Numbered from the whole stretch's first letter, positions 1 to 63,667 are shown. The stretch: DNA of 63,667 nt, filler included, from Ministeria vibrans ATCC 50519 (GCA_943704425.1; 4 parts of 4 records of this genome joined end to end with filler, not necessarily neighbours in it), one strand, 5' to 3'. Notes: generated by a model not told the origin, from the letters alone. Numbers and translations: made by a program.

Positions 1-832
1 AAAAAAAAGGAAAGAAAGAAAGAAAGAAAGAACGCAGCGACACCTTCGCGACACCATCTCAACTTCAACAGATGGCAGCCAGTCCAACAAACACCACCAA
101 CCCATTAGCTTAGACACGGACGACCCTGCCGCATGGCCGTCCGAGCAACAGCCTCAGCAACGAGGGCACCAGCCGCAATCGCTCCCCACCAACTTATCGT
201 TCTATTTCCGCGGAATTTCCGTGTCTCCTCGCCGATTCGCCTCGAGTTTACTCGTGAGACAGCTGTTCACAGCTTGTCAAAGCCCCAAGCCCCTACGGAG
301 GGTATGGCGTATCATTGTAATTGCCTCACTGGATAGCGATTACACTCGTGCTTTTGTTGTTGATGAATTAATCCCTGCTGCCCGTTCGAATCCCAATTTT
401 TTTATTCGAAAATCCCGGATTTATTGAGATTTCCTTTCTCGCTCTATTAGTAAACTTCTTTCCTAGCCCAACCGAAAATGACGTCTTTAGAAAACGATCG
501 AAGTAGACAAACCTTTCAAGGGGACTATATACTGTTGATTCCGCGGGAGAGCTTACGAATCTTTGTCAGGAGTGAGCTGGGGTCACGGTGATCGCAATTG
601 CAATCCCAATTTTTTTTTCGAATATTACGGCTAACCCTGCCTCTCAGCAATTAGACGTAGAGAAACATGCATGGTGTCTGAAAGAGAGATGTTCATTTTC
701 GTCTTGACACCTTTTTTTTTGCCCAATCCCAGTTGAATCCCAATTTCTAAATCTGACTGCGCTAGCCACAGCAGCGTCGTATTTCTTTGAGTTTTGGTCC
801 GAACCTACGAAAAGCTTGGCACGTATTGACAA

Positions 833-2705
833 ATGCAACACGAGAGTGCGTTTGAGGAACGCGAAGAGCTGGTAAATGGTTATCTCAGAAATTTGGTTTC
901 TGTTTTGGTATTTCTCACGCTTCTCCGTGACATAACGTCAGCACAGAAGCACTGCGCTTGCCTAGAGCATCATGTCAACTTTGTTTGTTGTACTCAAAGT
1001 CTTCTTTTGATTCATGTAGAGAAGTGCGGCGAGTGATGTGTCCAGCTTTTCTGTTGTTGGTGAATCTGTTGACAACACATTTACTGCTGTCGTGATGGAG
1101 CTTGAGCCGGCGTTGTTTGCGTCGCCAGACGATGGCGAGGACGAACTCAAGTTCCTGGAGGAACAGTACGCGGAGCTCAAACGTGAATACGCCGCATTTG
1201 CCTCGCTAGCAAAGGTCGGTTCGTTGGTCGATGTTTACACTGAAATGGGACGCAAGCTCAGTGCTACACAAGCGTCTCTCATTCTAAATGAGGGTCGCGG
1301 GAGCGGTCGCTCGACGGCTCACGTTCCCTACGTCACATACGACATCAACCCAGGCGTCGATCTTGAAGCAGATCGAATGAGTGCTCTTCACAACGAGGAG
1401 AAGATGCTCTCGTTATTTAAAATCTCTCTCCAACAATTCAATGAGATCGTCGAGACTGCAGAACTCACGTACGGCATGTTTCTTGGAATGTTGTTCTTCT
1501 CTGTGTTTATATATGTTTTTTAGAGTCCTTCCATTGCTGCGTGAAAAGAACCTGAGACCACCAACGCATGGGAAGCCTAAGTACACGGTTCGTCATCAAA
1601 TCTACATCGGTCTGCATCACTTTCAAGGGTTGACTTTCCGCTACCTCGCCGCCACCTTCAACATTGCCCCTTCCACGGTTGCGCTCTACTTTCACACCAC
1701 TGTGCTTTCTCTGAGCGCCCTCAAGCAAAAATGGGTAGTGTGGCCATCACGTGAGCGTCGGGAGGAGGCAAGTCGTGTGCTGTACGCTCAAATTGGATCC
1801 GAGAGAATGCGCAAGTTCAAAGTGTTTGGGTTTTTAGACGGTACATTGACTAAGGTAACGTAAAACACGAATATTTTCTGTGTTCGTTTTTAAAAAAAAT
1901 GTAATATTTCCATTCTCTATTTCTTTCCAGATTTCCCAGCCAGCCCAAACCTCCACTTCAATGCAATACACAAACTTTTTGACCGTCCACAAGCTAAAAG
2001 GTTCCGGCTTCTACCTCGGAAGTATGGCTGTAGTGCTGCCAGATGGGCTACTTTGGTAGTTGAAATAATATGATTCGACTCGAACTTTCAGCAGCTAACC
2101 TTTCAACCGTATCGACGACAGCGACATGTCGACTGGATATGGTGGGTCGGCGCATGACCGCTCGATTGTGTCGAACATGGAGCTTTTTCGCGATGGTGGA
2201 CGCGACGCGCAAGGAAATTTGTACTTTGAAGAAGACGAATTTTTGTTGGGAGACAAGGCAAGTCATAGGATTATCGTTTCATCTGATCTTGTTAATTTCG
2301 TGTCATGCATTGTGATCTAAACTGTATCTTTCTTTTTGATAGGGATTTTACACAATCAACGATCACATTTCCAACCCCATGGACCTGCATCGAGTGCGAG
2401 CGGAAGCCCAGTTGCCGCAACACAATATCGTCGGCATGCTTCGTGGAGACTGCAAAGTAAAACTGACAACCGAGATGCAAATCGACGAGGGGCTACTGAC
2501 TGTCGCTCGACAGACAGTTGAACAAACTTTTGGAGACATGGGAGTTTTGTTCCCAATTCTCCGAAAGTTGAGAGCGACTGGTCATCGAGTGGAGAGTGTC
2601 GCGGACATCATCTGCGCGTGTTCAACACTGTACAACATGTGGTTTATCCACAGAGGATCCCTTCCTCATGTGCGGGCCGGGGGAGGCACAAATGTCAAAA
2701 ATTGA
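833..2705 (+). CDS. Harbinger (DDE_Tnp_4/HARBI1-like) transposase, spliced
   Basis: HTH segment GLTFRYLAATFNIAPSTV; catalytic motifs GFLDGT, GGSAHD, LLGDK|GF and RQTVEQTFG. Approximate exons: 833-871, 1020-~1468, ~1524-1854, 1931-~2055, ~2095-2257, 2343-2705. Confidence 0.85.
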
Positions 2706-2773
2706 TTATTGATTCTTATTCTTTTATTGCGGGTATTATCAATCTCTCTCGATCTCGATCTCTCTTACTCTCA

Positions 2774-4345
2774 TTATTGTTTTTTTGGCGCAAATACGCT
2801 CAATGATTGCTGGAGGAGTGTCGCGGCAACTTCAGCAAGCCTACTAAACGCTTCAGCTTGCAACTGATTGGCGGCTGCCTGCTGTGCCATGGCGGCTGCC
2901 TGCTGTATCATCGCGTTCGCCTGTTGCGCCGTCGCATTCGCCTGCTGTGTCATCGCGTCCGCCTGTTGCGCCGTCGCATTCGCCTGCTGTGTCATCGCGT
3001 CCGCCTGTCGCTCAAGCGAAGCAACTTTGGCGGCCTCGCACGCGCCCCTCTCCCGGATGTGCTCCGTTAAAGCCTGCGCCTGTGCCTTCTTTGCCTCTTT
3101 TTCGGCTATAATAGCCGCTGACGCACGTTCCATCGATTTAGCGGAGCTCTCGACAGAGGCCGCTGCCTTCTTCTTTGCCTCAGCGTCTGTCGCTCGTCTT
3201 TTTTCAACTGCGTTCAGTTTCATTCGTCGGATTTCGTTGGCGTCCTCCTCCCTCTTCCTCTTGCGTTCCACCGCCTTGTTCACCATGTCTTCTGGTGTCT
3301 CTCTTGTGTTGCTGAGGTTCAGCGACGCGTACCGCTTGTCGTCCATCGCACACAGCAAGTCGTATATGTAGATTTGATTCTCTCCACCTTTGACTTTGGT
3401 GCGTATCTTCTCGCGTTCCTGCTCACGCCGCTCCTCCTCGCGCGGACGATCCCAACGACCAATGGGGCCGGTGCGAATACTGCTCAGTTTGTTGGAGATT
3501 GCCTTGCAGGATGCGCCCGAAAACTTGCTGCGAATTGTGATGTATTCCTCCTCGAATTGTAGCTGCGCCCTGAAGACCGCTCCCACTACGTGGATGGTAG
3601 CAAGAAAAACAATATTAAACGAAGCACTTGATTGAATTGATCATACCTTTCGTTTCTTTCTTTGCACCATCGCTTACAACATTGTCAAGTGAGTATTTTT
3701 TCTTCGTCTCCGCAAACGTCTTCTCGTCAATGATGCTACTCTCAGCGCGCAGTGCACACTTGATGGACAAAGAACACCATGTCAGTTGCTTGCTTGTCGC
3801 CGGGCTACCATCCTCCGCATGCGGGCTCGAACTCATCGATGGGCTCACTGCGCCGGGCGACGGTGAAGTCGTCGTTGTCGTCGTTGTCGTTGTTGTCGTT
3901 GTTGCTTCTGTGCTCGCTCCGTTTGCGGTCGATTCCACCTTCTCTCTGTCGCCCCCAACATTGTCGGCATCATCGAGCTCCTCGTCGGTATCACCGCCCT
4001 CATAATCGTCATTCTCAGCGGATAGTCGACGAGAAATTTCGTATGCAGCATCAACATCAGGCGAACACTCCTCTCTCTCGCCCAGTCCAGCGCCAGTAAA
4101 GTCTTTATCGCGACTATTATGTCCTATGGTATTCTTTAGTGATACTGTACCGATAGCCATCAATACAACTTACGCTTGCGCGTGTGCGAGGAAGTGTTTG
4201 AGTTTTGGCGCGTAATACCAAAATCATTTTCATCGGTTGCCAAAAACCCATCAACTACCTCTTCCACCAGGTCACCGTCGACAAAATTGCCGTCATGCTT
4301 GTGTTCAGGCCGATAGCGAGCGCTACGGCGCATTGGGTTGCTCAT
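2774..4345 (-). CDS. Harbinger second ORF (putative Myb/SANT-like DNA-binding, coiled-coil partner), spliced
   Basis: ORF segments 4345-4160, 4163-3615 and 3586-2774 lie inside the TIRs, convergent with the transposase. Charged coiled-coil with QQADAMT/QQANATA heptad repeats. Myb identity is inferred from the typical Harbinger layout only. Confidence 0.6.
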
Positions 4346-5086
4346 TGTATCAAGTTGAATTTTCTTCTACAAGACGACTAGGAAAAAAGCCAACATGACC
4401 CTCGTTACGACACGATTTCGCACGAACGTTGTTCACCTGACCTAGGACGCTGCACGGCAGTCACAAACGATGAAAAGCTGGATTGAAAAAAATTGGGATT
4501 CGAACGGGCTCGTCAAACCCAAAGAGTGTGGGCTCGTCCAAATCTGGGTGCAAAAATTGGGATTCGAACGGGCAGCCTGGCCTGGGCTGGGGCTGGGTGA
4601 CTCTATAATAAATGGGTTGTCTTCTTCTTCTTAATAATTATTAATAGTTATTAATCGCTATCCAGTGAGGTAATCGCAATGGTACGCCATACCCCCAGAA
4701 TAATAATTATTATAAATATAAATAAAGTAAACTGTGAGTGCAGAAATTCTAAAGGCAGTGATTGGCACTAGTAATTGCTGCCACTACGCCCTACGCTCTA
4801 CGGTGTGCTTTCTGAGCCGTGAGTTACGAGCTGTCAAGTGAGTGTCAAAGCGTTTGAGCTTATTAATTGGGCATTAAATACTTCGTAAATACAATAATAT
4901 TTGAATTTTGATATGAATAATAATTCATTAATCATTTTTTTTTGCACACACCACCGGTCTCCACTTCGAGCGCCCTTTCGTTTAACTACCACCGGATCAA
5001 TTCATTGTCTTTTTACCCTTAATTTTCCGAACTACCAGTCTCCAAGCGCACCGCTTCCACACTGCAAAAAACAAAAAATACCAAAA

Positions 5087-6941
<1,855 letters not shown>

Positions 6942-7692
6942 ACGGCGTGTTTCGTCGAATGTTCATCAACCCACGATCACGCAATGTACATATTTGGAAA
7001 ATGCAGACTAAAGAGAGAAAAAAAAAAGCTCTACTTCACTTTGCGTCGTGTCTTCGCGCCTCCGTGTGTCCGGGATGGAGCCCTGACACCCCAAAGACAG
7101 TCAAGACACTGCCTCCGTTGCAGCGGTCATAAAAAAATCACGACCATTAACGCGTGTTTTCGTTCGTTCCACTCAGAGTTGTCACCTTTTTTTTTTTTTT
7201 TTTTTTTTCCCCNNNNNNNNNNGCCGTTGGTACATGGCGACGAAGCACACTCGTCATTTTCGCCCGCCTCAATCGCTCGCGCCGAGCAGAAGAAAACGCC
7301 CGAATCGAACCGGGCGTGCGCGAAACACATTTTTATTCACCTGGGTTGTTGACTGGCGTGAACCCCATTGACTGCAACGGTGACGCTGCGGATCGATCGC
7401 TTGTGAAGACGCTTCGCCAGACTGTTGACCGAGTTTCCCGTGAGACCTTCTTTTCAAACTCGTCCAGCGATGAGTTCTCGGTACGTTTCTCAAGCACCAC
7501 CCTTCCGTCTACTACTTATAAGGCCTGTGGATCGCTCGCCGTGCCCGAATAGTGTTGCTGTTGCGAACTTTTGAGCTTAATAATTATTCTGATTTTTTTT
7601 TTTTTCGCTTTTTTTTTTTTCTCCCNNNNNNNNNNGAGGTTGACTTACGCGGAGCTGTCGCCGCGGAAGGTGGCGCAAGCGCGAGCGAGACA

Positions 7693-8481
7693 ATGTCCTC
7701 GTTTTTTTCTCCCGAACACAGTGACGACCCGCTCCTCCAGCTCATCTACGACGCCGTGCAACCGACTCCAAGCGACTGCACACTTAACTCGATGCCGGAC
7801 AACGAAGAAATCGAGGACATTGTCTCGCTCGCGCTTGCGCCACCTTCCGCGGCGACAGCTCCGCGTAAGTCAACCTCCTCGTTGGTGTCTCCGACCACGT
7901 CCGCCTCCTCTATCGCATCGTCGACGTCCACACTCGCGAGCGACCCGCCTTCCCCACCTCCCGACACCGCCGGGCCCCGATCGGTCGCACAGCCGCAGTC
8001 GAAGCAACCCAAGACGACCGTTGACCAGCCGGCTTGTACGCATTGCCAGGCGACCACCACCTCCCTGTGGCGTCGCGACGACAACGGCCGCCTTGTGTGC
8101 AACGCCTGCCGCCTCTACCAGAAGCTCCACGGCACACGCCGACCCCCATCGTTGTTGAACAAGGGTGTGCGTCGGCGAAAGCGCTCGAGTAACTCCACGC
8201 CGGTGAGCCAGGACGGCGCGAAAAAGACCACTCGACGAACCGCCTCGCTGGACAGCGATTCTAAAAAACCCTCCTACGCCACCACCGAGACGTCTACACT
8301 GCCGCCACTGCTGCCCCCACCTCTAATGCCCTCACCACTAATGCCTCCTCCACTCGCCACTGGGATGGTACAGGGACAGCTCGTACCCCAGCTTCCCGAC
8401 CCTAACGACGAGATGCACTTTTTTGCCTTCCCTTACGTCTGCAACGGAATGCCCTATACCTTCCGAAACCCCTTTCTCTAA
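7693..8481 (+). CDS. GATA-type zinc-finger transcription factor
   Basis: [37 protein letters not shown] (C-X2-C-X17-C-X2-C plus basic tail). The start is uncertain because of the adjacent gap and inversion. Confidence 0.9.
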
Positions 8482-8585
8482 GTTGCTGGTCGACTTATGG
8501 ACAGGTGTTTGCCGACGTAAACACATACCACACACAGTATCTCCCTCTTGTATAAAAATTCTCTAAGAAAATTGTGTTTGAACTT

Positions 8586-11883
<3,298 letters not shown>

Positions 11884-12008
11884 CGCAGCATGGGTGATTA
11901 GTCTGGAGTGTGAACACTGAAGTCCGAACTGTGAATCTGTGATCGAAATTTAATCGGTCATCTTAAATTTTTTTAAGACCTTCACACACCTTTCATTTTG
12001 TGACTGTC

Positions 12009-12374
12009 ATGATAGGGACCGCTGCTGAATGCACCAACGTTGTTTCGATTGAGGAAGCAGGGGTCAAGCGAACATTATGGAATATGTTTTCGTCTGCGCA
12101 GATGAGCGGTGGCATTGAAGATGTTGCGCCCGACTGTGAAGTCCCCCAGCACTGCCACGAGCACTCCGACGAGGCCTTCTACGTCATATCGGGCACTGGC
12201 CGATTTCATGTGGGCTCCGACGACTGCGCAGGGACGGCCGTGAGTGCAGGCGCGATGGTTCATGTTTCCGCTGGCGTCGTCCATCGCATAGTCAACACCT
12301 CTTCCACGCAGGTGCTCAGGTTTACCTTTACCCTTGCGCCCGCGCAAACAACCGCACAGTTTGTTGCCAAGTAA
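12009..12374 (+). CDS. Cupin-domain protein (Cupin_2-like), intronless
   Basis: [19 protein letters not shown]...[16 protein letters not shown] matches the two cupin metal-binding motifs. Confidence 0.85.
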
Positions 12375-12383
12375 CATACACTC

Positions 12384-12418
<35 letters not shown>

Positions 12419-12574
12419 CAGAACGATGTAATTTTCATTAACTTTAAATTATTTTTGATGAATATTTTGATATATTTTCGAATAGTATTTTTTATGCGAA
12501 CATCGCTTCTCCTCCTCCCTCTCCTCCTCTCCGCCCTTGCTTCTCCTAGCCTCTCCTACACATATCCTTTGACC

Positions 12575-13728
12575 ATGCCTCTGTGCGGACGCTCCCTCCA
12601 CTGGGTGTTCAAGAGTACGTCCGCAGTGGCTCGAGTGTCATCAGCGCACTCTCATCCCTCTCCTTGTGCTCCCTCTGCTTCCCCTCCTGCAGTCTCCAAC
12701 CTGAAGAAAACCCTTGAGATTCTCGAAAAGACCATTGGAATGCACGTGCTGCGGCACGAAGAGTTCAACAGCGGCTGCGAGGCCTCCTGCAACGGCGACT
12801 ACGCGCGGCCCTGGTCCAAGACGATGGTTGGCTTTGGCCAGGAAGACAACCACTTTGTTCTCGAGCTCACCTTCAACTACGGCATCAAGCGATACGAGGC
12901 CGGCAACGATTTCCGGTACGATGCGCACACTGTAGTACTCGACACACGTCATTCTTGTGCTCAGGTACGTCCGTGTTGCCGCCAACACGGCCGCCAACGG
13001 TGACATCCGGGCGCGCGCAGCCCAACACAACGTCCCCATTGACCCGACCAACGACACCATCACACTGCCGGACGGCTACAAGATCAAGCTCGTTGATGTG
13101 GCCAGCCCTGATCTCAAGGACGCCTGCTTGGGAGTGTCGCTCAACGTCGAGTCACTCGCAAAAGCCAAAGGTAACGAACCAACCAACAACGCCGCTCTTT
13201 GACCATCCGGCACGAACAACTTTGCCTTGGGGCGCTCACCCACACATACATTAGACTTTTACCAAAACGTACTGGGTCTACAAGAGGTGTCGAGCGGAGA
13301 GGGACGCGTGGCGCTGTCGTACGACGCGGCACAGGCATCGGTGGAATTCATTGAGATTGGCGAACCCATTGAGCACAGTATAGTGAACCCAAACTCAGCA
13401 GTGCATTTTGGCTCAACTCACACATGTGTCTTTTCCCCCCTCGTCTTCCGCAGGCAAAGCGTACGGGCGGATTGCGTTCTCCATCGAGTCGATTGACCCG
13501 GTGGTCGCAGCGGTGACAGCGTCGGGCGACACTATTCACACGGCACCCGTCGCTCTGCCCACCGAGGGCAAGGCCACGGTGCACGTCGTCATCCTCGCCG
13601 ACCGCGACAACTATGAGATCTGCTTTGTGGGCGACGAGGGTTTCCGTGAGCTGTCGCAGCTCAAGGAGGGCGATGAACGCATTGACTGGGCGCAGCGCAG
13701 AGAGAACGGCTCTCGCGATCCCGAATGA
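12575..13728 (+). CDS. GLOD4: Glyoxalase domain-containing protein 4, spliced
   Basis: RSLHWVFK|..[45 protein letters not shown]; [10 protein letters not shown]; [32 protein letters not shown]. Confidence 0.92.
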
Positions 13729-13833
13729 TTTTTTTTCTTTTCATCTTTTTTTTTATCCCCGTCTGCTGCACATTCCATATTTGCACAGTGGTTTCCTTTA
13801 CAATCATCGTACTATTTTTCTTCTGTTATCTTT

Positions 13834-14434
13834 TTACATGTCCAAGTGAAAATTGTCGGGTCGCGAATACTCTTTATGGACCGACTCTGTCGCCTCCCCA
13901 TGCGTCAGGAATCCCCAGTAGTCCTTGTCAAAGTTGCTGACAAGCGTGGGATCCCGATAGAAACGCCGGATCCAGCGATCGGCGCCTCCTCGCAGCACTC
14001 GGACGGCGAAGGGAAGCGTTTCCCCTTGGCTGCTGTCAAGGAGCCGACGGGCACACCGTGGCCCACGCATGACGCTCTCCATGCAGTGGAACACAACGAC
14101 GGTCTTTCCTTCGGCAGCCTTCCGCACAGCCGCAATGTCAAAGGCGGAGTCGGCACAGCTGCAAGGGAAAGACGGTGTGGTGTGAGCGAGGCAGGGTGAG
14201 ACGCAATCTCTGGTGCGTTGGCTGCTGCGGAGACACGTACTGGAGCGAGCCTGCCACGTTGCCACCCACATGGTCCTCGTCGCGCACATCGACAACAAGC
14301 GTGGTCTCTGGGCTTGTGCGCAGCAGGCGGACAAGTTCGTCCTGCGACGTGTCACATCGGATGTGATGAGTGAAGCAAAACAGAACACGGATGTACCTGT
14401 TCCATAAAAATGTTGTTCTTTTTGGCCCATTCAT
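13834..14434 (-). CDS. Rhodanese-fold Cdc25-like phosphatase/arsenate reductase (Acr2/Ych1/Ibp1 family), spliced
   Basis: LVVDVRDEDHVGGNVAGS and VVFHCMESVMRGPRCA (HC-X5-R active loop); VRVLRGG. Start approximate. Confidence 0.8.
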
Positions 14435-14710
14435 ATCTATCAGTTCTATCGTGACCAAACGACATGTCCAGAGCCAAAGTGAGAAGAGAAAAAACAAATC
14501 ACAGTAAAAAAGAACTAAAGAAGGAGAAGAGAAAATAAATTAATATCAAAATAAATATTAATGTAATATAGAGAATCGAGAGCTGCACTAAATGTCAAAA
14601 CAAGAATGATTTTTGTCCTTTGAAAACAAGTGTAATGCGAGTTTAGAGTTTATTAAAAATATTAATGAATGAATGAATTCAGTCATTTTGATTTTTATGC
14701 GAATTTTTTT

Positions 14711-15667
14711 TTACATACAGTAAGTCGGAGAGCGAATGCAGACATTGCAAATGCCAACACCCAAAATGAGCTGAACGGCGGTGAGACTGCAGATGCCATA
14801 TACGGGTTGAGAGGAAGACGGGGCGGGCGGGGCGTCATCGGAGAGGGTGCACTCGATGGGGTCGCCGATGAAGGGGAAGAGACGGAAGGACGTATCGGTG
14901 ATGGCCTCGGCGCGCAGGATGACGTTGCGCAACGCCTGCTTGGGCATGACCTCTTGCAGGCAGTTGCCGTCGGCAAAGTCGTCTGTGATCGTTTTGGCAT
15001 ACTCGTCGAGGGCGCGACGCACGGAGAGTGTTGGGGGCTGCAGGAAGAAGCGGTTGAGCGACTCGCCGTTGAGGAAGTAGCAGGCGGAGATGAAGAGGTT
15101 GAGGGACTGGCCGGGCTGGGGCATCCACTGGTCGCAGCGCACACATGGGAACGTCCGGTTCCACTGGCGCGTGTTTTTTGCCTGGCGATACAGTTGGTGG
15201 GCCTCGCGGCAGAGACGGTGGTTGCACGACAGTGAGCGAGGACCTGCGCCCGCGCTGGTGGAGCCCGCCTTGCGCGACGCAGACGCCCCCTTGGCCATCG
15301 TTCTGTGTGGTTGAAGGTGCGGCTGCGACTGCGGCTGAGGCGAACGATAGATGGGGCTCTCGGTGGAACGGGCTGTCTTGCGTGCGGACGTGTCGGAGAG
15401 GGAGCCGGTGCGCGGTCGTTTGGACGATTGTTGAGCTGACTGCTGAGCGTGCGGCGCACTTTTAAGGGTCTGGTGGTGGTAATGATCGGCCAAATGGGTG
15501 CCCGGGGGCGGTCCGGTGGGAGGCCAGGCGATGGATTTGGCGTCGACGGGCAGTGGGGAGGGCGACCATGACTTGGACGACCTCTGCTGCATCTTGAGCG
15601 TCGCTTTCTGCTGCAGCTGCTGCTCGTACGGGCTCAGCGTGTCGAAGTTGAGATCCCACGTATCCAT
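14711..15667 (-). CDS. Hypothetical protein with disordered N-terminus and Cys/His-rich C-terminal domain
   Basis: Long GC-rich ORF starting MDTWDLNFD; CNHRLC, CVRC and terminal CNVC motifs; no family recognised. Confidence 0.6.
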   Translation of the reverse strand: MDTWDLNFDTLSPYEQQLQQKATLKMQQRSSKSWSPSPLPVDAKSIAWPPTGPPPGTHLADHYHHQTLKSAPHAQQSAQQSSKRPRTGSLSDTSARKTARSTESPIYRSPQPQSQPHLQPHRTMAKGASASRKAGSTSAGAGPRSLSCNHRLCREAHQLYRQAKNTRQWNRTFPCVRCDQWMPQPGQSLNLFISACYFLNGESLNRFFLQPPTLSVRRALDEYAKTITDDFADGNCLQEVMPKQALRNVILRAEAITDTSFRLFPFIGDPIECTLSDDAPPAPSSSQPVYGICSLTAVQLILGVGICNVCIRSPTYCM

Positions 15668-16283
15668 ATCTGGAGTCTGAGGGGTCGCCGTAGGCGGGAG
15701 AAACGCTGTGAGCGACGCCTGGCGAGTTCGTTTAGTATGAAAAAAAAGAGCAACGTGAGTGACAGTGTTGTGGTGCAAAAGTGCTCACTCGCTCGTCCCA
15801 CCTCCGAAATTTCCGCTTCGACACGGTCTAAGTTGGTCTGGTATTCTTGAATGGACTGTTGCGTGAGCGCCTTGTCGCGCTGGGCCTCTGTGGAACGGCA
15901 GTGGAGAGAGAGAGAGAGACAGACAGAGAGAGAGAGTCAGAGAGACAGAGAGAGTGAACACACAAATCACATCACAAGAGAGCCTTTTGGATGGTACGGG
16001 TCAGACGCTCGTCGACTGCGCGCTGCTGCACGACTAGACGCGCGAGTCCCGCTTGGAGTTGCGATCGTTTCTCTTTGAGTTCGTCAAGATTCATTCGAAA
16101 TGGTATTGTAGAGTCGGGCGTGTCGGCACAGCCTGCACTCGCGCTGAGTCACTGTCGTCTGTCGAGTGTCGACAATGAACAATCGAATTATATTAGCTAT
16201 TAGAAGAAGACATTTTCAATTCGAATTCGATCAGTAAATATTATAGTAAATAAAAACTCGAAATAATTATTATATTTATCGAA

Positions 16284-20631
<4,348 letters not shown>

Positions 20632-21189
20632 CCGCTCTCTAACTTTCTCTCGTTGAGTCATTGATGAGTGAACTGTGGGGTATACGAAGTTATGATTGAA
20701 AGTGATTTTTACAGAGGGAGTGTGCATACAGAGGAGAATTTAGTTTGATTTGAGTTTGTGAGGACTGTCAATAGACCATTGACGATAGAGAAAGTAGAAA
20801 TAATAATAGACAAAGTGAAGAGCCGAGAGAGTGGCAATGAGAAGAGAATAGAGATGAGGAAGAGACGGAGGAGGAGCGACAAATAGAAAAAAAGCAAGCG
20901 CAGTCCATTGCAACAGCACAGAGCACACCAGCTAAAACAGAAAGAGAGAGAGAGTGTGTGTGTGAGAGAGAAGGGAGGGAGGGAGAAGGATAAAGAATGA
21001 ATGAAATTAATTGAGTGAGAAGTGAATGGGAGACAGTGAGTGAATGAGTGAATGGCAGCAAGTGAGCGAGAGTGATGGAGCGAGTGAGTAGCTGTTATTG
21101 AGTAGACAGTTCCGAGTGTGCAGTGGTGAGTGTGTGTGTAAAAAGATATAATATTGTAGTGGGTGTCCATGTAAGTATCTGTGGTGTGT

Positions 21190-21603
21190 GGGAGGCGTAC
21201 AAGGAAGCGGACAAGGGGCGAGAGGGAAAGAGAGCGTCTGATGGCAGTGAGAGCCACAAAGACGTAGAGCGCAGTGACAAGAACAGCATAGAACATCTGA
21301 TGGTCTTGCGCGAGCAAAGGAGCCAGTGAGAACGCAGAGACTGCGTTGAAGTGCACTGATGAGAGCGGGTCGGACAGGAAGAGCAGTGAAACCGGAAGAC
21401 AAGCCAAAAGAATCGACTTCTCATGAACCTATCAAGGGGGCAGGTGAGTGTCCGCGCTGACGTTGATTGGACTCACCTGATATGAACAGAGGAAGAAGGC
21501 CAAAGCAGACACAGCGAGTGCATAGAGAAAGTGCTGGCGATGAGGACGCACAAGCAGATGCAAACCCGACGGAAGTACCCCAATCAGTGTTGCAAGTCCA
21601 CTG
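21190..21603 (-). CDS. ALG6: ALG6 alpha-1,3-glucosyltransferase, C-terminal exons (5' truncated at scaffold end; 3' end uncertain)
   Basis: FFGLLPLFIS-type hydrophobic segment followed by the (Q)VHEKSILLACLPVSLL signature and further transmembrane segments. Confidence 0.7.
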
Positions 21604-21618
21604 CAAAAAGAAAATGTT

Positions 21619-21719
<101 letters not shown>

Positions 21720-21763
21720 NNNNNNNNNNNNNNNNNNNNNNNNNNNNNNNNNNNNNNNNNNNN

Positions 21764-21775
21764 TTAATTAATTAA
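21764..21775. other. Artificial six-frame-stop scaffold linker (TTAATTAATTAA inside N runs)
   Basis: Identical 12-mer flanked by Ns; recurs at 48020 and 62246. Confidence 0.95.
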
Positions 21776-21819
21776 NNNNNNNNNNNNNNNNNNNNNNNNN
21801 NNNNNNNNNNNNNNNNNNN

Positions 21820-21930
<111 letters not shown>

Positions 21931-21939
21931 CTATCTCTT

Positions 21940-22281
21940 ACGCGTGTCGCTTGCATGCGCAGTGCTTCTCGGAGCGAGATGAGACGTGCTCGCTCCAATC
22001 GCAGAATTTCGGCCTCGACGCGCGGCGTGTACACAGTTGGACCGCGCACAATCCACATCTCACCAGCAATACGCTTTACACCGTCTTCCTCAAAGTCAGC
22101 CAATGCACGCACGCGCAATCCCGCCAAACTGGGCACCACTGGAAGTTGAAGGACACCGCGCGGAAGCGAGCTTGTGCCGGGAATTGCAAGAGTCAAAGGC
22201 GCAAGTTCTACAGCCAAACAAAAAAGTTCAAGGGTCAACACACACACCCCACAAAGACTCACACACATGCACACCACAAAA

Positions 22282-22328
<47 letters not shown>

Positions 22329-22347
22329 TCACACACACGCACTCACA

Positions 22348-22382
<35 letters not shown>

Positions 22383-23161
22383 TCACACACACGCACTCAC
22401 ACTCACACACACACTCACTCACACTCACTCACTCTGCGCTCTCTCAACACCCAAAATTACCCTGATCGTCGTCTTCGTCTTCTTCTTCGTCTTCTTCTTC
22501 GTCCTCGCTCGGATCGTAGATGCCCTGCATGCCATCGCGCGCAAACGACTCGCCAGGAAAGAGAGGGAAAGACGCCTAAACAATTGTGGTCAAAAATACG
22601 TACTGGAGAGACGCACATCGACACCCATGGTTCGTGTAGGCACGAGTTATAAACACAGTGGACAGGGGGGAAGAGAGAGAAAGCGAACAAGAGAGAGAGA
22701 GAGAGAGAGGGAGAGCGAAAAAAGAAACGAATGGATTGTTTTTTTTTTGATGACAAATCATGACGCCTCAAGGCACCCAGCTTCAATGGGCAGGGTAGAC
22801 GTAGAACATGCGCATCGTGTGCCGAGATTACGCACAAAACGACGCCAGACAAACAGAGACGAAACGCCTTTGTTTTTTTTCCTCATTTTTTCTCTCTCAC
22901 TTTCTCTCTTACATGACCAACGCGGACAAGCTTGCCACCAAGCGACTGGGTGTAGGGAGTTGTCGAGGTGTCTGTGACGGGGTTGGCAATGACAGCGTAG
23001 CAGCCACGCGGAATGAGGTGGAAGGGAGTGACGGAGTGAGCGAGCACTTGGTTGTCCATCAGCTGCACAGTCCGTGGGCCCTCGATACACGTCGTGATCG
23101 ACGTGTTCGTTTCGGTCACATGGATGTAGTGGTACGGAGGGATGCGGATCACTTGAGACAT
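21940..23161 (-). CDS. MVP: Major vault protein, N-terminal repeats (3' truncated at scaffold end)
   Basis: [26 protein letters not shown]; [13 protein letters not shown]; [35 protein letters not shown] vault repeats. Confidence 0.85.
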
Positions 23162-23234
23162 TGAAAAAATAATACTGATTAATTTTGGATTGAAAATTTT
23201 AAATTATTATCTATAACTTATCTTATTGTTCGCC

Positions 23235-24899
23235 ATGGACGAACTGGACATCACCAAAGAGAACCTTTCATTTTTGATCCGTGTGGAAGAGCGACTAATT
23301 GATGCGATCAAGGCGGGCGAGCGCGAAACCATTTTCGCCAATGAAACGTCGTACAATCGCCGTCTCGTTCACTGTGTGTGTCAACGCCTGCGTGACGCCG
23401 GTGCTCCACTGAAGCAAAGTGTCTCTGAGGGCGAAGGCGTCGAGCGCAAAACGATTGTGGCTCTTGACGAGGAGCTTTTCGCGTCGCTCGACCTGACCAA
23501 ACCACTGCCTCTGCCGCTCTCTCTGTTGCGCGACATGAAGCCTTCGCCATCGCCGTCGTCGTCACCACAACCGATGAACAGCCAGCCTCCACGAGACTAC
23601 GCCAATGCCTCGCTTGTGTCGGCTAAGAGAGGCACGACAGCGTCGAGTTTAGCCAAGGCTCCGACGACAGACCCATCAACGGGCGAGCGACGCGTCGTAG
23701 GGGTCTATGTACCCCCCGCAGCACGAAGACGACAGCAGCAACAATCTGCACCCTCGTCTTCTTCGGCGCCGAACGACGACGAGATGTGGAGTGAGCAGGA
23801 GCGTGAGCGAGAAGCGGTCCGCTTACGCAAGTGTGCTGTGCTGCGCGGCGAGCTTCCTTCGGCAGCGGCTCTCGCTGAACAGGAACGCGAGAAGAGAGAG
23901 GCCGACGAGCAAGAAAGGGTGCGCAAGCAGCGTGAGGCAGAGCGTCCCGTCGGGAAGGTCGCGACTATTTCGATTTTGTCGGCGAAGCGCAAAGAGGAGG
24001 AGACGCGTGCCAAAGTTGAAGCAGAGAAAATGGAACAGGAAAGGAAGCGAAACGAGGGAGAGGAGGCGAAGAAGAAGAAGGAGCAGAAGAAGACGAAGCA
24101 GAAGGAAGGGGTGGAAAAGGACGAGACGGAAGTGGTGCAAAAGAGCAAAGCGAAGAAGGAGGAGGAAGTGCCCGACAATTGGGACGATGAGTCGGACGAA
24201 GCGGAAGAGACGGAGCAGGAGAGCGAGACGACCAGTGGCGATGACGACTGTGATGCGCTGCCACCTGTAGCAGACTTGAGCAAGGCCAAGTGTGATCATA
24301 TGATGGTGTGTGGGTCGTTTTCGCGGGAGTGGCGGGAGGTGGATGTGCGGGAGCGACTGGGCAGTCACGTGACGGAGATCAAGTGGGTGGACGACACGTC
24401 GTGTGTGTGTGTGTTTGAGAGCATTGAAAGTGCACAGGGGGCGCTCAGAGGCGCACGGAAAAGCATTGAGTATCAGCTGAGACGTGTGAGAGATGCAGGG
24501 TTGAGCATTCAAAGAGTTGCCGGATGTACGTACAAGAGACGCCGAGAGGAAACAAAAGACGTCGCATAGTTGACGGGTATTGTTTTTTGTGTGAATGTAG
24601 ACGTTGGACGATCGAGTGAGCGCAAGGAAAGACCCGCGACGGACACGGGAGTGGCACGCCGACTGGTGGCGGGTGCATTGGGGGTGCGGGTGGTGCAGAC
24701 AGAGAAGGAGCGGGAGCAGAGGCTGACGCGCGAGAGAGGTACGCACACACACAACAGAAACAAATACCACTCGAATTCTTAAACTGGCGTTGATGAATTG
24801 AATGTGTTAGAGCGCAAGGCCGCTCGAGATCGTGCTGCGTTTGCTGTGCCTGACTATGCTAAGAAAGATGAGCGCCCTAGCCAATGGGACGCGCAATGA
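23235..24899 (+). CDS. R3HCC1: R3H and coiled-coil domain protein (R3HCC1/R3HCC1L-like)
   Basis: R3H SYNRRLVH; YVPPAARRR; RRM-like IKWVDDTSCVCVF; ERPATDTGVARRLVAGALGVR. Confidence 0.8.
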
Positions 24900-24953
24900 C
24901 AAACAAAAATTTCGTCTGTAAAACAAAACAAGCCAACTCATTTATTACGATTA

Positions 24954-25809
24954 TTATTCAAAGCGGTAGGAGAGCGTCTTGGGCTCCGAATGGAAGTCAC
25001 GGCCATTGAGAGTGTATGTGATGGTGATGTCGAGGGCACGGTGGTTGAAAGGGCGGCGCTTGAGGGAAAAGGTGCCACTGAGGACATCGGTGAAGTGGAC
25101 GGGAAGGGGCGACGGGAGGAAGAAAGCCGTTTGCTTCCAGTGGGTGTCAGCGTGACCGGGACCAGTGGAAAAGAAGACGGGGGCGGCGTCACAGTTGCGC
25201 TCAAAGGCAATGTCAAAGTACAGCAGGAAGCCATCACAGGTGATAGGGAGAGACTCAGGGGCGAGTGGGGTGCGCGGGTCGGCCGTGACGCGCCGGTTGA
25301 TCACCAGATGAAAGGGACACTCAAACTCAAGATCCTCTCGTGTCACCGTCTGCATGTCCAAATACTTCAATGTAAACGCATTCGAGATGATCTACAAGCA
25401 AAAATGTAAATAATTAATAAATAAAAAAAAACAGAACTGCAGGACACACACGGTTTGGAAGAGCTCTGGCGTTCACTGTTTGTGCGCTACTTACTGTGTC
25501 GGCCGGCACAAAGTCCACCACAGCCTCCTTCTGTGACCATTCCTTCATGGCAGTCATCTTAAAGCCGTACACATCGTCCCAAAAGTCGCTCTTCTGCGCT
25601 CGCCACTCACTGTGCGAAATCGCACACAGATACATTGACGATTTGTCTGGTTGAACAACTGGGATACAAACCAAAATAAGCAACTGACACTGTTGGTTGG
25701 CCTTCATCCTTTTCATTACTACCTCCAGTGGGTGCAAGCCATTTGTCACGAGCAAACAAAACTGAGTCGAGCATACTCTCGTACAAAAGCCCATAGCCCA
25801 TCCCTAAAT

Positions 25810-25886
<77 letters not shown>

Positions 25887-26949
25887 AAAAAAGGTCACGT
25901 TCGGTCCTTCTCCTCTGCCATCGTTCTCTTACATTCACTGATGATCACGTCAATTTCGTCAACGGGCAAGTCCACTTCTTCAATTTTCCCGCGAATCACT
26001 GTGATTCGGTCCTCGTAACCTGAACAAAAGGACTGTTTGTTTTTTCTCACGCTCTGACTCTCCCTTTTTGTATACCGTTTTCAATGACATTTTGCATAGC
26101 ACGAAAAACCACGTTGGACATGTCGATGGCATAGACGTGCTTGGCACCCGCCTGAGCGGCGAACAACGACAAAATGCCCGTGCCACAACCCACGTCAAGG
26201 ACTGTTTTGCCGCGCACCAGTGTCGCCGCGTTGTCGAGGAGACAGGCGCGGTAGGCGTCCGTTCGCACGCGGTCTTTGATCATCTCCATGTGCATGTGGG
26301 GACTGCTGTACGAACCAAAGTAGTTGTCAACGTCCGCCTCAGGCTCGTTGTCCTCATCCTCATCCTCATCCTCCGCCTCATCCGCCTTCTTCTTCGTCGT
26401 CTCCTTCGTCTTCTTCTCCCCATCTTCCGCCTTTGCGTCCGCCTTGCTCTCAGATGGACCTGCCTCGCTCGCGGTGTCGTCGCCTGTCACTTGACTGAGA
26501 ATTTCGGGACTCAGTGCCAGTGCGCCAAAGTCTATTCTCGTGTCACGCGCAGTGTCTGCGTCCGCGCCGCTGTCATCGTCGTCGTCATCGTCATCGTCAT
26601 CGCCAAACGATAGTAAGCTGTCGTTGGCCATCACCGGCTGGAGATAGTCGTCGTTGGAGGCTACGTCAGCGGGAATGGCGCCGGCATTTGCCCACGACTG
26701 AACGTGCGACAAAATCGCAAGCGCCCCATCCCCCTGCGCGTCCTTTGCCTTGCTTCGCACATAGTTGATGATGCGTACTTGCGTGTAAAAGTCGCCACCA
26801 CACGCACGGACGACGGCAGGCAAGGAGAAGGCGTGCGCCTGTTGCATGTGAGCGACCGTTTCCGCAATCTCCTCGTGCGACACCTCACACGCAAGACACA
26901 CGCACTTCTGTGCAGGTTCATTCGACTCCCACGTTTCCCACTCAGACAT
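24954..26949 (-). CDS. PRMT3: Protein arginine methyltransferase 3, spliced
   Basis: N-terminal C2H2 finger (CLAC..HMQQAH..DFYTQVRIINYVR); YFGSYS..HMEMIKDRVRTDAY; VLDVGCGTGILSLFAAQAGA; MGYGLLYESMLDSVL; THWKQT loop. Confidence 0.92.
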
Positions 26950-27102
26950 GACAAGAAAATGAGCAAACTGTGAGAAACAAAATCACAATAAAAAAAATTG
27001 ACAATTTTTGATTTTTGAGTTTTGACTAAGATATTGACACGAATAATATTCTTGGTCTTCTTAGTTCTTGATAACTTTCAACCCCGTCCATTAGTGTTTC
27101 CT

Positions 27103-28761
27103 TTACTTGTTAGGCGCCCGCTGTGGAGTCTCTTGAATAGTCTTAATAAACTCAATGGCAATGGTAAACTGCGCCCACCAGTAGCTCGCCTCGCCAGACG
27201 CACGGTCCTCAAAGAAGTACTTGATAAACTGGATGGTCGACAGCATCGACGGCGGATTGGCACTGAGAATCACGTAGACAAGCACAGGAAAGAAGTCGTC
27301 GGCAGAGGCACTCTTGCCCGTCATTTGCAGCAAATCCTATTAAACACACAAACCACCACACACACACACACACAAACACACACGCACACACAATATGCAG
27401 ACTGGCATACATCCNNNNNNNNNACACAAAAAAAAAAAAAAAAAAAAAAAAGAGGTCAAAATCAACAAGAAACGTAACTAACTCTTTGCTTACCATAATG
27501 GTTTTGCAGCAGAGCACAATGCACGCAAGTTTGTCACCGGGAGCCTTGTACGCATTCACACGCAACAGCTCCTTTTGGGCGGCAGGCCAGGGTGCCTCCG
27601 ACTGCAAATTAACAAACAGTCACATTAGCCACTTGACACGAGTCATCACATCAAGTAATCATTCTGGCTTACTTGATGAATGGGCTGAATCTGAAGACTC
27701 TCGTGGTCAAGTGTGGTGAACGCTTTGACTGTCTCGACGTGCTCGTGGAAGAGAATGTCCTTGTGCACGTCAAGATCGCCATTGGGAAGAAACGCGTTGA
27801 TGTATATCCGACACATAAAATGTTTTTCCATCACAGGGTGAGCCTACACCAAAAAAGACAGGAAAACATAGAAGAAAAAGCAATAGAGAAGAACCGCGTC
27901 AGAATACTCACTCACTCACAAAACAAAACAAAAGAATTCGTACGTCGTCCATGTCATCTTCGCTGGCGAGTGCAAACATCGGATCGGCCTTCATCGTTTC
28001 AAACATGGTCGTGAGAAAGCGACGTGCAAACGAGCTCTTCTCGTCGAGCAGCTCTAGTTCGCTGAACCGACGCACAAACTCGGCAATGGCTTCTTCGCGG
28101 CTCTTGAGAAACTCTCCAATCTTAAATACCTGCAATAATTCAACAAATCAGTGTGAGTTTGCTCACACGCTCCCACACGCTCTTTCACTATGTTTCTTTT
28201 TCCTCTCTATCGCTTTGATTCTTTCTCCCTCTATCACTTTGCTTCTTCTCCTCCCTCCCTCCCCCCCTCCCTCCTCTCTCTCTCAGTCTCACTCGTACTT
28301 TGATGTAATTGAGACAAATCGCGTTTTCCTGAGTGGTACGACTGAGCTGACGCTTCAGAAGCTCGTGGGTCACCAAAAGGTTCTGCTGAAGCGACACAAG
28401 GTACTCAATGTAGCGCGAGCGGGATCGGTAGTCGTGCTCAAGGGCCTGACGCAGTCGAGCACAGTTGTTGTCGAGCAGCTTGGCGGGCAGACGGTTGAGA
28501 CAGCGAAGCATTTCGTGGACGTGTGCCGCCTGTTCGCGGTTGCTCATCGACTGTGCCTCAAATAGTTCCGCTTCGAGTACCTCGATCAGCGACTGGCTGT
28601 GCCACTCGCTACTAAAGCCCATTGCACACAACACAAGACGCAATTTCTGTTTGGCATCTCGCAGACCCTCGACCACCTCGGGCGAGTCTTCCTCCTCTTC
28701 TTCCTCCACCTTGGGTGGAGTCGCCGCCCCGTCCATACCCGACGCGGTCGTTGCTGAAGTG

Positions 28762-28799
<38 letters not shown>

Positions 28800-30983
28800 C
28801 GCCGACGGCTCGGCGATACCACGTTCCATTTCAATGGGCTTCTTGGAGCGCCCACTCTTATCTGTCTGCTCCTTGCTGGGCGACGTCGCCACCGATAAGA
28901 CCTCTTTCTCGGTGAGCAATCGTGTGTCGGGACTCTCGTCAATGGACAACACCAGCACGTCCTTGCTGCCGCTGGTGATGCCACCAGCACTGCCTCCGCG
29001 CTTCATGATCTCGTCCACATCGCCACCCGGCGGCGGAGGAGTAGGCAGACGCTTGAGCAGTGCTGTAAGAAGTGACTTCTTCTCCTCGCTGAGAGCAGCG
29101 GCGCGACTGGCGGCGGCCGCCGAGCGATGGAGCACGTTGAGTTCCTTGACTGTAAGCATGACGGTGTCGCGACGACCACCGTGCACCACCGAGGCAACTG
29201 GATAGCGCAGTGATGTACGTGGGTCTGCAACTTGCACAACACGGTCAAGGAAGGGCGTGATGGAGACGGCGCGCTGAGCAAGACGCGCCATCAAGGGCTT
29301 CATGTACGCTTCGCGCTCACTCATTTGTGCGCCAGTGTTGCCCAGACCACGTGCAAGCGAATGCAATACCTTGGCAATCAGAGTAAGGTTGCGACGTGCC
29401 GATACACTTACAGGCGTGTTCGTGATGATGCCATAGGGCTCGGGATAGATGACGGCCGGATTGAGGAAGCGCAGCAGAAGGAAATCGCCAAGAATGGAAA
29501 GCGACGCAGTGCCGTCCTGTGTCACAGCAAACGCCCCTTCGCGCACCAGTCGACACATGTATCGTATCCCAAACGGCATTGCCGCCAGCTTACTTGAAAA
29601 GCTATGCAAAAGACGAGAGAGAAAAAAAAAAAAAAAAAAAAAAAAAGGGAGAAAAGCGAGGTGAGATTCAATAAGAATGCACGAAAAAGAAGAAAAGTTA
29701 ATGTGTACCTGTCGATAAAGAGGACACAGAGCGAGATGAGCTTGTCATAAATGCTTTCAAGACTGTCGCGCATGGCGGGATGACGCAGGAGCGCCGCCTC
29801 GTCAAGCACACCCGAAATAGGGTTGCGGCACTCGCCTTCGATGCGACGTCGTCGGTCGTGATTGATGGTCAGTAAAACCTGGATGTACAGTTGATTGAAA
29901 AAAAAGAAGAAGGGGGCGGGTCAGGGTGACAGTTGCAGAGCGGTTGTCAAGAAAGTGAGTATGAATGGTGTGAGTCTACCTTGAGTGGCTCAATCTCAAG
30001 GTTGAGCGCATCGTCGGCAAGCACTGTCATGATTGGTTCGTACATGGTCACATTGAGAAACTGCTTTCCGTGCGTAAAGTTTCTACAATAAAAAAAGACA
30101 GTTGTACTTGTGCTTGTCCATTGTCTTTTTATATAATTATATATATTTTTTACCTTGCGTAGATGGTGAACATTTTGGAGATGACTGTGTTTGTGCGGAA
30201 AAAGGTGCGCATTCCGTCGACAGAACGGTCGGCAAGCGCAAATTGCATCTGGAGCGTATTCTACGCGATGCATACAAAAGACGCACACACACACATACAC
30301 AAAGACACACGCCACAAAGACAAAAAGAATACAAATAAGAAAAACCACATCGAGTGAATGCGGTGAGTGGAACGCGTCGTGGATCTTACGCTAAACATGT
30401 CGAGAACACGGATTTCGTCTTCGGGGCCAAAGAAGTTGCCATGAAGTGCAAAGAAGAGGATGTGAATGAGAAGGTCAGTGTCGGTGCGCTGTGCGGTGCA
30501 CACTAGCGTTGCCAGAGTCTCTGGATCACTCTTGAGGAAGCGCAACAGACGCTCGTGATCCGAACAATGAGGCCCAATCACTGCGTGCGCATGGGCATTG
30601 ATGAAGTTGGCCGAGTTGAGCTTTCGCGACTTGCGCTCCTAAGAAGAGAGAGAGAGAGAGGCCATCACAAAAACAGACAGTTCATTTTTCCTCACTTACC
30701 CACTGTTCTACAGAGAGTTTCTGATTCAGCAACAAGTCCAGGTTCCAGTTGAGTCGTTGTGTGGTCCAGGCGGTGTGCATCAGCTTCTCCTGAGTGTCCA
30801 TAGATAAAGTGATACGAAATCAAAATAATTACAAAAAAAAACGGTATTGGGAGATGGATCTTCGGAAAGGGACACATTGGGAAGTGTAGACCACGCACGT
30901 GTACAACAAACGAGGGGTGCATGCATGGGAGTCGAAGGAGAAGAAGCGAAGAGGGATGACAAGAGACGAAAGAACCATAAACG

Positions 30984-31023
<40 letters not shown>

Positions 31024-31247
31024 GTCTCTCTCTCCTCGGCGAAATCGCTACCGTCAGGGCATTGATGCTCAAGTAGAGATCACGGATGGCAGACTTTTGG
31101 GCGGAGACGAAGAGTCGTTCTTTCTTCAGAAGTGCCTAGAGCGAACGAATGAAGGAATGAGCGCAAAGCAGAGCAGATGATTCACTGTATCACCTGCAGC
31201 CGCACAAAGGGCTGTCCGTCAACACGTCCAGGAAGATCGGATGACAT
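27103..31247 (-). CDS. GAPVD1: RasGAP + VPS9 domain protein (GAPVD1/Gapex-5), multi-exon
   Basis: LLKKERLFVSAQK N-terminus; RasGAP MPFGIRYMC..FLLLRFLNPAVIYPE..RRNLTLIAKVL; VPS9 PWPAAQKEL..NAYKAPGDK, SADDFFPVLVYVIL, GEASYWWAQFTIAIEFIK. Confidence 0.9.
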
Positions 31248-31467
31248 GATACAAACTAAGTATAATAACTGTTCAAACTTCAAAGTTCAAAGTGTTCATG
31301 ATTGGCCGTTGGAGTTCATTCATTCATCCAAGTCCCAACCCAAAGTCAAAACAAACTCACTCATATCCAAATTCTTAATTCGGTGAAATTCCAAAATATT
31401 TCGCCTCGGATCTCGTTTACTCTCGCCCATACAGTAGCGTTTCAAAAGTGATCACGAGTGTGTCGAA

Positions 31468-34400
31468 ATGAGGGTGTTTTTCGCTCTCCTTTCCCTTTGT
31501 CTTTTGGGCGTTGCCGCTGCGAACAGTAAGACAACCCGATTTTGTCATTGTCTTGCCTGCGTGCGTGCCCGAGTTATGCTAAGTGCGGCATAGCAAGGGA
31601 GAAATGCTGTGAAATGAGACGCGGAACGTTGCCATTTCGGTTCGCTTTCCTCTCAGACTTGATCAGGATTGACGTGGAATGCCTGTGGAATGCACTCCGG
31701 CGTCACTGTCCTCCTCTCCCCCTTACCCTCCCCGCTTGCCGTCTATCACGCCTATCACGTCTGTCACGCTCTCTTATCGATGCGTGGAGCTCTGAATGAC
31801 AGCGATACCGCCCCGTCCAGCGTCTCGAGTGACTTTTGCTTGTCGTCGGCCAAATGCCACTCAGTGCCATTCGTCCACCCTCATTCCTCATAGAGTCACG
31901 TCCATTCACTTCCTATTGCTTTCTCCTCTCATCACATCCCCTTCTGCGAGTGTACTTGGCCGTCTGACGCCCAGCAGTCGTGACGTTCATTTATTCGCTT
32001 TTGAAAATGCAAATTCCTCTCTCCGAACGATCCGAAAAAATCTTCTCGCTTGTCCTCCAGAGTTGGCTCACTGTATCTCAGTGGTTTGTTTAAAACGCAA
32101 TCTGCGTCCTCTTCTCCTTGAATGTCGCTGTGAATTTCTCGCAGAGGAACTTTTTTTTTGGGCAATCTTTGAAAAATTCCACACAATTGCCTTTTTCGTT
32201 CATTTCGTCCCACTCTCCTCTGAAGGCCACCTCGTTGCTCCCACGATGATCGCTATCCAAATGCACACGTATCACCTCTCTCTGAATTGCAATCGTGTGC
32301 TTTAATTTTGCCGCTGCGTGTTCCGCTCATGTGAACGGCTGTTTCCATTAATTATTATTATTATTATTACTCTTCTTCTTCGTTCATTACTAACTCCTCG
32401 CTCGTATAGGCTGCGATTCTTCGCCGTGCGCCAACGGTGCAACGTGCATAGATTCTTCGTCAACCCTCCGTACGCGTCGAACTGATGCGTATTCCGGGTC
32501 GCATACGTGCGTGTGCGCACCCGGCTTCACTGGCGACATGTGTGAGACGGACATTGACGAGTGCGAGTCAGACCCCTGCGAGAATGGCGGCACCTGCATC
32601 GAGGGCAGCATGCCCGACTCGTACGAATGCACTTGCCCCGTTGAATTTACCGGCACCCACTGCGAAACATCCACTGTGTGCGACTCGTTCCCATGCGCAA
32701 ACGGCGGCACATGCACACACGATATGTATGTTGATCGCCGACGCAGCGTCCCTCCTGCTGCAAGTGGCTTTGCATGCACTTGCGCTGCTGGGTTTACCGG
32801 CGACATGTGTGAGACGGACATTGACGAGTGTGTGTCAGATCCGTGCGAGAATGGCGGCACGTGCATCGAGGGCAGCATGCCCGACTCGTACGAATGCACT
32901 TGCCCCGTTGAATTTACCGGCACCCACTGCGAAACCTCCACTGTGTGCGACTCGTTCCCATGCGCAAACGGCGGCACATGCACACACGATATGTATGTTG
33001 ATCGCCGACGCAGCGTCCCCCCTGCTGCAAGTGGCTTTGCATGCACTTGCGCTGCTGGGTTTACTGGCGACATGTGTGAAACGGACATTGACGAGTGTGT
33101 GTCAGATCCGTGCAACAACGGCGCCACCTGCCTTGACAGCATCGACAGCTTTACTTGTCTCTGTCCCGTCGGCTGGACTGACTCCCTCTGTGACGTTGAC
33201 ATCGACGAGTGCAATTCCTTCCCCTGCGCCAATGGTGCTACTTGCACACAGCCTGCCATCGCCACATTTGGTTGCAACTGTGCCCCTGGGTTCACGGGTG
33301 TCAATTGCGAGACTGACATCAACGAGGTACCAAAAATATAGAAAACAAACAGCCATTCTTATTAAATAATTCTTATTATTTATTCTTATCATTGTTCTTA
33401 TTCTTTTTCCTATTATTTTTATTATTCTATTCTTTTTTATTCTTATTCTTATTTTTTCTTATTCTTATTCTTTTTCTTTTTCTTTCTCTTATAATAATTA
33501 TTATTATAATAATTATTATTCTTATTATAATAATAATTATTGTTTCTGATGATTGTTTTATTTTTGTTTTCTAGTGCGACGGTGCTCCTTGCTTCAACAG
33601 TGGCGTATGCACCAACCTGCTTGCTGACTTTGAGTGCGAGTGTCCCTCCGACGACGGCGTCGTCATCACGGGTGACCAGTGCGAGACCCAAACGGTCACT
33701 GTTGACCCCATGACAACCAACGCCATCGAGTTCTTTGTTGGTATCATTTGGGATCTGATTCTGTCGGGTCTCGATTCGGATGTGCAGGTTATCATCACGT
33801 TTTTCGACAACGACAACAACATGGTGCCATTGGAGCCGGCCGGTATGGGCTTCTACGGATCCGTCTTCACCATCAAAACCATTGTCATCACCGCTGAGGT
33901 TCGTCGTCGTGACACTCCGCAGTACCTCGTCAAGGTGCCTCGTGCCGGTGCACCCGCCGACACCTTTGTCTACGAAAACATCACCGGTGTTTGGGAGCAG
34001 CTTCCTGTACCCACCGCCGAGAGCATGCTCTGCACGCCCGGCTACATTTGCGGCATCTCTCAGAACATGATTGGAATGTACACGCTGCTTGAGCAGCTTG
34101 ACTGCGCCTCAAATCCCTGCAACAATGGCGCCACTTGCAACGAGGGTGTCTTTACGTTTACTTGCACCTGCGCTGCCGGATACGAGGGTCAAACATGCGG
34201 TATCAACATCGATGAGGTACATTAATATTGCAACATGAAAAAACATTGGCAGAATGCAGAGCAAGAACAGTAAAATCCCCCCCCCCCCCCCCTCTCTCTC
34301 TCTCTTTCCTGTGATGTTCTTTAATTTTAGTGCGCGTCCAATCCTTGTCACAATGGTGCTACTTGTGTGGATGGAGTCAATTCCTACCATTGCCTTTGTC

Positions 34401-37267
34401 CCATCGGCTTCTCCGGTGCCTCCTGTGCTGTGGATGAGGATGAGGTGAAACTCATAATTATACTAATAATCATACATATTTATCACCGTCACTCACTGTC
34501 TCCTTGAATAAATTATAACAATACTTGTGTAGTGTGCCTCGTCTCCCTGCATCAACGGCGGCACCTGTGTCAACGAAGCGGGAGCGTTTACATGCGAATG
34601 CGTGGTCGGCTTTACTGGTGTGTCGTGTGGCGACGTGGACGATTGCGTTGGCAACATGTGCATGAATGGTGCTACTTGCGTCGATGGCGTGAGTACCTTC
34701 ACCTGCAATTGTTTGCCTGGTTTCTCGGGAGCCTTATGTTCAGTGGACATTGACGATGTAAGACACACATATATGTTCTTTTTGAGAGGGGTATCTTTGT
34801 ATGCATCTTATTTTTTTCCTTCGGCCTTTTCTTAATTATTATAAATTATTAGTGCGCTTCGGTGCCGTGTGCCAATGGCGCGACGTGCACAAACGGCGTG
34901 GGTTACTTTGCGTGCACGTGTGCTCCCGGGTTTACCGGTCCTCAATGTCAGATTAGCACGGCACCGTGCATGTCGTCGCCCTGCTCCAACATGGGTTCCT
35001 GTATCAATGTCATTGGAGGCTTCCAGTGTACCTGCATTGAGGGAATGACTGGCGAGCGTTGCGAGGAGTTTGTCAACGTGTGCTTTTCGGACCCTTGCTA
35101 CAACGAGGCGACGTGCTTTGTCGACTTTGGCGCCTACCACTGCGTGTGCCCACCAGGCTTTACGGGTCTCCAGTGCGAGACGAACATTGATGACTGCGCC
35201 TCCTCCCCCTGCAGCAATGCTGGCACATGCCACGACGGTGTCGAACATTACACGTGCGACTGCCTTTTTGGTGTGCTCGGTGATAACTGCGAGGTCGACT
35301 ACGACGAGTGCATCTCGTCGCCGTGCGTTAATGGTGCCACCTGTATTGAGTCGAGTACCTTCAACGCCTTTATTTGTTCGTGCGTCGACGGGTTTGCAGG
35401 TGCCATCTGCGAGGTGCCACTTTACGAGTGTAGCTCGAGTCCGTGCGGGGATCACGGTACCTGCAACGACAATGTCAATGGCTACACATGCGACTGTGTT
35501 GACGGGGCCACAGGCGAGTTCTGCGAAACGGACATTGACGAGTGCGAGTCGGCTCCCTGTGCCAACGGTGGCACCTGCGAGGAAACTGATCTGGAGATTG
35601 TCTCCGGTGGCGGCCCTGCCATGGGGACGCTGCCCATTTTCACTTCTCCAGCGGGTCCCGGCTACACATGCAACTGCCCGGCCGGCTTTACCGGCACCGA
35701 TTGCAGCATGGAGATTGTCGAGTGTCTGTCGAACCCTTGTCACAATGGTGATTGCTCCGAATTGGTCAACGGCTTTTTCTGTGTTTGCCACGCCGGCTGG
35801 AAAGGGGCGCTGTGTGACGAGGATCACGACGAGTGTGACTCGAGTCCATGCACCAACGGTGGCACCTGTCACAACGGGGTCCTTCCCAATACCTTTTCCT
35901 GCGACTGTGCCGTGGGATTCACCGGCAGCGAGTGTTTGGTGGATGTCGACGAGTGCGACTCAAATCCCTGCCACAACGGTGGTACGTGCACCGAAGGCAG
36001 CTCGCCCAACTTTTACGAGTGCCACTGTCCCGCGGGATTCACGGGCGTCGTGTGCACGGCACAAGTCGATGAGTGCGCCTCAAACCCTTGTCAAAATGGT
36101 GCGACGTGTCACGAGGGCGGCTACCAGTACGTGTCCGATCTGTACATGTGCGAGTGTGCCGTCGACTACACCGGCATTCATTGCCAGACTGAAATCCAGC
36201 AGTGCGACTCGGAGCCGTGCTCCAACGGTGGAACCTGCTTTGAGACGACTGGCATGGACTTTTTCGCCTGCCTCTGCGTCTCCGGCTTTACCGGCACCTT
36301 CTGTGAGTCGGTGATGGACCCGTGCGCCTCGAATCCGTGTCGCAACGGTGCCACGTGCAGTGAGAGCTCGCACTTTGTCTACGAGTGCACCTGTGCTCTT
36401 GGCTACACCGGCACGGACTGTGAGTCACTCATCGACTACTGTGCCTCCAATCCTTGTCAAAACGGCGCTTCTTGCTCCTTCCTGGACGCGATTGTCAGCT
36501 GCGCCTGCCTGCCAGGCTACACGGGCGCTTTCTGCGAGGGCAACATCAACGAGTGTGCCTCAACCCCTTGCCAGAATGGCGGTTCTTGCCTCGACGGAAT
36601 CAACTCTTTCGCGTGCTCCTGCCCCACGGGCGCTTTAGGCACCCTGTGTGAAGTAGACCACGACGATTGTGCCTCCAATCCGTGCGACAACGGTGGCACT
36701 TGCTTCGACTTTGTTGGCTCTTTTGGCTGTGACTGCGTTGCCGGCTACACCGCCCACGACTGTTCCGTCAACATCCTCGAATGCCACAGCTACCCATGTG
36801 TCAATGGTGTCTGTGCCGACTTTGTCAATGGCTTTCAGTGCCTGTGCAACCCTGGCTGGGAGAACACCGCGTGCGACGTGAATATTGACGAGTGCGCCTC
36901 CTCGCCCTGTGTCAATGGTGGCGTCTGTCATGATAACATTGACAGCTACAGCTGTTGGTGCAAGCCAGGTTTCTCTGGTACCCACTGTGAGGTCAACATT
37001 GACGAGTGTGTCTCGAACCCTTGCTTGAACGGAGCCACTTGCATGGACGGTGTCACCAGCTACACTTGTCACTGCGCCAGTGGCTATACCGGACAGTTTT
37101 GCGAATCGGACTTTGATGAGGTACAAACATAATAATAATAATAAATTTTTATTAATATTATTATTTTTATTATTATTATTATTTTTATTATTATTATTAT
37201 TTTTATTATTATTATTATGATTATTATGATTATTATGATTATTATTATGATTATTATGATTATTATG

Positions 37268-37298
<31 letters not shown>

Positions 37299-40200
37299 TT
37301 TGACAGCTCTCGCTTCATTTATTTTCTTATTTTATTTTTTCTCTTCTTTTACATTAGTGCCTTTCGAATCCGTGCCAGCAAGGTGGTACTTGCATGAATG
37401 AATTTGACAGCTACAAGTGCATTTGCTCGGAGCCGTACACTGGATACGACTGCAGCTTCCTCATTGGTCTGTGCACCTCGTCGCCCTGTCAGAACGGTGC
37501 CCAGTGCCACGAGCACAACTGGGGCTTCTCGTGCTCGTGCACCCCTGGATTCTTTGGTGTGCTCTGTCAGGACTCGGCGTGCACGTCAAACCCCTGCGCA
37601 AATGGCGGAGTGTGCACACTCAACTCGCCTCAGCAGGGTGGCTACACCTGCTCCTGTCCCACTTACTACGGTGGCAATAACTGCGAGGTACTTCCCGGCT
37701 GCCATGCTCAGCCGTGCCATCCGCTCGGCACGCAGGTGTGCACAAACCACGCAAGTGGCGACGGATTTACGTGTACTTGCAAGCCGGGCTACTATGGTGA
37801 CTTGTGCAACGCCGCATGCTCCTCCAACCCGTGCGCCAACGGCGGCACTTGTACCCTCGGTACTTTCTCGCTGACCGATTTTGTGTGCACATGCGCCTCA
37901 GGCTACACCGGCACGCACTGCGAGGCCGAACACAACGAATGTGACTCCAACCCCTGCCGAAACTATGGCACATGTCACGATCACTTTGACGGCTTTACTT
38001 GCAGTTGCATCTCGGGCGTGTACGGCGACCTGTGCGAACTGCAAGTCGACGAGTGCCAATCGTCACCGTGCCAACACGGTGGCACCTGTCACGATCAATT
38101 TGACAGCTACCTTTGTGACTGCGCCGGTACCGACTACATGGGCGTCAATTGCGAGATGCACATTGATGAGTGCGACTCGTCGCCCTGCCAGCACGGCGCC
38201 ACCTGCGTTGACCACAATGCCGCATACACGTGCGACTGTGCATCCGGCTACTTTGGCGTCAACTGTCAGTCGGAACGCAACGAGTGTGCCTCGTCGCCTT
38301 GCGAGCATGGCTCACACTGCTACGACGAGGTGAACGGTTTCCGCTGCGCATGCGCTTCGGGTTTCACCGGAGTTCAGTGCGAGCTGGACTTTGACGAGTG
38401 CTCGTCGAGCCCGTGCGAGAACATGGGTGCGTGTCACAACCAATTTGACTTTTTCCACTGCGTCTGCATGCCGGGTACCACGGGCACGCGTTGCGAATGG
38501 AACTACGACGAGTGTACCTCGGCACCGTGTGTCAATGGTGCCACTTGCCACGACGGCATTGGGTCGTTTGTGTGCGAGTGCGCTCCGGGCTACAACGGTG
38601 ATTTGTGCCAGGTGAACATTGACGAATGTGGCTCGTTGCCGTGCGCCAACGGCGCCATTTGCGAGGATCGCATTGATGGTTACATCTGTCACTGCGCCTC
38701 GGGCTTTCACGGTGTGCACTGTGAGACAAACACAGACGAGTGCCTGAGCACCCCGTGTCAGAACCAGGGCACTTGCTTTGACCAGGTCAACGGCTACCTG
38801 TGCAACTGTGTCGATGGCTTTACCGGCGCCGACTGCCAGACCAACATCAACGAGTGTGTGTCGTTTCCCTGCCAGAATGGTGCCACCTGTAACGATCTGA
38901 TCAACTCGTACACGTGTATCTGTACTCCCGGCTGGGAGGGCGTTCATTGCCAGACGAACACGAACGAGTGTGTCTCGTCACCCTGCTCGAACGGCGGCCA
39001 GTGCTACGACGAACTTAACGGCTTCCGCTGCGTCTGCGCTCCCGGCTACACCGACGCCATGTGCTCGACTGACATCAACGAGTGCGAGTCGTGGCCCTGT
39101 GTGCACGGTCGCTGTGTCGACCTGCCTGGCACATTCCGCTGCGAGTGCATCGCGGGCATAACCGGCACCGTGTGCAACCAGGACATTGACGAGTGTGCAT
39201 CGTCGCCCTGCCAGAATGGTGCTCAGTGCTCGCATGCCAGCGACCAGTACTTTTGTGCATGCATGCCGGGCTTCACTGGCACCAACTGTGACGCGGACAT
39301 TGACGAGTGTGCGTCGTCGCCCTGCGCACACGGCACCTGCTCCAACGGTCTCAACAGCTTCTCGTGTGCCTGCGAGCCGGGTTGGCTCGGTTCGCATTGC
39401 AGCAGCAAACGCAACGACTGTGCCTCCAACCCATGCGTGAACGGTCAGGGTCACTGCGACAACCAAGGAGACGCCTGGGTGTGCATGTGCCTGTCGGGCT
39501 GGACAGGACTTCGGTGCGAACTCGAGGCGGACGAGTGCTTGTCGTTGCCGTGCGTCAACGGCGGCACCTGCACCGATCACTTTAACAGCTTTCATTGTGA
39601 CTGTCCTGCCGGCTTTACCGGTCCCCAGTGCGGCCAAGATATTGACGAGTGCCAGAGTGCGCCGTGCGAAAACGGTGCCTATTGCACCGATGTGGTCGCG
39701 CCCGGTGGCTTCACCTGTGCCTGTTTGCCCGGCTTCCTTGGTACCCAGTGCGAGATCAATGTAAACGAGTGTGCGTCACAGCCGTGTCTCAACGGTGCCA
39801 CGTGCGTCGACAGTGCCAATGGGTTTGTGTGTGACTGTGTACCCGGCTACGAAGGTGACGTGTGTGCCACCGAGACCAACGAGTGCGCGTCGATGCCGTG
39901 TGAACACGGCGGCACGTGCGCCGACGAACTCAATGCCTTCTCGTGCATCTGCATGCCTGGCTACGAGGGTATTCACTGCCAACACGATGTGGATGAGTGT
40001 GCGTCGCAGCCGTGCGTACATGGCGCCTGCTACGACAGTATCGACTATTATGAGTGTGTCTGCGAGGCGGGCTTTACCGGCACTCATTGCGAGGTGGATG
40101 TGGACGAATGCGCGTCGCAGCCGTGCATCTTTGGACTGTGTCTCGACAGTGTCAACTCGTTCACTTGCAGCTGTCACCCGGGCTACACGGGTCTGTTGTG

Positions 40201-41761
40201 CCACCAGGACGTTGACGAATGTGCGTCGTCGCCCTGTTTCTACACGAGCACTTGCTTGAACCTCGAAAACGCGTACCTGTGCGCGTGCGCGCCGGGCTAT
40301 ACGGGCGTTGCGTGCGATCACAACATCAACGAGTGTGATTCGAACCCGTGCGAGAATGGCGGCTCGTGCGACGACCGCACTGACGGATTTGTCTGCTGGT
40401 GCGCCTTGGGCTGGGAGGGTGCCACCTGTGACCAAAGTGTCAATGATTGTCTGGGCCACCAATGCGACCACTACCATGGTACGTGCGTCGACGGACACAA
40501 GTCGTACTCGTGCGTGTGCGACGCTGGCTACACGGGGCTCTTCTGTACGCACGACATTGACGAGTGCGCGTCGAACCCTTGCTCGCAGTATGCCACGTGC
40601 CTTAATCTAGTGAATAGCTTTGAGTGCGTGTGCCCACCTTATCTTTTTGGTGTGACGTGCGACAGTCATGTCGACCACTGCAACTCGTACCCGTGCAGCA
40701 GCGCCGGCACGAGCAGTTGTGTCACGCGAGGCGCCGACTACGAGTGCATGTGCCACGAAGGTTACACAGGTACCAACTGCGAAACTGACGTCAACGAGTG
40801 TGCCTACGTGAGTTGCCTCAACGGTGGCACTTGCCTTGACTTTATCAACCACTACGTGTGCTCCTGTCCGCTGGGCTTTATTGGCTACCACTGCGAGACA
40901 AATGCCGAAGACTGCACGCCGCACTCGTGCCTCAACGGTGGCACCTGCAACGACGGTGTGCAGTCGTTTACGTGCACTTGCCCCCCAGGATGGACAGGCA
41001 CCGTGTGCGAGACCAATGCCGCGGAGTGTGAGTCTTCGCCGTGTGTCCACGGCGACTGCTACGACGGCGTCAACTCTTACAATTGCGTCTGCAACACCGG
41101 TTACACCGGTGTCAACTGTGAGTCGGACATTGACGAGTGTGCTTCGTCGCCCTGTCACTACGGCGGCACATGCCACGACGGTCTTGGCGCCTACTTCTGC
41201 CTGTGTGCAACGGGTTTCACCGGCGAGCTGTGCGAGTCGACTCTGCCCTTTTGCTCGTCGCAGCCGTGTCAACACGGTGGTACCTGTCTCAACGAGGTGT
41301 GCTACTGCACTCCCAACTACCACGGTAACCGCTGTGAGTACTACCAGCTGACGGCTCCCGTATCGGGTGCGGGCGCGTCAACATCGTCGGGTGCTTTGGG
41401 CTCCGGTGGAGTTGCCGGTGCAGTGGTGGGCGCTATCGCTCTTTTGGCTCTTGTTGTCGTTGTCATCTTTGTGGTGTATTCAAGGAGAGCGCGCCAGAGA
41501 AGAGCTGATGCGGTGGAGCAACTGTCGACGGGAGCTGCGGGTGCGGCGGCGCCTTCGGATGCCGCGAGCGACACTTGGGCAACATTGTCGCGTCGTTCGT
41601 CGCAAACAGAAGACGTTGCAGACACCATGTCCATTGCAAGCAGCTCTGTCTCGAGCTGGGGCCGTCGGTCGTCGTCGGTCGCGCCCATTGCAAGGGCATC
41701 ACGATCACCCGCCATGCTCACATCCGGCATTGACACGGAGGAGAACGAGACCTTATTGTGA
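31468..41761 (+). CDS. Giant EGF/cbEGF-repeat type I membrane protein (Notch/Crumbs/Delta-like ectodomain), multi-exon
   Basis: Signal peptide MRVFFALLSLCLLGVAAAN; roughly 60-70 EGF repeats (estimate; DIDEC.S.PC.NGGTC); TM GVAGAVVGAIALLALVVVVIFVVY; short Ser-rich tail ending ENETLL. No LNR, ankyrin or DSL domains seen. Confidence 0.9.
32530..33115 (+). repeat. Near-identical 267-bp coding tandem duplication (two EGF repeats per unit)
   Basis: GACATGTGTGA.ACGGACATTGACGAGTG recurs at 32535, 32802 and 33069. Confidence 0.9.
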
Positions 41762-42633
41762 GTCTAATTGTCCCCTTTTGATGATCTGTGAGCGGAGTAG
41801 TGAGAGATAGAGAGAGGTTGAGAGAGAGCGAGAGTGCAATTCATTCGAGAGAGACAAACGAAAGGTGAAAGAGTTTTTCTAATGAACTATTAATTTTTGA
41901 AAAACAATNNNNNNNNNNNNNNNNNNNNNNNNNNNNNNNNNNNNNNNNNNNNNNNNNNNNNNNNNNNNNNNNNNNNNNNNNNNNNNNNNNNNNNNNNNNN
42001 NNNNNNNNNNNNNNNNNNNNNNNNNNNNNNNNNNNNNNNNNNNNNNNNNNNNNNNNNNNNNNNNNNNNNNNNNNNNNNNNNNNNNNNNNNNNNNNNNNNN
42101 NNNNNNNNNNNNNNNNNNNNNNNNNNNNNNNNNNNNNNNNNNNNNNNNNNNNNNNNNNNNNNNNNNNNNNNNNNNNNNNNNNNNNNNNNNNNNNNNNNNN
42201 NNNNNNNNNNNNNNNNNNNNNNNNNNNNNNNNNNNNNNNNNNNNNNNNNNNNNNNNNNNNNNNNNNNNNNNNNNNNNNNNNNNNNNNNNNNNNNNNNNNN
42301 NNNNNNNNNNNNNNNNNNNNNNNNNNNNNNNNNNNNNNNNNNNNNNNNNNNNNNNNNNNNNNNNNNNNNNNNNNNNNNNNNNNNNNNNNNNNNNNNNNNN
42401 NNNNNNNNNNNNNNNNNNNNNNNNNNNNNNNNNNNNNNNNNNNNNNNNNNNNNNNNNNNNNNNNNNNNNNNNNNNNNNNNNNNNNNNNNNNNNNNNNNNN
42501 NNNNNNNNNNNNNNNNNNNNNNNNNNNNNNNNNNNNNNNNNNNNNNNNNNNNNNNNNNNNNNNNNNNNNNNNNNNNNNNNNNNNNNNNNNNNNNNNNNNN
42601 NNNNNNNNNNNNNNNNNNNNNNNNNNNNNNNNN

Positions 42634-42685
<52 letters not shown>

Positions 42686-42689
42686 ATAA

Positions 42690-42890
42690 TAAATCTTTGT
42701 TGTCGCTTATGTCGTTAAGGCTTGCCTGAGTGAGCCCTTCGACGTTGTTTTTATACGCCTGAACCCCTTCGTCGCCATCGTCGGCAAACTCAATGGTACA
42801 GTGTGGAACAACACGGCGTACTATGGCACTCACAACCTATCAAGACACACAGGGGAAATGTTGAAAAAATTGATATTGAATTTTTCAAAC

Positions 42891-42931
<41 letters not shown>

Positions 42932-44379
42932 TTAATAATAATTTTATTATTATTATTATTATTGTAATTGCCAATGTACCTTTTGATTGGTGAAGTTATC
43001 TTCAACAATGAGAATGTGCAGATGTGGTATGTCACTCGCCAAGGGTTCGGCGGCTGAATCTGATGTAGCCGCAGCGACGAGCAAATCAGTGCGGGAGGTG
43101 GAGGAGGCGTGGGAGACAACAGAGGCGGTGCGCGCCAGGCTAGTGCGCGAAAGGTTGGTGTGCGAGAGGCTAGTGTGCGAGAGGTTGGTATGCGAGAGGT
43201 TGGTACTCGAAAGGCTGGTGTGCGATAGGTTGGCGCTCGAGAGGCTGCTGTGAGAGAGGTTGGTTTGCGAGAAGCTTGCGCGGTGGGACAGGAAGCGCTC
43301 TTCGTCTTCGTCAATGTCAGGGAAGGCAGTGGCAACCTCTTGCATGGAGCTGTGAGACTCGCCGGACTGAGACTGGACCTTACGCATCTGCGGAGGGCTG
43401 AGCATGATCAGAGAGACACGGTCGGAGCGAAGCGAAGCGGCCTCTATAACGGAGGCGCGGCGCAAGTTGACTGCAATGCGACGGAGCAGAACCGCAGCGC
43501 AGAGATCACTGGTACGTGAAAGCACACCATCAAACTCCATCCGCTCACATGCCCTGTGTGCACCGGCGGGATCGCTGCAGGAGACGCTGACGACGTATGA
43601 TGAGATGCTCGACGGAAAGTAGGCGGGTCGCGTGAAGTCGGCGGTAAGCTTATCGCGTGCCACACTCAAGTGGATGCCCTTCCACAGGTCGTACGATACA
43701 AGCACCATTTTGTAACGATCACCCTTGTTGCGAGCAAGGTCGATGAGAGCCTCAGACGACAAGGCAATGTCAACTGTATCAGCGCCCTCAAGTGTAAGTG
43801 CGTCTACAAGGGGAGCGACAAGGACTTTGGTAGAGGCGGGCATAGCAATGAGAACACTGGCCGCCTTGACACGCACGGGTGCATGGAGTACCCACTCACC
43901 AATGCCCTTATTAACCGACTCGCCACCGTCATCATCTGCCTCTTGCATGGACGTGGTCAAGTACAGCCCAGTGCCAACGGGCACGCCTCCACAGCTCTGA
44001 TCCTCACCCTCACCCTCGTCGCCGTCGTCGCTGCCGTTGACCGACGAACATGCTTCACGAACACCTGTGGGTGTCCGTGATGCCTCATCGCCGTTGCACA
44101 GTGAGTTGCCTGAAAGGGGCGTGTGACTGCGCTGCAGCGCAAACGTGATGGTAAAAGTGGACCCAACGCCCAATTCCGTCTGGCTCACCCACACGTCACC
44201 TCCCATCATGTGCACCAGATTGCGTACAATGCTCAGACCAAGCCCAGTGCCGCCAAATCTGCAAGAGCACAATTTACAAGGGTTAAGCATTCGAGAGAGA
44301 ATGAAACACATGGTAGATAGAGCGAGAAGATAGACAGAGCGATAAGCGAAGCAATAGAGCGAGAAGAGAGACAGAGCGG

Positions 44380-44425
<46 letters not shown>

Positions 44426-47400
44426 AGTGATAGAGAGAGAGAAACAAAGTGATAGAGAGAGAGAACAGATAGAGAGAGAGAGAACAAATAGAGAGAGAGA
44501 ACAAATAGAGAGAGAGAACAAATAGAGAGAGAGAACAAATAGAGAGAGAGAACAAATAGAGAGAGAGAACAAATAGAGAGAGAGAACAGATAGAGAGAGA
44601 GAACAAATAGAGAGAGAGAACAGATAGAGAGAGAGAACAAATAGAGAGAGAGAACAAATAGAGAGAGAGAACAAATAGAGAGAGAGAACAAATAGAGAGA
44701 GAGAACAGATAGAGAGAGAGAACAGATAGAGAGAGAGAACAAATAGAGAGAGAGAACAGATAGAGAGAGAGAGAACAAATAGAGAGAGAGAACAAATAGA
44801 GAGAGAGAACAAATAGAGAGAGAGAACAAATAGAGAGAGAGAACAAAGTGGTAGAGAGAGAGAGAGAAGCGGTGCGATCGTACTTTCTTGCAATTGAATT
44901 GTCTGCTTGCAAAAACAACTCGAAGACCTTCTCGCGCGCATGCTCGGCGATGCCACAGCCTGTGTCGGTTACAGTTACAGTATAGTTGATGGTGCGCACG
45001 TCCTGCGTGGGCTCAGCTGGTTTCGACGTGAGGTACACGCGGATGCTCCCGCGTTTGGTGAACTTGTTCGCATTGCCCAACAGATTGTAAAAAATCTAAC
45101 ACATCATGTTCATAGTTGATAAAATGATATGTAAAGAGGAAAGTGTGTACCTGTGAGACGCGCATTCGGTCAAACTCGACAAAGGACATGTCGAAGCAAG
45201 GATCAACGTCGAGAATGAGAATAACATCTTCCTTTGTTTTGACCACATCGACACAGTTGGCAATAGTTTGCAGCAGCGAATTGGATTCCAGCTCAAGGAA
45301 GAGTTGTTGATGTTCAATCTACCACCAAGATAATGAGTGTCAGAACGAATGACATCGTATAAATTATAATTATAATATTATTATATTTTACCTTTGACAG
45401 GTCTAACATATCATTGAGGAGCGCCATGAGAAGATCAGTTGAGTGTTTCAGAGTAAACAAGTGCTCTCGTTGCTCCTCAAGACTGGCACGACCGGAGAAA
45501 CGCGGGTCCAGAAGAAGATCAAGAGTGCCCAAAATGCCACCCATTGGAGTGCGGATTTCGTGAGACATTTGAGCAAGGAAGAGATCTAAAAAGACATGAG
45601 CCGATTAAAATTATTTTAGTGCTCCTGGAGGGAAATGTTGGCACCTTTCGCTTTGGACTGCTTGATGGCGGCGGAGCGTTGCGTGACAAGGGTAGAGACG
45701 TCATCACAGATAAGTCCCACGTTGACGAGCAGACCGCCTCGGTGAATGGGAAACACAGAGGCAAGCATGGTGACATCGCGGACTATTTCCGACTGGTTCA
45801 TTTCCGTGAGAGGCATGGAGGAGGTAACAGGACCGACGCCGCCCGATTGATCGCAACTGCTGGGATTGCTGACGACGGAACGACAGTCGCTGACGGTGAG
45901 GGCAATTTCGTAGTCAAGAACCGGCTTGCCCGTGTGAAAAACCTCTTGAATGGCGGGCTCGATGAGCGAGGCAAAGTCTGCGTTGAGAAGAGCAAGCTCC
46001 ATGCCAACGACGGCGTCTGACGATTCAGGCATGTTGCTCATGTGGGTGCGCCCGAGACGCACAATAGCATTGTTGGCGCGCACAAAGCGACGGTTCTGGT
46101 CTGTCACGGCAATGCCCACAGGCGCACTGTGATAGATCGCGTCGACCTCAGCCAAGAGCTACACAAAGGACGCCACATTTTTTTTTAAAAAAAAACAGTA
46201 AATTGTACAGTGAGAGAGTGTGTGGGTGTGAGTAGTACCTCTGATTTTTGATTGAGGACACTCTGACGAGAGCGATAGAGGAAGACGGCAATGGCACAAA
46301 TGAGGGACATAACGAGAGTGAGAATCACAACGGCAACGAGAGAGCCCGACGGCTGCTGCGGTTCCGTGTTGATGGCAGTCACTACACAAATGCAAAGTGT
46401 ACAAAGTCAATATACAACAACATTATATTATATTTTATTATAATAATAATAAAAATAATAATAATTATTATAATATAATAATTTCTTCTCTCTCCTGTTA
46501 CTATCACTCTCTCAATCATTTTGTTTTTCTCTCTTGATCTCACTTTCTCCCTTCTCTCTCTGTCTCTCTATCATTTTTTTTTCCTCCTCCCTCTCTCTCC
46601 ATCACTTTGTTTCTTTGTCTGTTTCTATTTCCCGCCGATCTCTCTCTATCTCTCTGTCTCTCAATCTCTCTGTCCTTTCTGTGTGACTGACTGTCACCGT
46701 GTAATCTTCTTTTTTGTTGTTGTACCGACAAGGAGTCGTCCAGCAATGACTCGCGACACAGTGACTTGGTTGGATCGAATAGGAGTGCCAGGAGTATTTT
46801 CGGGGACGGTGCCACGCGGGACTGACACAGGACCCTGAGGGGAGGAGCACGCAGATGCCCAGTAGCTATGCCATGTGCAGAATTTCATTGTGACAGAGAG
46901 AAAGCCAGAAGACAAGTAGAAAGGGAAGTGAAGTATGTGTGAGTGAGTGGATAGAACGAGCAAGCGGGCGATGAGAGACGTCTTCATGCTACCTTGGCTC
47001 GGCCTGGCTTGTGTGGTCCACAACGGAAATGCAAAACGAGCAGCTGGCTAGTGCACTCGTGTCAAATGCTCTGCGCACAGCCACATCCGTTTGGATGGTG
47101 GCGAGGATGTAGCCCAAGATGGAGCCTTTGACAACCTGCGATACAATCATAGGGCGTAGTCCTGAGGAAGAAAGAGAAAGAACAACAAAAGCGTATCAGA
47201 GAGACTCACACTTGTCAACTCGTTCTTATAATTTTTCGTTGAAACCTGGAAGGCTCTCGTCGGGCCCCACGTTACAGATGAGACCGGAAATCAAGGGCTG
47301 GTCGCTTTGGATAACGGCATCTCGTGTGTCCAGAAAGGCCAAGTCGGTGTTGAGGTTGAAGAGAAACGACGAAGGCGAAGCGGGTGCCTAGACACACATT

Positions 47401-47863
47401 CGCATACACATCGACAGGTTAGAAAATGCAATGGCACACCAAATGCTTTTCTACCGGATTCATGTATAGTATTGGAATGTAGCTGGAGCGGATGGAATCA
47501 ATTTGGCGATCGCATGTGGCGTTTGAGACGAGACCTGTGAAGTTGAGGGGCGTTGACGAGCCGAGCTCGGCTGCAGCAGTCTGCTCGGTCTGCACACGCT
47601 CACTTTGTGACACGATGGGCGCCCAGTTCATTTGCTACAAAGAAACACACCGGAGAGGTTAGAATTGAAACATGAACACGATCGCAGCGTACATCGATGG
47701 TGGAAGTGGAGTTGACGAGGCGCGAAGTAAACAAATTGAACTCGTCGCGATCCACAAACCTCGACGCCAAAAAGAACCCCACCGTGGTAAACACCTTCCC
47801 AGACTCAACGAGAAGAATTCCTTCAAAGGTGTTGACCGCCGTTGACACGCAGCCAAGAAACGC
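42690..47863 (-). CDS. CHASE-TM-PAS-HisKA-HATPase-receiver hybrid histidine kinase (both ends truncated)
   Basis: CHASE-like FVDRDEFNLF..NWAP..; TM LVAVVILTLVMSLICAIAVFL; PAS IYHSAPVGIAVTD..RRFVRAN; H-box SHEIRTPMGGILG; N/G1/F/G2 boxes GNANKFT, DTGCGI, FELFLQAD, GGTGLGLSIV; receiver HILIVEDNFTNQKV. Confidence 0.88.
44380..44870. repeat. Intronic minisatellite (about 18-bp unit GAGAGAGAGAACA(A/G)ATA)
   Basis: Directly visible tandem array. Confidence 0.95.
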
Positions 47864-47875
47864 TAAGAAGCAAAA

Positions 47876-47975
<100 letters not shown>

Positions 47976-48019
47976 NNNNNNNNNNNNNNNNNNNNNNNNN
48001 NNNNNNNNNNNNNNNNNNN

Positions 48020-48031
48020 TTAATTAATTAA
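48020..48031. other. Artificial scaffold linker
   Basis: TTAATTAATTAA inside N runs. Confidence 0.95.
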
Positions 48032-48075
48032 NNNNNNNNNNNNNNNNNNNNNNNNNNNNNNNNNNNNNNNNNNNN

Positions 48076-48131
<56 letters not shown>

Positions 48132-48219
48132 CGAGAGAGAGACAGAGAGAGACAGAGAGAGACAGAGAGCGAGAGAGAGAGAGAGACAGAGACAGAGAGA
48201 GAGACAGAGAGGGAGAGAG

Positions 48220-48320
<101 letters not shown>

Positions 48321-48504
48321 TGATAGAGAGAGAGGAGGAAGAAAGAAACAAAGTGATAGAGAGAGAGAGAGAGAGAGAGGAGAAAGAAAGAAACAAAGTG
48401 ATAGAGAGAGAGAGAGAGGAAAAAGAAAGAAACAAAGTGATAGAGAGAGAGAGAGACGTGACAAAAAAGAAAAAAGAAAAAATTAATGAGACTCAATGAG
48501 TTCC

Positions 48505-48739
48505 TTTCCTTCTGCCAACGGCAACCCAGGCTCCCTCTGGGGGGTGACCGGATGCGTCTGGTGCTGCTGCACCTGCAGTCGGTCGTACCCTGCGCCTGCA
48601 GCGCCAGTCCTTTGTGGATGGCCTTCTTCGCCTCAATCTTCCGCCGTTTCTGTCGCTTTTCAGGCGCCTGCAGCCGCTTCCTCGGCACCGCGTTCGCCGA
48701 GTCGTCCAGTGGCAGTGGCACTCCTTGGTGACGCCCCAT
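48505..48739 (-). CDS. Possible first exon of an unknown basic protein (truncated at scaffold end)
   Basis: MGRHQGVPLPLDD..EKRQKRRKIEAKK ORF running into a microsatellite intron. Confidence 0.35.
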
Positions 48740-48848
48740 CACAGTCAGCAAATTTGTAAAAATAATCTGAATCTGAGAAAGTGAGAATGATCAATGAAGA
48801 AACTCGAAACTCGAAAGTCTCAACGTTATTCGTTTGTTCGCCTCACGC

Positions 48849-51800
48849 ATGTCTGCCTGTTATCTTGATAATCCTACGGAAAGGCCTCATGCACCAGCCC
48901 GCCTTTCGGGGGCCCGCTTAGCACCCTTTGAGCAAACTCCGACCAACACATTTACACCAGAAAATTCAAGAGCACCTTCCGCCGCCACGTGCTCCCCGTT
49001 TTCCATTGCGGCAGATGGTGCTGGATCCGAAAAAACCTCTCCCTTTGGTGTCAAGCTCAGATCAGTCACAGGTTTCGAGATTTTTTGAGAGAGTGAAAAA
49101 TTGAAATTTTTGGTCGAAACTGATTCCCCGCCTCTCCTCGCCCTCTCCTTGCCTTATTGCCCTCCTCCTCTCTCGGCAGCCAAGATACTCCAAACGCCAT
49201 GCTCACCGACAGGGACACCAAGCAGCGCCCGGGATCAAACAAAGCCGGCGCCTCCGCCCGTTGCGCCTAAACCCAGCGGAACGTTCCGCAAGCAAGCGCC
49301 CGCTCAACATTCCTCGGCTACTAGGCAGACTGCACCGCCTCCCGCCTCTTTTCGTCCCCAACCAAGCCGCGCGCCTCCCCGCTCAGGCTCTACTGTGTCT
49401 TCTCTATCGTCGAAATTCGACTCTCTGTCGCTGTCGAAGCGTCAATCCTCACCTACTGCGCCAAAGCCGAAGCCGAAGCCAAAGCCAAAGCCAACGGCAC
49501 CAGCAGCGTCAAAGTCCACCGCAGTCAACGATGATACAGATGCTCTCTCTTTGCTTGACAGCACAACTCGGCGTGCCTACGAGTTACTCATGCATCAAAC
49601 GACGGTGCAGGATTGTGCTCAGTGTGCCATTCGCTTGGCACCCGCAAAGCAACTCGTGCAAAAGGTTCTCGAGGGGGAGGTCGAACTGGCGCGCGCGCAA
49701 GACCAAATTGCCGCCGAGAGTTCCTTCTCGGTACAGATGCTGCAGCAGCGCGATCGCACGCGCGCTCTCCTCATTGAGTCAATCGGACAGCTGTTGAAGT
49801 CAATCTCTCGCGAGAACGTGTCCCAAATACAAAAGGATGCGTCCAAGTGGCGCACCGAGACCATGTCGTTGCTTATTACCTTATCAGAAGACCATCACTG
49901 GGATGCCGCGGCCCCAGCAAGTCACAGTGCCACGAAAGCGCCCACTGTCCTTGTGCTTAGGCAATGGCGTGAGAAAGCTCTCGCGAATAACACAATCACT
50001 CCGGTCCCCTTTCCATACGAAGATGTCGAGATTGCACTGACCGTGCTGTGGTGTGCAACCAACGAAGTGGTCACTATTGCCACAGAAGTGTTGGCGGCGA
50101 TGAAGCAGGGCTTCAAAGTGCGCAAGGGTCTGGCGAGCGCGCACGACGCGGGGCCACCGAGCACTGCGCGTCTCGACGAATTGACAGCCGTGTACGAAAA
50201 GGCCCTGTTTGACCGTCGCATTGTGCAGGCTCACATTGCATACCACAAGGACACGGCCAAGCAGGGCGAGAGACACACGCAGGAGCGAAAGTATCGTGCC
50301 CAGTGCCAGTGGGCACTGGACGAGCGTCGTAAGGAGCTAGTCAGTCTTGCACAGTACGCCCAGACGCACTATCCCGAGGCACTTGTGAGCATGAGTGTGC
50401 TGCGTGAGCACGTACAAATACTCTCTGGCGACCGAATGGCCTCGGACCGCACTTTTGACGAGTACGAGTGCATTGGCGTGCCCCTTGCGGCTTCCCCGCA
50501 CGTTGTGCACCGTGTTCGCTTCAACGGCACCGACCATGTGCTCAAAGTCTACGCCCTTACCAGTGTCGCCGCGCAGCGTGTGCTCGCCCGCGAACTCCGC
50601 ATTCTTGCACGTCTCTCGCACCCACACGTCATTCCCATTGAGACGAGCTTTGTCGAACGCAACATGGCCTACGTCCAGTTTCCCTACTATCCAGGTGGCT
50701 CGCTTGCCGTCTGGCTCGCCACACATACAACTACCGTCGGCACTATGAAGCGTCTCGCGCTCATGCAGGAGCTTCTTCGAGCCATTGCGGTAAGGTGTTT
50801 TCCTCATGGCTTCTGTATAATGATCTTCCATATTGCATGTGCAGCACATTCATGGACAGCGAGTGGTGCACTGTGACATCAAGCTTGAAAATGTGTTTAT
50901 GACAAGCAACGCCGTCGAGTCTGCCCATGTGGTTTTGGGAGACTTTGAACTGAGTCTGGCGTTGGGCGGTGGACACGGAGGCGCAAGCGTCATGATGGGG
51001 GGAGGAAGCAGTGTCATGTCAAGCGTGTCCGTCTCTGGGCGAGTGGGGGAGACGCAGCGCGGCACGATGGGGTACATGGCGCCTGAACTAGTGAAGGCTC
51101 AGGGGGGGTGCACGCTAGAGTCGGACATGTACTCATTTGGAGTGCTCTTGCGCAAGGCTATGCAAGGAGTTCCGATGGAGGAGTGTCGAGGCACACAGGA
51201 ACTGATCCATGCCCTGCTCAGCGACAACCCCAAGCAGCGTCCAAGTGCCGCGCAGTGTCTGTTGCACGAGTCTTTCTCACTTGACGCCGCACGCAAAGAA
51301 GCAACGCAGCGACTTGACCGGGAGTTGGAACGTGTTGCAGTCGAGCAGAGACGTCTGGCCAGCGATCGTGCTAATCTCAATGCAGACCGCGCGCGTCATG
51401 CCCAGGCCACTCATAAGAGTGCGGCAGAGGCGGATGCACTGCGCAAACGCGAACAGAGCATTTGGAAGGCTCAGGAGGCATTTGATCGGGACACAGAGAG
51501 ACTGCGCCAGCAAGAGGAGCAGCTCAAAGAGGCAGCAAAGAAACTTGTCGTACGTCGATCGACACACGTTAACACCAGTCAATGACCCAGATTATAATAC
51601 GTAATGCTCCGTACACTGTTGATTGTTTTTATGTGACTTTATAGGAAGAGCATCAGACTCCGCCGTACTGGGAGACGTCCATGACGGTGAACGAGGACAT
51701 GTGGATGCACGAGTTTGATGTGACAGGTGAGCTGGCGGCGTCTGTCGAGATGCTCATGAACGCCACTGCTGCGCCCGAGACACACTCCATGCGTCTGCGC

Positions 51801-52569
51801 GACCGACAGGCGAGAAGATTCCAGCGATTCCGAGTTCAGCGAGTAGTTCGTGTAGAAAACGCGCGACTGTGGCGGGACTATGCAAACGAGCGGGCGTCGA
51901 TGCTTGTGCGGTGGCGTGCAGGCGCAGATCTCGGTGACCACGGGAGCCTTGCTCAGAGGCTGCAGACAACCCAGACGGCCCCTGCGTCTCTGCATGCCGG
52001 GCATCTGCTGAGTGCGGAGGCCAACGAGGCGTTTCTCTTTCACGGGGTTCCCTCGGTCAACATTGCGGGGTTGATTCGACAGACGGGATTTGAAGAGAGA
52101 ATCGCACGAAGCGATGGGAATATGTTTGGAAAGGGAATCTACTTTGCGGAAAGGTGAGCGTTCTTTTCAGTCTGGCCATTGCTATATCAGTACGTCATTC
52201 TATGTAGTCCATCCAAAAGTGACCAGTACACAGGGGATGCGCCTGTGCTGCACATGCTGCTGAGTCGCGTGCTCCTTGGTCGCCCGCACGAGACCGTCCG
52301 CTCGCAAAGGACGCTCACTCGTCCACCCTGCATTCACGGCCACGACGTACCGATAATGCTCATCAGTCATACGCCGTCCTGAGTATTGTACGTACTAAGA
52401 AGGTTCTTTTCGTTTTCTATAGATATGCGAGCACATTCGATGCGACAGTGTGGTTGCGCTCTGCAAGCAGGACGATCCACGTGCAGACTTGAGCCTCTTT
52501 CGCGAGTTTATTGTGTATGACCGCCGCCTGACTTACCCCGAATATTACATTGAGTACACGAGAGAGTAG
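48849..52569 (+). CDS. Protein kinase - coiled-coil - PARP catalytic domain fusion, multi-exon
   Basis: Kinase: HVLKVY, RELRILARLSHPHVI, VVHCDIKLENV, LGDFEL, GTMGYMAPE, SDMYSFG. PARP: PPYWE, VVRVENARLWRDY, NEAFLFHG, MFGKGIYFAE|SPSKSDQY, MLLSRVLLG, FREFIVYD..YPEYYIEY. Confidence 0.85.
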
Positions 52570-52685
52570 ACGTTGCGTAGAACTTTCGAAAACCGATATT
52601 ATTATGATTAATAATAATTATTATTATTCATTTGACATTGAGTGCACAGCTCTCTATTCTCTTTTATTCTATTAAATTATTATTA

Positions 52686-52830
52686 CAATTGCGTCCAAAG
52701 CCCAATAGCCTAATTCGTTCATCATGTTATATGACTCAGCCGCTTCAATTAAGGCGCCAGGAAATAACACCCCATCAAGAGGATGATTCCAGCGCAACAA
52801 GCACTCTGCACCAATAATTTTTAAGCTAGC
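52686..52830 (-). pseudogene. Fragment of a bacterial EAL (c-di-GMP phosphodiesterase) domain
   Basis: KIIGAECLLRWNHPLDGVLFPGALIEAAESYNMMNELGYWALDAI closely follows the EAL consensus I.GAEALLRW.HP..G...P..FI..AE..G.I..LG.W.L; no start or flanking exons. Confidence 0.75.
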
Positions 52831-53119
52831 TATTCTTATTATTATTATCCCCTCCACTTCAAGCCTCGAAACCCCGCTCTCGGAGCTCGAAAGAACGAAA
52901 AGGTGTTATTCTTATTCTTATTATATTTTATTATTGTTCTTCTTCTTATTATTATTATTATTATTACTATTGCTTTGGAGTTTTCTTTCGTTTCCTGTTT
53001 AGTCATCCATCGAACTAAATTCTAATGAAACGTCAATTTTTTGTTTGCTTTCTTGCTTTAATCAAGTATTTGGGCAAGTCCCAACTTGTTGCGTGGTGAG
53101 GTCGTGACTGATCTCAAAC

Positions 53120-53900
53120 ATGGAGGTAATCGGTTGTCTGTCTCTTTCACGTCTCTCACTGTCAAACATGTCGTTTTCAGAAACACCCGAAGCAACCGGT
53201 TCGTGTGATGGTTGGCTCGGGACGACCAAGCCGTACCGTGCCAGGCATACAGCGCCGCTCCTCGGCCGCATCGCCGGCGCCGGCAAGCGCGTCGAAACAG
53301 ACGCAAAGGGCAAGTTCAGGAGAGCACCGCGCACCCGTTGCGCTTGTCGCTGAGGTGCGTGCAGTCCAAGCCCCTCTTGGCTCTCTCTCACTCTTCTACC
53401 CCCCCGANNNNNNNNNNCCCCCCCCCCCCTCTCTCTCTCTCTTGCCACAGTTTGCTTCGTGCGTCATGCGGAAAGAGTTCGCGCGCGCAGTGCACCTTGG
53501 CGACGCCATTCTGGCACTGGAGCCCAACAATGCGTTGGTGCGGGAGTACCGCGATGTCCTTATGGACAGTGTCGTGCTTGAGCAACTCAACAACGACGGC
53601 ACCACTACTGGGGAGGAGAGTGACGAGAGCGACGACAGTGCATCTGGGTCAAGCTCGAACGACCAAGACTCAAGCGAATCAGCCGACACCAACGACGACG
53701 ACCTCTGCTCAACGGAATCGGACGGCAGTCACAAGGTATACGACGACGATGAGTCGTCGTTTTCGTCGTCCGATTCGTCGCTCACGCCCTCGGAAGAGGA
53801 AGAAGACTCCGAATCGGAGTCACTACCACCTGAAACGAGTGACAACATTGCAAAGCGACGCGCGCGCCTACTGAAGATGCTTGAGAACCCACCACCATAA
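53120..53900 (+). CDS. ERICH2-like glutamate-rich protein
   Basis: RAPVALVAE|FASCVMRKEFARAVHLGDAILALEPNNALVREY followed by an acidic D/E/S tail. Start uncertain. Confidence 0.6.
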
Positions 53901-53965
53901 CAAAATCAGATGGAGAAAGAGATAGAGAGAGATAAAGAGAAAAGTACAACAAATGTATATGTGTG

Positions 53966-54779
53966 TTATGAAGAGAGGCTGTCAAGCGATGCAATGGCAG
54001 CACTGGAGGGTGCCAGACCCGCTGCGGTCGCATTGAAGTCAAGGGCTGCAAACAGCGGGTGGTTGTCTGCGCGGATGACGTGTGGCCCCAGTAAGTGGTC
54101 CACATAGGCAGTTTTCTTGTCACGAGCGGCCGTTTCGCTGACGGGTGTCCACGACTGATCGTACTGAGACGAGAGAGAGAGAAAAAAGAGAGTAAGACGG
54201 GGCAAAAAGAGACAAAAAGCGATTGGAATGAACAAGATCCCGTTGGAACGAGCGAGATCGCATTAAAACACGCTCTTGCTCCTCCTCTGTACACACACAT
54301 ACCTCTAGGCGGAAGGATCCTTGGAATTCGTGTGCAGCGCCGGGACCAGAAGAGCCCCAGTCGTCCGGACCGAGCATCGAGATGTAGGGGCTCTTGGTGG
54401 CTGTGCCGTCGTCCGTGTCGACGACTGCTTTGCAGTACAGGTGGTACACGCGTCCAGGGTGCTTCTTGAAGTTACACGCGGCCTGGTGCAGCTTTGCGTC
54501 GCGTGCTGTGGCCGCCAGAACCTTCTTGGCTTCTTCTTGCAACGCACGCATCTGATCGACGATCGTCTGCAGCTTGCCACTGGCGCTGGCTCGCAGCGTT
54601 GCATCGGCGTGCTGTATCTCGTGAGCCAGATCGACAAGGTGGTCGCGGGGTGCCCGGGTTGTCTCAGATGTCGTCAGTGGACTTGGCAAGTACAAATCGG
54701 ACAATTGCTGCGTTCCCAACGACACCACGGCGCCCTCCTTGCCGTACTCCTCACGGGCTCGTTGCAATGATTCTTCCAT
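53966..54779 (-). CDS. DUF2452 / C1orf50-like protein
   Basis: LVDLAHEIQHAD..KLQTIVDQMRALQEEA..LHQAACNFKKHPGRVYHLY..SMLGPDDW..FQGSFRLE|YDQSWTP. Confidence 0.85.
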
Positions 54780-54959
54780 CACAAGAAGAGTTGAAATAAT
54801 TAATAATATAATTATTGTAATTTGTAGCTGAAGATCGGCGAAGTGAACTTGAAGTAGTGAGTTAATCGATCGATCGATCTACTCATTCGTCATCCAAAGT
54901 GTCACCCACTCTGTCATGGGACATGGGTTCAATATTCTTCTGCCGCTTGCAAGAGAGGC

Positions 54960-55837
54960 ATGGAAGACGAAGTCGTGGAGTTGTTCCCGCCCGAGAACTA
55001 TGCGCTGGTGGCGCCGGGCGTCTATCGCTCGAGTTTTCCAACGCGCAAGACGTTTCCCTTTCTCGAGAAGCTCGCGCTGAAAACCGTCATGTACAGCACG
55101 ACCCAAGACGCGTCTCTGCGTGCCACCTAATGATGCTGCTCTCTCTTGTAGATGTCTTGTTGAGGAAGAATATCCGTTGGTAGGACGAGAGAGAGCCAAA
55201 ATGTGTTTCGTGTGTGTGTGTGGCGTTAGGAAGAGCCTTCAACGCTCGTGTTCCACGCCCATCGTCGAGCTGGTGTTTGGCTGGGGCCCACATGCGCATG
55301 GCATCGGGTTTAAATGGCAATGTGTTGTTTTTGCAGGCAAATCGAGAGTTTCTCGAGACGCACAAAATCCGCTTGAGACAGTTTGGCATGCCGGGAAACA
55401 AAGAGTTTGAAGAGGTGCTCGAGGATCGCATTATTGCCGCACTTATGGTTGTATTGGATGTCACCAACCACCCGCTACTTATCCACTGTAACAAAGGAAA
55501 GGTAAGACGTGCTGAGCATCATGGGGATGAAATCAGCACCACCTAACAACACGGTGTGTAGCATCGGACGGGGTGTCTTGTGGGAGTGCTAAGAAAGGTC
55601 CAACGGTGGTCTCATACATCAATTTGCGACGAATACAGAAGGTAGAAAGGAAGAAAGGGGAAGAAACATCGAGATTAATGATTGTGTACTGTTTCTTGGT
55701 TCAAAACAAACTGTAGGTTCAGTCTTCCAAAGGACCGCACTCTCGACCAGCAATTCATTGAGCTGTGCGACATCTCTCAGTTGACATTGGACCGTCGCAC
55801 AATACCCAAGTGGCTCATTCACGTAGTCTCACTGTAA
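54960..55837 (+). CDS. Atypical dual-specificity phosphatase, Siw14/PFA-DSP family, multi-exon
   Basis: FPPENYALVAPGVYRSSFP; GMPGNKE; NHPLLIHCNKGK|HRTGCLVG..QRWS..DEYR|RFS..DQQFIE. Confidence 0.9.
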
Positions 55838-55885
55838 GTTATGTTTTCATTGTAAATTATTCCAGTTTGCTTCTTTATTCTTTGT

Positions 55886-58633
55886 CTAATGGGAGAACGT
55901 AACAATGGAAACGGCAAAGGGAGCAAGAACGAGACGGTTTTCAGTAAGAGATTCAGTGCGAGCGGGACCATCAGCAGTACTAAGGTCAATGGTCGCGACT
56001 GAGGAGCCACTGAGCGACTCAGAGTGACTCAGTGACACTGACTGACTGAATTGCGTTTTGTTGAGCACGAGCAGTTTCTTCTGCTGCTGTCCTGCCGTGA
56101 CGAATCCCTGGCAGTATACTCCTGAAGGCACGCTGAACTCCGTCTCAACAAGTTTATCTTAGAACATGGGTAGAAAACGTAAGTGCACGTCACACTCGTC
56201 ACTCTCGTACCTCCGACGTGAAAGTGCTCCCTGAGCATTCGAAGGGTCCAATAACGGGCGTTTCCTTCGCCAGTGGTCCAATTGGTCATGGACACACTCG
56301 GATACTGCGGAGCACTAATGTCATACTGTGGCATTGCCGGAACGCCCGCAAGTTGGCTAAAAAGAAGTGACATCAAAAACTCTCGCGTCGCTCCCACTTT
56401 GTTTCCCTTCTCCCTCCTCTCTCGTTCTTTCTGTACCTTTCGCCGATGATTTCAAGGCCATACTGGATTGAATTGGCCCAGGTGTAGGCAAACACAGCTG
56501 AAGCGGCATTGTAGTACAGCGCTGGCGGGTCAGACTGGTTCGGAGCATTGTCTGGAAACGCGCGCAAAAGAGAAAACTCCGTGAGTGAGTGTGCGAGGGA
56601 ATGGGCAACGAGTGAATACCATCGGGGAGAATAACACCCATTTCCTCCACATCGGCGACGACATGGGGTGCAATTTCATCACGAATGCGGAGAATATCCC
56701 TCATTTCGGTGAAAAACACGTCAGCTTGATCAAAGTAATCGGGAAACGTCGAGATGTTAGTGCGACTGAGGGCAATGGCATAGAAATGGAAGGAAAAGAG
56801 ATTGAGCGGTAGAGCGCTCGCCTTGTGGTGCGAAGCATCGAGGAAGTAGCGGATTTGCGACTGGTTTCGAGTTTGAAGCTAATGCATAAGTATGTGGGTG
56901 AAAGGAAAAGACAGAGAGTGAGCGAATATGTGCCATGCAAATTGAGTGTGTCATTGAGGTGTAAGTGAGTGAGTGTGCGTGTGTGTGTGTGTGTGTGTGT
57001 GCGTGCGTGCTTGGTGTGATTCGTGTGCTTAGCGTGTTACGGAAAGGCCGACGAATTGAATCTTGTGATCGGGGTCAGCAACGCGACGAACTTCAGTGAC
57101 AATGGCATCGTACTGAGCAACGTACTCCTAATAAACACAAACGATCGAGTGTGTGAGGATTTGCTGAATATTATGCAGATTGACGCAGACGCCAAATCAT
57201 AGAACAGACAACACTCACTACCCTCGCAAATGGGCTTTCTCTTTATCACTTTGTTTCTCTCTCTTTCTTTTCTCTCTCTCCATCATTTGTTTCTCTCTCT
57301 TTCTTTTTCCTATCACTTTGTTTCTCTCTCTTTGTTCTCTCTCTGTTTGTGACTGCATACTTCAATTGTCAGGTCGTGACACCCAATGGGCTCATTGTAC
57401 ACCTCCCAGTGAGTGATATTCCAATGGTATCCATTCTTGTGCACTTCTCCGTATTCGTCTGTAAACTCTCCCTTTGTCAGAAATGAGAGAACCCGCCCAT
57501 AATACTCCGCAATCTACAAAACAAACAATGAATCGTTGTTCCGATTTTTGTTCTTGGTTTGTTACGAGTTTTGTTGAGTCTTTTCGTTGAGTGCCCTTTG
57601 GGTAGTCCCACATCACTTGGTTTGGGTCAGCTGGGTAGTTCCAGTCGTCCGTTTCGTACATCCAAGTTGGAACGGTAGACAGATTGGGAATCCGAATGTG
57701 TCTGCGTGCACCAATCAGTCAGTATCTCTTGTGTTGTTTGGGTTCTCTCCCATTTGCGCCTTTTACCCTTCTGTTGAGTTCCAAAACAATTCAAGTTGGG
57801 GTCGAACCTCAGACCAGTCCCAGTTCGAGTGGTTCTTTGGGTTTGTGCACAGCGCACGGACCGATAGTTTTTCTGTGGGCCACACAAAATCAACAACTCA
57901 CATTCACTCGTTCTTTTGAATACTGTTCAATTTGGGACAGGGGTCAGCAATGCCCAGTTCCAGAGGATCAGTCGGAATAGTGCATTCTTCGCGGCCGATG
58001 CAGCGCGAGCGCACGATTTCGGCAATGTCGGGGCTGTCACAAGTGCGGTTGTGGCGCAGGGAGGTGCAGTAGCCCGAGGGGGTGCCGTACGCCGCATCTT
58101 CCACGGTGCTGAAGACCCCCTCGCCCTCGCGGCAGCGCAGCGTCAGGAACCTGTGCGGAATGGCAAGGGAGCAGGGTCTTCAGAGAGAGCGAGCGAGACA
58201 CAGCGAGAGCGGCAAAGGCAAAGTGAACTTACGATGACTCGGGCTCTTGATCGCACACAAACAGGCCTGTAGGGGGCTTGGGCTGCGCCAGGCCCACAAT
58301 CGGGTAAGGGCACCATGCAATGTAGCGGATATAGTCGGCTTCAAGCTCGCTCGCACGCTGTGGAGAGAGACGCAAAGGGATTCACTGGTTGTGTTGTGTT
58401 GGCAAAACAAAACACCAAACCTGAAACATCTTTTTGTAGACGGGGGACGTCGAGGGGTTCAGAATGGGATTGCCCACGACCAGGTAGGTCATTTGGGTCT
58501 TGGAAGTGAACGTGTGGTGGTTCCAGTTGATGTAAATTTGAGACTCATCCGCCAGAGCAGCTCCAACGGACAGCAGCACGGCCACAAGCGCAACAAGGCA
58601 TCTAATACCCCTTGGCGATACTATGCCAGTCAT
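55886..58633 (-). CDS. Secreted GH39-like glycoside hydrolase with inserted SUEL/Gal-lectin domain, multi-exon
   Basis: Signal peptide; STVPTWMY..YPADPNQVMWDY; ITHWEVYNEP (clan GH-A acid/base); PSVSMTNWTTGEGNARYWTL; lectin segment AAYGTPSGYC..CIGREECTIP..DPCP. Confidence 0.65.
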
Positions 58634-59526
58634 TGATTCAAAGGCGGGGGGGTGTTCTTTGAAAACTGTTTGATAATTGATTTATTTGTGAACGAGTCGA
58701 AAGTACGAAATGATTTCGGCAACTATTTATGCCTGTGGGCTGTAGTGATGGTCACACCCCGGCGCGGAAGCGTTGACGACTTGTCGTGATGCCTTACGCA
58801 GTGTGCCAGGGAAAAAAAAGAAGTTTTGGTTTGCGCCGATGTATAATTATATTCGGCTGTCAGTGAGTAAAGAAAGAGCACGATGCGCAGATGCCTGAGT
58901 GAGATGCGCACCAGGAGAACGCACGCATTGACGATAGTCTCGAGAACACAACGCAATAAATAGGCCAAAGATCAAACCTAACCGAAATCTTCTGAAAATC
59001 TTCTTTGTGCTTGCCAGGAACTTGTATGAAGGGACGCGACCGCACACTCTGCATGAGAGCATTGTGGTCATGTAGAGCACCAGATTATTTATCTGTCCAG
59101 ATATGCGTATATACGTGCCACCAGGGAGCTCACAGTCCACAGCAATCTACGTTGCCTTCCGCGTGAATAGTGCGTTAATCGTAACCGATTGACAAAGAGG
59201 CATCAGGTAAGTTCGTTCTCCCTTCGTCACACATATCACGCGTAGCTCAAACGACTTACCACTATAAACTGCAAAGGTATGTAAGAATAAGTAGCCAAAG
59301 AGACTATTTTTAACTTTTCATTTGGTCGAGCAATTCATTTTTCACCCTCAAGTTTTTCTTTTCCCCTCTCCAGCCAGTCGGGTTCAAACAACGGACTCAC
59401 GACTGAGCATACTACGTCGTGTTTTACTGACCAAATGAGTACGCCTGTCTGCTGGAACGAACAAGCAACGATGGCTGTGGAAATGAGAAATCGGACGTGA
59501 GAAATTGTTGCGTCAGCACTCCCAAC

Positions 59527-59561
59527 TATAAAAGCGCCAATTCAACCACTTTTTCAATCAG
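59527..59561 (+). promoter_or_regulatory. TATA box (TATAAAAG) and putative initiator upstream of the tRNA array
   Basis: TATAAAAG at 59527-59534, pyrimidine/TCA-type Inr about 27-30 bp downstream, about 100 bp before the first tRNA; no protein ORF follows. Confidence 0.5.
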
Positions 59562-59632
59562 AAAAGTTTCGTCTTTTCTCTCCCCACTCACTTTCACTCA
59601 ACCTCCACGCACACACACTTCCACTTAAACTT

Positions 59633-59704
59633 GCCCTCGCGGTCCGATGGAACGGATTTCGCCCTTTCAATGCGAAGAAGCGAGATCGAAACTCGCCTTG
59701 GGCT
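59633..59704 (+). tRNA. tRNA-Glu(TTC), atypical or degenerate
   Basis: Anticodon arm TCGCC-CTTTCAA-TGCGA; T arm GCGAG-ATCGAAA-CTCGC; two acceptor-stem mismatches. Confidence 0.7.
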
Positions 59705-59721
59705 CTCTTTTGTTGTGATTT

Positions 59722-59792
59722 GGGACTGTATTGTAACGGTAGCATTCGACGTTAGGAACGTCGAGGAGGTGGATCGTCCCCACCCAGTCCCC
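59722..59792 (+). tRNA. tRNA-Pro(AGG), atypical
   Basis: Acceptor GGGACTG/CAGTCCC, C73; arm CGACG-TTAGGAA-CGTCG; T arm GGTGG-ATCGTCC-CCACC. Confidence 0.8.
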
Positions 59793-59850
59793 CCCCACAT
59801 CATTGTATTGTTTTGTGCATTTTGTTGTTGTTTTTGCTTATTGGGTGTGC

Positions 59851-59921
59851 GGGACTTTGTTGTAATGGAAGCATTCGTTGTTTGGAACTACGAGGCGGCG
59901 GTTCGATTCCGCCAAGTCCCC
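59851..59921 (+). tRNA. tRNA-Pro(TGG), atypical
   Basis: Acceptor GGGACTT/AAGTCCC; arm CGTTG-TTTGGAA-CTACG; T arm GGCGG-TTCGATT-CCGCC. Confidence 0.82.
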
Positions 59922-59926
59922 CCTCG

Positions 59927-59966
<40 letters not shown>

Positions 59967-60039
59967 GGTGGCTTGCCCGACTGGTGAAGGGATCGCTTTC
60001 AAGCAGCGACTTCGGTGAGTTCGATCCTCACAGCCACCA
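59967..60039 (+). tRNA. tRNA-Leu(CAA) with short variable loop
   Basis: Acceptor GGTGGCT/AGCCACC, A73; arm TCGCT-TTCAAGC-AGCGA; variable region CTTCG only; T arm GTGAG-TTCGATC-CTCAC. Confidence 0.82.
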
Positions 60040-60073
60040 CATAATAATAGTTGTTTTGGTGTAATATTTTGCA

Positions 60074-60147
60074 ACGCCCGTAGCTCAATTGGCTAGAGCA
60101 TCGGACTTTTGATCCGACGGTTGCAGGTTCGAGTCCTGCCGGGCGTG
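60074..60147 (+). tRNA. tRNA-Lys(TTT) with G37
   Basis: Acceptor ACGCCCG/CGGGCGT; arm TCGGA-CTTTTGA-TCCGA; canonical D and T arms. Confidence 0.9.
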
Positions 60148-60190
60148 CATTTGTTCTGTATTGTTGTGTTGTGTTTTTGCGGGTCTTTTT

Positions 60191-60262
60191 GGGCGTATCT
60201 TCTAATGGACAGGATGCGGCGCTACGAACGCCGCGATGGGGGTTCGAATCCTCCTATGCCCT
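60191..60262 (+). tRNA. tRNA-Arg(ACG)
   Basis: Acceptor GGGCGTA/TATGCCC; arm CGGCG-CTACGAA-CGCCG; T loop TTCGAAT. Confidence 0.88.
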
Positions 60263-60332
60263 TGCTTTTGGTGGCAAGAAATTGCGCCAAAGCGGAAAAA
60301 TTGTTTTTTTTTGTTTGGTATTGTTTTGTGAT

Positions 60333-60405
60333 GCACTGATGGCTCAATTGGCAGAGCATTGGACCGCAAATCCAACGGTTGCAGGTTCGAGTCCTGCTCG
60401 GTGCT
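60333..60405 (+). tRNA. tRNA-Cys(GCA) with C33
   Basis: Acceptor GCACTGA/TCGGTGC, U73; arm TTGGA-CCGCAAA-TCCAA. Confidence 0.88.
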
Positions 60406-60436
60406 CCCCTTCTTCCCTCTCCTTGTTGTATCATCA

Positions 60437-60508
60437 GTGTACCGTAGCTCAGTGGTAGAGCGCCGAACAATATTTCGGAGACGCAGGTTCGATTCCTGCC
60501 GGAAGCAC
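60437..60508 (+). tRNA. tRNA-like gene, probably degenerate Ile(AAT) (6-nt anticodon loop)
   Basis: Canonical D arm TAGCTCAGTGGTAGAGC and T arm GCAGG-TTCGATT-CCTGC; arm CCGAA-CAATAT-TTCGG; mispaired acceptor stem. Confidence 0.65.
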
Positions 60509-60528
60509 CCATTCATTGTTTTGTTGTT

Positions 60529-60602
60529 GCATCCATAGCTCAATTGGACAGAGCAGAGATTTTCTAAGTCTTTGGTTGGGAGTTCGAGTCTCTCTGGATG
60601 CT
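60529..60602 (+). tRNA. tRNA-Arg(TCT), intronless
   Basis: Acceptor GCATCCA/TGGATGC; arm GAGAT-TTTCTAA-GTCTT; T arm GGGAG-TTCGAGT-CTCTC. Confidence 0.85.
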
Positions 60603-60627
60603 TTTGTGTTGTGTGTTGTGATGTTTT

Positions 60628-60712
60628 GCACTCGGAGACGTTGGACGTCGACTGTGTTGGAAGCACAGTGCCTCTCTGGGGGTAGCAGGTTCGATTCCTG
60701 TCGAGTGCGCCA
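60628..60712 (+). tRNA. tRNA-Ser(GGA) with long variable arm and genome-encoded CCA
   Basis: Acceptor GCACTCG/CGAGTGC, G73 then CCA; arm CTGTG-TTGGAAG-CACAG; V arm TGCCTC-TCTG-GGGGTA; short D arm. Confidence 0.82.
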
Positions 60713-60734
60713 AATCTTGTTGTTGTTGTTGTTT

Positions 60735-60767
60735 GGTGGCTTGCCCGACTGGTGAAGGGATCGCTTT
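60735..60767 (+). tRNA. tRNA-Leu(CAA) copy 2 (cut by gap)
   Basis: Identical to the 5' half of 59967-60039. Confidence 0.7.
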
Positions 60768-60943
60768 NNNNNNNNNNNNNNNNNNNNNNNNNNNNNNNNN
60801 NNNNNNNNNNNNNNNNNNNNNNNNNNNNNNNNNNNNNNNNNNNNNNNNNNNNNNNNNNNNNNNNNNNNNNNNNNNNNNNNNNNNNNNNNNNNNNNNNNNN
60901 NNNNNNNNNNNNNNNNNNNNNNNNNNNNNNNNNNNNNNNNNNN

Positions 60944-61024
60944 TTGGAGACGTTGGACGTCGACTGTGTTGGAAGCACAGTGCCTCTCTGGGGGTAGCAG
61001 GTTCGATTCCTGTCGAGTGCGCCA
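60944..61024 (+). tRNA. tRNA-Ser(GGA) copy 2 (5' end in gap)
   Basis: Near-identical to 60628-60712, including the terminal CCA. Confidence 0.7.
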
Positions 61025-61046
61025 AATCTTGTTGTTGTTGTTGTTT

Positions 61047-61119
61047 GGTGGCTTGCCCGACTGGTAAAGGGATCGCTTTCAAGCGGCGATTTCGGTGAGT
61101 TTGATCCTCACAGCCACCC
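61047..61119 (+). tRNA. tRNA-Leu(CAA) copy 3, diverged
   Basis: Several substitutions relative to copy 1, including T loop TTTGATC and C73. Confidence 0.7.
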
Positions 61120-61216
61120 CTCGCACTCCCACAAACACATCCTTTCAACGCGCCGCAATTTTCCCGTTCCATACAGCTGAATTTGGCGGAAATCAAAACC
61201 AAAAACAACCGTAAAC

Positions 61217-61294
61217 TCCCATAGTATATAGTAGCTCAGCGGGTAGGGCACAGTGCGTATAACGCCGAGGTTGCGGGCTCGAATCTCGTTGGGA
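61217..61294 (+). pseudogene. Decayed tRNA (possibly Ile-TAT or Met derived)
   Basis: GTAGCTCAGCGGGTAGGGC D-arm-like segment, GCGTATAACGC loop, GCGGG-CTCGAAT-CTCGT T-arm-like segment, TCCCA/TGGGA acceptor remnant. Confidence 0.45.
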
Positions 61295-61405
61295 CGTCGG
61301 AGTTATTTTACAATCTTTTCGACTCAATTGCAACCCATCATTCAGATCGTAGAGCATCATTAACAAAACAAACTTTTCATTCAAAACGTTTTGGTCTCTG
61401 ACCAA

Positions 61406-61971
61406 TCAGTAGGATGGGGGATTCGGCTTTAGCTTACGCATCGAATAGTACTCAACAACCTGTGCAGGCAACTCCTCAAGAACATCCCGTGCCAGTTTCG
61501 CCGGATTTACTCCTAAGTAATTCCGGAAGGGCACAAACTGCACAATGTCACGACTTGCTGTTTTGCCACCGTAGCTTAGACGCACGTCATCTCCATCGAG
61601 CTCCTCCATCAGATCAAAATCAGCACCTACACCATAACGGATTGTTGGGGTTTGAGTTAGAGTAAGTATGAGCGAGAAGCGAGAGAGTAAGAAAAAACAA
61701 AATATACATTCTCTCTCTCGTACCTCCAACACCAACGATAATAATACTCATGGGCAGATCAGCAGCGTCTACAATCTGTTTCTTGGTCGCATCCATGTCG
61801 CCAATACACCCGTCGGTCAGGATCAGCAGCACAAGGTAGCTCTGATGAGTGCGTTCGGCTGCAGCTGCCTCACGTGCCAACATGGCTGTCCGTTGGATCA
61901 GCGGCGCAAACACTGTCGGTCCCCACAGTGTCACATTTTGCAGTGTCTGCCATTGAGAAAAATAATAGCAA

Positions 61972-62035
<64 letters not shown>

Positions 62036-62110
62036 AAGTGTGCAATTAAACTTGATAGTTATAAAGTGTATCTGGTTCGCTTACCATTGCATAGGCGTGA
62101 AGAATCCCAT
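61406..62110 (-). CDS. Copine, C-terminal vWA domain (5' truncated)
   Basis: LWGPTVFAPLI; YLVLLILTDGCIGDM..TK..IVDAADLPMSIIIVGVG; DFDLMEELDGDD; RDIVQFVPFR; LARDVLEELPAQVVEYY. Confidence 0.92.
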
Positions 62111-62245
62111 CAATTCCATTGCAATCCGGGTTCTACACAAACACACACACACACAAACGCAATCAACAACTTCTCATTACATTTCTTCCCCCTCCCACCC
62201 CNNNNNNNNNNNNNNNNNNNNNNNNNNNNNNNNNNNNNNNNNNNN

Positions 62246-62257
62246 TTAATTAATTAA
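62246..62257. other. Artificial scaffold linker
   Basis: TTAATTAATTAA inside N runs. Confidence 0.95.
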
Positions 62258-62302
62258 NNNNNNNNNNNNNNNNNNNNNNNNNNNNNNNNNNNNNNNNNNN
62301 NC

Positions 62303-62434
62303 CCGACCATGCGGCCGACCTTTGTCGAGTTGTCCGAGGAACTCGCGGAGATGGCATCGCGTGCCGAGAAGGCCTGCGGTCACACCGCCGACCTGGGTCT
62401 GTCCCTGGACCAGGCACAGTCGTCGTCTCTTTAA
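62303..62434 (+). CDS. C-terminal fragment of a probable TK/TKL protein kinase
   Basis: PTMRPTFVELSEELAEM matches kinase subdomain XI P..RPTF.EL; stop at 62432-62434 followed by an AT-rich UTR. Confidence 0.45.
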   Translation, partial: PTMRPTFVELSEELAEMASRAEKACGHTADLGLSLDQAQSSSL

Positions 62435-62757
62435 GCGCAAGAGCAAGGACAACAAAAAATAACACTTTTCGTATATAATTTTATCAATTTTCTTTAAAAT
62501 AAAAATAACAACAATCTTTTTTTTCTATCTTTGCTTCGCTTCAGTTATTTCATTGCTATTGTCATTTTCATTCGTACAAAGAGAAAGAGAGAGAAGAGGT
62601 AGAAAGAAACAAAGTGATAGAGAGAGAGAGAGAGAGAGAGAGAAAGAAAGAAAGAGGAGAAAGAAACAAAGTGATAGAGAGAGAGAGAGAAAGAAACAAA
62701 GTGATAGAGAGAGAGAATGTGTTGTGTGAAGGAAGCAAAGTGATAGTGGGAGGCAAA

Positions 62758-63206
62758 TCATGAAAGCTTAGCATTTTGCGTCCAATCATATGGATCGTAG
62801 ATAATGCGCCAGTCGGCCATGGCCATAAAGCGCAAGAGGCGCGTCTTGGTGTCGGCATCGACAAAGCGCGAGATCCAGGCAATAGTGGCGCTTTCGGAGC
62901 CGCCAAAGTCACTGCGGTACCATTTGAAGATGGCCGACAGGTGAATGATGTGGCGCTCTTGGTCAATCTCGCATCCGCCTGAGCTGAGAAAGGATCTGGT
63001 CGCCAGGTCCAGCTGCTCATTGAGTTTGCCTAAAAGCAGAGGAGGAAGAAACGACCGCCGTGAAGTGGATGATTAGGTGCGCTGGTTTGCTAATGTTGTG
63101 TGGGTTACCATCGGCCGAGTAGGTGCGGATGGGAGGACAGCTAATGGAGAGCAAAGGAGAGGAGAGAGAGAGAGAAACAAAGTGATAGAGAGAGAGAGAA
63201 ACAAAG

Positions 63207-63278
<72 letters not shown>

Positions 63279-63634
63279 CGTGATATAGAGAATATGAGAG
63301 AGTGAGCTGATGAATGAAAAGGAGAGAGCTCTTTCGTACCCTTTTGCACCACAAACGAGAGCGAAGTGAATTCGAGGGTCGACAAGCGAGACAGCAGCAG
63401 CAAGGCGAGGGTCAGAGGAGCCAAACGGAGCGCGTCCGGTGACGGAGGCGGGGGACGGGCGGTTGGCGCGCAACAGGCCGTTTTCAAGGTCGTCGAGCGA
63501 GTAGGCGTACGCCCCGAGAATGTACTTGGTCTGATGGAAGAAAGTGTACCGCTGCCAGTTGGACTTGGGCGCAGCCGTTTGTGTCAGTGCGTGGACAATC
63601 AACGCGTTGTAGATGTTGATGTACGTTGCAATCT
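62758..63634 (-). CDS. DUF547-domain protein, C-terminal part
   Basis: YINIYNALIVHAL; YSLDDLENGLLRAN; DPRIHFALVCGAKG|CPPIRTYS; terminal YDWTQN. Confidence 0.85.
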
Positions 63635-63667
63635 GCAAAAAAAAAAAAAAAAACACCGTATTAAAAA

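Follow-up and report, generated by a model that had tools for sequence, protein, structure and literature searches.

The genome assembly of Ministeria vibrans ATCC 50519 (GCA_943704425.1) contains a short stretch of nuclear DNA in which tRNA-like sequences follow one another almost without interruption. An earlier note described it as an array of about 14 odd tRNA genes in phage or bacterial style, and proposed that these had been acquired horizontally and then domesticated. Is the array a cassette that came from outside the host? Or is it a product of the host's own nuclear genome and, if so, are its members working genes or relics? Here we address these questions in the window, which is the whole stretch of DNA that was analysed (63,667 nucleotides, filler included), and in the ENA metagenome contigs that overlap the array.

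The array and its surroundings

The existence of the array as a tRNA gene cluster is confirmed. It is made up of 15 head-to-tail tRNA-like units, all on the + strand, within 1.66 kb (59633-61295). The earlier count of about 14 genes has to be adjusted: a Gly(TCC) gene inside an assembly gap is added, and four of the 15 units are weak or decayed (the Glu-like unit, unit X, Leu_3 with its C73, and the last unit). About 10 genes are structurally intact, being both Pro, Leu_1, Leu_2, Lys, both Arg, Cys, Gly and, probably, the two Ser. The features of the locus are as follows.

58382..58633, - strand: left neighbouring gene, first exon, signal-peptide-like, from the sequence
59633..59704, + strand: Glu(TTC)-like unit; RF00005 26.7 bits, below the cut-off of 29
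59722..59792, + strand: tRNA-Pro(AGG); ARAGORN; RF00005 43.2 bits
59851..59921, + strand: tRNA-Pro(TGG); RF00005 50.8 bits
59928..59965, + strand: (TTG)12.7 microsatellite spacer between Pro(TGG) and Leu_1, without a T4 run
59967..60039, + strand: tRNA-Leu(CAA)_1; ARAGORN; RF00005 49.5 bits
60074..60147, + strand: tRNA-Lys(TTT); RF00005 73.0 bits
60191..60262, + strand: tRNA-Arg(ACG); ARAGORN; RF00005 49.1 bits
60333..60405, + strand: tRNA-Cys(GCA); RF00005 66.3 bits; C33, U73
60439..60507, + strand: unit X; RF00005 46.9 bits
60529..60602, + strand: tRNA-Arg(TCT); RF00005 62.7 bits; U33, A37, every stem paired
60628..60709, + strand: tRNA-Ser(GGA)_1; ARAGORN; CCA directly after
60734..60806, + strand: tRNA-Leu(CAA)_2; first 34 nt in the window, remainder in the gap from contig L005
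60768..60943, no strand: assembly gap, 176 N, bridged by ENA contig L005 1221-1046, reverse strand
60835..60908 (L005 1154-1081, minus strand), + strand: tRNA-Gly(TCC); ARAGORN; RF00005 69.2 bits
60940..61021, + strand: tRNA-Ser(GGA)_2; first 4 nt in the gap; duplicate of Ser_1; L005
61047..61119, + strand: Leu(CAA)_3; RF00005 43.4 bits; 93% identical to Leu_1
61225..61295, + strand: remnant of a decayed tRNA, limited to stretches like an A box and a B box
61406..61934, - strand: copine gene of the right flank, last two exons; Pfam PF07002; GT-AG intron of about 90 nt

ARAGORN called 9 tRNAs at its default settings and 10 at relaxed settings. When each unit was scored by the Rfam tRNA covariance model, RF00005 (gathering score 29 bits), 10 units were above the gathering score, comprising nine matches in the window and Gly(TCC) in L005; the Glu-like unit, Ser and the last unit were not.

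The claim of dense, mixed, head-to-tail genes in a eukaryotic nuclear setting holds. The spacers are 17-70 nt long and TG-rich, with repeats that include (TTG)12.7, (TTG)5.7, TTGTT and TGTGTTG. A run of T4 or longer follows eight units and is absent after six; chance alone should produce such runs in TG/T-rich spacers, so they say little about termination by Pol III. An encoded CCA is absent from 13 of the 15 units and is present only after the two Ser copies. The GC content of the array is about 0.49, against 0.44-0.57 in its neighbours, so there is no compositional break; that of the tRNAs is 46-60%.

The flanking genes are eukaryotic and spliced (copine, kinase, PARP and DUF2452), and the best protein matches are only 53-63% identical. 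No viral or bacterial genes were found in the 14-kb piece. The cluster lies within a 2.7-kb intergenic space, from the 5' end of a secreted-protein gene to the 3' end of the copine gene, which is separated from the last unit by about 110 bp. The Pfam match confirms the right neighbour as it was first named. Pfam did not confirm the description of the left neighbour as GH39-like, and what was seen there is the signal-peptide-like first exon. The ENA contigs carry a weak Apionate_lact_C annotation for this gene.

Could the array have been made by the assembly? Over 1046 bp, contig L005 matches the window at 99.2% identity, and it crosses the gap. It gives exactly 176 nt between the two flanks, which is the length of the N run, with an overlap of only 11 nt at the left flank and with L005 itself assembled through the repeated Ser-Leu units. 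The fill consists of the 3' two-thirds of Leu_2, a 28-nt spacer, Gly(TCC), a 31-nt spacer and the first 4 nt of Ser_2, and it therefore indicates that the flanks of the gap are continuous and on the same strand, with the array running through. The earlier worry of a chimeric join is answered by L005 and a second contig, L006, from two different metagenome samples, both of which connect the array with copine (99.2-99.8% identity); the linkage to copine in these two independent assemblies concerns the right half, Leu_2-Gly-Ser_2-Leu_3. There are eight differences between the window and L005, all within or beside Leu_3. An artefact, in which unrelated pieces were joined or the gap region was falsely duplicated, might be suspected from the position of the gap inside the 312-bp Ser-Leu repeat and from the short left overlap, but it is hardly credible given the agreement of separate samples, a left part that is gapless from about 53.4 kb to 60767, and an exact fill that places the unique Gly gene between both Ser-Leu copies, from which it follows that the duplication exists and did not arise from overlapping contig ends.

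Duplication, probable remolding and decay among the units

Several segments of the array occur more than once. The Ser_1/Ser_2 duplication is a direct repeat of 134 nt (99% identity, spacing 312). The segment (TTG)n-Leu is present three times and Ser-(TTG)n-Leu twice, and Leu-spacer-Lys and Leu-spacer-Gly are paralogous. Leu_2 is identical to Leu_1 over the whole gene, with A73. The two Pro genes are 76-77% identical, with three compensatory pair changes, and both have G1-C72 and C73. Lys(UUU), Gly(UCC) and Cys(GCA), which have different anticodons, share 74-79% of their sequence, Gly being a paralogue of Lys at 79% and Cys 74-77% identical to the two.

In an alignment of Lys, Gly, Cys and Arg(TCT), every one of the 84 stem cells is paired and, in 12 of the 21 pairs, both sides are changed, counts that in so few paralogues fit present and past selection alike. 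None of 500 shuffles was as good, and slid controls were 24-45% paired. Judged against Table 1 of PMC9976931, the discriminators match the anticodons in each assignable intact type (Pro C73, Gly A73, Cys U73, Ser G73 and Leu A73). The Gly A73 is accompanied by G1-C72, C2-G71 and G3-C70, and the Ser G73 by a long arm. Since discriminators and acceptor pairs have been refitted after the change of anticodon, selection for charging appears to have acted, at least after duplication. Remolding of tRNAs is known from nuclear genomes (PMC4981973).

Most copies break a conserved tRNA rule, as was first noticed, and as sequence features these non-canonical traits are genuine. Leu(CAA) is without a long variable arm: Leu_1 has the class-I shape with a 5-nt variable region, A73, G37 and every stem paired. 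Position 33 is C in Cys and Gly. Both Pro genes have A37; Pro(AGG) has in addition A34 and the T loop AUCGUCC (A54/U58), and Pro(TGG) a single U.U mismatch in the anticodon stem. Lys(UUU) has G37, together with G73 and every stem paired. Ser has G8 and a 5-nt D loop; Ser_1, with its long variable arm, has a minimum-free-energy fold of cloverleaf form that includes an extra arm (z = -3.1), and in Rfam Ser(GGA) gives only a sub-threshold tRNA-Sec-like match (32.6 bits against a cut-off of 47). Arg(TCT) is the most canonical member of the array.

The remaining units are in poorer condition. What had been called Glu(TTC) is a tRNA-like unit and, with its sub-threshold score and mismatched stems, not an intact gene: there are two mismatches in the acceptor stem and one in the anticodon stem, C8, the T loop AUCGAAA and a fold no better than shuffles (z = -0.48). 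It is probably a pseudogene. Unit X, tentatively named Ile(AAT) before, is not assignable to any amino acid because its acceptor stem is interrupted, its anticodon loop (CAAUAUU) is without U33 and its variable region is 3 nt long; it looks like a pseudogene, similar in its 5' part to the decayed unit at 61225 (80% match over the latter's 5' 20 nt). Leu_3, which has C73 where Leu_1 has A73 and the T loop UUUGAUC, is probably inactive to judge from its sequence; in the minimal tRNA-Leu of E. coli the change of A73 to C73 abolishes leucylation (PMC9976931). The last unit, at 61225-61295, was rightly seen as a decayed copy, with no Rfam match at E <= 1 and a fold not above shuffles (z = +0.24).

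Origin and activity of the array

We consider it probable, with moderate confidence, that the array is an endogenous nuclear tDNA cluster of a gene-dense eukaryote, grown by tandem duplication and anticodon remolding, part of it functional and part decaying. Growth would have occurred by local tandem or segmental duplication followed by remolding of anticodon and identity. RNA polymerase III would transcribe each gene by way of its internal A and B boxes and would stop at runs of T4 or longer in the TG-rich spacers. Where such a run is missing (Pro(TGG) to Leu_1; Cys to X; and Ser_1 to Leu_2 to Gly to Ser_2 to Leu_3), read-through would produce di- to pentacistronic precursors; Pro(TGG) and Leu_1, for example, may be read through because the (TTG)12.7 spacer contains no T4 run. 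RNase P and RNase Z would then separate the tRNAs, CCA would be added post-transcriptionally, and charging would be carried out by the eukaryote-type synthetases of the host. On the same reading, the oddities seen in intact copies are probably lineage-specific divergence in a cluster that turns over quickly. Among eukaryotes, heterogeneous tDNA clusters in parallel orientation have originated independently on many occasions (PMC2888827).

Alternatively, has the entire cluster become a graveyard of tRNA pseudogenes, in which duplicated tDNAs are in recent decay and the working tRNAs are encoded elsewhere? At least four of the 15 units are visibly degenerate, the differences between the window and L005 all fall in or beside Leu_3, and near-universal rules are broken in most of the seemingly intact members (C33, A37 in Pro, G37 in Lys, the Leu arm, G8 in Ser). 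The Rfam scores of Pro, Leu and Arg(ACG) are low, at 43-51 bits. Silencing of clustered tDNAs is known in Arabidopsis (PMC7544208), and pseudogene-rich clusters exist as well, for example in cow (PMC2888827). Against this stand the complete pairing of the four alloacceptor paralogues with their 12 double changes, the refitting of discriminator and acceptor stem to the new identity (Gly A73 with G1C2G3; Cys U73), and the identity of Leu_1 and Leu_2 along the entire gene. We regard the graveyard as possible, while unlikely.

It is also rather doubtful that the array is a lineage-specific, actively used cassette of true non-canonical cytosolic tRNAs (armless Leu(CAA), Cys and Gly with C33, Pro with A37 and Lys(UUU) with G37), which would have arisen through in-place duplication and alloacceptor remolding and would be transcribed partly as Pol III polycistrons. 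We know of no precedent outside animal mitochondria for a cytosolic tRNA-Leu without a variable arm.

What of acquisition from outside? Pro C73 with G1-C72 and Gly A73 are eukaryal, the bacterial states being A73 with C1-G72 for Pro and U73 for Gly (PMC9976931). Bacterial identity states are absent from the array, in which Lys has G73 (A73 in bacteria) and Pro and Gly are of the eukaryal kind. No sigma-70-like promoter was found on the + strand of the array, and it contains no intrinsic terminator-like sites, where shuffled sequences contain 3.2 on average. The A34 of Pro(AGG) is a eukaryotic decoding strategy. For Pro(TGG), Leu and Arg(ACG), a search of plasmids and chromids amounting to 7.3 Gb detected no matching tRNA, and the best similarity of Arg(TCT) to bacterial, phage or plasmid tRNAs was 74-76%. 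Lys matched bacterial and phage tRNAs at 80-86%; these matches are spread over Trp, Asn, Arg and Lys identities, so the similarity is generic and consensus-like. Exact or degenerate pattern scans of IMG/VR (four), GTDB genomes and JGI metagenomes were empty, exact-pattern scans being insensitive to diverged relatives.

The eukaryal identity states, the lack of bacterial promoter and terminator signals and the lack of relatives speak against a horizontally acquired cassette in phage or bacterial style. That idea is weakened too by A34 and by a CCA at just two of the 15 units, and the similar arrays looked for in phage, viral, bacterial and plasmid data were not found in the collections named. 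Nor did the sequence offer any sign of the proposed roles as a reserve set in stress or tRNA-cleaving conflict or as a set for import into organelles.

Because the identity elements are of eukaryote type, a giant virus of the host would be the sole compatible donor of a functional accessory cassette, as an endogenised cluster of nucleocytoplasmic virus tRNAs; the earlier proposal of a phage or bacterial donor belongs here as a variant. We judge acquisition of either kind improbable. The architecture is like that of chlorovirus clusters (PMC7589089), the Lys family has its matches to bacterial and phage tRNAs, and Leu(CAA), Lys(UUU), Arg(UCU) and Gly(UCC) read codons that are in the minority in the flanking exons (codon shares AAA 30%, GAA 30%, AGA 10% and GGA 29%). 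However, the 14-kb piece has neither a viral or bacterial gene nor a compositional break, the spacers are microsatellites of host type, the pattern scans returned nothing from IMG/VR, GTDB or JGI, plasmids gave no match for Pro, Leu or Arg(ACG), the Lys-family similarity is of the generic sort described above, and bacterial states and signals are absent.

The anticodons UUC, UGG, CAA, UUU, ACG, GCA, UCU, GGA and UCC are typical of organelle and bacterial genomes, Ser(GGA) especially. Pro(AGG) is the exception in the set, whose structural oddities are reminiscent of mitochondrial tRNAs. That the cluster is a NUMT/NUPT insertion, or a set of nuclear-encoded organelle-type tRNAs for import, is nevertheless very improbable in view of the GC content of the tRNAs, the eukaryal cytosolic identity of Pro and Gly (PMC9976931), an A34 in Pro that is not organellar, the presence of two Pro isoacceptors and three Leu(CAA) copies, the absence of organelle protein or rRNA gene fragments, and the nuclear-type microsatellite spacers.

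The endogenous cluster remains our preferred reading. If its genes are expressed and charged, it would amount to a natural experiment, in compact form, on how tRNAs evolve, with new acceptor identities made from neighbours by duplication, change of anticodon and refitting of the discriminator. Cytosolic tRNAs would then tolerate the loss of U33, of m1G37 in tRNA-Pro, of t6A37 in tRNA-Lys and of the long arm of tRNA-Leu, features that are held to be nearly universal. If they are unexpressed, it would be another fast-decaying tDNA cluster, of use mainly as a caution: in protist scaffolds that lack annotation, tRNAs called by tools such as ARAGORN have to be backed by expression data. In neither case does the sequence support a eukaryotic cassette of phage or bacterial kind.

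Comparison with known tRNA clusters

The array shares with bacterial and phage tRNA operons and arrays a dense, one-strand arrangement of mixed acceptors, often with atypical tRNAs. It differs from them in its eukaryal Pro and Gly identity, its A34, and its lack of a sigma-70 promoter, a terminator and, in the collections searched, relatives. Chlorovirus clusters (PMC7589089) are alike in having 7-14 tRNA genes, spacers of 1 to about 30 nt and no encoded CCA. Theirs lie among viral genes, whereas here the flanks are spliced host genes, with no viral genes and no IMG/VR match. The chlorovirus tRNAs are co-transcribed, processed and used with eukaryotic synthetases (PMC7589089).

The shifts of anticodon between alloacceptors described as tRNA remolding (PMC4981973) have their likeness here in the Lys, Gly and Cys paralogues, and in a duplicated segment whose two copies hold Leu-Lys and Leu-Gly, respectively. 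Unlike those cases, the discriminator and acceptor pairs 1-3 have here been refitted along with the shift, and three alloacceptors of one family lie within a single cluster.

The heterogeneous tDNA clusters of eukaryotes (kinetoplastids, Nematostella, Xenopus and zebrafish, PMC2888827; Arabidopsis) likewise hold different isoacceptors on one strand less than 1 kb apart, with an origin in local duplication and with interspersed pseudogenes (PMC2888827). The present array is far more tightly packed, with 15 units in 1.66 kb and 17-70-nt spacers, has no long tandem amplification, and has many members with non-canonical core nucleotides. The tRNA arrays of Entamoeba (PMC2652664) are similar in their microsatellite-like spacers of short tandem repeats and in having several different tRNAs per unit. 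In Entamoeba, units of at most 5 tRNAs are repeated over long tandem stretches, and these account for more than 10% of an AT-rich genome, whereas here a single 15-unit cluster lies between protein genes, with no more than a partial Ser-Leu duplication of 312 bp inside it.

Content and continuity of the tRNA array

From 59633 to 61295, fifteen tRNA-like units follow one another on the + strand. ARAGORN at default settings reports Pro(AGG), Pro(TGG), Leu(CAA), Lys(TTT), Arg(ACG), Cys(GCA), Arg(TCT), Ser(GGA) and a second Leu(CAA), with Glu(TTC) added at a relaxed threshold. The Rfam tRNA model, which has a gathering score of 29 bits, detects the units listed below. The Glu-like unit (59633-59704) reaches only 26.7 bits, Ser(GGA) gives only a sub-threshold tRNA-Sec-like match, and the last unit (61225-61295), a remnant described earlier as a decayed copy, is not detected by Rfam at all. 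No further Rfam family was found in the remainder of the piece (48076-62201).

Units of the array with their bit scores under the Rfam tRNA model
60074-60147, +, Lys(TTT) tRNA: 73.0 bits
Gly(TCC) tRNA, 74 nt, inside the assembly gap, read from database contig L005: 69.2 bits
Cys tRNA: 66.3 bits
Arg-TCT tRNA: 62.7 bits
Pro-TGG tRNA: 50.8 bits
Leu_1, first Leu(CAA) copy: 49.5 bits
Arg-ACG tRNA: 49.1 bits
60439-60507, unit X, unassigned: 46.9 bits
Leu_3, third Leu(CAA) copy: 43.4 bits
Pro-AGG tRNA: 43.2 bits

Both programs support the earlier note's description of a tRNA run on the + strand. The identity that it offered for unit X, a doubtful Ile(AAT), did not hold: its acceptor stem is interrupted, its loop (CAAUAUU) lacks U33, its variable region is 3 nt long, and no identity can be assigned to it. 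The spacers between units are TG-rich, 17-70 nt long, and include one (TTG)12.7 and two (TTG)5.7 tracts. A (TTG)n tract lies directly 5' of every Leu(CAA) (59928-59965, 60717-60733 and 61029-61045), and TTG is the codon read by the CAA anticodon; this placement is probably a by-product of duplication of a (TTG)n-Leu block.

A gap of 176 N at 60768-60943 lies within a 312-bp direct repeat, Ser-(TTG)n-Leu, whose copies (60634-60767 and 60946-61079) are 99% identical. Is the duplication real? Because the gap is inside the repeat, a false duplication from overlapping contig ends was considered. Independent assemblies were located via the products of the neighbouring exons, giving contigs of the same organism, with 99.2-100% identity to the window, from the ENA metagenome samples SCHR19-1_SAMN09406007, SAMN09406010 and SAMN09406036, which date from 2018, and a Logan contig from SRR23274242. 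One of these contigs, L005, is 1232 bp long and extends from copine past Leu_3 and Ser_2, the second Ser(GGA) copy, to the far side of the gap, although its overlap with the left flank is only 11 nt and it was itself assembled through repeats. Between the bases at the gap edges it has exactly 176 nt: the last 39 nt of Leu_2, a 28-nt spacer, tRNA-Gly(TCC) and, after another spacer of 31 nt, the initial 4 nt of Ser_2. Leu_2, so completed, is the same as Leu_1 in sequence. Since L005 places 176 nt including a tRNA gene between the two sides, a false Ser-Leu duplication is rejected. This exact fill shows that both sides of the gap are continuous and co-oriented, that the Ser-Leu duplication is real and that the units of the array number 15. 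A look-up by ORFs overlapping the tRNAs yielded no independent contig for the left half, and L007, also of this organism, ends at about 58799.

The piece has a second, 10-N run at 53408-53417, away from the array. Small indels and SNPs separate the window from contigs L001-L007 (for example at 54809-54812, 56081-56083 and 56979-56980, plus scattered SNPs); this is natural population variation, minable for selection tests.

Intact and decayed units, and their probable remolding

The array is a mix of real tRNAs and debris, with four degenerate units. In the Glu-like unit the acceptor has two mismatches, C8 is present and the fold does not surpass that of shuffles; the others are unit X, the last remnant and Leu_3, which has C73. 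In minimal substrates from E. coli, the change of A73 to C73 abolishes leucylation (PMC9976931). The window and L005 show eight differences, all of them in or around Leu_3 (61040-61182); Ser_2 and some 700 bp of copine have none.

The remaining units have a sound structure. When Lys, Gly, Cys and Arg-TCT are aligned, standard pairing holds in all 84 stem cells, and 12 of the 21 stem pairs have changed on both sides, a result reached by 0 of 500 shuffles (slid controls were 24-45% paired). Three compensatory pair changes distinguish Pro(AGG) from Pro(TGG). Identities among Lys, Gly and Cys are 74-79%, other pairs being at 51-66%, and the Leu-spacer-Gly block read in the gap copies Leu-spacer-Lys at 83.5%. 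Each of Lys, Gly and Cys nevertheless has a discriminator and top acceptor pairs that match its own anticodon: A1-U72 and G73 in Lys, G1-C72 and A73 in Gly, U73 in Cys. This is the pattern to be expected if duplicates underwent alloacceptor remolding while selection for charging acted on them, and neutral decay could hardly produce it.

The claim that most copies break a rule of cytosolic tRNAs was borne out. In each Leu(CAA) copy, of which there are three, a variable region of only 5 nt replaces the long arm, and a class-II-like D arm and G37 are kept; A73 is kept in Leu_1 and Leu_2. C33 is present in Cys and Gly, A37 in both Pro and G37 in Lys(UUU). The T loop of Pro(AGG) is AUCGUCC, with A54/U58 in place of the usual U54/A58, and Ser has G8, an encoded CCA and a D stem of 4-5 bp closed by a very small loop. 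Judged from sequence, these traits are genuine and unusual among cytosolic tRNAs. That the odd members, including the arm-less tRNA-Leu, are expressed and charged cytosolic tRNAs we consider unlikely; if they are, they would be of real interest for tRNA biology.

Genomic setting and origin

The array is flanked by ordinary eukaryotic genes, for which protein searches were run exon by exon.

Genes flanking the array
protein kinase gene, split across two frames
PARP-domain ORF
54120-54782, -, DUF2452 gene
Y_phosphatase2 gene, two exons
start at 58633, -, left-neighbour gene with a signal-peptide-like first exon
right flank, -, copine gene, last intron GT-AG of about 90 nt

The best relatives of DUF2452, the Y_phosphatase2 exon and the copine exon are at 53-63% identity. 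The DUF2452 protein has few named relatives, among them an insect protein and a Polyangiaceae (myxobacterial) MAG protein at 44-46% identity, an odd taxonomic spread for a small family. No compositional break in GC content was found at the array. The contig is not like human DNA, and toxin, effector and animal-virus sequences played no part in the analysis. In the space separating the PARP-like ORF from the following gene, 52576-53075 has a GC content of 0.33 and many TTA/TAT-type microsatellites; the exons, by contrast, are 55-60% GC. In the copine gene, a (TAT)21 microsatellite (61972-62034) occupies part of an intron, and further upstream there is an (AC)10 tract (62135-62155).

A34 in Pro(AGG) belongs to the eukaryotic inosine strategy. 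Both tRNA-Pro have G1-C72 and C73, and tRNA-Gly has A73 with G1-C72, C2-G71 and G3-C70; Cys (U73), Leu (A73) and Ser (G73 with a long arm) are likewise fitting. Bacterial tRNA-Gly has the discriminator U73, and that of eukarya and archaea has A73; in tRNA-Pro the bacterial state is A73 with C1-G72, and the states seen here are the eukaryal ones (PMC9976931). An origin from a giant virus would be compatible with such eukaryal identity elements and with an architecture like that of chlorovirus clusters (PMC7589089), but it is improbable and finds no positive support, with no viral genes, no viral matches and spacers of host type.

The earlier note's phage/bacterial-style cassette is not supported. 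No sigma-70-like promoter was found on the + strand, and intrinsic terminators numbered 0 against a shuffle mean of 3.2. A search of 7.3 Gb of plasmid and chromid sequence gave no tRNA match for Pro-TGG, Leu or Arg-ACG even at E <= 10, Arg-TCT reached 74-76% identity at best, and good matches were confined to the consensus-like Lys family. Lys(TTT) (60074-60147) is 86.5% identical to a tRNA-Arg(TCT) on Legionella adelaidensis plasmid 9 (L008:1500-1576), with the same acceptor and T stems; this donor was dropped, as phage tRNA-Trp, Asn, Arg and Lys match the body at 80-85%. Similarity spread over several identities at that level reflects a generic, consensus-like body and gives no donor signal. 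In blastn of the array against phages and against plasmids, only generic tRNA similarity was seen, for Lys and Cys. Scans of IMG/VR, JGI metagenomes and GTDB genomes with five tRNA-derived patterns (Lys, Leu, Pro, Lys/Gly and Arg-TCT) returned nothing, and a search for related arrays through a spurious Gly-Ser-Leu ORF against 1.84 billion representative proteins gave short tRNA-translation matches only. Its best contig, L009, is unrelated; it has three tandem tRNA-Arg(ACG) about 30 nt apart (149-436) and surfaced merely because spurious ORFs crossing tRNA genes look alike. The bacterial or phage reading thus fails on identity elements, signals, similarity and pattern scans alike.

Proposed expression and comparison with known arrays

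A B-box-like GGTTCGANTCC occurs in Pro-TGG, Leu, Lys, Arg-ACG, Cys, Arg-TCT, Ser and Gly; Pro-AGG and the Glu-like unit carry a degenerate form. Runs of T4 or longer lie 3' of Glu, Pro-AGG, Leu_1, Lys, Arg-ACG, X, Arg-TCT and Leu_3, and are absent from Pro-TGG to Leu_1, from Cys to X and from Ser_1 through Leu_3. Under the proposed mechanism, each gene would be transcribed by Pol III via internal A and B boxes, with termination at the T4-or-longer runs. Read-through where these are absent may yield di- to pentacistronic precursors, which RNase P and RNase Z would separate; CCA addition and charging by eukaryote-type synthetases would follow. A TATAAAAG motif (59528-59535, +) lies about 100 nt 5' of the first unit, in the 900-bp space after the start of the left neighbour. 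That distance is too great for the upstream elements usual with Pol III, and the motif might be part of a Pol II promoter reading into the array or driving an unannotated transcript.

Parallel heterogeneous tDNA clusters have had repeated origins in eukaryotes (PMC2888827), and tRNA remolding is already documented (PMC4981973). The Entamoeba arrays have microsatellite spacers, as here (PMC2652664). Compared with all of these, the present array differs in its extreme density of 15 units in 1.66 kb, in having three alloacceptors of one paralogue family side by side, and in the number of its members that break the rules yet are structurally intact.
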